Position numbers and translations under genes: made by a program. The notes under the pieces are model-generated. The model had not been told where the DNA came from, made no database searches, and worked only from the letters and a program-made list of their open reading frames with translations. This document shows positions 1-52,361 of a stretch of DNA of 52,361 bases, piece by piece (positions within the stretch are counted from its first letter, which is position 1; the number at the start of each line of letters is the position of its first letter). This stretch comes from a virus (taxonomy: Duplodnaviria; Caudoviricetes): IMG/VR virus record IMGVR_UViG_3300025309_000439, positions 1 through 52,361 of that record. One strand, given 5' to 3'.

Positions 1-42
1 TCAAGGCGAAGACCGCGGGTTCGAATCCCGTCGACCCCGCCA
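1..42 (+). tRNA. 3' half of a tRNA, probably tRNA-Glu (anticodon xTC), truncated by the window edge; likely integration locus
   Basis: TCAA-GGCGA anticodon loop end and 3' stem; T-arm GCGGG-TTCGAAT-CCCGT (15-31); acceptor 3' strand CGACCCC; discriminator G; CCA at 40-42. First anticodon base lies outside the window. Confidence 0.88.
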
Positions 43-1737
43 ATTATCCGGCAATTCTGCTACCGGTGTTCTATCACCGGAGTTTAGAGTTGCCGGTTTT
101 TTAGTGGGTAATTGCCCCCATCGTCTTAGCCCCGAATGGGATTTGAACTTTTCGCTGCCAGAGCCACCTTTTCCGTCGAGCGCCCGCTGCAGGTCATCCA
201 CCGGCAATTCGTGCAACTTCACCTCGCATTTCCCGTCCCACACGACCACCTGCCTTATCAATAAGTGGAGAGCCTGAATCCGGCGTTCCAGCGGTATCTT
301 GTAAATGAACCGGGTGAACCGCTGTAGCACCCCCTGCATCACATCCACATCGTAGACCGCCCGCTTGCGGAAACCTATCTTCGCGTCCAACTCCCCCAGC
401 TTCGCTTCCACATCCCGTTTGGCCGCTTCCAATCTCGCCATCTCGCGCTCCGCCTGCTGGTTGACGCCGTTGGCCTTCGCCAAACCGATGAGGTTGTGCA
501 TCTCCCGGCTTATCGTCTTGAAATTTTCCTCGAGAATGCGCCGTTCCTTCTCCAGATGCCTGACGCCCTCGGTGGTAAGACTCTCCACTTTCGCAACCAC
601 CCGCTCCAGAAGTTGCCGGTCATAGCCTATGCCAGCCAGCTTCTCGATAACCCACTCTTCCAGTTTATCGGCACCTATGCTGTTAAAATCGCATTTTATG
701 GACAAGCCGTTCTGTTTTCCCAGGCACTTGTAGTATCGATATACCTTGCCCTTCTTCGGCCGCGAGTAGCTCGATGCGGAACTCCCGCACTCTCCGCAGC
801 GCACCAGTCCCTTCAGCAGATAACCGTGCGCGTTCCGGGCATATGTTATCTGCCCCTCACGCCTTTTATCATGGGAATACAGCAGTTGCTGCGCCTGGTC
901 AAATATCTGCTTTGAAATGATGGGCTTATGCTGGCCGGGGAACTCCGTTTTAGTCCTATGGTTGGTGATGATCCCGATGTAAACCTTTCGGCGCAGAATA
1001 CGCGTCAGCGTGTCTAGGTCGAAGGGCTTGCCTCCCGACACCCGGCCATCCTGAGTCTTATAAATCTTGCGCCGAAAACCCTGACTATTGAGTTCCTCGG
1101 CCACTTTTAAGGTCGAACCGCGCTCCAAATAGAGGCCAAAAATACGCCGAACCAATTGGGCTTCCGTTTCATTGACCACCAGATGCTTTTCCTTGAAGTC
1201 ATACCCCAGAATAGCCACGCCGCCGGACCATAGTCCCTTCTTCGCCCTGGATAGGTGCATATCCTTCGACCGCTCCACATCCAGTTCCCGGTCGTACTGG
1301 GCGAACTGCACCATGATCGCGGTCATCAGCCGTCCCTGCGGGCTTTTCGTGTCGATGGACTCGGTAGCCGAAACGAACGCCACGTTATGCTTTTCAAAGA
1401 GTTCCAATAAGGAATGGAAGTCCTTGCTATTCCGGGTCAGCCGGTCGAGCTTATAAACGATGATGGCCTGCACCCTGTCTTCCTCAACGGCTTTGAGCAG
1501 CCGCTGTATGGCAGGCCGTTTGAGGCTCTTGCCGGATTCCGCAGGATCATCAAATACCTCAGGATACTCCTGCCAGCCTTTTTCCTTTTGTATCTGAATA
1601 TAGGAACGGCAGGCGTTTTTCTGATTATCCAAGGACGTAACTTCGCCGGTCAGGTTTTCATCGTTGGATTTGCGCGTGTAAATCGCAACCCGGACGAGGG
1701 TCTGTTTTCCTTCCGCCATTGAATTATTCGCTATCAT
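1..1737 (-). CDS. Large serine recombinase (integrase)
   Basis: YTRKS catalytic Ser motif, KLDRLTR, recombinase domain, CGECG...YYKC zinc ribbon, coiled coil. Start at 1737 (or 1719) preferred over the 1770 alternative. Confidence 0.95.
   Translation of the reverse strand: MIANNSMAEGKQTLVRVAIYTRKSNDENLTGEVTSLDNQKNACRSYIQIQKEKGWQEYPEVFDDPAESGKSLKRPAIQRLLKAVEEDRVQAIIVYKLDRLTRNSKDFHSLLELFEKHNVAFVSATESIDTKSPQGRLMTAIMVQFAQYDRELDVERSKDMHLSRAKKGLWSGGVAILGYDFKEKHLVVNETEAQLVRRIFGLYLERGSTLKVAEELNSQGFRRKIYKTQDGRVSGGKPFDLDTLTRILRRKVYIGIITNHRTKTEFPGQHKPIISKQIFDQAQQLLYSHDKRREGQITYARNAHGYLLKGLVRCGECGSSASSYSRPKKGKVYRYYKCLGKQNGLSIKCDFNSIGADKLEEWVIEKLAGIGYDRQLLERVVAKVESLTTEGVRHLEKERRILEENFKTISREMHNLIGLAKANGVNQQAEREMARLEAAKRDVEAKLGELDAKIGFRKRAVYDVDVMQGVLQRFTRFIYKIPLERRIQALHLLIRQVVVWDGKCEVKLHELPVDDLQRALDGKGGSGSEKFKSHSGLRRWGQLPTKKPATLNSGDRTPVAELPDNWRGRRDSNPRSSP
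48..102 (+). terminator. Rho-independent terminator-like hairpin downstream of the tRNA, lying antisense within the integrase ORF
   Basis: CCGGCAATTCT (48-58) pairs with AGAGTTGCCGG (86-96); inner CCGGTG/CACCGG stem; followed by T6. Confidence 0.6.
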
Positions 1738-1771
1738 AGACGCATCCCCCGCTTTCCACTCACTGATCACT

Positions 1772-1798
1772 TACAAGGTTTCCAGGCGGAAATCAAGG
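1772..1798 (-). promoter_or_regulatory. Promoter/operator motif upstream of the integrase; second copy at 48681-48707
   Basis: TACAAGGTTTC-N6-GAAATCAAGG; 21/27 identical to the second copy; minus strand reads TTGATT-17-TAAGTG. Confidence 0.55.
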
Positions 1799-1801
1799 CC
1801 C

Positions 1802-2002
1802 TCATGACACATTACCTTCCTTCCCGCCCGACATCAAGCCGTTCGCCGTAACAGGATTGCACTTATCATCAGAAAGGACTTCGTCCAGCTGTCCGGTCAT
1901 GGCGAGGTGCAGGAATCCCTCTGCCAGCACTTCAGCCAAGGCGTCCAAGCGTTCTTCGGAAAGAATTTCTTCTGATTTTGCCGAAAATTTATGAGTGTCC
2001 AT
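1802..2002 (-). CDS. Small hypothetical protein upstream of the integrase (possible recombination accessory/directionality factor)
   Basis: 66 aa from the ATG at 2002; ERLDALAEVLAEG helix; co-oriented with the integrase; preceded by a repeated promoter motif. Confidence 0.6.
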   Translation of the reverse strand: MDTHKFSAKSEEILSEERLDALAEVLAEGFLHLAMTGQLDEVLSDDKCNPVTANGLMSGGKEGNVS

Positions 2003-2006
2003 ACCA

Positions 2007-2039
2007 TAAACCAACGGGATTTTTTGGAAATTTGCCCCC
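2007..2039 (-). promoter_or_regulatory. Candidate promoter for the phage ECF-type sigma factor (copy 1)
   Basis: GGGGGCA-N14-CCCGTTGGTTTA; the 12-mer is identical to 5350-5361. Confidence 0.55.
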
Positions 2040-2220
2040 AGCATGAGATATAGGGATAATACTTAATAAAATATCTGTCCTTTTATGGGTTTATAGCTAA
2101 GGCTTTATACCGACGAACTTATGCGATACAGGCGTTCTTTTGCATATTATAGGCCCTGTATATCACATTACCAATGGATATTTGACAAATTAAAGCGAAT
2201 AATGCTTAAATTCTAGTATT

Positions 2221-2451
2221 ATGGAAGCGCAAGAAACCAACAAGGAAAGCAAAAGCGACAAGTTTAAGCGGATTGCGGAATATAGGACCAACAAGGTACT
2301 TGATGCCTTGCGCGTACTGGGAAACTGCTCCAACAAGGTGACCTATTCTTACACTGAAGAAGATGTGAATAAAATTTTCACCAGACTGGAGGAGGAGGTA
2401 AAGCAGACCAGAAATTTATTCGGCACAAAGAAAGAAAAATTTCAGCTGTAA
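2221..2451 (+). CDS. Small helical hypothetical protein, probably DNA-binding/regulatory
   Basis: 76 aa; FKRIAEYRTNKVLDALRVLGNCSN...YSYTEE pattern of a small family often seen upstream of defence/R-M genes; TTGACA at 2182-2187 upstream. Confidence 0.75.
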   Translation: MEAQETNKESKSDKFKRIAEYRTNKVLDALRVLGNCSNKVTYSYTEEDVNKIFTRLEEEVKQTRNLFGTKKEKFQL

Positions 2452-2621
2452 AGCAAACAGCCCCTAAACACAGAACCTTGGCGGGTAGCGGTTTAGAAGC
2501 TGTTTCGAGAGAAAAACAAGGCGTATTTCTACACCCGGACTCTGCTTTCTAATTATACCTTTTTTCCCTCCCAACGCAACTCATAGCGGGCATAGCGCCC
2601 CTATATATCACGGAGAACTAT

Positions 2622-3683
2622 ATGGTTATGGAATCTGTTGAATTACTTGCCCCACCCAAACATACCGTCGAGGAACAAGAGGCGCTTATCGACTTCGTAC
2701 TTGCGTTGAGGAAATCCCACATAAAAAAGTTCCTCGATCAGCATGAACTGCAGAAATCCGGCACAAAGCCAGACCTGCGCGAACGGATCAAGGCCGCGAT
2801 TGAAGAGGGCCAGATTACCATTGAGAAAATCGTAGAGTTCCTGGATTCCGTTGTGCCATGGGGGAAGCAGCACGTCATCATATACAAGGGGCCACATGAT
2901 GATTTACAGACATGGAAAAAACCTGACCACGTATTAGACCTTTTACGGCAACACCGCCTAGGGAAACTTTTCAATGCCACTCAACCTTTAATCCTCCCGG
3001 AGAAGCTTACCCTCTCGTCCGTAACACATTCTAACGGCAAGCTGCGAGTTACCGCCATACAGAAACGTGAATATGCCGAACGGACACCCGAGCGAGACGA
3101 AGAAAGGAAAACAGACGACGGCAAGAAGGTCACCCTCATGGCCCATGTTCTTCACCTTACCCGCACACTCGTAGCCTTCGAGTGGGATATTAACGCCAAT
3201 GTCGCAATGCTCCAGATTACACAACTCCAACGCGATGGCGACTATGAGAAAGTTGCCGAGGAATTTTTCCAGTTGATCGGAGGCTGGCTAAACATCAAGC
3301 AATTTACTCAGGTGGATATGAAGCGTATTATCTCTAAGCTGGACGAACTGGAAAGCAGCGGACACGCCGAAACCCGTTCCCATAAAATCAACTTCCGGTC
3401 GCTTCAAGGCAGGGGCATGTCGGTAGAAAGCCCAAGCCGTAGAGACTCAGTACGTGGCGAGGCGCACATCGATAGAGCAATGGACGATGCCCGTAAACAT
3501 GGTATAGGGCACCTGGGAAACTTTTACTGGCTGCCAAAGATTCAGCCGGGACCATGCCCCAATCCGTTAAAGGAAGATGCACACGTGATTATAGTAGGCG
3601 CAAAATCCCGCATTAATTTCCCGAAACCATATAGCGAAGAGGTGGTGCGATATGTTCTCCACAGAGTGCGTGCGCTTAGCTAA
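2622..3683 (+). CDS. Hypothetical protein with N-terminal SAP-like DNA-binding motif
   Basis: 353 aa; GGAG RBS; LRKSHIKKFLDQHELQKSGTKPDLRERI matches the SAP pattern. Confidence 0.8.
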   Translation: MVMESVELLAPPKHTVEEQEALIDFVLALRKSHIKKFLDQHELQKSGTKPDLRERIKAAIEEGQITIEKIVEFLDSVVPWGKQHVIIYKGPHDDLQTWKKPDHVLDLLRQHRLGKLFNATQPLILPEKLTLSSVTHSNGKLRVTAIQKREYAERTPERDEERKTDDGKKVTLMAHVLHLTRTLVAFEWDINANVAMLQITQLQRDGDYEKVAEEFFQLIGGWLNIKQFTQVDMKRIISKLDELESSGHAETRSHKINFRSLQGRGMSVESPSRRDSVRGEAHIDRAMDDARKHGIGHLGNFYWLPKIQPGPCPNPLKEDAHVIIVGAKSRINFPKPYSEEVVRYVLHRVRALS

Positions 3684-4434
3684 GCAGCAGCCCGATCTTG
3701 CCGTTGCCATCCAGAAGATTTCCGACCAGTTCCAAAAGATGGGAACTGCGGAAATCATCAGGCCCGCCGACCTGGCGTGCTTTCTCGACCTGGACCAGAA
3801 TCAGGTTCGGGCCGTGCTGGAGGGTTTTTCCAGCACCGGCCTATTACGTGCCGAGGCGATGGTCGAGTGCACTCATTGTGGAATGGCTGTTCTTCGGTCT
3901 GATTACGAACAGTCCTATGAAGAGGATGGTGAGTATTGCTGCACTGGCTGCGAGCGCCGGTTGGGTAGCGACACAATACAAGCTATAACCACCTACCGTT
4001 GCGGCACGAAATGGCCTAAAATTCCGTCCAATTCCACATCAAAGCCTGATACAGTCAAGCGTAAGCTACTTACACCTCAATTTAATACCCCTGTTGGCAC
4101 GACGTGGTCCGATATCAAAATGAGATTTACTACAGGGGAGACACTAACCATTACGATCAACGGACGACACACCAAGGTGAATTACAGCGATATGGGGATG
4201 AAGGATGCCAGGGCGCATAAAGCAACTAAGCAGTGGAAGCTTCTCAATGATTTCGCTGACGGGCATGGCTCTTTAACGTGGGACAGCTCAGAAGCGACCA
4301 GGCATAATCAAAAACGCCGCGAAATCCTCTCTAAAAACCTTAAGGACTATTTTGGCATAGACGACGACCCCATAGAATATGTCCAGGCCACAAAAGGCTG
4401 GAGGATAAAATTTGAGATAAATCCAGTAAGCTAA
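3652..4434 (+). CDS. Zn-ribbon plus C-terminal winged-helix-like protein (putative regulator)
   Basis: N-terminal HTH-like segment; CTHC...CTGC; C-terminal wHTH-like domain ending GWRIKF; overlaps the upstream gene. Confidence 0.75.
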   Translation: MFSTECVRLAKQQPDLAVAIQKISDQFQKMGTAEIIRPADLACFLDLDQNQVRAVLEGFSSTGLLRAEAMVECTHCGMAVLRSDYEQSYEEDGEYCCTGCERRLGSDTIQAITTYRCGTKWPKIPSNSTSKPDTVKRKLLTPQFNTPVGTTWSDIKMRFTTGETLTITINGRHTKVNYSDMGMKDARAHKATKQWKLLNDFADGHGSLTWDSSEATRHNQKRREILSKNLKDYFGIDDDPIEYVQATKGWRIKFEINPVS

Positions 4435-4481
4435 CCGCACCCCCATCGAATTTTCGATGGCCTCATAAAAAGTATTTTTTT

Positions 4482-4520
4482 AGCCAAAACCCACTTTTCA
4501 TTGTGGGTTTTGGCTTTTTT
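4482..4520 (+). terminator. Rho-independent terminator
   Basis: Perfect 13-bp stem AGCCAAAACCCAC/GTGGGTTTTGGCT followed by a T run. Confidence 0.8.
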
Positions 4521-4716
4521 ATTCCCTAAAAACGCCTTTCACCGAAAATTCGCCATTTAATGGCGACAGGTCCTAATTCCGGGCGCAGAGATAGAACCGC
4601 CTGGAACAGCCCTCTCAGGGATACTGGACCTGTCCCCTGAGATGGCTTTTCTTATTCCAGCAGTGTAGTCGCGTAGCACAGGTTCTGTCAATGCGTCCTA
4701 AACACGGAGGACGTAT

Positions 4717-5319
4717 ATGGACAGAAAACTTGTTTGTGGTTGGAAGGAATTCAGTGATTGGGAAGTTAATCTCGTAAAAGGAAAGGCGAAAAGCCTATCG
4801 GCAAAACCCGGCTTCTCCCAGGAAGATATCCCGGATATCGAACAGGAGTTGCTGCTGACAGTCCATCGCAAACGTCACGCCTCGGATAGTTGGGCGGAAA
4901 TCAAGGCATCCAAGCGCACCATACTGAGTCGTATCCTGGATAATCGCATCCGGGACCTCATAGACTCAGCCAATACAGACAAGCGGCGAGTCCATACACT
5001 TACGGACTCGCTAAATGAGGTGGTTTCTCTTCCAGAAAAGGGGCAGCCCAAAATACTGGAAGATTACCTTGGCGATGACCACATCATAGCGATGCGGCGC
5101 CAGCCTATCGCTACACCGCAGGACCTTGAAATAGAACTCTCCTTGCGCCGCCGCGAGCTATCTACACTCCAACGCCGGATGAGCGAACTGCTTAAGCAGG
5201 GATTCTCCGTAACGGAAACCGCCAAGGTGATGGGACTTCCTCGCACCACGCTGTACCGGGAAATAGACCGCCTGCGTGAAATCTTCCAAGAGGAGGGACT
5301 ACAAGTTTACGTCGAATAG
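4717..5319 (+). CDS. ECF-like sigma-70 family sigma factor
   Basis: Region-2-like DIEQEL...RILDNRIRDLI and region-4 HTH GFSVTETAKVMGLPRTTLYREI; GGAGG RBS. Confidence 0.85.
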   Translation: MDRKLVCGWKEFSDWEVNLVKGKAKSLSAKPGFSQEDIPDIEQELLLTVHRKRHASDSWAEIKASKRTILSRILDNRIRDLIDSANTDKRRVHTLTDSLNEVVSLPEKGQPKILEDYLGDDHIIAMRRQPIATPQDLEIELSLRRRELSTLQRRMSELLKQGFSVTETAKVMGLPRTTLYREIDRLREIFQEEGLQVYVE

Positions 5320-5328
5320 CCGTTCTCT

Positions 5329-5361
5329 CGCGTCATCCTCGCGATATTACCCGTTGGTTTA
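5329..5361 (+). promoter_or_regulatory. Candidate promoter for the phage ECF-type sigma factor (copy 2), heading the replication operon
   Basis: CGCGTCA-N14-CCCGTTGGTTTA in the intergenic gap. Confidence 0.6.
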
Positions 5362-5378
5362 GGACAGGGAGAAAAAAC

Positions 5379-5654
5379 ATGGTCTACAGGTTCAAGTTCA
5401 AGGAAAACATTCCGGTCAAAGAGATAGAGGACTCCCTCTTCTGGGCGGTCTTTAATGCCGAATCCCTTTACGGCAAGACAAAAGTCCGCCTGGATGCCTC
5501 TTTCCTCTTTGACCGGGAAAGGAGCGTCTGCGTCATCGATAAAACCACCGATGTCGGCCAGCATATAGCCCAGATATTTACATCCTTAGTAACCCACGAA
5601 TTTGGAGAAGACGCGTTCAAAGTTGAACGCCTGCCCACCAAGGAAAAACCATGA
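5379..5654 (+). CDS. Hypothetical phage protein, first gene of the replication operon
   Basis: 91 aa; GGGAG RBS; ATGA overlap with the next gene. Confidence 0.8.
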   Translation: MVYRFKFKENIPVKEIEDSLFWAVFNAESLYGKTKVRLDASFLFDRERSVCVIDKTTDVGQHIAQIFTSLVTHEFGEDAFKVERLPTKEKP

Positions 5655-6496
5655 AATTACCAGAACCCAAATATATCGTAAGCGATGCGAACCACAAATA
5701 CAGCATCGTACTCCCCACAGGCGAGACTGCCGGGCCGTTCAAATCAGTGACCGGAATCCTCCAGGTCCTTGATAAACCGGCTCTCGTAGGCTGGAGCGCC
5801 AGGGAGTCGGCCAATTACTTCAAAGCTGAACTGCTCCGCCTTGGGCGCAGCGCGCTTGATCCGGCCATGCTCGACCAGATAGCCAAGGACGCGGCAGGGG
5901 CGCACCGCCGTAAGTCCAAGGACGCTGCTGACCTGGGCACCCGAGTACATGGCTTGTGCGAGGCAATTATTAAAGGAGAGGAACCTGCCGACATCCCGGC
6001 TGAACTGGCCGAACCCGCCCTCGACTTTAAGCGCTGGCGTATGCAGAGCGACATAGAGCTCGTCGCTCTTGAGCTTCCTGTCGCCTCTCTGGAACACCAC
6101 TTTGGCGGCCGCATCGACGCCGTCGGTTACTCAGCCACACGCGGCGGCCTGGGAATAGTGGACCTTAAGACTTCTTCCGGCTTCTACGGCAATGAATATT
6201 CCTATCAGGTCGGCGGCTATGCCGCAGCCCTGGCCGAGCAGTACGGCATTAATGTCGCCTGGGCCGAAATAGTCCGCTTCGGTAAAAAGCCACCTTACGA
6301 TTCAGAAGGCCGCCCTGTCACAGACCTTCCCGCAGCCATACAAGGCTTTCTAAACGCTGCTGCAGTCGCGCTCTCTAATTCCGTCCCGCTAATCGGAGAG
6401 CCCGACTTTTGCACGAAAACTATACGCGCAGAAGAGGCGGCCCGCGCGGCTAAAACGACCACGCCCAAATCCAAGAAAACGGCGTTCCCATTTTAG
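5651..6496 (+). CDS. PD-(D/E)XK exonuclease (RecE/YqaJ/Cas4-like recombination nuclease)
   Basis: SVTGIL, GTRVH, GRIDA, IVDLKT, YQ..GY motifs. Confidence 0.88.
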   Translation: MKLPEPKYIVSDANHKYSIVLPTGETAGPFKSVTGILQVLDKPALVGWSARESANYFKAELLRLGRSALDPAMLDQIAKDAAGAHRRKSKDAADLGTRVHGLCEAIIKGEEPADIPAELAEPALDFKRWRMQSDIELVALELPVASLEHHFGGRIDAVGYSATRGGLGIVDLKTSSGFYGNEYSYQVGGYAAALAEQYGINVAWAEIVRFGKKPPYDSEGRPVTDLPAAIQGFLNAAAVALSNSVPLIGEPDFCTKTIRAEEAARAAKTTTPKSKKTAFPF

Positions 6497-6527
6497 TGTC
6501 GGTAAATTAAACGCATAGGAGACCATA

Positions 6528-7355
6528 ATGAACACAGAAACAGCAGCACAAGGCAACCAGGCGCCGCCGCCGAAGTTCAAACTTGCGCCACCCCGGGGTA
6601 AGTTAAAAACGGGCATGCCGACCGACGGCCTTTGGATTCTGGCCGGGCTTCCGAAAGCCGGGAAGACATCCTTATCGGCCAGCATCCCTAATTCCATCCT
6701 GCTCGAACTTGAGCGGGGCGGCGCGGACCGCATTGACGGCTGGGTCCAGGAGATCCCCGACATCGCCACCTTCCGCCAGGCGGTCGTAGCCGCCGTGGAG
6801 GAACCGAGCATCAAGGCATTGGTGATAGATAGCCTCGACGTAATAAGCGACTGGCTTGAGGCCGAGGTAGCCGAGAAATACGAACTTGAAAGCATCAGCG
6901 AGCGCAAAGAGGGAGTCAACGGCTTCGCCGTCTGGAAGGAGTTACGCGGTAAATTCGAGAAGCTTATCGGCTACCTCAAAACGTCCGGAAAGCTGGCCGT
7001 ACTCGTCGCCCATAGCAAAGAGCCCCGCATAGATGCGGACGGAAAGGTTGTGGTCCCGGCCGGGATTCAGGTACCCGGTAAGCTGGGCTCATACATCGCA
7101 GCCGAGGCCGACGCCATCGGGCATTGCTACAAAAAGCAGGTCGGCAACGCGACGCAGTACTTCGTGAGCTTCCAGGGCGGCCCGCTTGGCACATACGGCA
7201 GCCGCATCCCGGAACTGGAAGATAAGACCATCCCCCTCCCCAAAACCAACCAGTGGGCCGCCATCCAGGCGGCTGCCGAGGCGAAGCCGCCGGTAGCCGA
7301 ACCCGCCAAAGAGCCTGAAAAGAAACCCGCAGCAAAAACCAAAGGAGGCAAATAA
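6528..7355 (+). CDS. AAA ATPase, Sak4-like single-strand annealing protein
   Basis: Walker A GLPKAGKT, Walker B LVIDS, VAH motif; lies between the exonuclease and SSB. Confidence 0.85.
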   Translation: MNTETAAQGNQAPPPKFKLAPPRGKLKTGMPTDGLWILAGLPKAGKTSLSASIPNSILLELERGGADRIDGWVQEIPDIATFRQAVVAAVEEPSIKALVIDSLDVISDWLEAEVAEKYELESISERKEGVNGFAVWKELRGKFEKLIGYLKTSGKLAVLVAHSKEPRIDADGKVVVPAGIQVPGKLGSYIAAEADAIGHCYKKQVGNATQYFVSFQGGPLGTYGSRIPELEDKTIPLPKTNQWAAIQAAAEAKPPVAEPAKEPEKKPAAKTKGGK

Positions 7356-7356
7356 C

Positions 7357-7920
7357 ATGGCACGCATCAACTACAAGGGCGACGCTGGAGCGGAAATCAC
7401 CGGACAAGGCGGAGGCGCACAGTTCTCGCCAGCGCCGCGCGGTATCTACACGCTGCAGATAGCCGACCACTCGGACGGCCTGGTAACACAGGGCGGCAAG
7501 AATCCCGGCACGCCCCTTACAAAGCTGACCTGCGAGGTAGCGGACGAAGGCGAGCACTTCGGCAAGCGCGTCTGGCATAACGTGGTCTGGGTCCCGCGCG
7601 GTAACGGCGAGAAGGCCAACCCGGGCCACGGTATGGCGGTGCATTTCCTGCACGCCGTCGGGCTGCAATACGACGGCGAGTTCTCGTTCGAGGAGTCTGA
7701 CCTGCAGGGGCGCACTTTTCGCGCGCTCCTGGGTATAACGACTTACGACAAGGTCGTTAACGGGCGGACCTACAGCAACGAGAAGAACTTCATTGAGGAA
7801 ATCTACACCGACAAACACCCCGAGCCCGCCAATGACGCGCTACCCGCGCCGCGTAAGAACGCGCCGCCGCCGGTAAAAGAGAAGCCAGCGGACGCCAAGA
7901 GCGGCTCCGTTCCCTTCTGA
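7357..7920 (+). CDS. Phage single-stranded DNA-binding protein (DUF669/gp2.5-like)
   Basis: FSPAPRGIY N-terminal motif; Pro-rich tail ending VPF; genomic context. Confidence 0.78.
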   Translation: MARINYKGDAGAEITGQGGGAQFSPAPRGIYTLQIADHSDGLVTQGGKNPGTPLTKLTCEVADEGEHFGKRVWHNVVWVPRGNGEKANPGHGMAVHFLHAVGLQYDGEFSFEESDLQGRTFRALLGITTYDKVVNGRTYSNEKNFIEEIYTDKHPEPANDALPAPRKNAPPPVKEKPADAKSGSVPF

Positions 7921-7927
7921 GCGCCAC

Positions 7928-9508
7928 ATGGAAACCGGCATTGCCTTACGCCCTTATCAGGAGGCCGCCATTGAAGCCTGGGAGTCCAGGTTAAATGGCG
8001 GCCTCAGGCGCGGGATAATAAACCTGCCCACGGGCTGCGGCAAAACGGTAACCGGCCTCGCAATAGCTAAACGCCGGGGCGGCCGGACGTTATGGCTCGC
8101 ACACCGCGACGAACTCATCGAGCAGCCGCTACGCGCTATCCGCGCTGTCTGGCCGGAGGCCTCCACCGGCGTTGTAAAGGCGGAACGCAATGAAACAGAC
8201 GCGCAGATGGTATTCGGCTCGATACAGACAGTCTCCCGAGCGAATCGTCTTAGGGCGCTATCCGGATTCGATCAGGTCGTAGTGGACGAGGCGCATCACG
8301 CGGCAGCCGACACCTATATGCGGACGATGGACGCGCTCGGCTGCTTTAAGCCGGACGGGCCGCCTGTTTTAGGCCTTACCGCCACCGTCGAGCGCGGCGA
8401 CAGTATCGGGCTGGATAAATCGTTCGAAGCCATCGTCTACCAGATGCAGCTGCTACAAGCCGTCAAAGACGGATGGCTGGTAGACCTGCGCATGCAGCAG
8501 GTCGCGCTGGACTTCGACCTCGACACTATTCCCACCGTAAACGGCGACTATAACCAAGGCGAGCTAGGCAATGCCATGCTCCGGGCTGGCGCAGCCGAGG
8601 CCACCGCCAATGCCTACCAGAATTATGGCGCAGGCCGAAAAGCACTGATCTTCACAGTCACCGTGGACCAGGCGCGGCGCACAGCGGAGGAATTGCAAAG
8701 TCGTGGAGAATTCGCAGAATGGCTATGCGGGAACACACCTATCGAAGAGCGCAGGGCTATATTACAGCGCTTCAAGACCGGCGAGACTCAGATAGTGGCC
8801 AACTGCGCCGTCCTGACCGAGGGCTTTGACGAGCCGTCCGTGGACGCCATCTTGATAGCCCGGCCCACGCAGTCTAAAACGCTTTACCTCCAGATGATAG
8901 GTCGCGGCACACGCATCTTCCCCGGCAAAGAGGACTGCCTGATAATCGACCTCGCGGGCGCGTCGCGCAAGCACAAGCTCGTCCAGGCACCCGTTTTATT
9001 CGGTTTAGACCCAGACGAGGCAAACGGCGAAACAGTCACGGAAGCGCTTAAAAAAAAGCGAAAGCGCGAGGACGCACTCGTCTCATCACTGGTCACGGCC
9101 AACCGGGCACTGCCTGAGCGGCAGCAGTTCCACTGGACAACCTCTGAGAATACGTTTTATGCCGCCTCTGCAGGACGGCGCGGCACTGTAATGCTCATCC
9201 GCTCAGGTGACGGCTGGATAGTCGAGGTCTCGCCAAAAGATCGCCTCGAAGCACCGACCATACTTGAGCCCCAGCCAGTGGAACTAGAAATGGCGCAAGG
9301 CATAGGCGAAGATTACATCCGGCGGGCAATGGCAACCGTCCTGGCGGCCGAGAACGCGGGCTGGCGACTGAAGCCCGCTTCTGAGAAGCTGTTGGCGGCG
9401 CTCAGTAAATGGCGCGTGCAGGTGCCCAGCGGGATAACCGCAGGCGCGGCGTCGGACCTCTTAACCATTGCGATAGCCAAGGCCTGGCTCTGGCGGAGGA
9501 AGCAATGA
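7928..9508 (+). CDS. SF2 DEAH-box helicase
   Basis: LRPYQ, TGCGKT, DEAHH, GLTAT, LTEGFD, QMIGRGTR motifs. Confidence 0.95.
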   Translation: METGIALRPYQEAAIEAWESRLNGGLRRGIINLPTGCGKTVTGLAIAKRRGGRTLWLAHRDELIEQPLRAIRAVWPEASTGVVKAERNETDAQMVFGSIQTVSRANRLRALSGFDQVVVDEAHHAAADTYMRTMDALGCFKPDGPPVLGLTATVERGDSIGLDKSFEAIVYQMQLLQAVKDGWLVDLRMQQVALDFDLDTIPTVNGDYNQGELGNAMLRAGAAEATANAYQNYGAGRKALIFTVTVDQARRTAEELQSRGEFAEWLCGNTPIEERRAILQRFKTGETQIVANCAVLTEGFDEPSVDAILIARPTQSKTLYLQMIGRGTRIFPGKEDCLIIDLAGASRKHKLVQAPVLFGLDPDEANGETVTEALKKKRKREDALVSSLVTANRALPERQQFHWTTSENTFYAASAGRRGTVMLIRSGDGWIVEVSPKDRLEAPTILEPQPVELEMAQGIGEDYIRRAMATVLAAENAGWRLKPASEKLLAALSKWRVQVPSGITAGAASDLLTIAIAKAWLWRRKQ

Positions 9509-12500
9509 ACGAAACGCTTCTCTCGCCCAATAAGTCGGCCATTGCTGCGCATCTGCGGCATCTGTTCGAACCTTTACCCGATGCGTTGGTGGAATTGGCA
9601 TGGACGGATGCGGCAGACGGCCGATTGCGGCACGCGCGGCTATTTAGTCCGCAGGATTTAGCCGGTATCGCGGAGTTTGCCGCCGCCCGGAACGCCGTGG
9701 CGGGTCAAAACCTATACCTCGGTGCTGCGCTGCGGCGGATGGACACACGACGGGACAGGAGGTCATCTGATGCTGATTTTCGCGCGCTCACCGCCTTATA
9801 CGCAGATTTCGACGATGAGGGGGCACTGGAACAGGCCGAGAAGTTATGCGGCGAGAAAGGCGTTCCACCCACCGCTAAGGTAATCACAGGCCACCAGCCG
9901 TACTCACGCGGCCAACTGTGGTGGCGGCTGCGGGAGCCGCTCCGCGACGGCGAGGCCTGCCGCCGCATAAACCGCGCCATAGCGGAGGCGTTGGGCGGCG
10001 ACACGGCAGTTTTCAATACCGGCCGCGTCATGCGCATGGGCGGCTCGGTCGCCTGGCCGCGTAAGAAAGGCCGCGTCGCAGAAATCACCTCTTTTGAGGA
10101 ACTCTCGCCGCGCAGATATGCACCCGAGGAACTTGAGGCCGCTTTTCCCCCCGCGCCGCCAACAGCTGCGCCTACCGCGCCAGCAACAACCAGCCGCCAG
10201 CCGTCGCCCGGCATAGACGCACTGCTGGCGCAGATAGGACCGAGTAACTGGCATCTGCCGATGCTACGCGCGGTCGCCAGAATGGTGGCCTGCGGCTGGA
10301 CGGATCAGGATATACTGGCAAAGGCCGAACGCCATACTTTACCCGGCTGGAGCAGCGAGCAGACGCGGAGTGAAGTACTGGCCATGATAGGCGGAGCCAG
10401 GCGGAAGGGCTTTGGCGACGGCAAAAAGATTCCACGACTTATCTCTGACGTCCCGCCCGGCTACGATACGCAGCCATTGCCGCGTGACGAGGCGTCCGCA
10501 CAGCTTAAATCCGTTATCGCGGGCTGGTTCGACCGCGCGGTGCCACTCGCACAGGCGCGTAAAGAACTAGCCAGACGCCATCGCGCCAGATTTGCACGTA
10601 AGCTGCCGCCAGGAGTCGCGGAGGAACTCCGGACGGCGGTCAAGGAGCAATACGGCATACCCAGCCTGCGTGACGCGCCGCGAGTGGCGGTGCAGGCGGC
10701 GGCGGGCCTGGGCAAGACAATACAGGTGGCCCATGAGATAATGGCGCGGAAAGCAGTCTGGGATATGCGCGTCTGGATAATGGTTCCCACCATCGACCTA
10801 GCCGATCGCCTGGCAGAGCAATTCGCGCAACTCTCGTGCGACCCCGCCCATGCGCCAGGCCCGGACGTGCGCGTTATGCGCGGACGACTCGCACGGGCGC
10901 ATGAGTTGCGGCGGCCACACGAGCCCAAGACCATGTGCCGCAAGCCGGACGCGGCTGATGCCGCCGGCCGATTGGGCCTGAACGTTTATAAGACCCTCTG
11001 CAAATCCACAACCGGGGACTGCAAGTTTTACTATCACTGCCCTTGGATACGCCAATGGGAGAGCCATGGGCCGGGCGTGCGCATCTGGTCGCATGAATAC
11101 CTGCATTTACCCATGCTGTCCGACTACCCGCCGCCGGATATGGTCATCTGCGATGAGTCCGTCGTGGAGGTCTTGGCCGGTGGCCTGCAATTCGCACCCG
11201 ACCGGCTGACAGAGAAACCCGCATGGGCCGACGGCGAAGATGCAGAGCACCTCACAAGGTGCATGACCGATATTCACGCAGCACTCGCGGAAGGCGGGCC
11301 GGAACTGTCGGCCATACGGGCAAAAGACCTCACGCACGCCATGCTCGTAAAGGCTGCCGATATCGCGGAGGGCAGAGAGGACGGCGACACCGGCATAACA
11401 CCGGCCATGCCGGAAGAAGAGGCGGTGGAACGCCTCAACGCGCTTGAAGAGTCAGAGCGCGAGAAGATAGCGCGGCTCATACGGCAGCTGTCAAAAGAGA
11501 TAAACCTCCCGCGCGTTATCTCGCATACCGTGGAACTACAACGCAACGTGCCGGTTCTGGTGGACGGCAAACCAGAACGCCAGAACCGGGTAAGCGTCCG
11601 GTGGCGGCGGAAGGTACTTATAGGCCGGACTCGACCACTACTGGTCATAGACGCGGATGCCGACGAGGAAATCACCCGGCGCCTGTTTGGCGGGCAGATT
11701 GAGCATGTCACCATTCCGGTCAGGCGGAACGCGGTGGTCACACAGTGCCATACTTCAAATTTCTCGCGGCAATCCCTGCTGGGCTTCGACGGCGCTGCGC
11801 CGGATTTCAACGCCAAGGCCGCGCAACGCCTTGAGAGCGTCAAGCTCGCCATCCGTAAACTCAGCAAATCTTCCAGACTACTTGTCGTCTGCCCGTTACC
11901 GGTCAGGCGGGCCATAACGGGCGAGGATGCCCCGCATCTACCGCTGTCCTGCGAATGGGAAGGGGCTACTATCTCACATTTCGGGCGTATACGCGGCGTG
12001 GACGACTGGAAAGGTTATGAGGCGTGCCTTACCATAGGCCGGGAACAACCGCCGCCGCTGGCGGTAGAGGCGCTGGCACGCTCGGTATGGGATGACGACC
12101 CAAAACCGCTTAACCTGCCTGGCACATACAGCAAAGCGCCACGCGGATACCGAATGCGCGGTGGCGCGAAGCTGGGTGTTGAGGTTGACGTGCATCCCGA
12201 CCCGCGCGTCCAACGGGTCCTTGAGCTTAAGCGCGAGCGGGAGTCGCTGCAAGCCATCGACCGCATCCGGCTTATCCATCCGGACCATATGAAGGACGTT
12301 TACATCCTCTGCAAGGTGCCTTTGGACATCGATGTCGACCGGTTAGCGGGCTTCGCGGAGCTATTAAATTGCGAGGGGACAAAACTTGAGCAAGCGTACC
12401 GCAGGGCGCGGCTTGGACTGCCACTTTGTGCAGACCAGATATCGAAGAATTGGCCGGACCTGTTTTCCTCAAAAAGAGTAGGAGAACACTGCATAATTCG

Positions 12501-12831
12501 TGATTTAGAAGGTGCCAGATTTGATATACCCAAAAGGGAAATATTATCTATTCCCCATTTGGGTATATCAAAAGCTGAGCCTAAAAATACCCTCCAATTG
12601 GTCCATTTTGGCAACTCAGATGCCATCCTAATCCGCTTTAGACCTCGCTCGAATGGCCGTGGAGGTCATCGCAACTGGTCAAGGGCGTTGGTCGCTGCCG
12701 ACACGCCCTATTTCCGGGCACGCGTGCGCGACGCGATGAGTTGCGAGCTTGAGTTCGAGTTCCCCCCAACCGGTCTTGTCTCGGCCTCAGCTAAGCAAAT
12801 CCAAACAACAGTCACAGGAGGAATCGTATGA
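9505..12831 (+). CDS. RepB-type (AEP) DNA primase fused to an SF2-like helicase domain with a Cys cluster
   Basis: LYADFDD, GQLWWRL, RVMRMGGS primase motifs; AAAGLGKT, ICDES, QAIDRIR helicase-like motifs; the ATG at 9505 overlaps the upstream stop. Confidence 0.8.
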   Translation: MNETLLSPNKSAIAAHLRHLFEPLPDALVELAWTDAADGRLRHARLFSPQDLAGIAEFAAARNAVAGQNLYLGAALRRMDTRRDRRSSDADFRALTALYADFDDEGALEQAEKLCGEKGVPPTAKVITGHQPYSRGQLWWRLREPLRDGEACRRINRAIAEALGGDTAVFNTGRVMRMGGSVAWPRKKGRVAEITSFEELSPRRYAPEELEAAFPPAPPTAAPTAPATTSRQPSPGIDALLAQIGPSNWHLPMLRAVARMVACGWTDQDILAKAERHTLPGWSSEQTRSEVLAMIGGARRKGFGDGKKIPRLISDVPPGYDTQPLPRDEASAQLKSVIAGWFDRAVPLAQARKELARRHRARFARKLPPGVAEELRTAVKEQYGIPSLRDAPRVAVQAAAGLGKTIQVAHEIMARKAVWDMRVWIMVPTIDLADRLAEQFAQLSCDPAHAPGPDVRVMRGRLARAHELRRPHEPKTMCRKPDAADAAGRLGLNVYKTLCKSTTGDCKFYYHCPWIRQWESHGPGVRIWSHEYLHLPMLSDYPPPDMVICDESVVEVLAGGLQFAPDRLTEKPAWADGEDAEHLTRCMTDIHAALAEGGPELSAIRAKDLTHAMLVKAADIAEGREDGDTGITPAMPEEEAVERLNALEESEREKIARLIRQLSKEINLPRVISHTVELQRNVPVLVDGKPERQNRVSVRWRRKVLIGRTRPLLVIDADADEEITRRLFGGQIEHVTIPVRRNAVVTQCHTSNFSRQSLLGFDGAAPDFNAKAAQRLESVKLAIRKLSKSSRLLVVCPLPVRRAITGEDAPHLPLSCEWEGATISHFGRIRGVDDWKGYEACLTIGREQPPPLAVEALARSVWDDDPKPLNLPGTYSKAPRGYRMRGGAKLGVEVDVHPDPRVQRVLELKRERESLQAIDRIRLIHPDHMKDVYILCKVPLDIDVDRLAGFAELLNCEGTKLEQAYRRARLGLPLCADQISKNWPDLFSSKRVGEHCIIRDLEGARFDIPKREILSIPHLGISKAEPKNTLQLVHFGNSDAILIRFRPRSNGRGGHRNWSRALVAADTPYFRARVRDAMSCELEFEFPPTGLVSASAKQIQTTVTGGIV

Positions 12832-13178
12832 GCAATCGTTCGAAAGGCAATATGCATGAGAAGAAAGTCGCGGATTACCTGAAAGGACAAGGGTATCTGG
12901 TGGAACGCAGTTTTGGTAAGCCCGGGTGGCAACCGGGCAGGGGCATAGTATTCTGCGCGCGTGATCTGTTCGGCGCGTTTGATATTGTCGCGATCAATCC
13001 GCCGAGCGAGGTGCGTTTCATCCAGGTAACCTCGGGTGCGGTAGCGGTACGGCGCAACAAGACATTCTCGGTCTGGCCACAGGCGGAGGTATGGGAACAC
13101 CTTAGAGCTGGCGTTTACCGCATCCACAAGTCCGACGGCAACTCCGAAGTCATAGATGTAAAGGCGGCGGCATGCTGA
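12828..13178 (+). CDS. Hjc-like Holliday junction resolvase / PD-(D/E)XK endonuclease
   Basis: KG..HE...YL..GY, FDIVAI, FIQV motifs. Confidence 0.8.
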   Translation: MSNRSKGNMHEKKVADYLKGQGYLVERSFGKPGWQPGRGIVFCARDLFGAFDIVAINPPSEVRFIQVTSGAVAVRRNKTFSVWPQAEVWEHLRAGVYRIHKSDGNSEVIDVKAAAC

Positions 13179-13438
13179 CACCGCTCATTCGCCAAGTCAT
13201 TATCCGTAAAGGCTGGTCGCCAGTAGAGCTTCCCTGGCTTAAAGGCGAGCGAGTACTGGTTGTCTCAAGCGATACCCAAGTGGCTGCGGCAAAGGAGAAA
13301 TACCCTGGCCTCGTGGATTATCTGCTGGAAGAATTAGACCTCATCCTGCCGCACGAGCGGGATTTCACGGCATTGAAAAACATCAATCTCGTGAAAAAGC
13401 ACATCGGCGGCAGGATCATCGAGCGTCAAACTGTTTAA
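13172..13438 (+). CDS. Hypothetical protein
   Basis: 88 aa; overlaps the upstream gene within the operon. Confidence 0.7.
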   Translation: MLTPLIRQVIIRKGWSPVELPWLKGERVLVVSSDTQVAAAKEKYPGLVDYLLEELDLILPHERDFTALKNINLVKKHIGGRIIERQTV

Positions 13439-13452
13439 ACAGCTTTATGGAC
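13427..13452 (+). promoter_or_regulatory. Palindromic operator/late-promoter element, copy 1
   Basis: CAAACTGTTTAAACAGCTTTATGGAC; 25/26 identical to 22354-22379. Confidence 0.7.
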
Positions 13453-13474
13453 TTTAACGAGGAAACCGACCAAA

Positions 13475-13660
13475 ATGTATAAAGAGAAAATTTGCCGATT
13501 CTGCAAAGAACCGTTTAAGCCGGAGTTCTCTAACCAGAGCTACCACCCGAAGTGCAGACGCGCCTGGCGCAGGGATTACGAGCGCAAGTATAACCGGGAG
13601 TATCAGCGCAAGGTCAGGAAGCTTTTGAAAGAGGATTGGGCACAGGAGATAGACCAGTGA
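13475..13660 (+). CDS. Small basic Zn-finger-like protein
   Basis: CRFC...HPKC followed by an Arg-rich helix; GAGG upstream; GTGA overlap with the next gene. Confidence 0.65.
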   Translation: MYKEKICRFCKEPFKPEFSNQSYHPKCRRAWRRDYERKYNREYQRKVRKLLKEDWAQEIDQ

Positions 13661-14187
13661 AAGGACGAAAACCGAAGTATCCGCAGGAAGAAATAAACCA
13701 AGTCGCGGCAAGACTGGCCGCAGGTGAAAGCCCCTCAGCATTGTCGAAGGAGTTGGGCTGGCCGCGCACGTCCATCCTGCGCTGCTCCGATAGCGCACGA
13801 GCTCCGTCACAGGTTACCGAGCAGGCCAAGAAAACCATCAAGGACAAAAAAGCCACCCAGCGAGAACGGCTATTCTGGCGGTTCGTGGAAGCCAATCTGC
13901 GACAGGGCATCCAGAAAGCGTCAGAAGCCGCGCCAAAAGAGGTCGCGGCGATGCTTGACTCCGCAGTGAAACTGAAAGCGCTCATGACCACTTCCGGCGG
14001 CGGGACGCGCGGCTCACTTATCAACTTCACCGAGGACACTATTATGCAGTTTACCCGCTTCATCAAGGGAGAAGTGGTTCCTGCTGTCGCGGCTGAGCAG
14101 GTAGCAGAAGCTGGCCTAGGCGAGGCCAAAGCCGACGTTTTGGAAAACGATCCCGAGGCGCGGTCTGAGGAGCGAAATGGCGAGTGA
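13657..14187 (+). CDS. Probable terminase small subunit (N-terminal HTH)
   Basis: GTG start with AGGAG RBS; HTH LAAGESPSALSKELGWPRTSI; immediately upstream of terL. Confidence 0.7.
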   Translation: MKGRKPKYPQEEINQVAARLAAGESPSALSKELGWPRTSILRCSDSARAPSQVTEQAKKTIKDKKATQRERLFWRFVEANLRQGIQKASEAAPKEVAAMLDSAVKLKALMTTSGGGTRGSLINFTEDTIMQFTRFIKGEVVPAVAAEQVAEAGLGEAKADVLENDPEARSEERNGE

Positions 14188-14210
14188 ATCCGCGAAGAAG
14201 CGCGGGATTC

Positions 14211-14239
14211 ACCTGACATAATGCACGATTATGTCAGGC
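14211..14239. other. dif/lox-like tyrosine recombinase site
   Basis: CCTGACATAA-TGCACGA-TTATGTCAGG: perfect inverted arms with the CATAA/TTATG core of Xer dif sites and a 7-bp spacer. Confidence 0.55.
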
Positions 14240-14381
14240 TTTACCGACGAGAAACGACTATGAACAGACAGGTAAAAAATAGCGTAAATTTTGAGGCCGG
14301 AACGCGGTACGCTCCCCCTTTACAGATTTTGCGACAGTCTGATTTTGACCGAAATTATTTTTTTGCGGCAAAACAACTCTC

Positions 14382-15800
14382 ATGACCAACCGAATACTTA
14401 ATCAGGGCCCCCTCCCAGAACTGGACGCCAAGAGCCTCCAGCGGAAGCTGTTCGACCTCTTTGCCTTTGCGCGGGACGTACTGGGCTATCACCACATCAG
14501 CAAGCTGCACCTGCGCTGGTATAAAGAACTGCTGGATCATCGCTATATCCTGCTTTTGAGCCCCCGGGGGCATCTCAAGACCTCGGCAGTCACAGTGGGC
14601 TATTCCCTCTGGCGGCTTACGCAGGACCATAACCTGCGCATTTCCATCCTTAACGAAGTGCTCGGCAACGCCAAAGATATCCTCCAGACCATCAAGGCGC
14701 ATATCTCCAGCGAAAAGTTCCAGGAGCTTTACGGCCACTGGGACACCCTGAGCAGCATGTGGACGGCTGAGAAGATTCTTATCCCCCGCGACAAGGTGCT
14801 CAAGGAGCCCAGCATCTCGGCTGCGGGCGCACTGGGTACCATCGTAAGCCAGCACGCGGACCTGATAGTGATAGACGACCCACACAGCGAGAAGAACTCC
14901 CAGACGCCGAACCAGCGCAAGAAGATAATCTCGTGGTTCCAGAATACTGTCATGCCCATTCTGGAGCCGTCCGGCCAGCTGATAGTCTGCATGACCCGCT
15001 GGCATAAAGACGACCTGGCCGGGCATATTATGTCCGATCCCGGCTTCAAGAACTGGCACGTAATCGAGCAGCGTGCAGAATGGACTGATGAGGCCGGTAA
15101 ACGCCAAATCTTATTCCCTGAAAAATGGTCACCGGAAGCACTGAACCAAATTAAGGCCAATATGGGCAGCCAGGCCTACCGTACGCAGATGCTCAACGAT
15201 GTCGCCGGTCAGGAAGGCTCGGATTTCAAAATTGAATGGCTCACCGCCTGCCGCTATGCGGAAAAGCCGAAGGACATGAATATTTACATAGGCGTGGACC
15301 TTGCGGCCGGCAGTGCTGAGTCCCATTCGAAGTTCGCCTATGTGGTCCTGGGAATCCCAAAGGGCGACAAAGACGCCTATGTGCTGGCGGCGCATAAGGA
15401 CAGCATCCAGTTCCCGGAGCAGGTAAAAACCATCAAATGGCTCTGCAAGTTCTATGAGCCCACCGAGGTGGGCATCGAAGCCAACGCCTATCAGCAGTCT
15501 ATGCTGCAGGTGTTGCGAGTGGATGAGGAGACATCCCGCCTGCCGATAAAAGGCATCACCACTCAGGGCGACAAGCAGCGACGCATCAGAGGGCTGGCGC
15601 TGCTGTTTGAAAACAGGGCTCTCCGGCTGCCCGAAAGCTTGCCGGAGCTGGAAGAGGAACTCCTGCATTTCCCATTGGGTAATGACGACCTGCTGGATGC
15701 GCTCTGGCTGGCGATGGAGGTCCTGCGAAAAAAGAAGGTGCCGCCGAACATCAGATATGTCTCTGATTTCGGCCAGAGCAGATACAATGACTATATCTAA
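14382..15800 (+). CDS. terL: Terminase large subunit
   Basis: PRGHLKT Walker A, IVIDDP Walker B, MTRW, nuclease motifs GVDLA, IEAN and DDLLDA. Confidence 0.95.
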   Translation: MTNRILNQGPLPELDAKSLQRKLFDLFAFARDVLGYHHISKLHLRWYKELLDHRYILLLSPRGHLKTSAVTVGYSLWRLTQDHNLRISILNEVLGNAKDILQTIKAHISSEKFQELYGHWDTLSSMWTAEKILIPRDKVLKEPSISAAGALGTIVSQHADLIVIDDPHSEKNSQTPNQRKKIISWFQNTVMPILEPSGQLIVCMTRWHKDDLAGHIMSDPGFKNWHVIEQRAEWTDEAGKRQILFPEKWSPEALNQIKANMGSQAYRTQMLNDVAGQEGSDFKIEWLTACRYAEKPKDMNIYIGVDLAAGSAESHSKFAYVVLGIPKGDKDAYVLAAHKDSIQFPEQVKTIKWLCKFYEPTEVGIEANAYQQSMLQVLRVDEETSRLPIKGITTQGDKQRRIRGLALLFENRALRLPESLPELEEELLHFPLGNDDLLDALWLAMEVLRKKKVPPNIRYVSDFGQSRYNDYI

Positions 15801-16560
15801 TGCGGATGATAGCGGCTTGTCTATAAGACTCGTCAGTAATGTGACTGGCCGGGAATTTGTCGCGGCACATCATTATGCCGTCATCTGCCCCCCCATCACG
15901 AAGATAACCTACGGCCTATTCAAAGGCGAGAAATTGGTAGGCGTTGCTCTCTGGGGCTTCGGCACCCGGCCCATGCACACCATCCGAAAGCTGTTCCCGT
16001 CCCTGAGCGTGAATAATTATCTGGAACTTAACAGGTTCTGCGTCCTGGACGAGATGCCCCGGAATACCGAGAGCATGTTCCTGAAGCAGTGCTGCCAACA
16101 TATCAGGCAGGATTTTCCGAATGTCCATGTGCTATTCAGCTGGGCCGACGGCCTCAGGGGCAAACCCGGCTATGTCTACCAGTCGGCCAACTGGCTATAC
16201 GGTGGTTTTATTAAGAGCCAATTTTACTGCACGGGAGACGGCGAAGTGGTTCATCCCCGGCTTTTGATTACCCGTTACGGGACGAGAGCCAACGAATTCA
16301 CCCGTGGTATCGGCCTGACCAAAATATCAGGCTTCCAGTTCCGCTACTGTAAATTCATGTGCTCGCATAAACTGCGAAAGGCCTTAATCAAGGAGTCGCC
16401 GTTTAACTGGCGCAGCAAATATCCGAAGAATGGCGATTTGCGGTGGTGGATAGATGCGGAGGAGGGCTCAAGAGAGAGCCGTGAGGTTCCCATCCTCAAG
16501 GGGTCGGGGCGGTTCCGGCACTCCGCTGGGATTTCAACGGGGGACACGCTATGGGCATAA
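15787..16560 (+). CDS. Mom-like adenine-modifying GNAT enzyme
   Basis: FVAAHHYA, GVALWG, ELNRF, NTESMFL, SWAD...GYVYQSANW motifs typical of the Mom family; overlaps terL and portal. Confidence 0.85.
   Translation: MTISNADDSGLSIRLVSNVTGREFVAAHHYAVICPPITKITYGLFKGEKLVGVALWGFGTRPMHTIRKLFPSLSVNNYLELNRFCVLDEMPRNTESMFLKQCCQHIRQDFPNVHVLFSWADGLRGKPGYVYQSANWLYGGFIKSQFYCTGDGEVVHPRLLITRYGTRANEFTRGIGLTKISGFQFRYCKFMCSHKLRKALIKESPFNWRSKYPKNGDLRWWIDAEEGSRESREVPILKGSGRFRHSAGISTGDTLWA
16456..16527 (+). ncRNA. tRNA-Gly(CCC)-like cloverleaf embedded in the 3' end of the Mom-like CDS
   Basis: Acceptor GCGGAG/CTCCGC plus T discriminator; D arm GGCTC/GAGCC; anticodon arm TGAGG-TTCCCAT-CCTCA; 4-nt variable loop; T arm GTCGG-GGCGGTT-CCGGC; 72 nt; no encoded CCA. 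Confidence 0.8.
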
Positions 16561-18512
16561 GGGAACAACTGATAAATGCGCTATTCGGCGGCGTGATCCG
16601 TGCCGAGGTCGAGAAGTCGTCCAAACAGATAATCTCGTATGTCACCGGCCTGCCCGCCACCGGCGACGGCATCCTGCCAGATATCGACTTTGAGATTTTC
16701 AACCAGATGTACGAGCAGACCTCCTGGGTCCGCGCCGTAGTCGGGGTTATCTGCAAGGCTGTAACTGCCCGAGGCTATTCGCTGGCACCCGCAAAGGTTA
16801 ATGCCGACCCAAAGAATGCTGAAACTCTGCAGGAGTTCTTTGCCAACTGTAATCCCAACGATACCCTGCTGGAGATACTGGACGATATAGCTCGCGACGT
16901 TTATGTGTTTGGGAATGCGTTTCTTGAAGTGGTTTATGGCCCGGACGGCAAACCACGCGAGTTGTGGAACCTCGACGCGACCAGCATACGGGTAAAAGCA
17001 GACGAGCACGGTTCCATTACAGGTTACATCCAGGTCCCGCGGAACCAGCCGGGAAAGGTCGAATTTAAAACCAGAGAGGTTATTCACTTCAAACTGGGAA
17101 CCAAGGGGGCTACCCTATACGGCCTTTCCCCGCTGGCTTCGCTGATACTGCCGGTGACGGTGGACAAATACGCCCAGATATACAACCGGGCGTTCTTCCT
17201 GAACGGCGCGAAAATCCGGGGCGCGTTCATCATGAAAGACGCGACACCGGAGCAGGTGGACCGCAACCGTGACTACATGGCGGCCCGCGCCAAGAATCCG
17301 GATATGGCGCACTCAGACCTCGTGCTGGAGGGCGACATCGAGTTCAAACAGATAAGCACGACCCAGAAGGACATGGAGTTTCTGGAACTCAGGGAGTTCA
17401 CCCGGAACGAGATCCTGGCCGTTTATGGTGTGCCGCCGAGCAAGGTCTCTATAATCGAGACCGGCAATATCGGCAGCGGCAGCGGCGAGCAGCAGACGGC
17501 GACGTTTTACGATGAGACTATTTCGCCCTTCCAGATGCGGCTGGCGGAGAAAATCACAAAGCACGTCATCCGGCAGGGCTTCGGCATCTCGGACTGGTCG
17601 TTCCAGTTTAATAAGCGGGCGATAGACGAAAAAGACCAGGCCGAAATATTTAACATCTACCTGCAAAACGGCGTTTTCAGCCCGGATGAGGTCCGCAGGA
17701 TTGTAGCGCCACGAATGCCGGAGATGCAGAAATCGCTGAACCCGCGCGAGACTATCGCCAACGCCACCCGTGCCGTAGTTGCCCTTGAGAACAGGTTTGT
17801 TGACGCGGTAAGGGCCATCTTCCGCAAGATAGGCGACGTGGTGAAGGCAAAACTGCCGGGCCTGAAACGCGAAGGCGACCTGGAGGTCCTGCTCCAGCTG
17901 GTGGACAAGGACAAGGTCGCCAGGACCATAGAACGGTTCGCCCTGGAATCCGCATATAAGGGGCTGGAACTATCGGCACAGCGGGCCGGGCTTGAGGGCA
18001 TTGAGGACTTAAGCCATGCGGCACATGAGAAACTCAAAACCGAGGCCTCAGCGCTGGCCGATGACCTGACGCGCGGCATGGTGGACCGGCTCCGGGAGGA
18101 ACTGTCGGCCGGCATCAGGGCAAATGAGACCATCCCGCAGCTTATAAAGCGCATTGATACCTGGGTCGGCAGCCAGACTATCACGATAAAGCCGGTTCTG
18201 GATGCCGATGGAAATATCATCAGAGCCGCCAGCAGCCGGGTAATTGGCAAGAATGTGCTGGCCGAAGTGATAGCCCGCACGGAGGCCAACCGGGCCTATA
18301 ACGCCGGGAATTTGGACGCGCTCAAGCAGGCTGGCGTTGAAAACGTGCAATGGCTACTGGCCTCGGACGCCTGTAAAGAATGCGCCGAGTTGGCTGAAGT
18401 TGCGCCCGGAGAGAAGCTCGGCAAGATTATGGCGCTGGATGATGCACAGGACATGCTGCCCGCGCATCCAAATTGCCGATGCACATGGGTTACAGTACTG
18501 GAGGAAAAATGA
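16551..18512 (+). CDS. Portal protein fused to a MuF/SPP1 gp7-like head morphogenesis domain
   Basis: Portal motifs FGNAF, EVIHF, YGLSP, YGVPP, DEVR; C-terminal IARTE...C..C...HPNCRC. Confidence 0.93.
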   Translation: MGIREQLINALFGGVIRAEVEKSSKQIISYVTGLPATGDGILPDIDFEIFNQMYEQTSWVRAVVGVICKAVTARGYSLAPAKVNADPKNAETLQEFFANCNPNDTLLEILDDIARDVYVFGNAFLEVVYGPDGKPRELWNLDATSIRVKADEHGSITGYIQVPRNQPGKVEFKTREVIHFKLGTKGATLYGLSPLASLILPVTVDKYAQIYNRAFFLNGAKIRGAFIMKDATPEQVDRNRDYMAARAKNPDMAHSDLVLEGDIEFKQISTTQKDMEFLELREFTRNEILAVYGVPPSKVSIIETGNIGSGSGEQQTATFYDETISPFQMRLAEKITKHVIRQGFGISDWSFQFNKRAIDEKDQAEIFNIYLQNGVFSPDEVRRIVAPRMPEMQKSLNPRETIANATRAVVALENRFVDAVRAIFRKIGDVVKAKLPGLKREGDLEVLLQLVDKDKVARTIERFALESAYKGLELSAQRAGLEGIEDLSHAAHEKLKTEASALADDLTRGMVDRLREELSAGIRANETIPQLIKRIDTWVGSQTITIKPVLDADGNIIRAASSRVIGKNVLAEVIARTEANRAYNAGNLDALKQAGVENVQWLLASDACKECAELAEVAPGEKLGKIMALDDAQDMLPAHPNCRCTWVTVLEEK

Positions 18513-20503
18513 GCACTGAAACGATGAAGATTGATTTTGCGGACTACGGACAATTGTTCCGCTCGGACCCAGCCAAACTGCCGGACCAAGACCTGCTGGC
18601 AATGGATTTCATTCTGCACAGGGCATGGGCCATGCTGCAGGCGGGACATAAGGTGTTTGATGAAAAGACGAACTGGGACGCGCAGGATATTCTGGTTCTG
18701 CATGTCATAGTCCTCCAAGAGATGAGCCGCCGGGCCTTTCAGCATACGATACAGGACAATTTGCAGGAACAAACCCTGGCTATTATAGCTGACGAAACCG
18801 ACGTGGAAGCTGAGGAGGATGCCGAGAAGGGTGTGCGGCAGGCCTTCGGCTCCTACGGTGGCAAGCGCTTCCTGGCTCACCGCATCGCCTCGTATATCCC
18901 CCACCACCGCACATATGTCGAACCGTTCGCGGGCGGGGCCGCCGTTCTCTACGCCAAAGACCCGTCGCCGCAGGAAGCATTGAATGACCGCGACGCGGAA
19001 ATAGCCTTCATGCACAAATTCATCCGCGACCACAGCCAGGAGGACACGAACGCTCTCGCAAAGCGGGAGTGGACAATCCTCAGGGAGACCCACGAACGGC
19101 TTAAGGCTATGAAGCCGGAAACGGATCGGGACAGGTTCTATAAAGCGTTCTATCTCACACGATCCTCTTACGGCAAAATGCGCGGCGGCTCATTTAATCC
19201 CGCTAACGAGGGCGTAAAAATAGACTTTCCGAACACAGTAGAACGCGCTCAGGAGCGCCTGCGCAACGTGGCGGTCAGCAATAAAGACTACCTGCAAGTC
19301 CTGAAGGAGTATGACAGCCCAGACACGTTCTTCTATATGGACCCGCCATATCCGGACAAGTTCAACCTCTTCGATTTCGGCTTCAAGGAGGAAGAATTTC
19401 TGAAAGCTGTTAAAGCCCTCAAGGCAAAATGGATTGTCTCATACCCATCGGAACATGCCAAGGTTTTCAAAGGCTATCACGTCTATATCGTGAAGCGCCG
19501 GAACCAGATGCGGGGCCCGGGCGGCAACAAGGAGTGGGTTACAGAAATGATGGCCTCCAATTTTCCCTTGAAGCCGGTGCATCTCTACATAGAAAAGGAT
19601 GCATTGCCGGAGCCGGAGTCAATAAACCAAATACCAGAGATTTTCCCCCATTTGGTTGATCCATTGGAGAAGATACGCGGCGCGTTCAAAAGTCCGGGCG
19701 GCAAATACCGGCTATATAAGAAAATCATCTCCCTCATCCCGGAGCATAAAACTTTCGTAGAAGGATTCTGCGGCGGCGCACAAGTGTTTTTCCACAAGAA
19801 GCAGTCGGACACGGAGGTGATGAACGACATCAACTCTGACCTCATATTCGCATACCGCTTCATCAAAGGCATGTCGCCGGAGGATTTGGCCTGGCTTAAG
19901 AAACAAAACTGGATAATCTCCAAGGCGCACGCAAAGAAGGTGTTTGAATCTGTGCCCAAAACGCCCAGAGAACATTTTTACCGTGTGGCATATCTGAATA
20001 AGGCCACATACTGGGGCCGGACCGACGTGATGGAAGGCGTCCGGAATCACGGCTCAAGCGGCGAAGGGATGCCGATAAGGCTCGTAGACCATCTGCCGGA
20101 AATACAGGAGCGCCTCAAAAGCACAAGACTTCATTCGTGGGACTGGAAAGAGGTTATAAAGGAATACGACTCGGACAACACCTTCTTTTACTTGGACCCG
20201 CCCTATCCTCTCCACTGGCCCAAGGAAGGCGGCAAGCATGGCTCAAAATTCTTCAAGGAAGAAGATCTAGTCCCGACACTCAAAAGCATAAAGGGCAGAT
20301 TCCTCTTGAGCTATGAGCTGGAAAAGATAGGGCTGTTCAAGGGATTTAAGACGTACCGCATCAAGACATTATGGACGGGAGTGCATCACATGGGAGCAAG
20401 GAAGAAGTATGAATTGTTAGTGGCGAACTATCAAGTCATGCCGATGGACATCTATTTGGAGAAATTGGCACAGACTAGTGTAATGGAGACACACCCAAAA
20501 TAG
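18509..20503 (+). CDS. Protein with two tandem Dam/D12-class N6-adenine methyltransferase domains and an N-terminal helical domain
   Basis: YGGK..EPFAGG..DPPY and PGGK..EGFCGG..DPPY; the ATG at 18509 overlaps the portal stop. Confidence 0.92.
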   Translation: MSTETMKIDFADYGQLFRSDPAKLPDQDLLAMDFILHRAWAMLQAGHKVFDEKTNWDAQDILVLHVIVLQEMSRRAFQHTIQDNLQEQTLAIIADETDVEAEEDAEKGVRQAFGSYGGKRFLAHRIASYIPHHRTYVEPFAGGAAVLYAKDPSPQEALNDRDAEIAFMHKFIRDHSQEDTNALAKREWTILRETHERLKAMKPETDRDRFYKAFYLTRSSYGKMRGGSFNPANEGVKIDFPNTVERAQERLRNVAVSNKDYLQVLKEYDSPDTFFYMDPPYPDKFNLFDFGFKEEEFLKAVKALKAKWIVSYPSEHAKVFKGYHVYIVKRRNQMRGPGGNKEWVTEMMASNFPLKPVHLYIEKDALPEPESINQIPEIFPHLVDPLEKIRGAFKSPGGKYRLYKKIISLIPEHKTFVEGFCGGAQVFFHKKQSDTEVMNDINSDLIFAYRFIKGMSPEDLAWLKKQNWIISKAHAKKVFESVPKTPREHFYRVAYLNKATYWGRTDVMEGVRNHGSSGEGMPIRLVDHLPEIQERLKSTRLHSWDWKEVIKEYDSDNTFFYLDPPYPLHWPKEGGKHGSKFFKEEDLVPTLKSIKGRFLLSYELEKIGLFKGFKTYRIKTLWTGVHHMGARKKYELLVANYQVMPMDIYLEKLAQTSVMETHPK

Positions 20504-20984
20504 AATAATTCTCTAAATACTTTTGCGCCGAAATATATTCACCAACCGATTTCGCATCACTCATTTTTTCATTTGCTGGTTTTGCATTTAACGCGAACTT
20601 ATAGCTATCGCTTTTGGAAAATCCCTTTTTGCGATAAAAGTATTTTAAGGCATCAGCAACGATGCCTGCAGGGAACACATACACATCAGGGTGTGGTTTG
20701 GCGGTTAAATCCACACAACACACCCACCTACGCTCTAGTGAAATAACATCATACTGCGGATTAGCATACTTCTTTTGAAGCGCCCATCTTCTGGGATACG
20801 ACGCGGTCGATTTCACCTCTATAAAAGCATTGTTGCCATTTTTGTCAAAGACCAAGAGATCGTAGCCGATAGTTGCGCCCCATTGCAATGACACCATGTA
20901 TCCGCGCTGAGTCAATCGTGATGCGACAAGGAACTCACCTGCAAGTCGACTTAGATTTTTTCGCTCGTTGGATATCTTTTTCAT
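20475..20984 (-). CDS. PD-(D/E)XK endonuclease-like protein (cassette gene 3)
   Basis: GEFLVASRL..RGY, YDLLV, IEVKST motifs; AT-rich. Confidence 0.8.
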   Translation of the reverse strand: MKKISNERKNLSRLAGEFLVASRLTQRGYMVSLQWGATIGYDLLVFDKNGNNAFIEVKSTASYPRRWALQKKYANPQYDVISLERRWVCCVDLTAKPHPDVYVFPAGIVADALKYFYRKKGFSKSDSYKFALNAKPANEKMSDAKSVGEYISAQKYLENYSILGVSPLH

Positions 20985-20987
20985 GGA

Positions 20988-21491
20988 TTACTCACACAGT
21001 GAAATCTGCTTTAAAAGCTCATCAAGAAGTTCATTAAAGTCCTGGTTAAAATCTATCTCCGCACCAGGCTCAACATAAAGCCAGGTTTTGCCTGCGCAGT
21101 GGAAATATTTAATGCGTGATTTTGATAAGTGAGGGGTGTATTTCTTAACGCTTTCAGGTCCGGTATTTATTCCAGCATAAAATATAGCTGGCAGGCTTAG
21201 TTTATATGGCTCCCACCATACTCCGATTTCAATTATGACTTCTTGTTTGATATTCTTAAATTTCCCATACAGCAGGGCATACGACCAATAGCCATACCCC
21301 GTTCCCTTTCCAGTGTCATTATCAAACGCGGTCCGTTTCTGTGATGGAGTGAAACTTTTCCAGTCTGTGCGATCTCTTAACACTTGCTCAATACGTCTCG
21401 GCATTTCTGCCTGAAACCTTTCCAATGTGACAAGAGCATCGATGTAACACCCAACCCCTTCTTTAAGGAATTCCTCGTGTGTTTGGTTCAT
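20988..21491 (-). CDS. Hypothetical protein (cassette gene 2)
   Basis: 167 aa; ATGA overlap with gene 1; AT-rich. Confidence 0.75.
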   Translation of the reverse strand: MNQTHEEFLKEGVGCYIDALVTLERFQAEMPRRIEQVLRDRTDWKSFTPSQKRTAFDNDTGKGTGYGYWSYALLYGKFKNIKQEVIIEIGVWWEPYKLSLPAIFYAGINTGPESVKKYTPHLSKSRIKYFHCAGKTWLYVEPGAEIDFNQDFNELLDELLKQISLCE

Positions 21492-22312
21492 TTCATTAGT
21501 CCTTGCTCCAGAATTTCCATCATTTTACCTATCCCACTATATTGTTTAGGCAACTTTCCGGCTTTAGGTATTACCGGAAAACCCAAGATCTTTTGTTCAA
21601 TCGATCCGCAAAAACCATGCGCATAGGAACACCATCTTAAATCCTCTTTTTGACGCAGTATGGCTTTTCGAAGCGCAATAGTCACGTCCTCCCAAAATAC
21701 TTCCTGAATTTTAATAACCCCTTGGACAGTACCCACACATTCTTCCCATAACTCGCGTGATTCGCGAGGGATTAATATATAGTCGGACCAACAATGAGAA
21801 CTACTATCCGAGTGTTTTCCATGCAACTCCGAAGCAGTACTAAAAGTTTTCAAAAAGCTCTCATCCCATAATTTAACTTCTAAATGCGTGGAGTGGCCTT
21901 CATCCCAATGTATGACCATATCGGCGCGATGCGTCTCTGTAGATTCCTCTCTGATTACTTCAGGATGATGATATGGATTGTTCTGTATTTCCAATTGCGG
22001 AAACAACTCAGCGGCAAAACCGACGTCTCGAGAAGTTTGTAGCAAATATCCCAGCCAATCAGACCACGCCTCTTCGCGACTTAACCGCAGTGGTCTCAGA
22101 CTTTCAGAATTGATCCGACAGGGATCTCCCCCATATCTCTCAAACACACTATCCCATTGGGTTAACAAGTCTGGCAATTTGGAGTAATCCTGCTCAAAAC
22201 ACTGCAATCCGAGTAATCTAAATCTTTTTGTGGCATCCCAGTCCTTCGACTTAGAAGGGCCCAATATCGCTTGCCAGTTTTTAAATACTTTCCATTGTGG
22301 GACTACTTTCAT
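21488..22312 (-). CDS. PD-(D/E)XK nuclease superfamily protein (cassette gene 1)
   Basis: EEAWSDWLGYLL, EVIREE...RADMVI...HLEVK motifs; extended -10 TGTTAAAAT and GGGG RBS upstream. Confidence 0.8.
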   Translation of the reverse strand: MKVVPQWKVFKNWQAILGPSKSKDWDATKRFRLLGLQCFEQDYSKLPDLLTQWDSVFERYGGDPCRINSESLRPLRLSREEAWSDWLGYLLQTSRDVGFAAELFPQLEIQNNPYHHPEVIREESTETHRADMVIHWDEGHSTHLEVKLWDESFLKTFSTASELHGKHSDSSSHCWSDYILIPRESRELWEECVGTVQGVIKIQEVFWEDVTIALRKAILRQKEDLRWCSYAHGFCGSIEQKILGFPVIPKAGKLPKQYSGIGKMMEILEQGLMK

Positions 22313-22353
22313 AACCGATTTCCCCTTTAGCAGATTTTAACATTTTGACTATG

Positions 22354-22403
22354 CAAACTGTTTAAACAGTTTTATGGACAAACGCAAGCCGATGCATTAG
22401 AAT
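22354..22403 (+). promoter_or_regulatory. Palindromic operator (copy 2) followed by a sigma70-like promoter for the head operon
   Basis: Perfect 18-bp palindrome AAACTGTTTAAACAGTTT, then TGGACA-17-TAGAAT. Confidence 0.72.
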
Positions 22404-22409
22404 TTATAT

Positions 22410-22586
22410 ATGCCAGAAATGCAGGCGCCGGAAACACTGGAGTCTAAATTTGAGGAGCTTACAGCACAGCTCCGCCGGGAGCGTTTCTACGGCACACTCG
22501 AGGTCCACTATCAAGATGGCCAGCTTGTGCGTGTAAAGAAGCACGAAACTGTCCTCGTAAAGGACATGCGCAGTTTGCGGGAATAA
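22410..22586 (+). CDS. Small DUF2292/YezD-like protein (58 aa, absent from the ORF track), probably leaderless
   Basis: MPEMQAPETLESKFEELTAQLRRERFYGTLEVHYQDGQLVRVKKHETVLV...; the YG.LE...QDG....V...E pattern; ATG 7 nt after the -10 box. Confidence 0.7.
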   Translation: MPEMQAPETLESKFEELTAQLRRERFYGTLEVHYQDGQLVRVKKHETVLVKDMRSLRE

Positions 22587-22612
22587 TTTTTTAGCGCTGT
22601 CGAACTGAGTCG

Positions 22613-22658
22613 AAGCGTTGTTGGTCCCAGTAGCATCGGGACCGGCAACGCTTTTTTT
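22613..22658 (+). terminator. Strong intrinsic terminator/attenuator before the prohead protease gene
   Basis: AAGCGTTGTTGGTCCC/GGGACCGGCAACGCTT stem followed by a T run. Confidence 0.8.
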
Positions 22659-22671
22659 GTTTTGGGTAATC

Positions 22672-23688
22672 ATGAAGAACGAGAACACACTGCAGGAAAA
22701 AGTCGGGTTCAATTTCCCGGTACAGGTATTGAAATATGCCGAGGAGGCTGGCGAGTTCCACGTGGTGGGCTATGCTGCCACGAGCGATTTCGACTTGCAG
22801 GGTGACATCATCACCGAGGAGGCCTTGAAAGCCTCATCGCTGGACCTGCTGAAAAACTCCACCGTACTGCTCAACCACGACATGAAGCTGCCCATCGGCA
22901 AAGTTACCAAGGTCGAATTCGACCAGCATGGCCTCTTGATAGACGCGCTTATTTCAAAGACCGAGCAGGACATCATCCAGAAAATCAAGGAAGGCGTCCT
23001 CAACAAGTTTTCGATTCGCGGACAGGTGCTGGAACGGGAAAGACAGTTCTCCCCGGAACACGACCGCATGGTCAACATAATCCAGCGCATGAGCCTGGTT
23101 GAAGTGTCGCTCGTATCGGTCCCGGCAAACCCGGAGGCAAAGGCTATCGGCTGGTATATAGCGAAAGCCCTTGACGAAACAGAAGAACAAGGAGGCAAAA
23201 CAATGCCAGATGAAGTGATCATAGAGGAATTACCGGCGCAGGACGCAAATCCCGCGCCGCCGCCTGCCGCCGAGCCGCCTGCCGCACCGGCCCCGGAAGA
23301 AAAGCCCAAGCCCGCCGACGCGGTCGCGCAGGTGCAGGCGCAGAAACCGGCTGAGATCCAGAAATCGGATGTCGGCGGACTGCTGGATAAGCTGATAACC
23401 ATCGGCGGCCAATCCGGTGTTATCGCGCAGCAGCTTAAAACGCTGCTCAAACCGCCCACCGCAGAACCGGCCCCGGCGGCAGTCAAGCCGGTCGAACCGG
23501 CAGACCTGGCCAAACTTATCGCAGGTGAGGTCGCCAAGCAGCTGGAGTCCGCGCTAAAAGCGGTTCCCACCCTGCGCAAAGGACTTGTCCAGCCGGATAA
23601 CGAGGCCGATGAAATCAGGAAGCAGTTCGACAGCCTGCCACCCGAGAAAAAGCTCCGGGCGGTACTGGCGGTTCGGGACAACAAATAG
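22672..23688 (+). CDS. HK97-type prohead protease with C-terminal scaffold region
   Basis: GYAAT..D.QGD, LLNHD, FSIRG, EVSLVSVPANP motifs; Pro/Ala-rich C-terminus. Confidence 0.93.
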   Translation: MKNENTLQEKVGFNFPVQVLKYAEEAGEFHVVGYAATSDFDLQGDIITEEALKASSLDLLKNSTVLLNHDMKLPIGKVTKVEFDQHGLLIDALISKTEQDIIQKIKEGVLNKFSIRGQVLERERQFSPEHDRMVNIIQRMSLVEVSLVSVPANPEAKAIGWYIAKALDETEEQGGKTMPDEVIIEELPAQDANPAPPPAAEPPAAPAPEEKPKPADAVAQVQAQKPAEIQKSDVGGLLDKLITIGGQSGVIAQQLKTLLKPPTAEPAPAAVKPVEPADLAKLIAGEVAKQLESALKAVPTLRKGLVQPDNEADEIRKQFDSLPPEKKLRAVLAVRDNK

Positions 23689-23700
23689 GAGGAACACAGA

Positions 23701-24603
23701 ATGAATGATTTGGAACAGCTCAAAAAGGCGTTAGACATGGCAAACGCGGGCGGTGCGCTCCAGCAGCCCATGGTGGACAAGGTGCTGCAGGAACTCATCG
23801 AGGTCAACAACCCGCTGCGTGTGAACCTGCCCCGCAAGCCGGGCTCCGGCTCCGCGTGGATACTGAACCAGCGCACCTCAAGAGGCGCGGGCGCCAGTTT
23901 CGTGAACGACAGCGAGGAACCCACGGAAACGCAGGGCAGCGTCGCGCAGAAGACGTTCCCTTATGCGAGCATTCTGGACCGCCGCAAGATTACCCGCAAA
24001 CTCCAGGCAGTAGGCAAAAGTATGCTGGATGTGGAGGCAGAGGAAGTCGAGAACGGCCTGCAGAACGTGCGGGATACCGAAGAAAACGCCCTAATCAACG
24101 GGGATGCTTCTATCAACAACAAGCAGTTCAACGGCATCCGTAAGCTTATCCCAAGCGGCCAGGTGGCGATTGCCGGGGCAAACGGCGCACCGCTGACCCT
24201 TGAACTGCTGGATGCGGCCATAGACCTCAACCGGGGCAATCCCAACATGATCATCATGTCGAAAAAAGCCAACCGCAAGCTGAACGGGCTTCTGCAGGCC
24301 CAGCAGCGGTTCACGGACACGATGGAGGTCAAAGGCGGATTCCGGGTACAGAGCTACAACGGCATCCCGATCTTCCGGTCCATCTGGATATCGGACGCGC
24401 AGACGCAGGGCACCGCCACCAACTGCACAGACATCTTCGTGCTGGACACCTCCTCCGTCTGGATAGGCGAGCTAACGCCGCTGAAAATGCTCCGGCTGGC
24501 GCAGAAGTCCTCGCAGGGCAGCGAGTTCGACATCTTCGAGGATATCACGCTGGTTCTGGCCAATGACATCAAAGCGTCCCGGCTGGCCGGTGTGACACTG
24601 TAA
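23701..24603 (+). CDS. Major capsid protein (HK97 fold)
   Basis: ENALINGD..FNGI motif; directly after the protease; strong GGAGG RBS. Confidence 0.9.
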   Translation: MNDLEQLKKALDMANAGGALQQPMVDKVLQELIEVNNPLRVNLPRKPGSGSAWILNQRTSRGAGASFVNDSEEPTETQGSVAQKTFPYASILDRRKITRKLQAVGKSMLDVEAEEVENGLQNVRDTEENALINGDASINNKQFNGIRKLIPSGQVAIAGANGAPLTLELLDAAIDLNRGNPNMIIMSKKANRKLNGLLQAQQRFTDTMEVKGGFRVQSYNGIPIFRSIWISDAQTQGTATNCTDIFVLDTSSVWIGELTPLKMLRLAQKSSQGSEFDIFEDITLVLANDIKASRLAGVTL

Positions 24604-24612
24604 GGAGGCCGG

Positions 24613-24825
24613 ATGTTCAGACTTAAAAAACTGCATCCCCCGTTCGGGACCAAGGAAGCGCCGGTTATCGAAGCCTCCTATGCCGAAGGCACGGTCGAAG
24701 TCGTAGACGGCCTGTGCAAGGTAAAACTGCCGGAAACAAGGGACCGACTGCTTAAAACCGGCTATGTAGAGCTTACCACGGAGAAACCCGCACAGCCGAA
24801 CGGGAAAGGCAGGAAAAGGAGGTGA
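24613..24825 (+). CDS. Small head-associated hypothetical protein
   Basis: 70 aa; AGGAGG RBS; follows the capsid gene. Confidence 0.7.
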   Translation: MFRLKKLHPPFGTKEAPVIEASYAEGTVEVVDGLCKVKLPETRDRLLKTGYVELTTEKPAQPNGKGRKRR

Positions 24826-25257
24826 GTGCCCGTGGCGCATCCGTTCCCCTTACCACCGCCGCCCAATTTCAGGGTGGCGCAGGTCGAGCCGACGCATATC
24901 CGGCTGACATGGTCGGACTACCCGCCGGAGTTTATCGCCAACCGGCGATTACGCGGCTTCCGGCTCTATAAATCAGCCGTGGCTGGCGAGCTTGGCAGGC
25001 GCATAGCGGACGAATCAACGTTGAGCAACGGGGTTTATCAGTATGACGATAATGAGGCTGATGCTGGTTTTGATAGGTTTTACATTCTGGTAGCGGTTGA
25101 GGACACCGGCTGGGGCAACGGCACATATGGCATCGGCCCCTATGGCCAGCCAGATGCAGGCGGGTTCGATTTGATGCCGTATAACTCCCGGCCTTGGGGA
25201 GCGCCAGTCAGAGGATTCGGTGAAGCGCCATTTGGCGCAGAAGCATTTGGATTTTGA
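24826..25257 (+). CDS. Fibronectin type III-like structural protein with an aromatic-Gly repeat tail
   Basis: PPNF...LTWS...GFRLY...YILVAV FN3 pattern; WG/YG/FG..P repeats at the C-terminus. Confidence 0.7.
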   Translation: MPVAHPFPLPPPPNFRVAQVEPTHIRLTWSDYPPEFIANRRLRGFRLYKSAVAGELGRRIADESTLSNGVYQYDDNEADAGFDRFYILVAVEDTGWGNGTYGIGPYGQPDAGGFDLMPYNSRPWGAPVRGFGEAPFGAEAFGF

Positions 25258-25266
25258 GGAACTTAC

Positions 25267-27714
25267 ATGGCTGAAACATTTACAGACAAGCTGAAACTTT
25301 CAAAACGCGACACCGGCGACCTTAACTGGGGCCAGGGCGCGAACGCCAATCTTGAGGCGTTGGACGCGCATAGCCAGCAGGCCTATCTTCGCCCACCTAG
25401 GACACTCCTCTCCACGTTAGGGAATGGTGGCGTTGGGGCCAATATATCAGGCGGAATAGCCTATTTTTACAAGATTACCGCGATCAACGCGGCAGGCGAG
25501 ACTACAGAAAGTAAAATCCCGGCAGTAGTTGAAGCGCAGATAACGCAGCCTGCCACACCGCTTCCCGTTATCCTGCAGTGGGAGCCGGTCAAAGGCGCAT
25601 CCGGTTACAAAATTTATAAAGCGACAGCCTCAGGCCAGCAGAAATACCTGGCCTCCGTTTCAGGCGAAGCCACCGTCACATATACTGACGACGGGAATAC
25701 CGCAACCAACCCGGGGATAGCGGTACCCACCGCTAACAGTGCCCGGACATCGGTTTCCAAGATAATCGCGGGTAATAACATCACGCTGACACCCACTGAT
25801 GGCACGGGGGATGTAACGATAAACGCGACAGGCGCAGCCGGTCCCGCCGATGCGTCGGACACTGTAAAGGGCATAACAAAACTCTCAGTCACACCTGCCG
25901 CCCCGACTAACCCAATCGCGGTCGGAGACAACGACCCCAGAAATAGCAATTCAAGAGCGCCAACCGGGAGTGCAAGCGGAGACTTAGCTGGAAATTACCC
26001 AAGCCCGACGGTCGCAAAGTTGCAGACCAAAGCAGTCTCAGCAACGGCACCGGCGGACGGACAGATATTGAAGTATGTGTCCGCCAATTCGCAATGGGAG
26101 CCAGCGACACCGGCAGCCAGCGGCGGAGGCTATGTCAAAGTGGTTGTCGCCGCGCCGTCCGGCGTCGCCGCAACCGACCAATCCAATATTCAAACCGCTT
26201 TGAATTCTATTGGGACAGACGGCGGCATTGTCCTCCTACGGGAAGGAATTTATCAGTTAACGGGCGCGCTGACGGTCAAGCTTAAGACCAGAATTCAAGG
26301 CCAGGGAATGGATGTGACCGTTCTTAAGGCTCCCAACCTGGCTCTAAATGCCAGCCTGTTTGTGAGTTCTACATTCCCCAATCCGTCCCAATCCATTGAG
26401 TTTTTGGATGTCGGTTTTGACTGGACTGCTGTTCAGGGAGAAGATACAGCACTGCTCTCCGGCACAGGCGGCGGCACCAATACCATCGACTTTGTCAAAA
26501 TCCTGCGCTGCAGATTCAAGGGACACACCTATACGCTAAGACTGCATATGACGAGGCTCGCCAATGGCTCAGCATATGGTTGGGAGATCGCCCACTGCGT
26601 TTTTGACGGGAACCAAAGGACAAATTTCCATTTCCTGAGCACTGCCAGCGTGGGCATGGTTTTCAAGACCAACATCCACCACAATATCTTCAAAAATTCA
26701 TACACGGAAGGGATATTCGTTCAGCTGCGGACACAGGACACTGTTTTCACGAACAACATCATCCATTCCCAGGCGGCGGGCGCATTGCTGGTGGAACGCA
26801 GCGATTCATCAGCGTCATCACTTGACTCAATCGTCAGCTCCAACATTATTTACACCGGCGCGGGACAGATGGCGCTTTATATCAGGGGCCCGAACGGCTC
26901 CTTTGTGGGTAATAAACTAGTCGGCGGCGGCAAGATTCTGCTGGAAGCCAACGGCACTAACAACCTCGTGGAAGCCAATCATGGCGACATTGAGCTGAAT
27001 TCCGGAGTGTACGGCAACAGCATCATCGGCAACAAAGGCACGTTGACCGATAATTCAGGCGCGGCAAATACGATAGTATCCACTTTCGTTTCGGGAGTAA
27101 GGAAATCAGGCGAGGCCGCCCCGCTGGCGGGCGACGTGAAACTTGAGGCGGGCAGTAACATTACCCTGACGCAGGACGCCGTAAACAACAAAATCAGCAT
27201 CGCGGCCAGTGTTGGGGCTTGGATAAAAGTTCACGAGGAAATCCTGACCAGTACCGCCAGCCAGTTCTCGGCCGTCACGGGGCTCGATCTCGACACACAC
27301 AAGCTTTACAGATTCATCCTTTCTATCAGGGACAAGTCGGGAACCGCAGGTGATCTCGAAGCGCAGCTCATAATGAACAACCTGACAACCCTTACGAATT
27401 ACCAGAGCCGCAGACGGATTTACGGCAACGACGGGACTATAACACTGAACGCCGCCGAGGCTGCGCCGGTTATAACGAAGCTGGATGACCACGCTTTTGT
27501 AGAAGGCTACATCCACAATCAGTCAGGGAATGACTATACCTGCCTTATCGCAAAAACGCATAAAGGCGTCCCGTGGTACTGGAGCATGGAAGATGTAATA
27601 CTGACCACATACAACATCGTCGGCATAAATCTCACACAGATTCAGGTTAAATCACACGACATAACGAAATATTTCGGCGCGGGGTCATGGCTGAGGATAT
27701 TAAGGCCCGCGTAA
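25267..27714 (+). CDS. Fibre/spike protein with an FN3-like domain and a right-handed beta-helix (pectate lyase-like)
   Basis: LQWEPVKGASGYKIY; fibre motifs DASDTVKGITKLS and GDLAGNYPSP; IQTALN..GGIVLL..G.Y beta-helix start; Asn ladders. Confidence 0.8.
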   Translation: MAETFTDKLKLSKRDTGDLNWGQGANANLEALDAHSQQAYLRPPRTLLSTLGNGGVGANISGGIAYFYKITAINAAGETTESKIPAVVEAQITQPATPLPVILQWEPVKGASGYKIYKATASGQQKYLASVSGEATVTYTDDGNTATNPGIAVPTANSARTSVSKIIAGNNITLTPTDGTGDVTINATGAAGPADASDTVKGITKLSVTPAAPTNPIAVGDNDPRNSNSRAPTGSASGDLAGNYPSPTVAKLQTKAVSATAPADGQILKYVSANSQWEPATPAASGGGYVKVVVAAPSGVAATDQSNIQTALNSIGTDGGIVLLREGIYQLTGALTVKLKTRIQGQGMDVTVLKAPNLALNASLFVSSTFPNPSQSIEFLDVGFDWTAVQGEDTALLSGTGGGTNTIDFVKILRCRFKGHTYTLRLHMTRLANGSAYGWEIAHCVFDGNQRTNFHFLSTASVGMVFKTNIHHNIFKNSYTEGIFVQLRTQDTVFTNNIIHSQAAGALLVERSDSSASSLDSIVSSNIIYTGAGQMALYIRGPNGSFVGNKLVGGGKILLEANGTNNLVEANHGDIELNSGVYGNSIIGNKGTLTDNSGAANTIVSTFVSGVRKSGEAAPLAGDVKLEAGSNITLTQDAVNNKISIAASVGAWIKVHEEILTSTASQFSAVTGLDLDTHKLYRFILSIRDKSGTAGDLEAQLIMNNLTTLTNYQSRRRIYGNDGTITLNAAEAAPVITKLDDHAFVEGYIHNQSGNDYTCLIAKTHKGVPWYWSMEDVILTTYNIVGINLTQIQVKSHDITKYFGAGSWLRILRPA

Positions 27715-27729
27715 CAAGGAGAAACTAAA

Positions 27730-29061
27730 ATGGCAATAATTGAATCGCAGTTATCGCAGCAGGTCGTAGGCAATCTGGCGGCTGATATCTTGTCAGCCGA
27801 ACCGCCTGTACTGGGGCTTATTCAAGCCAGCCAGTTTATAGACGGTTTAACACCCAAAGGCAAGACGCGACTTACCTTAAACTGGACTGCGCCGACCAAA
27901 AACGAGTTTATAGCTGGCGAACTGCTCAAAAATCCGGACGGCACACCCGATCTGTCAGACGGCGTGGCTAACGCGTTGCATGAAATGCAGTTCGACCCGA
28001 TAGTCGCCGGTTCCTTTGGCGTCTTTGAGCGCACAGGTGCGTCGGTGAGCGTTAAAACCCTTTCCGCTTCGACAGTACACGGCCAGCGCGTGATAAACAT
28101 CGGCACACCTGTTCCGGGTGATATCATCGCGGGGGCCAAGATAGTCATAGACGATGGCGTGACGAATAAAGAGGAATACGTCGAGGTTAAGGCGGTGAAC
28201 ACGCTGACCGGCGATGTAACGCTGGTCGACGGGCTGTTCTACCCACACGCCTCAGGCGCGGCAGTTAAGCAGGTTACTCTTTCGGCCAAGACTCTCTCCA
28301 CGCATTACAGCCTTGAGCTGTCTACCGGCGTTCTTACCGAGCTGGCTGGCGGTTTTACGGCTGGCAACCGGCTAGTCATCCGGTATCAGGGAACGCTACA
28401 GGACCTCGACCATTACGAGCTTTACCGGGTGCCCGGCAATGCGCCGGTCTCTATCCCGATCAAAGCGAACGTGCTGGCCGCGTCTGGCGTGTCAGCGGTA
28501 AGCTCCGCTATCCCATCCACGGCAACCTCCTTCCAGGATCAGACACCACTGGACCCGGATAACGGCAAGGACTTCACGTATTACCTGTTCAGCGTGGACG
28601 ATCAGGGCAATGCATCCAATCTGACCAGCGAGGTGATGACGCAGAACCAGCATCTGGCGTTTGTTGAGCTTATCCCGACTGTGCCGCAGAATCTGGCGAC
28701 CGAAGTATCGTCCAACAAGGTGGTGGTCTCCTGGGATGCGCTCTCGGACCCGAACGCCAACGGCTATAACATCTTCCGTGCGCCAGGCTCCACATTCGAC
28801 CCCGCGCAGGCCTTAAAGGTGAACTCCACGCTGATAGGGAAAGGCACAGGCCGGGTCAGTTTCGACGATAGCGCGAGCAACGCGTCCAACCGCAGGCCTG
28901 CCGGGGACGTGCCATACCCGCAGGACGGGCAGACTTACAGCTACAAGGTAGAGGCCGAGGACACCACGACCTACTGGACCGACGGTACGGCCAATATCCC
29001 CACACTAGACACCAGCGCCTCCAAAACGGCTGGCATCGGCGATGGGACAGGCGGGAGGTAG
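27730..29061 (+). CDS. Structural protein with FN3/Ig-like domains
   Basis: LNWTAP, YELYR, PQNL...VVSWD...GYNIFR, YSYKV motifs. Confidence 0.75.
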   Translation: MAIIESQLSQQVVGNLAADILSAEPPVLGLIQASQFIDGLTPKGKTRLTLNWTAPTKNEFIAGELLKNPDGTPDLSDGVANALHEMQFDPIVAGSFGVFERTGASVSVKTLSASTVHGQRVINIGTPVPGDIIAGAKIVIDDGVTNKEEYVEVKAVNTLTGDVTLVDGLFYPHASGAAVKQVTLSAKTLSTHYSLELSTGVLTELAGGFTAGNRLVIRYQGTLQDLDHYELYRVPGNAPVSIPIKANVLAASGVSAVSSAIPSTATSFQDQTPLDPDNGKDFTYYLFSVDDQGNASNLTSEVMTQNQHLAFVELIPTVPQNLATEVSSNKVVVSWDALSDPNANGYNIFRAPGSTFDPAQALKVNSTLIGKGTGRVSFDDSASNASNRRPAGDVPYPQDGQTYSYKVEAEDTTTYWTDGTANIPTLDTSASKTAGIGDGTGGR

Positions 29062-29063
29062 TG

Positions 29064-29384
29064 ATGTCTGACGGCGAGAATCCTGTATTAAACGTCAACC
29101 GGCCAGGCTGCGCCCCCAAGGCAGTTGTGTTTATGAATAAGAACCAGCGGCCTATGACGCCTGCAGAGGCCAAGCGCGCCCGGTTCGTTAAGAACCTCAG
29201 GAACAATTACGCCCGGCTTAATGAGGCGTTGGCGTTCTTTGAATACTTCGCCGGGATCTGCGAGCTTTCCTTTGACTGTCGAGAATCCATCAGGAAAGCC
29301 AATAAGGAGGCTATCGAAGAACTCGGCAGGAAATTGGCAGAGAAGCTTGCCGAATACGATAAACGGCTTAAGGGGGATGCGTAA
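29064..29384 (+). CDS. Hypothetical coiled-coil protein
   Basis: GGGAGG RBS; lies within the structural operon. Confidence 0.65.
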   Translation: MSDGENPVLNVNRPGCAPKAVVFMNKNQRPMTPAEAKRARFVKNLRNNYARLNEALAFFEYFAGICELSFDCRESIRKANKEAIEELGRKLAEKLAEYDKRLKGDA

Positions 29385-29387
29385 CCC

Positions 29388-29981
29388 ATGGCACGACTGG
29401 CGTCACTCTTGTCACAGGGAATATCGGACGTAATACCAACGTCCTACACCATCCCCGCGTTGGTTTCGGCCATGACAGGCGGCGAAATACCAGAGTCCGG
29501 CATATTGCTGGAATGGATAGAAGCCGCCACAGAAGAAATAGACCGCCGGTCAGGCATGTGCTTCCGCGCCAAGCAGTTCACGAATGTATTGGACGGTGAC
29601 GACTCGGATTCCATCTTTCTGGACTGCTATCCGATACTGGAGATTACTTCTCTTGTGCTGGACGGCGATATTATCCAGCCAGAGGACTATATCGTACGGA
29701 AAAAGACCGGGATTATCCGGCTAAAAGACCGCGCGACACCTATTGGCATCGCTAACGTAATTGTCAGCGGCATACACGGCTGCCAAAAGGTCCCGGCGCT
29801 GGTTCAGAAGATAGCCACCCTGATAGCGGCAAAGACCGCCTTGTCATCCCGATTTGAGCCGTTGGTCGATAGCGAGAATATAGGCGATTTCTCGCAGACA
29901 CGCTCGTTCAAGAAACTTAATGACGAGCTGGACAGGGCATGGGCCGCGCTCGGCAAACGATTCAGGGTGACGACACTATGA
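29388..29981 (+). CDS. Head-tail adaptor (gp6/gp15-like)
   Basis: IEAATEEIDR, LDGD, YPI, VPALV, SENIGDFS motifs. Confidence 0.8.
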   Translation: MARLASLLSQGISDVIPTSYTIPALVSAMTGGEIPESGILLEWIEAATEEIDRRSGMCFRAKQFTNVLDGDDSDSIFLDCYPILEITSLVLDGDIIQPEDYIVRKKTGIIRLKDRATPIGIANVIVSGIHGCQKVPALVQKIATLIAAKTALSSRFEPLVDSENIGDFSQTRSFKKLNDELDRAWAALGKRFRVTTL

Positions 29982-30301
29982 TTGAAAAGCGGCTGCTGAC
30001 CGAAACAGTCACCATCCGCAAGCCGGTCCAGCAGTTTGTAAGCGGCACCAAGCAGCCGGTTTTCAACTATGAGACAGTCGCCACGGGTGTAAAAGCCAGA
30101 TTCAACCCGGGCGGGACAACGATAAATCGGAATGTGCTGGGGCAGACACCCAAAGGCTCGTTTAGGCTGTTTCTGAACCCGACCGAGCTTAAAGTGAACT
30201 ATGAAATTGTCCGTGAGTCGGACGGAGAAGCGTTTCTCGTAACCGATGTTAAGAATTTCTGGAACCATCATCTGGAAGCCATGTTGGAGGAAAAGAAGTG
30301 A
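29978..30301 (+). CDS. Head closure protein
   Basis: LTETVTI...HHLE pattern; position; ATGA overlap. Confidence 0.7.
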   Translation: MIEKRLLTETVTIRKPVQQFVSGTKQPVFNYETVATGVKARFNPGGTTINRNVLGQTPKGSFRLFLNPTELKVNYEIVRESDGEAFLVTDVKNFWNHHLEAMLEEKK

Positions 30302-30786
30302 TCCGCATCATCTTAAAGGAAAAAGGCGAGATAACCAAGACGCTACCGCAGTTGCCGCAACGGCTGCGCAACGCTATTGTGCGGGCCATGCGCGAATCGG
30401 CTGTGCTTGTCCAGAGCTACGCCAAGCTATATGCGCCGGTATTCCGAGGACTGTTACGAGTCTCAATAGCCCAGAACGTGACAGAAGAAGGCAACCGGAT
30501 AACCGGCGAGGTTGGCTCAGGACTGGTTTATGCTTCCGTACTTGAGGAAGGCCGTAATCCGTGGCCCGGCGCTATGCCGCCGCCGACAGGCGACCTGCGC
30601 ACCTGGGCACGGCGCAAACTGGGTGACGAACGGCTGGCATTTGTGGTCGCCAGAGCCATCAAGCGGCGCGGATTCCGGGCCCAGCCATATCTTAAGCCAG
30701 CGCTCTTGGGCGCAACGCCACGGATTCAGACTATTTTCCAGTCACGCATCCTGGAAGCATTACAGCAGGCGGGAGGTGCGACCTAA
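30298..30786 (+). CDS. HK97 gp10-like neck/tail completion protein
   Basis: APV..G.LR.SI, YASVLEEG, AQPYLKPA motifs. Confidence 0.85.
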   Translation: MIRIILKEKGEITKTLPQLPQRLRNAIVRAMRESAVLVQSYAKLYAPVFRGLLRVSIAQNVTEEGNRITGEVGSGLVYASVLEEGRNPWPGAMPPPTGDLRTWARRKLGDERLAFVVARAIKRRGFRAQPYLKPALLGATPRIQTIFQSRILEALQQAGGAT

Positions 30787-31277
30787 TGAGTGCGCCGCGC
30801 CTCCATGAAACGCTCATAGCCGAGCGCATAGTCGACCTCATTGACCGGAACCTGTCTGAAACGATGGGCCTTAAGGTGGTCGCCATAGGCGCACTCGAGT
30901 TTTTCCCCGCTTTGGAGAGCCTGGCTGACAATGTCCCGGCTGTATTTGTAAAACCTGCGCCCGCTACCAGTCTTGAGCGCATTACGACCGGCCAGACGTA
31001 CCGCATCGTCTATCATTTCCGGCTGGTGTTCGTAAAACCGTTCGGACCTAGCGAAGAGGTAGTCAAGCTCAAAACACTTGAGACGCAGAAGTTGGCTGAG
31101 CTGCTCATAGACCACGTGGACCTTGGCGGCCTGGCATTACCGAACGGACAGGTCTTGTTCTCGAGTCTGAAAGCTATCGAGTGGGAGCCGTCCGAGGATA
31201 ATCTGGTCGCCACCATAAACGCCAATATGACGGCAACCGCGCTGGTATTTACAGTGGAAACGACAAGTCGCAAATAA
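30786..31277 (+). CDS. Tail terminator-like protein
   Basis: Position before the tail tube; PAVFV motif; 163 aa. Confidence 0.65.
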   Translation: MSAPRLHETLIAERIVDLIDRNLSETMGLKVVAIGALEFFPALESLADNVPAVFVKPAPATSLERITTGQTYRIVYHFRLVFVKPFGPSEEVVKLKTLETQKLAELLIDHVDLGGLALPNGQVLFSSLKAIEWEPSEDNLVATINANMTATALVFTVETTSRK

Positions 31278-31292
31278 CGGAGGAATGAGAAT

Positions 31293-32255
31293 ATGCCCTA
31301 TGCAATCGAAAATCAGAAATACGGCTTTAAAAAAGAAGCCACTCGCGGGATAGCCGAAGCCGCGCCGCAGAAATTCCTGGCGGTCGGAGCTGAGGCTCTG
31401 CTGGACTATAAATCGCTGCTTATAGCAGACGACAAGATACGCGGTTCCAAAGAATCATTCCCCTCCACTGCCGGGGTGCGAGAAGGCAGCGGCAAGCTGC
31501 CCGCTATCGACATTGAAGCGGATACGCTGGGAGATCTGCTACTCGGCTGTCTCGGCAAGGTTACGACCACACAGCCGGACGCTGTCAACTCGCCTACTGT
31601 GTTCAGACACACTTTCAAACCCGACAACCGGGTGCTGTTCCCGTCCTTCACATATTTTGCCGATCTCGGGCTGGGCGTTAAACGCTATCCGCTCACGGTC
31701 ATCAAGAAATTGACTATGGCAGGCGCGGTTGACGGCAAAGGACAAGTCGAGGCGGAAGTGCTGTTTAAAAACGAGGAGCCGGCCGCCGCGTTCTCTGCGG
31801 TATTCGGCGCACCCAAACCGCTGATGTTCTTCCAGACCGAATTCAAACTCGATGGAGTCTTAAATCAGGACATTAAAAGCTGGACACTCAGTATAGACAA
31901 CGCCTCGGCAGTGCACAGGACCTTAAACCAGTCCAGAGACGCGAAGGATATTGTGTCCACGGGCAGATTCATCATAGAAGGCGGCTATGAGATATTCTTT
32001 GAGACCGAAGCCAACCGCCAGAAATTCATTGATAATCTGCCGCAGGCAATAGACCTCGCCCTTACCGGCGACATCATAGAGGATGCGTTCAAAAACAAGT
32101 TGGAACTGAGCATCCCGAAAGCCAAATATACCGCCTATGCGTTCGGGGCGCTGGAAGGCCTGTTCGGCTCAGCTGTAGCATTTCAGGCCGAGCTGGACCC
32201 AACGCTGGGCTACAGTCTGCAGGCTATTCTCACGAATGCGGTAACGGGGTATTGA
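31293..32255 (+). CDS. Major tail tube protein
   Basis: KEATRG, HTFKP, PSFT, IDN, ELSIPKAKY motifs; GGAGG RBS. Confidence 0.85.
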   Translation: MPYAIENQKYGFKKEATRGIAEAAPQKFLAVGAEALLDYKSLLIADDKIRGSKESFPSTAGVREGSGKLPAIDIEADTLGDLLLGCLGKVTTTQPDAVNSPTVFRHTFKPDNRVLFPSFTYFADLGLGVKRYPLTVIKKLTMAGAVDGKGQVEAEVLFKNEEPAAAFSAVFGAPKPLMFFQTEFKLDGVLNQDIKSWTLSIDNASAVHRTLNQSRDAKDIVSTGRFIIEGGYEIFFETEANRQKFIDNLPQAIDLALTGDIIEDAFKNKLELSIPKAKYTAYAFGALEGLFGSAVAFQAELDPTLGYSLQAILTNAVTGY

Positions 32256-32257
32256 TT

Positions 32258-32635
32258 ATGAGCGAGCCGATAACGGCAGCCGAGCTTAAAATACGGCTGA
32301 ACCGCGAGAAAGTTGTCGAGGTCTGCGGCCTGGCGTTTAAAATACGCCGGGTGCCGCTGCTATTCCTTGGCGATGAGACCGCCGATTTCTGGACGCTTGC
32401 CCGACAGGGCAAGGACGCGCTCGCAAAGCGCATGAATGAGCTTATCGCCAATCCCAAGCTGCCACAATTCCGGCGCGTGCTGCTATACGGCGTTCTGTCA
32501 CCCAAGATATGCGTTGGCGACGAGGACAAGACTGCGGTTCCTGTCGACGATGTGTTGGCCGATTACCCGCTCGCGGTCGGGCTTTATGTCGAGATAATCA
32601 ATTTCACACTTGCTGCCATAACCAAGGAGGCTTAA
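32258..32635 (+). CDS. Tail assembly chaperone
   Basis: Lies between the tail tube and tape measure genes; GVLSPK motif. Confidence 0.7.
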   Translation: MSEPITAAELKIRLNREKVVEVCGLAFKIRRVPLLFLGDETADFWTLARQGKDALAKRMNELIANPKLPQFRRVLLYGVLSPKICVGDEDKTAVPVDDVLADYPLAVGLYVEIINFTLAAITKEA

Positions 32636-32638
32636 GTT

Positions 32639-34588
32639 ATGGCCGGCTTCGAGATAATCTTCGAGGCCATTGACCAGGCCTCGCCCGCCATACAACGGCT
32701 GTCACAGCAGTTGCTGGATGCCGCACAGCGCTCCGATACATTTGCTGGCGTAATAGAAAAGACCACAGCGCGGGCCGATAAGGCGTTCGCGGCACTCCCC
32801 CCCAAAGTAAACGCAACGGCACAGTCAATGACGGCTGTGCAAGGTGCGGCCAATCAACTTCTAAATCAGCTGGCCGGGTTTGCCACAGTTGCTGGCATCT
32901 CGGCATTCTTTAAATCCACAGCAGACGCGGCATTGAGCGAGGAAGAAGCATTGCGCCGCCTGCAATTCGCGGTGGAGGCGACCGGTGGCTCTTTCGGCAA
33001 AGAAAAAGACAGGATCACGGCATTTGCGCAGGAACAGCAGGCATTAACCCGATTCTCGGACACGGAAACATATGACGCATTAGGCAGACTGACGCGTGTG
33101 ACTGGTGATGCTGGCCAAGCTATGCAGGGCACAAGGCTCGCGTTCGGGCTGGCCTCCGCCTCAGGCAAGGATTTAAACACCATACTGGAACTACTGGGCC
33201 CGATACTGAATGGCGATGCATCACGCATGCGCGCGCTTAAGACCGAGTTCGGCGCGTTCATAGGGGATGCCAATACCGCGCAGGGCGTAATTGATGTCCT
33301 GTCCCAGAGGTTCGCAGGCGCGGCCGAGAAAGAAACCGGCTTTGCCATGCAACTGGCTTCATTACGGAACCGGCTGGACGATTTTAAGGAAGTTGTGGGC
33401 ACGGGCGTGCTCCCGGTTTTCAAGTTTCTTCTTGAGGCGGTTCTTAAGGGCTCGCAGTTCTTTGAGGTACTTGGCGTGGTTATCGCCAACTGGGGCGCGA
33501 AGGCGATGGCTATCTTTGAGCAGACTGCCCGGGGCTGGGGCGCTATCTTCAAAGGAGAGTTCAGCCGCCTGCCTGATATCGTGCAGGAAGCCAACACAAA
33601 GATACAGGCCATCGAGGAAGCGTCTGTAGAGCAGGCAGCGGAGGTTCAACGCCGCTATTCCAACGAACGCCAAGGGCTGATAACGCAGGAGGCCGAGATC
33701 AAAGTCCGGGTTACTCAAAAATCAATCGAGGAAACCCGGCGCGAAGCTGATGAGAAAAAGCGTCAGGGGCAGGATGCGCATGACAAACTGACCCAGCTGG
33801 AAGCAGAGCGACTGGACTCGGAAGGCCGAAACCTTGAATCCCGCCTGCTACTCATAGAGCAGGAGAAAACCCAGCGGTTCCAAATGTTCGAAGAGCTGCG
33901 CAACAAGGGCCTGATAACCGAGGACGAGCTTATGGCGGCCCGCCTGAACGCCTCAGCCATCGCGATATCGGAATCCCAAAGAGTAAGAGATGCCATCAAT
34001 TCAGACCTTATAGTAGTGCGCGACACACAAAAAGCGGTCTCAGATGCTTTCGCCTCCTCGTTTTCCGGCGCGGTAGCAGACATGATAATGGAGGGTAAGA
34101 GTTTTGAGGAGGCCTGGAAATCCGTAATGAATACGGTTTTAAGGACGGCTATTGAAACCTTTACCCGTGTGGCCGTAGAGCGGGCTCTGGCAGATTCCGC
34201 AGTTTCATCAGGCAGCGCCGCCGGTGGGATGGGCGGCGGGCTGTTAGCCGCCGGGTTTATGGCTGTCGCACCATCAGTATCAAAAGGCTTGAAGAAGATA
34301 TTCGGCTTTGCCGAGGGCGCTATTGTCACAAAGCCCGTCCTAGCAACAATCGCTGAAAACGGCCCGGAAGCAGTTATCCCGCTTAACCAGTTAGGGAACT
34401 ATGGTGGCGGCATAAGCGTCTCGGTCACACAGCATAACAATATAACGGTCTCCGGCATGGGCGATGAGCAGGTGCGGCAATTAATGCGCCGCATGTCGGA
34501 GGCAACGCGCTCCGGCGCGGCAGAAGGCGCGGAGCTGGTGAAGTCTATCCTGGCCAGGCAGGGCCGGTTGTCGCGGGAATCGGTATGA
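32639..34588 (+). CDS. Tape measure protein
   Basis: Ala-rich helical protein; AIDQAS start; FAEGAIV..P...IAENGPEAVIPL C-terminal motif. Confidence 0.92.
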   Translation: MAGFEIIFEAIDQASPAIQRLSQQLLDAAQRSDTFAGVIEKTTARADKAFAALPPKVNATAQSMTAVQGAANQLLNQLAGFATVAGISAFFKSTADAALSEEEALRRLQFAVEATGGSFGKEKDRITAFAQEQQALTRFSDTETYDALGRLTRVTGDAGQAMQGTRLAFGLASASGKDLNTILELLGPILNGDASRMRALKTEFGAFIGDANTAQGVIDVLSQRFAGAAEKETGFAMQLASLRNRLDDFKEVVGTGVLPVFKFLLEAVLKGSQFFEVLGVVIANWGAKAMAIFEQTARGWGAIFKGEFSRLPDIVQEANTKIQAIEEASVEQAAEVQRRYSNERQGLITQEAEIKVRVTQKSIEETRREADEKKRQGQDAHDKLTQLEAERLDSEGRNLESRLLLIEQEKTQRFQMFEELRNKGLITEDELMAARLNASAIAISESQRVRDAINSDLIVVRDTQKAVSDAFASSFSGAVADMIMEGKSFEEAWKSVMNTVLRTAIETFTRVAVERALADSAVSSGSAAGGMGGGLLAAGFMAVAPSVSKGLKKIFGFAEGAIVTKPVLATIAENGPEAVIPLNQLGNYGGGISVSVTQHNNITVSGMGDEQVRQLMRRMSEATRSGAAEGAELVKSILARQGRLSRESV

Positions 34589-37314
34589 AAACAGTATCAC
34601 AAGCCTATAAAGCGGCGCAGGCATCAAATCTGATCTACCCGGTCCGGAAGGTGGAGCTTTATAGAAGGCTGGCCGACGGCTCGGGTTGGGAGGCAACGGC
34701 TATTGATGTGACCACGGAAGTGGTCCAACTGGACCGGCTCTCCTGGAAGCTGGACACCGATGCCCTGAACGAATACAAGGCCTCCAATATACGCATTGAG
34801 GTGGATAACAGCACCCGCCAGTGGGAAACCCGGTTTTTGGGATTTTTGAGGTTTCGGTCTAAAATACGCATTTCTTTGGGACATAAAGCGGCGGGCCCGG
34901 ACGAGGTCTTCCCGGTCTTTACCGGAGTTATTGAGGACGCGATTGAGGATTCCGGCGCACCTAAACTTCAACTGGAGGTGCAATCGATAGACCAGTTGCT
35001 TGAGGACGCAGATGCCGACAAAGCGGCTATACCGATCTCAAACGAACTGCTCGGCATAGGCGACGGTCTGAAATCAGAATTTGAACTGGCTCAAACTCCA
35101 GTCGGGCTGGTCAAAGAAGTCCGTGCAGGCGGTGAGGTCTTAAGACCGGGCACCAGATGGACAGCTTCGAACCTCAACGACCCGCAGAAGAAAGCGAAAC
35201 TAAGCTTTGACACTATTCAGCCAGCCTCTGGTGCAGAGGTGCGAACCGATTATATCGCCTGGAAGCGCGACCGACAGATACACGATATCGTAAACGACCT
35301 CCTAAATAGCGTACCAGCGGTCCAAAAACTATCCGTTGAAACCGTAAATTTCGAGCCCGCCGCACAGCGGGAGCTATTACACACCTGCATAGGCGATTTC
35401 ATGCCTTATAACCTGCGTCGGACCGTAATAACGCCTGAAGCCGACCCGCCGGAAGGCGACGGACAGTTAACGATAGACTCGTACGACACAATAGCCAAAT
35501 GGCAGGCAGCGTTAAGCAGCAGCCGCATCAATTTTTATCGCATCGCAAACGGCATCCACCCGCGCTGGACCTCCCAGTACGAGGCCGACTACGAACCCGC
35601 GCAGGAAAAATGGACAGTCGAAGGCAACGGCGCATTCCCGTGGTTCGAGTTCCTGCCTAATGGCACCACGGCGACGCTATCTGGCAGCGTGAGAACCGTG
35701 ACGCACGCGGGCGGTTCTGACTATGTCCTGCAGAATTCAGCCGAGGAGTTTACCCTGTCGCGCTGCGTCTGCGCACGGATCAGGTTTAGTTCTATAAGCG
35801 GCACAGTGACGCTCGGCACGATGGTACAGGCTTCCCCGTTTTTGGGCGCACAGATAGAATTTCTCAATCTGAACCAGGTCCGGGTGAGAACCGCAACGAC
35901 CAGCGCGAATTACAACGTGAACCTGACACAGTTCCACACATTCCGACTGGCGCTTACGCTGACCAGCATATCGTCCGGCACCTGGGCGTTATTCGTGGAC
36001 AGCGCACAGGTCTTGTCCGGGACTTTGGGCGCGTTTTCCAGCGGCACGTCCGGCATACGCATGCAATCCAGCGGGTCGAACACGTTCCATATCGACTACC
36101 TGCGCTATTTCGGCGTGGCGCCGACACCCGCCACCGGGAACCTTACGCTTAAAGTGGATTACGGCCCGCAACTGGCTGGGCTGACTACATTTTCACTTAT
36201 AAACACGCTGGGGCCGTTCTTCGCGGAACTGCAGGGAGCAGCATCCGGCGCTCAATTCTATTATTCATGGAGCGCGGATGATATGTCTTACTCGGCCGAG
36301 ACTGCCATATCTAACGGCGGCAACGTCGGTAACTGGACGAATGTCCAGTCGCCAAGATACGTCAAGTTCAGGATAGTCCTCACGGATACGCTGGAATCAC
36401 TGCCTTACGGCATCAAACGCCTCTGGCTGCCCGCCATAGCGGAATCGCCGCTTATAGACGGCGGGACAGGGATCGTGTCATGGGATACCTGGAAAGCGGT
36501 CACAGAGGCTAATAACGGAACTGTCCAGCGGTTCACGGCGGCAGAGGCAAACAGCATGTCAGGTTTCAGCTTTCACAGGGCTATCGGTCCCGGAGATACG
36601 ATAATCTCTGATGAGTTTGCGTTCTCAATGGGCTTCCCGCTGCCCGCCAAGATGGCGTTTATCACGCTCATGAACACCTCCGGCGTCAATCCGCCAGTAT
36701 TCCGGCTCAGCGCGATAACGCTTACCACCCGGAATGTGCTGGTCTCTATGGCCAATTTTGCCAGCCGGTCGGTCCTAGAGGTTATCAAGGAGCTGGCCCG
36801 GCTTGCCGATTTCGAGATAGGCATGGACGGCGACGGCAGATTCTTCTTTAGGAACAAGGCGGCAGGCGCGACACCCGTGCTGACGCTCGACGGCTCCAAT
36901 ATCGAGAAAGTCCAAAGCATCTCCCCCGGCTGGGACAGGGTTTATAACAGCATCCGGGCCAGCTTCGGCCAATTCCTCAAAACTGCTGATTCCACCACCG
37001 AGGGTGACGCCGCGCCAACCTCTATCCAGCGATTCGGCGTACGCCCGCTATCAATAGGCGGCGGCAGCCTGACCTACCAGACCGACGTGGACCTGGCTTC
37101 AGTCATGGCGAAGCGTTATTTCAGCCGCTACAAAGAGCCAAAGCGCCGGGTTACGCTGGTTGCGCGGTTCATGCCGGAGCTGGAGTTGGGTGATCGAGTA
37201 ACTTTCAGCGTTCCGGAGCCACGACGGATAGGGCAGACCTTCGATGCGCGGGTCCTCGGCATAGCGCACGACCTAATGAATTTTCGAACCGAGTTGGATC
37301 TACTGGAGGTATAG
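34585..37314 (+). CDS. Tail tip/baseplate hub (Tal-like) protein with inserted lectin-like domains
   Basis: C-terminal DGDGRFFF, VYNSI, SIQRFG, LELGDRV hub motifs. Confidence 0.75.
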   Translation: MKTVSQAYKAAQASNLIYPVRKVELYRRLADGSGWEATAIDVTTEVVQLDRLSWKLDTDALNEYKASNIRIEVDNSTRQWETRFLGFLRFRSKIRISLGHKAAGPDEVFPVFTGVIEDAIEDSGAPKLQLEVQSIDQLLEDADADKAAIPISNELLGIGDGLKSEFELAQTPVGLVKEVRAGGEVLRPGTRWTASNLNDPQKKAKLSFDTIQPASGAEVRTDYIAWKRDRQIHDIVNDLLNSVPAVQKLSVETVNFEPAAQRELLHTCIGDFMPYNLRRTVITPEADPPEGDGQLTIDSYDTIAKWQAALSSSRINFYRIANGIHPRWTSQYEADYEPAQEKWTVEGNGAFPWFEFLPNGTTATLSGSVRTVTHAGGSDYVLQNSAEEFTLSRCVCARIRFSSISGTVTLGTMVQASPFLGAQIEFLNLNQVRVRTATTSANYNVNLTQFHTFRLALTLTSISSGTWALFVDSAQVLSGTLGAFSSGTSGIRMQSSGSNTFHIDYLRYFGVAPTPATGNLTLKVDYGPQLAGLTTFSLINTLGPFFAELQGAASGAQFYYSWSADDMSYSAETAISNGGNVGNWTNVQSPRYVKFRIVLTDTLESLPYGIKRLWLPAIAESPLIDGGTGIVSWDTWKAVTEANNGTVQRFTAAEANSMSGFSFHRAIGPGDTIISDEFAFSMGFPLPAKMAFITLMNTSGVNPPVFRLSAITLTTRNVLVSMANFASRSVLEVIKELARLADFEIGMDGDGRFFFRNKAAGATPVLTLDGSNIEKVQSISPGWDRVYNSIRASFGQFLKTADSTTEGDAAPTSIQRFGVRPLSIGGGSLTYQTDVDLASVMAKRYFSRYKEPKRRVTLVARFMPELELGDRVTFSVPEPRRIGQTFDARVLGIAHDLMNFRTELDLLEV

Positions 37315-39720
37315 ATGGCTATCAAGCGTATTTTAAACACCGCAGGCCAGTTCCAGGAGAATGTCGAGAACGCCAGCATAGACGTTTCCGCTATGCCCAT
37401 CAAACTGGCCATGACCTATCCGGTCACAACAGCCGACGATTTTAACGACGGCGTAAAGGACCCGCTTTGGAAAGAAGTGCCGCAAACAGAGGCCATATTC
37501 GAACAGCTTTTCAATATCGGTGCATTGAACCGCTTCTTTGAGATAAACGGCATCTCACACGCGCAGGCGTTCTCTTACGCGCGGGCTAAGAACGTGACCA
37601 AGGTGACGTTGCCGTTGCGGAGGTTCGGCACATTCGTCTCCGGCGAGAACCTACTTGTGGAGATACGCACCGCCACAGCCTACTCATTGCCCACCTCCAC
37701 CATCCTGGGCACGTCACAGCCGGTCGCCGCCTCCACCGTCCCCACTACCGAGGGCGCGGTAACTTTCACTTTCGCAACTCCAGTCGCCCTACAGGCGAAT
37801 ATTCCGTATGCCATTGTCTTGAAAGCCACCTGGGCATCGCACACCTATCCAAACGTTATCCAGTGGGGTGCGCAGATGATCAGTCCACTGAGCCCTTACA
37901 GTTCTGGTAGGCCGAGTTTTTATAGCTCCGGCACATCATCCTGGAATTACATTTGGGAATTGGTAGTCATGGATCTGAAGGACCTGATAGATTTCCATTT
38001 CCAGCTATGGGGCACGTCCCCGCCCGGAACGGCAGACCCGCCGGAGGCTGGCGGGTATCTTGACTTCGACTACACGTCCGAGACCTCGCCAAAGAATATC
38101 GAGACCTTGCGTAACTCGGCGCTAAACTCGATGGAGTGCGAGACCCGGTTTCTGTTTAGCCGCTACGGCGCGGCGGCCACGCCAAGCACCGCTAAATGGG
38201 GCTTTGGCATACTGCAGGCCAATCCAATCCCCTCGGCAGTTCCGATAGCGAACAAGAATGGCATCCTGCTGTGGGAAATGCTTGTCTCGACCTCCCCGGG
38301 AAACAGCACGGTTTATTTCACGCCGGTTGTAGTCGCCACTGGTGGCCAGGAATGGACCTGGAATGGCTCGGCATGGGTAACATTTAACCGCGCCTCACCC
38401 ACCGTGATATTCCCTGTTAACACGATAAGCATGCCTTTTACCCTCTACGTTACGCAGGGCCCACTAGGCACGATAAAGATGAAGCTCATCAAAAACGATA
38501 ATCCGGCACAGGTTGTTCTTGAGACAACGGACTCACCGGTTGTCAGAACCCTATCGGGCAACCGGTTTCTGGATATCGGTAATTCCGACCAGATGTATGC
38601 CTCACGTTTTCGGTTTGATTATTTCAAACTGTCCGGCACTCCGGTAGAGGCTGATTCCGGGCATGTAACGCTGCGGCACACGTTCGCGCAGAAGCATCGG
38701 GTAAGCGCGTTTACACTGGACCGGACCCTGCCAGCGCCGGGCAGCAAAATAAACGTGCGCGTCCGGGCCGGGAATACGATTGAGGAAGTCCAAGCGCAGT
38801 CATTTGGTGTTCCTTTAGCCACAACTGTTAGTGGCAGCAAAGAAACGGGGCAATTGACGTTACCTCCAGCCACTATCTTTGAAACCCAGCTGGAGTTTAT
38901 TAAGGCCAGTCCGGGGCCGACACTGAACTCGTTTGATTTCACCTCGGCTCTGACCGCTGTTGAGGACGACCAGCCGATAATTCTGTCACTCGACGAGGCA
39001 GGACCGGGGCTCGCGGCGGTGACCTCCAGCGAAGAAGGATTAAACGAAACCACTAACACCAAAAAGCTCATTGATGCGGATGCAGACACGCAATGGGCCT
39101 CGCTTGTGGCCTCTGATGCGACGCCGGTGACACTGCAGGTCACGTTCCTTGGGCCAGGCGGCGGGAATGAGCTGCGCAATATCAACTGCGTTATCCTGCG
39201 CAACACCAACATAAAGGCCCTGCGGGTTTATTCCGGGAGCACAACCTTGTTTGACGGCGAGATCACGGACGACGATGCGATAATCCCGTTCAACACTCTA
39301 TCCACCCCGGTTATCCAGATAGAGGCCAAGACCACCAAAGTGGCCAACCAGAACAAGAAAATTGGGGAGCTTTATTGTGGGCAGTTACTCCTCGCGCTGC
39401 CCAATTTCGAGTCGTATTCCCCGCAACGCGAACTTTTTGAGTCCGGCAGCTTCCGGACTTTGGGCGGCAAGCTCATCGCATATCGCGGCAAGAATAAATA
39501 TGCGAGCCGGTGGCGGGTGACACTGGCCGACCCGGCCTCAAAAGACACTGTCGAACTGCTGTTCAGGCAGAATCCGCTTGTCACGTTCTGGCCGGAGCCG
39601 AATGCCAGACCGCGCGATCTGTTCGACGTTGGTTGGAAGATAGAGGCCCTGCCATATGCCTATACCGACGTGTTCAAGCCAGCCGGGCACACCATCGAGG
39701 CCGAGGTAACGGAAATTTAA
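37315..39720 (+). CDS. Minor tail protein with carbohydrate-binding-like domains and a Dit-like C-terminus
   Basis: Beta-rich 801-aa protein; LIDAD..TQW discoidin-like start; IGELYCG..RTLGG C-terminal pattern. Confidence 0.65.
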   Translation: MAIKRILNTAGQFQENVENASIDVSAMPIKLAMTYPVTTADDFNDGVKDPLWKEVPQTEAIFEQLFNIGALNRFFEINGISHAQAFSYARAKNVTKVTLPLRRFGTFVSGENLLVEIRTATAYSLPTSTILGTSQPVAASTVPTTEGAVTFTFATPVALQANIPYAIVLKATWASHTYPNVIQWGAQMISPLSPYSSGRPSFYSSGTSSWNYIWELVVMDLKDLIDFHFQLWGTSPPGTADPPEAGGYLDFDYTSETSPKNIETLRNSALNSMECETRFLFSRYGAAATPSTAKWGFGILQANPIPSAVPIANKNGILLWEMLVSTSPGNSTVYFTPVVVATGGQEWTWNGSAWVTFNRASPTVIFPVNTISMPFTLYVTQGPLGTIKMKLIKNDNPAQVVLETTDSPVVRTLSGNRFLDIGNSDQMYASRFRFDYFKLSGTPVEADSGHVTLRHTFAQKHRVSAFTLDRTLPAPGSKINVRVRAGNTIEEVQAQSFGVPLATTVSGSKETGQLTLPPATIFETQLEFIKASPGPTLNSFDFTSALTAVEDDQPIILSLDEAGPGLAAVTSSEEGLNETTNTKKLIDADADTQWASLVASDATPVTLQVTFLGPGGGNELRNINCVILRNTNIKALRVYSGSTTLFDGEITDDDAIIPFNTLSTPVIQIEAKTTKVANQNKKIGELYCGQLLLALPNFESYSPQRELFESGSFRTLGGKLIAYRGKNKYASRWRVTLADPASKDTVELLFRQNPLVTFWPEPNARPRDLFDVGWKIEALPYAYTDVFKPAGHTIEAEVTEI

Positions 39721-39721
39721 C

Positions 39722-39754
39722 CGCGTCAAAACCGGCGGCAATCCGGTTTATATG
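39722..39754 (+). promoter_or_regulatory. Candidate ECF-sigma promoter (copy 3) upstream of the lysis genes, overlapping a small hairpin
   Basis: CGCGTCA-N14-CCGGTTTATA; same -35-like element and spacing as 5329. Confidence 0.45.
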
Positions 39755-39768
39755 TATTGGAGGATAAC

Positions 39769-40341
39769 ATGAACAAAGCAAAATTGGAATTAGCCATCGA
39801 TGTGCCACGATTCCGACACTGGTCGGGCATAGTCTGGCATCATTCAGCCAGCCCTGACGGCACAATGCGGGACTGGGAGGCGATACGGAGATACCACACA
39901 GCCTATCGCGTAGACGGTGACATCGTTTCGGAAGCCGAGTACAAACGACGGTTGGCCGCCGGAATTGGGAAATCATTCCAGGCGCCTTGGTCTGATATCG
40001 GCTATCACGGCGGGACGGAATGGGTCAATGGCCAGGTCGTCTTCAATTGGGGCAGGCCACTCAGCCAGATAGGCGCACATGCGGGAGTCAAAAACGCCTC
40101 CAATCTTTACAATACGGAGTACTTGGGACTATGTGCCGTCGGAGATTTTGACAAAGCACCGCCTAAACCGGAGCACTGGGAGTTCAACCTGCGGCTTACG
40201 CGCACCTTTATGGAAGCCTTCCGCATACCGGCCAGCCATATAATAGGCCACCGGGAGGTTTATGACCGGCTCGGTGTTCCCCGACAAAAATCCTGCCCCG
40301 GAAAATGCTGGGACATGGAACTGTTTAGGAGCGAACTCTGA
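39769..40341 (+). CDS. Endolysin, N-acetylmuramoyl-L-alanine amidase (Amidase_2)
   Basis: IVWHHSA, IGYH, GAH, GHRE, KSCPG motifs. Confidence 0.93.
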   Translation: MNKAKLELAIDVPRFRHWSGIVWHHSASPDGTMRDWEAIRRYHTAYRVDGDIVSEAEYKRRLAAGIGKSFQAPWSDIGYHGGTEWVNGQVVFNWGRPLSQIGAHAGVKNASNLYNTEYLGLCAVGDFDKAPPKPEHWEFNLRLTRTFMEAFRIPASHIIGHREVYDRLGVPRQKSCPGKCWDMELFRSEL

Positions 40342-40661
40342 TGAACAGGATACGGCGGCTTACCCTGTCATTCGCGCGAAAAACCCTTAAAAGCGACTTC
40401 GCGCAAAACCTGATGCGGGATTTGAAGTCTCTTAGGACCCTTTGGAATTGGCTATACATGGCGCTCTATGCCTGGATTTGCATCTGGACGGTGCTGTACC
40501 ACCCAGACGCCATCTCCACGGTCGTAACCATAACTGGCGGCGTCGTATCGGTTATTTTTACCGGATATGTTCTGACCAAGACCTATGAGAAAGTTAAAAA
40601 CGGGAACGGCAACGGAAACCACAAGCCGCCCGGAGGAGATGGGAATGACGCTTCTGATTAA
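40341..40661 (+). CDS. Holin
   Basis: Two hydrophobic helices and a charged tail; follows the endolysin. Confidence 0.75.
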   Translation: MNRIRRLTLSFARKTLKSDFAQNLMRDLKSLRTLWNWLYMALYAWICIWTVLYHPDAISTVVTITGGVVSVIFTGYVLTKTYEKVKNGNGNGNHKPPGGDGNDASD

Positions 40662-41223
40662 ATTATTCGGGTTTGTTATCCGGCGACCGCATGAGGCCGC
40701 TATTATCTTGCTGGCCCTGCTGGTGGCAGTCTTATATTGGCAACTACGGCGAGAAACCGGTAGGTCAGAGCAACTGACCACTAAGATTGAAGGCCTGCCA
40801 CCAGACACGAAGCAGACGGTTACGATATACCGGGATCGCGTTGTTACCAAATGGCGTGACGGACCCACGAAGATTGAGTATCGCGACCGCTACATTCCAC
40901 CTGAAGGACATGTTGAGGTTGTGAGCAAGGTGGACCAACCGAATACGTCACCGGAGGTAGTGGTCAAGGATCGCGGCTTTACTCGGAGGTTGGGCGGCGG
41001 ACTGGTTTACTCTGACAAGCTACTGCCGCTGGTAGACATTAAGTTTGTCTACTGGCGGCGATATAGTCTCACCGTCGGCATCACGCCGGGATTCGGCGGG
41101 ATTGGTCTTTCACGCCACATTGAAGATTTTACGCCGTTTCAGAATCTAGAGCTACAATGCATCGCCGGTCTTGGATGGGATGCAGACCTTCACTTTGGTA
41201 TTGGACTGCGAACAAATTTTTGA
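40645..41223 (+). CDS. Membrane-anchored lysis-module protein, spanin candidate
   Basis: N-terminal transmembrane helix; amphipathic beta-strands ending HFGIGLRTNF. Confidence 0.6.
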   Translation: MTLLIKLFGFVIRRPHEAAIILLALLVAVLYWQLRRETGRSEQLTTKIEGLPPDTKQTVTIYRDRVVTKWRDGPTKIEYRDRYIPPEGHVEVVSKVDQPNTSPEVVVKDRGFTRRLGGGLVYSDKLLPLVDIKFVYWRRYSLTVGITPGFGGIGLSRHIEDFTPFQNLELQCIAGLGWDADLHFGIGLRTNF

Positions 41224-41255
41224 TCAGAAGTTTCTGAACTGTTTCAAATTACTGC

Positions 41256-43823
41256 TTACAAAAGGCTTTTAATAGCGCTCCAATCCTTCCCCTTTGGCAT
41301 TACAAAAAGGCATTTACCATTGCTGCGTTTTGCCCATAGTTCTCCGATTTGGCGTTTTTCCTTGCTATCCGGTGTGTCCCAAATATTTTCGCCTTTATAT
41401 TCAACCACCAGTGTTCTACCGTCTTTTAACTGGCAGAGAAAGTCTGGGTAAAAGCGATCCGTGGCCGTCTGCAATGAGAAAGAATAGATTTTACGTTCAA
41501 TATTTCGAACCCAATATTTGACCTCATCGAGCTTTGAAAGAAAAAGAGCGCAATCAAATTCTTCGCCCTCAGCTTTTAAATCCCCTATCTCGGGGAAAAA
41601 GTGCTTTGTAAGTTTAACAAAGCCGGTATAGGGCCAGTTGTAGGCGTATTTACCCTCCTGGAAAGCTATGGCATTATCAAGATTGACAGAAAAGTTATCA
41701 TCATTAGATAAAAGCATTTGATGGTTTTTCCGCATTGCCTCGGCCTTGTTTTTCTTTACCAGATTTTCAAGGGCTGCCCGCAACCTAAACTTTGAATGGG
41801 CTAACTCGCTTAAAATAATTTTTCGATCACCAAGCAGATATGAAACCGCTTTATTTAGGAAAGCCGCCTTATCATCCGGCAGGATGGTAACATCTAAAAT
41901 GTTTTTATCCAGCCAGGAAACAAGTTCAACCTGTGACCATTCTTTATATCCCTCAAACAATCCAATTTCCATCTCAATCTTTTCAAAATATTCAAACTCT
42001 ATTCTACCTTTCTCACTGACGGCGAATTTGCCGCCGTCGGCACTCTGTCCGGAACGCTTAAATTCTGCCTCGGGAAGCTCATAAGAATAATCCACAAGCT
42101 TCCATCCTTTTTCAAGCAGATGGGTGTCCTCAAATGGCTCCCAAATGCCCGCGCTTTTATAAGCCAAAAGCGAAACTGTAAATATTTCTTTTTTTTCCGC
42201 CGGGCTTAGTTCCCTGGCTTCCCGCCCTGAATGCAGTTTGGCTATGGCTTTATGCGCTGCTTCTATACCTTTTTCGGTATGAAAAATCTTTTCAAAAGCA
42301 ACTTCTTGAGGCTTGGTCAAAGTCCCTTTTATTGTAATCGAACCGGTTTCCTGCGCCACCTCTATCTTACTCTTCAGGTTATCAGGGATGGATTCCACAG
42401 AGGGCAGTTCCGGCGAGGCAAAGGTTACCGGTTGCGCCTTAAAAAGCTCCAGATCAGGCTGCCCATCCGAGATGTGTATAAAATCAGCGGCCTCCTGCTG
42501 TTCAAAGCCATTGCTAACCAAGCCGTCATGAAGACTTTTTACTGTGGCTTGAAAATCGCTTGAAGTCACATAGGCGTAGGCGACATTAAGTTCCGGGGCC
42601 TGCTTCTTTTTGGCTTTGGGCATACGCATTATGCGCCCTAAAATCTGCTCTGCTGCAGTGGAAGAGTTTGTGTTGCGGAAAGTGCAGAGCACATAAGCAA
42701 AAGGACAATCCCACCCCTCACGCAGTTTATCAATGGTTATGATAAATCTCTTATGGCTTTTTTCTGAAAGAATATTTTCACCTTTCAAGTCATCCACAGC
42801 ACCAGTAGCGATAGCGATTTGCCCTTCCGGAATTTTGAAGTCATCAATTAAAGATTTTTTTACCAGCTCTGGGGAGAGGGTTTCTTTCCCCTGCTCTCTA
42901 CGCTCAGCCTGTAAAAGCATCACAGGGCGGATATATTCCCCCGTTAATGCGCGTTCCGCATCGGCTTTAGTCTGTAAATTATTCAAGCGGGCAATAGCAT
43001 CCCTTAATGCATCTTCCCAATTATCTCGGCGGACAAGCTCCAACGGCATTTTTATCATCTCTTCCGCCTGTAAAGAAGCCGCCGAAACACTAAACAGGAC
43101 ATTGCTAGGGGAAAATGTGCGATCCGGTGTGGCGGTGAGTTCTAAAATAGCGCTGGGCTCAAACCTTGCCAGGGTTTCAAAAGCTAAAGGCGTTCCTTGG
43201 TTGTGTGCTTCGTCAACAACAATAAAGGGATGGCGCATCCTTAAAACATCAACAAAAGAATGATTACCTTTTATTTCCGGGTCCTGCACGTTCTCAAAGT
43301 GAGGCATTAACACCCCGCTTTGCTTATAAACGTTGAGCCGGTCTGTATCAGCCTGTTTAAATGCCTGCATGGTGGCAACTATTATCACATTAGACCCATT
43401 TAACACAGCAGGTTGAATGTGGAGCGCTTCTTCAATACCCAGGACACTTACATCGCCTAAAGATGAAAAGACAAAATCATGCAGCAGGTTACCGGAAGTT
43501 TTTAGCGCCTGCAAGGTTTGCTCCCTTATTGGCTCCGACGGAACAAGCCAAAGGGTTACACTATGCTGAGTAAAAAGCAGGCTACGGTTGGCCCTCTCTA
43601 TAGCCATACCGCCGATAAGAGTTTTGCCACCACCGGTTGGTATACGCAAACAGATATACGGGACATCTGTGAGTGTGGGCAGTGAACGATAATGTAGAGG
43701 ACTACCGAACCATTCGGCAGTGGTATGTTGAAAAGCCTGTGTAGTGTTGCCAGTTGTTTTACAGATTTTGAAAAAATTCTCTAGGTGGTCCAATGCCTGC
43801 TGTTGATACTGTTTTAAAATCAT
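41256..43823 (-). CDS. res: Type III restriction endonuclease Res subunit
   Basis: PTGGGKT, DEAH, LTATP, LREGWD, QILGRIMR helicase motifs; FYPDF..VEYKG nuclease motif. Confidence 0.93.
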   Translation of the reverse strand: MILKQYQQQALDHLENFFKICKTTGNTTQAFQHTTAEWFGSPLHYRSLPTLTDVPYICLRIPTGGGKTLIGGMAIERANRSLLFTQHSVTLWLVPSEPIREQTLQALKTSGNLLHDFVFSSLGDVSVLGIEEALHIQPAVLNGSNVIIVATMQAFKQADTDRLNVYKQSGVLMPHFENVQDPEIKGNHSFVDVLRMRHPFIVVDEAHNQGTPLAFETLARFEPSAILELTATPDRTFSPSNVLFSVSAASLQAEEMIKMPLELVRRDNWEDALRDAIARLNNLQTKADAERALTGEYIRPVMLLQAERREQGKETLSPELVKKSLIDDFKIPEGQIAIATGAVDDLKGENILSEKSHKRFIITIDKLREGWDCPFAYVLCTFRNTNSSTAAEQILGRIMRMPKAKKKQAPELNVAYAYVTSSDFQATVKSLHDGLVSNGFEQQEAADFIHISDGQPDLELFKAQPVTFASPELPSVESIPDNLKSKIEVAQETGSITIKGTLTKPQEVAFEKIFHTEKGIEAAHKAIAKLHSGREARELSPAEKKEIFTVSLLAYKSAGIWEPFEDTHLLEKGWKLVDYSYELPEAEFKRSGQSADGGKFAVSEKGRIEFEYFEKIEMEIGLFEGYKEWSQVELVSWLDKNILDVTILPDDKAAFLNKAVSYLLGDRKIILSELAHSKFRLRAALENLVKKNKAEAMRKNHQMLLSNDDNFSVNLDNAIAFQEGKYAYNWPYTGFVKLTKHFFPEIGDLKAEGEEFDCALFLSKLDEVKYWVRNIERKIYSFSLQTATDRFYPDFLCQLKDGRTLVVEYKGENIWDTPDSKEKRQIGELWAKRSNGKCLFVMPKGKDWSAIKSLL

Positions 43824-45517
43824 AATGCGTCAACCTTCAGCTTATACGGAAGCTGTTTAAATATTATGTTTTCCCGGTTTAGGCGAGTCTCCCCTATGCG
43901 GCAGGCGGTTCCATAAACGACCTTGGGGCCAGAATGTTTCGGCAAGTGCGTCAATATTGTGGTGGTTAGAACATTGCCACCGTCTGGCGCTTTGTCTTTA
44001 AGAATACCATTATAAAGCAAGTAAACGGCAGTACTGTTATAGACACCGATCAGTGGGCTATTGGCTTTTGCGCCTTTCGGAAGTGGTTCTCCAGTTTCCG
44101 TGAAAAACACGTGCCGGGCTAAGTCATGAAACTTTACTGTGTTACGGATGTTACCTTTTTCATCAAAGAGGGCATCAGCAAGCTGACAGTATCTAAATCC
44201 ACCACCAATACCTTCAACAAAATCGCCTTTTAGGTTTTTATAGCCAAGTATAACTCTTTTATTTCTCTCGGAGGTAATAGTCCGTGCTATATCGGCATTC
44301 ATTTCACAAAGCACAAATCGTCTCCGGGTGTTTTCTTCTTTATTTAATTTTAAAACAGCATGTGCAGTTGTGCCCGAACCGCCAAATGAGTCCATTATTA
44401 AATCATCGGGGCCTGTAATCGCTTCAAATAATTTTTGCAAAACTTCTTCATCTTTAGGATTTTCGAAGACATCAGCCCCCATTATTTGTCGGAGTCGCTT
44501 CATTGATGCACGTCTATCTTTATAAATCACACTCGAGATAACAATATCATCCGTTTCCGATAAATACATTTTTAGTTTCGGCACTATTGATTCATCTTCC
44601 CCCCACTCCACACGCCCATCTGCAATTAGTTTATCCATGGTTGTTTTAGTTGGCCAACCACGCATAGGACGTTTACACGGCTTTTGGGTAATCGGGTGGA
44701 GAACATCGTATGGAGCACGAGTCCTACCGCTTTCCGCTGAAATGTCCCCAGCAAAATACACCCCTTTTAAATCGACCTGCTTATAATGGCGATGAGCCCA
44801 GGATGGATGTTTTTTCCCTATCTCAAGATACCATTCCTGCAAAGCAGTGTTAATCTTTTTATAGTTGTCCCCAAACTCTTTAGTCAACTTCTCTACTTTT
44901 TCGAAAATCTCATCAAGTCCTTCTTTTCCCATTCGCCATTTAGCACCTTTCAGTTTCTGTTTGTTTTTCGCATAGCACAAAATATAATCATGTGATATTG
45001 ATACAAGCCTAGAATCATTCTTTGAGGTGCCCTCCCAGATGATTTCTGCAATAAAATTCTGAGCGCCAAAAACCTCATCCATAAGAAGTCGCAAGTGATG
45101 AATTTCATGATCATCTATACTTACAAAAATTGCGCCATCTTCCCGCAGCATTTTTTGCAACAAAGAAACACGTGGAAGCATCATACACAACCACTTATCA
45201 TGCCTGGTTAAATCCTCCTCCTCTTCTCCTACCACTTTCCCAAGCCAAGCCCGAATTTCAGGGCTGTTAACATTATCATTGTAAACCCATTTTTCATTAC
45301 CAATATTGTAGGGTGGATCAATGTAAACACATTTTACCTGGCCTGCATAATATGGCAGAAGGGCTTTCAGGGCTACAAGGTTATCGCCCTCAACAATCAA
45401 ATTACCTGTGCCGGGTTCGCCAACTGAAAGTTCCGGCACATCTTTTAATAGGTGGAAAGGCACATGGCGGTGATGGTTTTCAACGGCTTTTTTTCCAATC
45501 CAGTTCAATGTTGGCAT
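43820..45517 (-). CDS. mod: Type III R-M methyltransferase Mod subunit
   Basis: MPTLNWIGK start; GDNL; IDPPYN; DSFGGSGTT; overlaps res. Confidence 0.95.
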   Translation of the reverse strand: MPTLNWIGKKAVENHHRHVPFHLLKDVPELSVGEPGTGNLIVEGDNLVALKALLPYYAGQVKCVYIDPPYNIGNEKWVYNDNVNSPEIRAWLGKVVGEEEEDLTRHDKWLCMMLPRVSLLQKMLREDGAIFVSIDDHEIHHLRLLMDEVFGAQNFIAEIIWEGTSKNDSRLVSISHDYILCYAKNKQKLKGAKWRMGKEGLDEIFEKVEKLTKEFGDNYKKINTALQEWYLEIGKKHPSWAHRHYKQVDLKGVYFAGDISAESGRTRAPYDVLHPITQKPCKRPMRGWPTKTTMDKLIADGRVEWGEDESIVPKLKMYLSETDDIVISSVIYKDRRASMKRLRQIMGADVFENPKDEEVLQKLFEAITGPDDLIMDSFGGSGTTAHAVLKLNKEENTRRRFVLCEMNADIARTITSERNKRVILGYKNLKGDFVEGIGGGFRYCQLADALFDEKGNIRNTVKFHDLARHVFFTETGEPLPKGAKANSPLIGVYNSTAVYLLYNGILKDKAPDGGNVLTTTILTHLPKHSGPKVVYGTACRIGETRLNRENIIFKQLPYKLKVDAL

Positions 45518-45557
45518 AAAATTAAGATATTCCAAAGCCTTTGTGAGCTAAACGTTA

Positions 45558-45587
45558 ATTATATTGTTTTATGTGCGTGATTACCAA
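45558..45587 (-). promoter_or_regulatory. Sigma70-like promoter for mod-res
   Basis: TTGGTA-18-TATAAT on the minus strand. Confidence 0.45.
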
Positions 45588-45637
45588 AAAAAGAATCGGA
45601 AGTTTAAATTTTCTAATAGACTGCACTTAGGGGATTA

Positions 45638-46522
45638 TTAAAACCTTGGATGTGCCTTCCTACATGAATCATGAAGCAGTTCCACAGTGACGTGCGCATA
45701 GCGTTGCGTTGTCATTATCGAGCTATGGCCCATGAACTCCTGCAAGACCCTTATATCTGCGCCACCCGCCAACAGATGTGTCGCTGCGCTATGTCGGATT
45801 TGATGCGGTGTGATCCTGCCCTGTATCCCAGCCCTCTTGGCCATTCGCTTGAGTTCCCACCAAAACGTGCCCCTGTTTAGTGACTGACCGCGCGGATTCA
45901 CAAAAAGGATAGCCTGTGGTATATGCAAGCGTTGATTCCTGGCATCTAGGTAACGCAGGATGGCTTCTTTAGCCTGATTTCCAAACGGAATGATGCGCTC
46001 CCGGCCGCCCTTGCCACAGATACGCGCAGAGCAATCATCTAAATTAACTCGGTCCACCGTAAGCCCAAGCAGCTCCGATACCCGCATGCCGGTGGCATAC
46101 ATGAGTTCCATCATCGCTTTATTTCGAACATGGTTAAATTTACTGCCTATGGGCGCATCAAGGAGCCGCGCTATCTCCGGAACGCTTAGCGGCTCCGGCA
46201 GGCGTTGCTTAAATTTGGGTAGCTTCATCCCGATGGTAGGGTCCGCCGAGGCATGACCGCGCTCCGCTAGGAAGCGATGGAATTGCCGGATAGCTATGGC
46301 CGCCGCGAAAAGCGAACTGGACGCCACCTGAGCGTTTTTTCTGGCCTCCAGATAACCCAGGACAGATTCTCTGGTGGCGGTGGCCGGTGTGATCCCACGG
46401 GAGGCCAGACATCGCATATAGTCACGGATTTGATAACCGTAGCTGGTCCAAGTACATGGTGAGAGACCTCGCTCCACCCGCAGGTGCTGAATAAATCCGG
46501 CCAGCATGGCATCAGGAGTCAT
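45638..46522 (-). CDS. XerC/XerD-like tyrosine recombinase
   Basis: ERGLS N-terminus; YATGMRVSEL, GKGGRER, HQIRHSAATH, GHSS..TTQRY catalytic motifs; C-terminal HPR. Confidence 0.95.
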   Translation of the reverse strand: MTPDAMLAGFIQHLRVERGLSPCTWTSYGYQIRDYMRCLASRGITPATATRESVLGYLEARKNAQVASSSLFAAAIAIRQFHRFLAERGHASADPTIGMKLPKFKQRLPEPLSVPEIARLLDAPIGSKFNHVRNKAMMELMYATGMRVSELLGLTVDRVNLDDCSARICGKGGRERIIPFGNQAKEAILRYLDARNQRLHIPQAILFVNPRGQSLNRGTFWWELKRMAKRAGIQGRITPHQIRHSAATHLLAGGADIRVLQEFMGHSSIMTTQRYAHVTVELLHDSCRKAHPRF

Positions 46523-47025
46523 GGCGTTCCGCTCCCGGCCCACCGCTGGGCCTCCCGGTCGACCGCTTTGGCACCGCGCCGCCGGGCTTGGCGTATCTTG
46601 TAAGCCACATAGCTCTTGGCCCGCCTCAGCGATTTCCGGGGTATGGGGATGCCGGACTCGCGCATGCGGTCAAAGGCCCACTGCTCAGCCTCGTATTCCT
46701 CAACATGGCGTGGTTTGCGCCTGACCCTTGGCTCTGAGGCCGCCTGGACTGGCCCGGGGCCGCCGTGGGGCAACGTGGGCGCAAAGTGGGCGGCTTTTAC
46801 ATGCCCCAAGGCTACATGGGCGCATTCATGAAGAAAAATGTGCAAGGCCCGCCGGGTAACCGGCCTCGGCACCGCTATCTCGGCGGCGCTATAGGCCCTG
46901 CCTGACAGCGTTTTGCGGATGCGGACGACCCTGACCGTCGCCGGTGTATTGGTCAGGGCCGCCTGAATACAGAGTTGCCGCATCCTTTCCTTGCCCGCTT
47001 TGAGCTTCTCCGCGTATAGCTCCAT
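46519..47025 (-). CDS. HExxH zinc metallopeptidase (ImmA/IrrE-like)
   Basis: FLHECAH..LGH and a downstream EEYEAE motif. Confidence 0.75.
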   Translation of the reverse strand: MELYAEKLKAGKERMRQLCIQAALTNTPATVRVVRIRKTLSGRAYSAAEIAVPRPVTRRALHIFLHECAHVALGHVKAAHFAPTLPHGGPGPVQAASEPRVRRKPRHVEEYEAEQWAFDRMRESGIPIPRKSLRRAKSYVAYKIRQARRRGAKAVDREAQRWAGSGTP

Positions 47026-47029
47026 TGGG

Positions 47030-47491
47030 TTACCCCTTCTTCTGGGCGACTTTCACACGCTTTTTGTCGTCTTTGAGCACCTGCCAGCCCTTGCGGGTAT
47101 AGCTCACCATCCTGGCGCGAATGTTCGCCGCCAGGTCTTTCCCCTTGCCCGCTTCCCCGGCCTTCTTGGCCAACTCCACAGTGATCTCAGCCACCGTTTT
47201 TCCGCCAGCCAGAAGGAAAGGGTCTATTATGGCTGCCAGTGATCCTTCCTTCTTTGCTTTGGCCTTTCCCTCCGCTTTGCCCTTGCCGTTGACCTTAAGG
47301 AGCAGCTTGGAGTCCTTGCCGACCCCTTTCTCTTCATAAGGCTTCAGTTCATAGTCCCCGTTCACCATCGTGAACGTGCCGGTCGTCTTCAGCTTGATGA
47401 GGAACTTCCCATTTTTGGGCCCGACCATCGTGACCGGGATACCCGTCCGGGACAGATACATCTCGCCCACCTTCGCTTCATTTGCTTTCAT
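47030..47491 (-). CDS. Lys-rich hypothetical protein with a probable C-terminal winged helix
   Basis: 153 aa; GGAGG RBS; KTVAEI...NIRAR pattern. Confidence 0.7.
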   Translation of the reverse strand: MKANEAKVGEMYLSRTGIPVTMVGPKNGKFLIKLKTTGTFTMVNGDYELKPYEEKGVGKDSKLLLKVNGKGKAEGKAKAKKEGSLAAIIDPFLLAGGKTVAEITVELAKKAGEAGKGKDLAANIRARMVSYTRKGWQVLKDDKKRVKVAQKKG

Positions 47492-47706
47492 GGCTGCCTC
47501 CTGGGGCGCATAGCCCCTATAACCCGCGCTGTCGCCCGCCCTTCCGCATGGCGTTGGTTGAACTCATAAACGCCGTGGTGAACTCCGCTTCTCACCGCCG
47601 CTTCCACTTCATCGCGGCGGAAGCCTAGCTGCAACGCCCGGCGGACCTGATCCGCGACCAGGTCCGTCAGCAAGGCGTCCAGCGCGTCATCATTGGGGAT
47701 GTTCAT
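47488..47706 (-). CDS. Hypothetical protein (72 aa)
   Basis: AGGAGG RBS; ATGA overlaps on both sides. Confidence 0.65.
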   Translation of the reverse strand: MNIPNDDALDALLTDLVADQVRRALQLGFRRDEVEAAVRSGVHHGVYEFNQRHAEGRATARVIGAMRPRRQP

Positions 47707-47876
47707 TCGCATGCCTCCTTGATTACACCACCGCTCCGGCTCGAAGCCGGCCGACTTCGCTTCTTTTCCAGCCGCCGCAGGACTTCCTGCGCGCCTTTCT
47801 TGTAAACGGCTAGGCATATCAGTTCGCCGCCGTCCGCGTAAACCGCCCAATACCGGCCTCGTCTTATAATTTTCAT
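47703..47876 (-). CDS. Small hypothetical protein (57 aa, absent from the ORF track)
   Basis: MKIIRRGRYWAVYADGGELICLAVYKKGAQEVLRRL...; ATGA overlaps with both neighbours. Confidence 0.75.
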   Translation of the reverse strand: MKIIRRGRYWAVYADGGELICLAVYKKGAQEVLRRLEKKRSRPASSRSGGVIKEACE

Positions 47877-48205
47877 TGCGCGACCGCCTGCTTCATCGCC
47901 TCTTTAAAATATGCGATAACCAGCGCGGCAGTCAGCTTATGCTCGCCGCCGATATGCCAGTCCACGTTATCCTTGGGGATAACGGAGGTCTTGTAATCGT
48001 AGATGGTGAAAACTAGACCGTTTATGCGCCCAAACCATTCCACTTGTATCTTCCCATCCGGGGACCGCCCGGACTGGGGCTCGCCAAAGACACGCACGAG
48101 GTCCTTGTAGTAGGTCCCGGCTGGCATGTATTCCATCAGGGCTGTTCCGTAGATATCGCCCTGCCCCATCTCCAGCTTCGCTTCCACCTTTATTGTAATA
48201 TCCAT
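47873..48205 (-). CDS. Hypothetical phage early protein
   Basis: 110 aa; FGEP, DGK..VEW, FTIYDYK, WHIGG motifs; GAAGG RBS. Confidence 0.8.
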   Translation of the reverse strand: MDITIKVEAKLEMGQGDIYGTALMEYMPAGTYYKDLVRVFGEPQSGRSPDGKIQVEWFGRINGLVFTIYDYKTSVIPKDNVDWHIGGEHKLTAALVIAYFKEAMKQAVAQ

Positions 48206-48217
48206 AACACCTTCCCC

Positions 48218-48421
48218 TTATGATGCAGGGGGCAATAGCCCCGCATCCCGATATGCGGCCAACAGCCCGACCGCTTCTTTCGCAGCCCGCACGAGCTGGC
48301 CTCGCGTCTGCCAGTCCAGCGTGGAGTGGAAGATATCGTTCCGCATGATATCCTCGATGTGTCCGGCATCCTGCTTATTCGAGCCGGTGGCTTCAATTAT
48401 CAGGTCTTGGTAAAGAGTCAT
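48218..48421 (-). CDS. Hypothetical protein (67 aa)
   Basis: GGGAGG RBS; IEDIMR..IFHSTLDW motif. Confidence 0.75.
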   Translation of the reverse strand: MTLYQDLIIEATGSNKQDAGHIEDIMRNDIFHSTLDWQTRGQLVRAAKEAVGLLAAYRDAGLLPPAS

Positions 48422-48434
48422 GGCTTCCTCCCGT

Positions 48435-48632
48435 TTAGACAATCGGCGCGGCCTCGTAACCGGCCTTGATAAGCTTTTCAAAGTCTACCGGACGGCAGAC
48501 CCAATACCTATCGTCATCACCGTGGATGATGTAGCCCGGCCACTTCGACTTGTTGCTCCAGCTTATCGCGTTCGCCAGGCTCTGGAACCGGGTAACGCGT
48601 TTCTTCAGCTCGTCGAACTTCTTGCGATTCAT
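48435..48632 (-). CDS. Hypothetical protein (65 aa), first gene of the leftward operon
   Basis: AGGAGG RBS; GDD..YWV......L..AGYE motif. Confidence 0.75.
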   Translation of the reverse strand: MNRKKFDELKKRVTRFQSLANAISWSNKSKWPGYIIHGDDDRYWVCRPVDFEKLIKAGYEAAPIV

Positions 48633-48680
48633 GTTTTTGCCCTCCTTTTCCTTCGGCCGCCCGTCGCTACGATCATGATC

Positions 48681-48707
48681 TACAAGGTTTCTTCGAAGAA
48701 AGCAAGG
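48681..48707 (-). promoter_or_regulatory. Promoter/operator motif shared with the integrase upstream region
   Basis: TACAAGGTTTC-N6-GAAAGCAAGG; minus strand reads TTGCTT-17-TAGATC. Confidence 0.55.
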
Positions 48708-48731
48708 GGATTCTTCTCGTCGAGGAATGGG

Positions 48732-48926
48732 TCATTTTGGGACTTTTCCGCCGTTTTCCGCGCACACCCCCAGCCTCTGAATTTTACGCAGACATGGCAG
48801 GAATCCATCAGCCGGTTTCCGGGTCAGTAGATGCCACAGGAATTTGTCGAAGCCGTTCAGCACAATCTTATCCGAATAGACCTGAATGACGAACTCCGTA
48901 AGCAGCACTCTCCGCTTCTTTGACAT
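48732..48926 (-). CDS. Small hypothetical protein (64 aa)
   Basis: ATG at 48926 with GAGGAG RBS and its own promoter. Confidence 0.55.
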   Translation of the reverse strand: MSKKRRVLLTEFVIQVYSDKIVLNGFDKFLWHLLTRKPADGFLPCLRKIQRLGVCAENGGKVPK

Positions 48927-48960
48927 ACAGTTTCTCCTCGGGCACGTCGCCACAGGAAGG

Positions 48961-48989
48961 AACTTACCTTCGTCGCGGCAAAGAGTCAA
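48961..48989 (-). promoter_or_regulatory. Sigma70-like promoter
   Basis: TTGACT-17-TAAGTT on the minus strand. Confidence 0.6.
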
Positions 48990-49127
48990 GGCAAAGATAA
49001 AAAGACAGCCTGCTGTGCAGTTTTGTAGAATTAGCATGTTGGAACGGGGGCATTTATCTGCAAGAGCACATCTCTGTAAGCTTCTTTTTAGTTGTCTGGC
49101 TCTTATGTTTCCCATCAAAGGAGTTTT

Positions 49128-50066
49128 ATGAAAAAGAATTTGTCGAAGCTGAATAAAGTGGAATTGCGCGAGGTATGGGACCATGAAGCACTCGATTTCA
49201 CAAAATGGCTGGCTCAGCAGGAAAATCTTGACCTCTTAAGCGAGGAAATCGGGCTGGATATTAAGTTGACGAGGATAGAGGCACCTGTCGGAAAATTCAG
49301 TGTTGATATTTTGGCCGAGGAAGAAGGAACTGGCCGAAAGATTATCATTGAGAATCAGCTTGAGGATACGAACCACGACCACCTTGGGAAAATAATCACT
49401 TATGCATCCGGATATGATGCAGAGGTTATTATTTGGATAGTTCGTGATGTTCGGGAAGAATATCAAAAAGCTATTGACTGGCTAAATGATCACACCGACG
49501 ATAAAATTAGCTTCTTTTTAATAAAGGTTGAATTATGGCAGATTGAGGGTTCCAATCCAGCCCCTAAATTCGAGACGATTGTTGCACCCAATGAGTGGGC
49601 TAAAGCAATAAAGCAAAGTGGCGCAACAGGGGAACTTACTGACACAAAGATACAACAGTTGGATTTTTGGACAAATTACAGGAAATATGTCAAAAACATA
49701 GATTCACGCGTCCGTTTGCAGACACCGCGTCCACAACATTGGTATGACGTGAGTATGGGGAGTTCAGACGCACACATCACTCTGACGATAAACACCCGAG
49801 AGAATCTCATCGGATGCGAGATATATATAAGCCGAAAAAAAGACTTGTTCGCTTTTTTACAAAACCGTAAAGCTGATGTCGAAAAACAAATAGGGCAAAA
49901 AATTGAATGGGTCGACGCAAATGTCGCTTCACGAGTAAAGATTAGAAAGGAAGTGACGGATGTTTTTGACGTGGCAGCAACCGAGGCACACTTCAAATGG
50001 CTCTATGAGAAAATGAGTCTTTTCCAGACTGTATTTGGTAAATACTTAAGTGAATTTAAGAAATAA
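49128..50066 (+). CDS. DUF4268-containing protein with an N-terminal NucS/EndoMS-like nuclease domain
   Basis: E..DFTKWL, VDILA, IIIENQ, HDHLGKIITYA, QQLDFW motifs; AAGGAG RBS. Confidence 0.85.
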   Translation: MKKNLSKLNKVELREVWDHEALDFTKWLAQQENLDLLSEEIGLDIKLTRIEAPVGKFSVDILAEEEGTGRKIIIENQLEDTNHDHLGKIITYASGYDAEVIIWIVRDVREEYQKAIDWLNDHTDDKISFFLIKVELWQIEGSNPAPKFETIVAPNEWAKAIKQSGATGELTDTKIQQLDFWTNYRKYVKNIDSRVRLQTPRPQHWYDVSMGSSDAHITLTINTRENLIGCEIYISRKKDLFAFLQNRKADVEKQIGQKIEWVDANVASRVKIRKEVTDVFDVAATEAHFKWLYEKMSLFQTVFGKYLSEFKK

Positions 50067-50088
50067 TCCGTGAAGGAAGTAAAACTTT

Positions 50089-50559
50089 ATGAACGATACA
50101 ATTCCCATCCTTTCTCTCGTCGTTGCGATACTAGCAGTTTTTATTGGTCCCCTGATTGCTTCCCATAGTGCAAAACAGCAAGTCAAATCCTCCCTCGCAA
50201 TTGCAAACAATCAAGTTATTGCACCCATGCGCCAGGCATGGATCAATGACTTGCGCAATCTTCTGGCTGAATTACTAAGCAGTACGCTTTACTATTACGT
50301 TGCAGGCTATGAAAACAGGACAGATGCGGAGTACTCCAATCTTACTTTACTCGAATATCGAATCGCACTTATGTTAAATTCAGCCGAGGATGACCACAAG
50401 AAACTTGAAATATCTATTAGAAAACTGATTTCTCTACTTCAAAAAGGACACCCAGCAAATGAACCATTCCCTGACGTTCATACGGAAATTAAAACACTAT
50501 CCCGCTCCATTCTTAAGCAGGAATGGAATCGAGTTAGGGCGGGCGTGAATACGTTATAA
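50089..50559 (+). CDS. Hypothetical membrane-anchored protein
   Basis: N-terminal transmembrane helix; RQAWINDLR and ILKQEW motifs. Confidence 0.75.
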   Translation: MNDTIPILSLVVAILAVFIGPLIASHSAKQQVKSSLAIANNQVIAPMRQAWINDLRNLLAELLSSTLYYYVAGYENRTDAEYSNLTLLEYRIALMLNSAEDDHKKLEISIRKLISLLQKGHPANEPFPDVHTEIKTLSRSILKQEWNRVRAGVNTL

Positions 50560-50648
50560 GCAGGTACAGCACCCAATCGCGTCGGGACCACATGAACTAA
50601 TCGGCATACTGTGATAAACTAGTAATTAGACGTTTCAAGAGGGAACTT

Positions 50649-52361
50649 ATGGAAAAGTTTGATGGGGAATGGGCGGGACGGATAACTATATCCAACCCGG
50701 TAAATCTCATTAACGAAATCGCGCGCCGATACTCCACGCTCGAAAGGGTAATAATGGAGTATATCGACAACTCGCTCGACGATGCCGATGATGCCGCCAA
50801 AGCGAACAACAACATTTATCCACACCCGATAGGCATCGACGTAGTTATAGATAGAGCCCGCCAGAGCATTTTAATTCGGGATAACTGCCGTGGCATGGAA
50901 CTTACTACGCTGAGCAGGATCGTCCACAACATCGGAGAATCACAAAAGCGGTTCTGCCCCTGGCTCAATGGTCAATTCGGATTTGGCGTTCATGCCTTCC
51001 GTGGCTTCTGCCAAGAAATCTTTTTCCGTACCAAGCACGTCAACGATAAGCACTACCTACTTGCGATGAAGCGGGACAACCTTTGGGTTTCCAGGCCTCG
51101 AATAGAGCAGGGCGAGTTCTTCTCTGCCAGTAAGACCGGCACCGTTGTTACCCTTGAAAAGTTCGACGAAGACATCTTCGATGGTGTCACCGCAGAAGCC
51201 ATTAAGGAGGAGATCGAATCCCACTTCGAGGCAATGCTGAGAAAGGATAATGTCCGTATCAGAGTCGGCTATCGAGACGAGAAGTTGCTACATTGCCGGC
51301 CTTATGACTACAGCAAAATTCCAGGAAAGGTTTTCCACGCCACCGAAAATATATCACTATATGACAATACCTTCCCTTTGGAGATTTTCCTGAAGGTTGC
51401 CGACATCCCCGTATCCAAAACACCGAGGTTCTTCGCCAAAGGCCGCAGAGTTCTATCAGTCAACGAGGATAAGTCCTTCCTTGGAAAATCCAAATATCGG
51501 ACCTTCGTTTGGAACCACAACAATCTTACTGGCTATATTGAGGTTGGAGAGCTGGTCAGCCCGGTAATTACCAGGGATGGATTCAAACGCGGAAAAAATC
51601 GAACACTCTTGTATGATACTATCCTCCGATTTGAAGAAGACTTAAAGAAAGCGATTGACGACATCAACAAAAAGTATGAGGACCACAATCTAAACAAGAT
51701 TGAGGACGCCATATCAAAAGTAATCCGTAAGCTGGCGAAGGAAGACTCCTTAAAGTTCATGCCGGACCATGTTACCGGAGGAAATGAAATAAGATTGGCC
51801 TCCGGTGGTGGATCGGATACTGCTGACAATGCCGGAGCAGGCACAACCCATAGCGGAACTGGCACTATTGTTAACCCTGGCGGCGCAGAGGAGGGCACAG
51901 GCACCGGGCCGTCCGGCAGTGGCAGCGGACCAACCCAAGGGACAGGTTCTGATGGCCCTTTACCAGAATCCGGCGACTCAGATCATACAGGGCATAAAGC
52001 GAAGAAAAGCGGATTTGCCATTAAATTCCTGCGCCTCCCCCCTGATGCCGAAGGAAATGTTCTAAGATCTCAATTTAACAATGGGGTGATTAGTATTAAC
52101 ATGGAACACCCCGATTTTGAAAAACGAATAAAGCGCACGCACCAAGGTGCGTTAAAAATAGAGGACCGCTTGATTTCATACCTGGCGGCAGTAATCAGCA
52201 TCCACTACAAAGACCAGTATTACGAAAAGTATCGCAACCAGCCGGATGTTCGCACGGAGCTATTCGACCAGCAAGTAGATTTCATATTCAAACTGGAAAG
52301 CGCCCTGGCTCCTTTCTTGAAGGAAATTGACGACATTCTATTTAAGGATAGCCAAACATGA
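50649..52361 (+). CDS. GHKL (Hsp90/MORC-like) ATPase
   Basis: EYIDNSLD, IRDNCRGM, GQFGFG, GTVV motifs; Gly-rich linker. Confidence 0.88.
   Translation: MEKFDGEWAGRITISNPVNLINEIARRYSTLERVIMEYIDNSLDDADDAAKANNNIYPHPIGIDVVIDRARQSILIRDNCRGMELTTLSRIVHNIGESQKRFCPWLNGQFGFGVHAFRGFCQEIFFRTKHVNDKHYLLAMKRDNLWVSRPRIEQGEFFSASKTGTVVTLEKFDEDIFDGVTAEAIKEEIESHFEAMLRKDNVRIRVGYRDEKLLHCRPYDYSKIPGKVFHATENISLYDNTFPLEIFLKVADIPVSKTPRFFAKGRRVLSVNEDKSFLGKSKYRTFVWNHNNLTGYIEVGELVSPVITRDGFKRGKNRTLLYDTILRFEEDLKKAIDDINKKYEDHNLNKIEDAISKVIRKLAKEDSLKFMPDHVTGGNEIRLASGGGSDTADNAGAGTTHSGTGTIVNPGGAEEGTGTGPSGSGSGPTQGTGSDGPLPESGDSDHTGHKAKKSGFAIKFLRLPPDAEGNVLRSQFNNGVISINMEHPDFEKRIKRTHQGALKIEDRLISYLAAVISIHYKDQYYEKYRNQPDVRTELFDQQVDFIFKLESALAPFLKEIDDILFKDSQT

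What the first reader, a model, noticed from the sequence alone, without database searches (positions are those of the whole stretch)
16456..16527. Cryptic tRNA-Gly-like RNA hidden in the tail of a Mom-like DNA hypermodification gene
Seen: the last codons of the Mom-like ORF fold into a 72-nt cloverleaf with canonical arm spacing. The acceptor stem is GCGGAG/CTCCGC (7th pair G-A mismatch), the D arm GGCTC/GAGCC, the anticodon arm TGAGG-TT[CCC]AT-CCTCA, the variable loop 4 nt, the T arm GTCGG/CCGGC, and the discriminator T. Established: bacterial tRNA-Gly identity elements are G1-C72, C2-G71, G3-C70, U73 and C35/C36, and all are present. The features typical of translating tRNAs are lost (T-loop GGCGGTT instead of TTCGAAT, no D-loop GG, no U8, no encoded CCA), which recalls the non-proteinogenic tRNA-Gly species staphylococci use for peptidoglycan. 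Mu Mom makes N6-carbamoylmethyladenine, a glycinamide-type adduct; from memory it has been reported to use glycyl-tRNA-Gly as donor, which should be verified. Inference: the phage co-encodes a private glycine-donor RNA for its DNA-modifying enzyme that escapes EF-Tu and the ribosome. Excising it would also cut the mom mRNA and free the portal message (start 16551), coupling modification to packaging.
Basis: partly seen in the sequence, partly recalled or inferred. Interest (0 to 1): 0.95.

Follow-up and report, generated by a model that had tools for sequence, protein, structure and literature searches.

The report
Glycine tRNA hidden inside Mom gene
The last part of this phage's Mom gene, whose Mu relative takes glycine from charged glycine-tRNA to disguise DNA, also spells a conserved but deformed glycine tRNA that is probably the enzyme's own glycine carrier, though nobody has tested this at the bench.

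Summary
It is exactly codons 224-247 of a Pfam Mom-family gene.

Fold energy alone is unremarkable (z = -1.36). ARAGORN and Rfam miss this copy. Comparative evidence decides the case:
- The element is present in 92 of 107 related loci.
- 77 distinct versions keep all four stems, and 13 pairs show two-sided compensatory changes.
- Synonymous sites are nearly frozen inside the element and saturated upstream.
- The tRNA elbow contacts 18/55 and 54/58 covary without exception.
- The glycine identity set is kept, CCA follows in 45 of 83 versions, but U33 is not kept.
- Three relatives are called tRNA-Gly by ARAGORN.
- In a blind DNA scan, 68 of 69 hits follow a Mom ORF.

Mu Mom uses Gly-tRNAGly (PMC13219725). 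The best reading is a dedicated glycine-donor RNA that is not used in translation. This is inferred, not shown. The proposed coupling to the portal gene is not conserved.

A tRNA-Gly-like locus in the 5' end of Dehalococcoides mom homologues was described in 2011 (PMC3146451). This scan has noted such elements before on other DNA.

The parts
15787..16560 (+). Mom-family gene (257 aa). It has a GNAT core (aa 11-199), a subfamily-specific C-terminal extension (aa 201-223), 24 codons that are also the tRNA-like element (aa 224-247), and an unconserved 10-codon tail.
   Evidence: Pfam PF25680 E=1.6e-41. Aligns to Mu Mom structure 8bv8 over aa 11-200. Residues matching Mu H58/Y59, R111, S124, D149 and Y159 are conserved (my reading). 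AF2 pLDDT is mostly 70-95 in the core and below 50 for aa 232-257.
16456..16527 (+). 72-nt tRNA-Gly(CCC)-like element, read as RNA of the mRNA-sense strand.
   Evidence: MFE cloverleaf. CM R1 scores 98.6 bits here and this is the only hit in the window. 77 distinct homologous versions, 13 pairs with two-sided changes, 0 of 500 shuffles as good. G-U 50 versus A-C 2 in stems.
16456..16462 (+). Acceptor stem, 5' strand (G1 C2 G3 G4 A5 G6 G7).
   Evidence: Pairs with 16520-16526. 1-72 is G-C in 76 of 77 versions, 2-71 is C-G in 77 of 77, and 3-70 is G-C in 73 of 77. Pairs 5 and 6 covary. G7.A66 is kept in 74 of 77.
16465..16480 (+). D arm (5-bp stem GGCTC/GAGCC, loop AAGAGA with A18 G19).
   Evidence: Pairs 11-24 and 12-23 covary. 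A18 covaries with G55, and G19-C56 is invariant.
16482..16498 (+). Anticodon arm. Anticodon CCC lies at 16489-16491.
   Evidence: All five stem pairs show two-sided changes. C35 and C36 are kept in 51 of 51 protein-derived versions, C34 in 50 of 51, and U33 in only 25 of 51. 32-38 is often a Watson-Crick pair.
16499..16502 (+). 4-nt variable loop AGGG.
   Evidence: A44 R45 R46 G47 across the family.
16503..16519 (+). T arm (GTCGG / GGCGGTT / CCGGC) with a non-canonical loop.
   Evidence: Pairs 49-65 and 50-64 covary and G53-C61 is invariant. The loop pair 54/58 is G-G or U-A only.
16520..16527 (+). Acceptor stem 3' strand plus discriminator U73 (16527). GGG follows, so no CCA is encoded.
   Evidence: Position 73 is T in 73 and A in 4 of 77 versions. 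CCA follows in 45 of 83 distinct versions but not in this clade. The three tRNA-Gly genes in the genome of a relative's host also lack an encoded CCA.
16528..16560 (+). Unconserved tail of the Mom ORF. It holds a GGGGGA Shine-Dalgarno-like run and overlaps the portal start (ATG 16551; mom stop TAA 16558-16560).
   Evidence: Sequence. Tails differ in length (4-57 codons, 246 in L149) and in sequence among relatives.
16551..18512 (+). Portal-MuF fusion gene. It is the downstream neighbour here but not in most relatives.
   Evidence: Pfam Phage_portal E=1.1e-54. Downstream genes differ in relatives.
14382..15800 (+). Large terminase, the upstream neighbour. It overlaps the mom start.
   Evidence: Pfam Terminase_6C E=1.6e-11. 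Upstream genes differ in relatives.

Best explanation
The 72 nt at 16456-16527 are dual-coded. They are translated as the tail of the Mom-family enzyme. As RNA they fold into an L-shaped, tRNA-Gly(CCC)-derived molecule.

Proposed mechanism (inferred):
1. Part of the mom transcript is cut at the 5' end of the element by RNase P.
2. It is trimmed at the 3' end after U73.
3. It is completed with CCA. In this clade the host CCA-adding enzyme would do this; in most relatives CCA is encoded.
4. It is glycylated by the host GlyRS.
5. Mom then uses it as a private glycine donor for glycyl transfer to adenine N6 in DNA, largely outside the EF-Tu and ribosome pool.

This parallels the non-proteogenic tRNAGly that staphylococci reserve for FmhB/FemA/FemB.

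Shown: the structure, its selection at the RNA level, its kinship with tRNA-Gly, its exclusive linkage to Mom genes, the retention of GlyRS identity elements, and the relaxation of decoding features.

Not shown: processing, charging, EF-Tu avoidance and use by Mom.
For: 1. Structure under selection.
- 40 distinct versions: 95.1% of cells paired versus 82.8% in shuffles (0 of 500 as good). Ten pairs have two-sided changes. Slid controls give 30-49% paired.
- 77 versions: 13 pairs with two-sided changes.
- On a tree of the Mom core, pair 28-42 switched at least 14 times and pair 49-63 at least 15 times.
- Third-position entropy at conserved four-fold codons is 1.69 bits upstream (n=30) and 0.41 bits in the element (n=6).
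- The synonymous third base of codon 9 covaries with the first base of codon 15.

2. tRNA architecture. In 51 of 51 versions, 18/55 is A-G or G-U only, 54/58 is G-G or U-A only, and G19-C56 is invariant.

3. Kinship with tRNA-Gly.
- ARAGORN calls tRNA-Gly in L026, L041 and L149.
- Rfam tRNA scores 42.6 bits for L026, above the threshold of 29.
- R1 ranks tRNA-Gly CCC, UCC and GCC first among 32 host tRNAs.

4. Charging features kept. The bacterial Gly identity set (PMC9976931, Table 1) is U73, G1-C72, C2-G71, G3-C70, C35 and C36. Observed: 76/77, 77/77 and 73/77 for the three pairs; position 73 is U in 73 and A in 4; C35 and C36 are kept in 51 of 51. CCA follows in 45 of 83 versions, although CCA is the rarest Pro codon in the Mom core (86 of 710).

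5. Decoding features relaxed. Position 33 is U 32, A 26, G 11, C 8. Pair 32-38 is C-G or G-C in 42 of 77.

6. Linkage to Mom only. In 68 of 69 blind DNA hits the upstream in-frame ORF is Mom; the remaining hit is cut by a contig end. Flanking genes vary.

7. Biochemistry. Mu Mom needs Gly-tRNAGly with an intact terminal ribose and rejects Gly-tRNAAla (PMC13219725, sections 9-10).

8. Passenger peptide.
- RNA-free positions change the amino acid radically; codon 9 is R/F/H/C/Y/Q.
- pLDDT is below 50 for aa 232-257.
- L025 keeps the fold despite an in-frame TAG.
Against: - There are no expression or processing data.
- This copy scores nothing with ARAGORN or Rfam. It lacks U8, G18, T54-psi55 and an encoded CCA. 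Recognition by RNase P, the CCA-adding enzyme and GlyRS is therefore assumed.
- Excision would leave a mom mRNA without a stop codon. The Mom frame is kept open through the element (a stop in 1 of 77 versions, against 16 and 25 of 77 in the other two frames). L149 fuses two Mom domains through it. Translation through the element therefore seems to matter, which sits awkwardly with efficient excision.
- Mu Mom works with all three host isoacceptors (PMC13219725, section 10). Mu, Melnitz, Edwardsiella and Psychrobacter phage mom genes have no such element. A private tRNA is therefore not a general need.
- The host genome of a close relative already has tRNA-Gly(CCC).
- Some related Mom genes lack the element (L093, L102, L103).
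Confidence: 0.6

Rival explanations
1. Cis-acting tRNA mimic. The fold stays within the mRNA and is bound by Mom itself, by GlyRS or by RNase P. It would set the level of Mom (which is harmful if over-made) or cut and stabilise the polycistronic message. No free charged RNA is produced.
For: - The element always lies inside the mom ORF, and the frame through it is kept open (1 of 77 versions with a stop).
- In this window it ends 24 nt before the portal start.
- Mu mom is known to be tightly controlled: Com is annotated as the translational regulator of Mom.
- tRNA-like operators and processing signals are established devices (recalled, not tested here).
Against: - An internal mimic has no obvious need for an encoded CCA directly after the discriminator, yet 45 of 83 versions have it, coded by the rarest Pro codon.
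- It has no obvious need for C35 and C36, which are kept in 51 of 51 versions.
- Passages of PMC13219725 suggest that Mom selects its donor by the 3' end and the amino acid.
- The downstream gene varies, so control of one particular neighbour is not conserved.
Confidence: 0.2
2. An ordinary phage tRNA-Gly(CCC) for translation of GGG/GGN codons, or for resisting host tRNA-depleting defences, that the mom ORF happens to overlap.
For: Phages often carry tRNAs. L026, L041 and L149 pass ARAGORN, and L026 passes Rfam's tRNA threshold.
Against: - U33 is not conserved: U 32, A 26, G 11, C 8 of 77.
- 32-38 is C-G or G-C in 42 of 77.
- A8 is invariant. Most copies have A18/G55 and G54/G58 in place of the canonical elbow bases.
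- 68 of 68 testable blind hits are fused to Mom and to nothing else.
- The host genome of a relative has all three tRNA-Gly genes.
Confidence: 0.07
3. The conservation is at the protein level: a C-terminal peptide motif AEEGSRES..P.L.G.G.FRHSA needed by the enzyme. The cloverleaf would then be a by-product.
For: The peptide is among the most conserved stretches of the protein alignment, and the frame is kept open.
Against: - Synonymous sites are frozen: 0.41 bits against 1.69 bits upstream.
- Synonymous bases covary with non-synonymous partners.
- Amino-acid changes are paired exactly as base pairing dictates: E/S with G/P, G/S with V/T.
- G-U pairs number 50 against 2 A-C.
- pLDDT is below 50.
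- L025 has a stop inside an intact fold.
- The Pro codon is CCC in 65 of 65.
Confidence: 0.03
4. A remnant of a tRNA attachment site (attP/attB) or some other DNA-level structure.
For: tRNA genes are common integration sites (recalled).
Against: - The element is a complete tRNA-like unit in the middle of operons.
- It has diverged from host tRNA-Gly: 45.8 bits against 98.6 bits for itself.
- It evolves by compensatory change, whereas an att site must stay identical to the host gene.
- The G-U over A-C bias marks one transcribed strand.
Confidence: 0.02

Closest known systems
tRNA-Gly-like 'pseudo-tRNA' embedded in the mom homologue of Dehalococcoides ssrA genomic-island integration modules (McMurdie et al., BMC Genomics 2011, PMC3146451; passages read)
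   Same: A conserved tRNA-Gly-like cloverleaf lies inside the coding sequence of a Mom homologue in a mobile element. Standard tRNA annotation misses it or labels it pseudo-tRNA.
   Different: - That locus is 76 bp, lies within the first 150 bp of the gene, and has an apparent anticodon 'DCC'.
- This one is 72 nt, lies at the 3' end (codons 224-247 of 257), and has anticodon CCC and a re-made elbow (A18/G55, G54/G58).
- The 2011 paper gave no function. It predates the finding that Mom uses Gly-tRNAGly.
- Homology between the two was not tested here.
Mom of bacteriophage Mu with host Gly-tRNAGly (Silva et al., Nat Commun 2026, PMC13219725; PDB 8bv8)
   Same: Same enzyme family (Pfam PF25680; aligns to 8bv8 over aa 11-200). 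The chemistry needs a glycyl-tRNAGly donor.
   Different: - Mu uses host tRNAs, and all three E. coli isoacceptors work.
- Mu mom has no embedded element and lacks the C-terminal extension.
- The main text of the paper holds no occurrence of 'tRNA-like', 'cloverleaf' or 'C-terminal'. Its supplements could not be seen.
Non-proteogenic tRNAGly NP1-NP3 of Staphylococcus aureus used by FmhB/FemA/FemB (Rietmeyer et al., NAR 2020/21, PMC7826273; abstract and passages read)
   Same: tRNA-Gly species kept for an aminoacyl-tRNA-dependent transferase (Mom has a GNAT fold). [quoted passage not shown] This is the proposed logic here.
   Different: - Those are free-standing chromosomal tRNA genes with UCC anticodons, and they have been tested biochemically.
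- This one is phage-borne, sits inside an ORF, has anticodon CCC, and is untested.
- Its T stem (G49-C65, U50.G64, C51-G63) differs from both the NP and the P types quoted in that paper.
Aminoacylatable tRNA-like structures at the 3' ends of plant-virus RNAs (recalled, not searched)
   Same: A virus-encoded tRNA mimic that is part of a longer coding RNA.
   Different: - Those sit in 3' untranslated regions of RNA genomes, use pseudoknotted acceptor arms, and serve translation or replication.
- This one is a true cloverleaf inside an ORF of a DNA phage.

Membership tests
Canonical elongator tRNA (Rfam RF00005 / ARAGORN) | Cloverleaf with 7/(4-5)/5/5-bp stems and standard spacing | tested here: met
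   MFE fold and 21 of 22 pairs. Covariation in all four stems.
Canonical elongator tRNA (Rfam RF00005 / ARAGORN) | Passes the curated detectors | tested here: not met
   In the window ARAGORN finds 0 tRNAs and Rfam finds 0 hits at E<=10. Homologues L026, L041 and L149 pass ARAGORN, and L026 passes Rfam at 42.6 bits against a threshold of 29. Nine other loci given to ARAGORN and five gave none for the element.
Canonical elongator tRNA (Rfam RF00005 / ARAGORN) | Conserved U8, G18-G19, T54-psi55-C56, A58 and U33 | tested here: not met
   A8 is invariant. A18 G19, and loop G54 G55 C56 G57 G58, in this copy. U33 is present here but not conserved in the family, 25 of 51. The elbow is kept through covarying substitutes.
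tRNA-Gly identity (bacterial GlyRS set: U73, G1-C72, C2-G71, G3-C70, C35, C36; PMC9976931 Table 1) | All six elements present in the sequence | tested here: met
   All six are present in the window copy. Family counts: 76/77, 77/77 and 73/77 for the three pairs; U73 in 73 and A73 in 4 of 77; C35 and C36 in 51 of 51 protein-derived versions.
tRNA-Gly identity (bacterial GlyRS set: U73, G1-C72, C2-G71, G3-C70, C35, C36; PMC9976931 Table 1) | Is actually glycylated by GlyRS | not testable with these tools
   Needs an in-vitro charging assay.
Non-proteogenic tRNAGly (staphylococcal NP type, by function) | Weak EF-Tu binding, no ribosomal decoding, preferred by the transferase | not testable with these tools
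   Only indirect evidence: decoding features are relaxed and the D and T loops are altered.
Mom family (Pfam PF25680) DNA adenine glycyl-transferase | Profile match above the curated cut-off, with catalytic residues present | tested here: met
   142.6 bits against a cut-off of 27.1. H29/Y30, R83, S96, D121 and Y131 align with Mu H58/Y59, R111, S124, D149 and Y159. Mu R151 aligns with L123, next to the invariant R124 (my reading, with residue roles from PMC13219725 section 13).
mom-embedded tRNA-Gly-like 'pseudo-tRNA' (McMurdie 2011) | tRNA-Gly-like fold inside a mom homologue's ORF | tested here: met
mom-embedded tRNA-Gly-like 'pseudo-tRNA' (McMurdie 2011) | Located in the first 150 bp of the gene, 76 bp long, anticodon DCC | tested here: not met
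   Here the element spans codons 224-247 of 257, is 72 nt long and has anticodon CCC. CM R1 finds no second copy in the window.
mom-embedded tRNA-Gly-like 'pseudo-tRNA' (McMurdie 2011) | Sequence homology to the Dehalococcoides element | not tested

The most novel reading that the evidence does not exclude
One stretch of DNA is read twice: as the tail (or, in L149, the linker) of the Mom enzyme, and as a virus-encoded, non-translational tRNA-Gly. The RNA would be cut out of the enzyme's own mRNA, CCA-matured, glycylated by the host synthetase and consumed only by that enzyme to hypermodify DNA. This would be the first dedicated aminoacyl-donor tRNA for a nucleic-acid-modifying enzyme. It would also be a gene-within-a-gene in which making the cofactor destroys the message, so the ratio of enzyme to donor is set by the race between ribosomes and RNase P.
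Probability: 0.5. Interest if true: 0.9.

Novelty: new variant of a known kind. Interest (0 to 1): 0.8.

Why it matters
- It would give the tRNA-dependent DNA hypermodification pathway a self-supplied cofactor. That would explain how Mom competes with EF-Tu for glycyl-tRNA.
- It offers a clean natural case of protein and structured RNA coded in the same frame. Amino-acid 'covariation' is here dictated by base pairing, which is a trap for contact prediction and for selection tests on proteins.
- It shows that standard tRNA finders miss a whole family. In the window ARAGORN and Rfam both score nothing.
- It turns a 2011 curiosity into a directly testable hypothesis, using the assay published in 2026.
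- The re-made elbow (A18/G55, G54/G58) is also of interest for tRNA structure.

Tried and rejected
- Fold energy as evidence: z = -1.36, not significant. I did not use it.
- Rfam and ARAGORN on the window: nothing found.
- RNA-seq evidence: no RNA holder was listed for window 14382-18512.
- Cultured phages: 286 records match the protein, all below 60% identity. The four I fetched (Melnitz-3, Edwardsiella ET-ABTNL-9, Psychrobacter Y8A, Mu) have no element. The 35.5-bit hit in Melnitz is a tRNA-Trp about 1 kb upstream.
- The window's own genome is only the 52-kb virus record, so host tRNAs were taken from MAGs that hold relatives.
- The 15 loci without an nhmmer hit:
  - Six are cut by a contig end before the site: L022, L031, L074, L096, L099, L106.
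  - L013, L027 and L051 are one contig. Its similarity stops at aa 218, about 100 nt before the contig end.
  - L105 and L107 are truncated at aa 152.
  - L093, L102 and L103 have diverged tails without the element.
  - L097 has a divergent copy (32.3 bits, anticodon ACC, A73).
The question is left open.
- Attachment-site, DNA-structure and pure protein-motif readings were rejected (see Rival explanations).
- EF-Tu affinity from the T-stem pairs was not computed, because I had no table from a call.
- Script flaws:
  - In one search the structure string was one bracket short, so the pair counts printed there (18-21) are one too low. Searches are correct.
  - In one search a few codon columns are slightly misaligned by MAFFT (for example one 'F' codon ending in G).
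  - The pattern fixes C35, C36, the loops and part of the T arm. Conservation of those positions is therefore quoted only from the 51 protein-derived versions.
- Not in print, as far as searched: a functional link between mom-embedded tRNA-like loci and Gly-tRNA-dependent momylation (searches; find in PMC13219725). Supplements were closed and may bear on this.
Full report
THE OBSERVATION

ViennaRNA's minimum-energy fold is that cloverleaf at -32.8 kcal/mol. The energy is ordinary for this composition: z = -1.36, and 21 of 200 shuffles fold as well. With the geometry fixed, the window has one site with at least 21 of 22 pairs, which is this one. Twenty dinucleotide shuffles had none. ARAGORN finds no tRNA in the window, and Rfam finds nothing at E<=10 around the site. 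So the single copy is suggestive but not decisive.

CONTEXT

The element is exactly codons 224-247 of the ORF 15787-16560. That ORF matches Pfam Mom (PF25680) at E=1.6e-41 over aa 11-199 and aligns to the Mu Mom crystal structure 8bv8 over aa 11-200. Residues equivalent to Mu H58/Y59, R111, S124, D149 and Y159 are conserved (my reading, with residue roles from PMC13219725 section 13). The gene lies between a large terminase (14382-15800) and a portal-MuF gene (16551-18512), followed by a double D12 methyltransferase. The genome held for the window is only this 52-kb virus record.

THE PREMISE

Silva et al. (Nat Commun 2026, PMC13219725; abstract and sections 9, 10 and 13 read) show the following:
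- Mu Mom transfers glycine from Gly-tRNAGly to N6 of adenine in dsDNA.
- All three E. coli tRNAGly isoacceptors work.
- Gly-tRNAAla does not work.
- The terminal riboadenosine is essential.

COMPARATIVE EVIDENCE

Sampling. A protein search gave 258 relatives at E<=0.001 among 559 candidates. In an alignment of 30 of them (58-86% identity), the peptide AEEGSRESRE.P.LKGSGRFRHSA, which is exactly the span of the cloverleaf, is among the most conserved stretches. The tails after it diverge. I fetched 107 loci by protein similarity: 22 viral, 10 genomic and 75 metagenomic. nhmmer finds the element in 93 of 108 sources (92 of the 107 loci, plus the window). Each source has one copy, always on the mom strand at the end of the gene, giving 51 distinct 72-mers.

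The 15 loci without a hit:
- Six are cut by a contig end before the site.
- Three are one contig whose similarity stops at aa 218, about 100 nt before the contig end.
- Two are truncated at aa 152.
- Three have diverged tails.
- L097 has a divergent copy: 32.3 bits, anticodon ACC, discriminator A.

Stem covariation. On 40 distinct versions, 95.1% of cells are paired against 82.8% in shuffles (0 of 500 as good). Ten of 22 pairs have two-sided changes. The covariation score is 0.351 against 0.111. Slid controls give 30-49% paired. RNAalifold predicts the same cloverleaf without being told it.

Amino acids change in pairs as base pairing dictates:
- E/S with G/P, from acceptor pair 5.
- G/S with V/T or G/I, from the D stem.
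- V-I, C-T, I-N, L-K and P-R, from the anticodon stem.

The synonymous third base of codon 9 covaries with the first base of codon 15, which makes K, Q or E.

Synonymous sites. Third-position entropy at conserved four-fold codons is 1.69 bits in the Mom core (n=30) and 0.41 bits in the element (n=6). The Pro codon at the anticodon is CCC in 65 of 65.

Strand. G-U pairs outnumber A-C mismatches 50 to 2, so the folded strand is the mRNA sense strand.

Independent events. On a maximum-likelihood tree of the Mom core with the element left out (67 genes), pair 28-42 changed state at least 14 times and pair 49-63 at least 15 times.

tRNA ARCHITECTURE, NOT ONLY A CLOVERLEAF

In all 51 versions, position 18 and position 55 are A with G (44) or G with U (7). 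Positions 54 and 58 are G with G (47) or U with A (4). G19-C56 is invariant. These are the canonical elbow contacts, and all four combinations of the two covarying pairs occur. On the tree the two columns of each pair always change together: at least 7 and at least 4 events.

Three versions have the canonical T loop TTCGATT together with a GG in the D loop: L026, L041 and L055.

KINSHIP WITH tRNA-Gly

- ARAGORN calls tRNA-Gly(ccc) in L026 and L041, out of 12 loci given. It calls tRNA-Gly(acc) in L149, out of 6 given.
- Rfam's tRNA model scores L026 at 42.6 bits, above its threshold of 29.
- A covariance model of the element (R1) was run over 28 loci holding 32 distinct tRNAs of the MAG that carries an 86%-identical Mom. 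It ranks tRNA-Gly CCC (45.8 bits), UCC (39.3) and GCC (35.1) first.
- In another MAG, its best hit outside the family is tRNA-Gly(UCC) at 43.8 bits.

WHAT IS KEPT AND WHAT IS NOT

The bacterial glycine identity set is U73, G1-C72, C2-G71, G3-C70, C35 and C36 (PMC9976931, Table 1 and the 'Glycine identity' passage).

Kept:
- G1-C72 in 76 of 77 versions, C2-G71 in 77 of 77, G3-C70 in 73 of 77. The others at 3-70 are A-U or C-G.
- Position 73 is U in 73 and A in 4, the latter forming one clade.
- C35 and C36 in 51 of 51, and C34 in 50 of 51, among the protein-derived versions.
- CCA follows the discriminator directly in 45 of 83 distinct versions (31 of 55 protein-derived). It is coded as Pro-CCA 45 times against CCT twice, although CCA is the rarest Pro codon in the Mom core at 86 of 710.
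- The base before the element is T in 50 of 82.

The window's clade has GGG in place of CCA. The three tRNA-Gly genes of the MAG holding its 86% relative also lack an encoded CCA. The MAG holding L026, which has CCA, encodes CCA on its tRNA-Gly(UCC). That is two genomes only.

Not kept:
- U33: U 32, A 26, G 11, C 8 of 77.
- 32-38 is C-G or G-C in 42 of 77, which is unusual for decoding tRNAs (recalled).
- A8 replaces U8 throughout.

The pattern fits selection for the synthetase and the 3' end, not for the ribosome.

LINKAGE TO MOM

An IUPAC pattern of the element's core was scanned blind over 2.9 million viral contigs and gave 69 hits. In 68 of them the in-frame upstream ORF matches a Mom HMM at E<=4e-29. 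The remaining hit is cut by the contig end.

The union of both samples is 161 loci and 77 distinct versions. Thirteen pairs have two-sided changes, and 0 of 500 shuffles do as well. The pattern fixes several positions, so their conservation is quoted only from the protein-derived set.

Flanking genes differ:
- The next large ORF downstream is a portal in the window and in L006. Elsewhere it is a ParB-methylase, a primase, NeuB, Phg_2220_C, or has no Pfam family (10 loci).
- Upstream genes include terminase, methylases, RecT, a RecD-like helicase, a D5-type protein and a Prim-Pol.

So the element travels with Mom, not with the packaging genes.

Mu, Melnitz-3, an Edwardsiella phage and a Psychrobacter phage have no element at mom.

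THE PEPTIDE

- Positions that are free in the RNA change the residue radically. Position 26, for example, gives R/F/H/C/Y/Q at codon 9.
- AF2 gives pLDDT below 50 for aa 232-257, against mostly 70-95 in the core.
- L025 keeps a 95-bit fold with an in-frame TAG.

Against that, the Mom frame has a stop in only 1 of 77 versions, while the other two frames have stops in 16 and 25 of 77. In L149 and L169 one 515-aa ORF runs Mom - element - Mom. Translation through the element is therefore probably maintained.

MECHANISM

Best reading (about 0.6): a dedicated, non-translational glycine-donor tRNA for Mom. It would be released from the mom transcript, matured and charged by host enzymes. The logic matches that shown for staphylococcal non-proteogenic tRNAGly and FmhB, where EF-Tu sequesters proteogenic Gly-tRNA (PMC7826273; abstract and passages). 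Every step after folding is inferred.

The main rival (about 0.2) is a cis-acting mimic for control or processing. The encoded CCA and the conserved C35 and C36 are hard to explain on that view.

PRIOR KNOWLEDGE

McMurdie et al. 2011 (PMC3146451; passages) described a 76-bp tRNA-Gly-like 'pseudo-tRNA' in the first 150 bp of the mom homologue of Dehalococcoides ssrA islands, without assigning a function. I reached that paper through earlier notes of this scan. Those notes report such elements in at least 28 other genomes.

The main text of the 2026 Mom paper does not mention tRNA-like elements. Supplements were closed. My searches found no paper linking the two facts.

I class this as a new variant of a known kind: it is embedded at the 3' end, has anticodon CCC and has a re-made elbow.

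VERDICT

Interest 0.8.

Noticed in passing
L149:413-1960 (-) and L169 (same sequence): One 515-aa ORF encodes Mom domain, tRNA-Gly(acc) element (ARAGORN, L149:1154-1225) and a second Mom domain. A third Mom-like ORF lies just upstream at 2029-2730 (-). The element here has an A1.A72 mismatch and a canonical TTCGATT T loop. This layout could link the 3'-embedded and 5'-embedded types.
   Followed up: partly
L025:3140-3211: The element has an in-frame TAG at positions 37-39, so the Mom ORF stops inside it. The fold is nevertheless intact (95.2 bits). L025 and L026 are two different Mom loci in one MAG.
   Followed up: partly
L052, L053, L060, L101 (and L097): The discriminator is A instead of U, in a single low-GC clade (one change on the tree). 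The same protein clade includes P0044 and P0067, which their source names as from 'archaeon' MAGs. A73 is the archaeal/eukaryal tRNA-Gly discriminator, so the element may track the host GlyRS type.
   Followed up: partly
Alignment A3, columns 32 and 38: Positions 32 and 38 covary as Watson-Crick pairs (C-G 38, U-A 16, G-C 4 of 77). This would give a 6-bp anticodon stem and a 5-nt loop NCCCA in many versions.
   Followed up: partly
window 18473-20503 and relatives L008, L016, L025, L028: DNA methyltransferases sit next to Mom. In the window it is a double D12-class enzyme. In four relatives it is an N6_N4 methylase, fused to a ParB domain in three of them (L008, L016, L025). This suggests a recurring DNA-modification module.
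   Followed up: no
L114:958-1031 (Methylophilales phage Melnitz-3): ARAGORN calls a tRNA-Trp(cca) inside a CDS annotated as a hypothetical protein (locus 764-1207), about 1 kb upstream of that phage's Mom homologue.
   Followed up: no
Protein alignment A1 / model m54707f4630df: Amino-acid columns in aa 224-247 covary because of RNA pairing. Methods that read protein coevolution as contacts could be misled here.
   Followed up: no
window 16551-16560: The portal start ATG (16551) overlaps the mom stop TAA (16558-16560). A GGGGGA run lies 8 nt upstream, 11-16 nt after the element, so ribosomes reading through the element could couple to portal translation in this phage.
   Followed up: no
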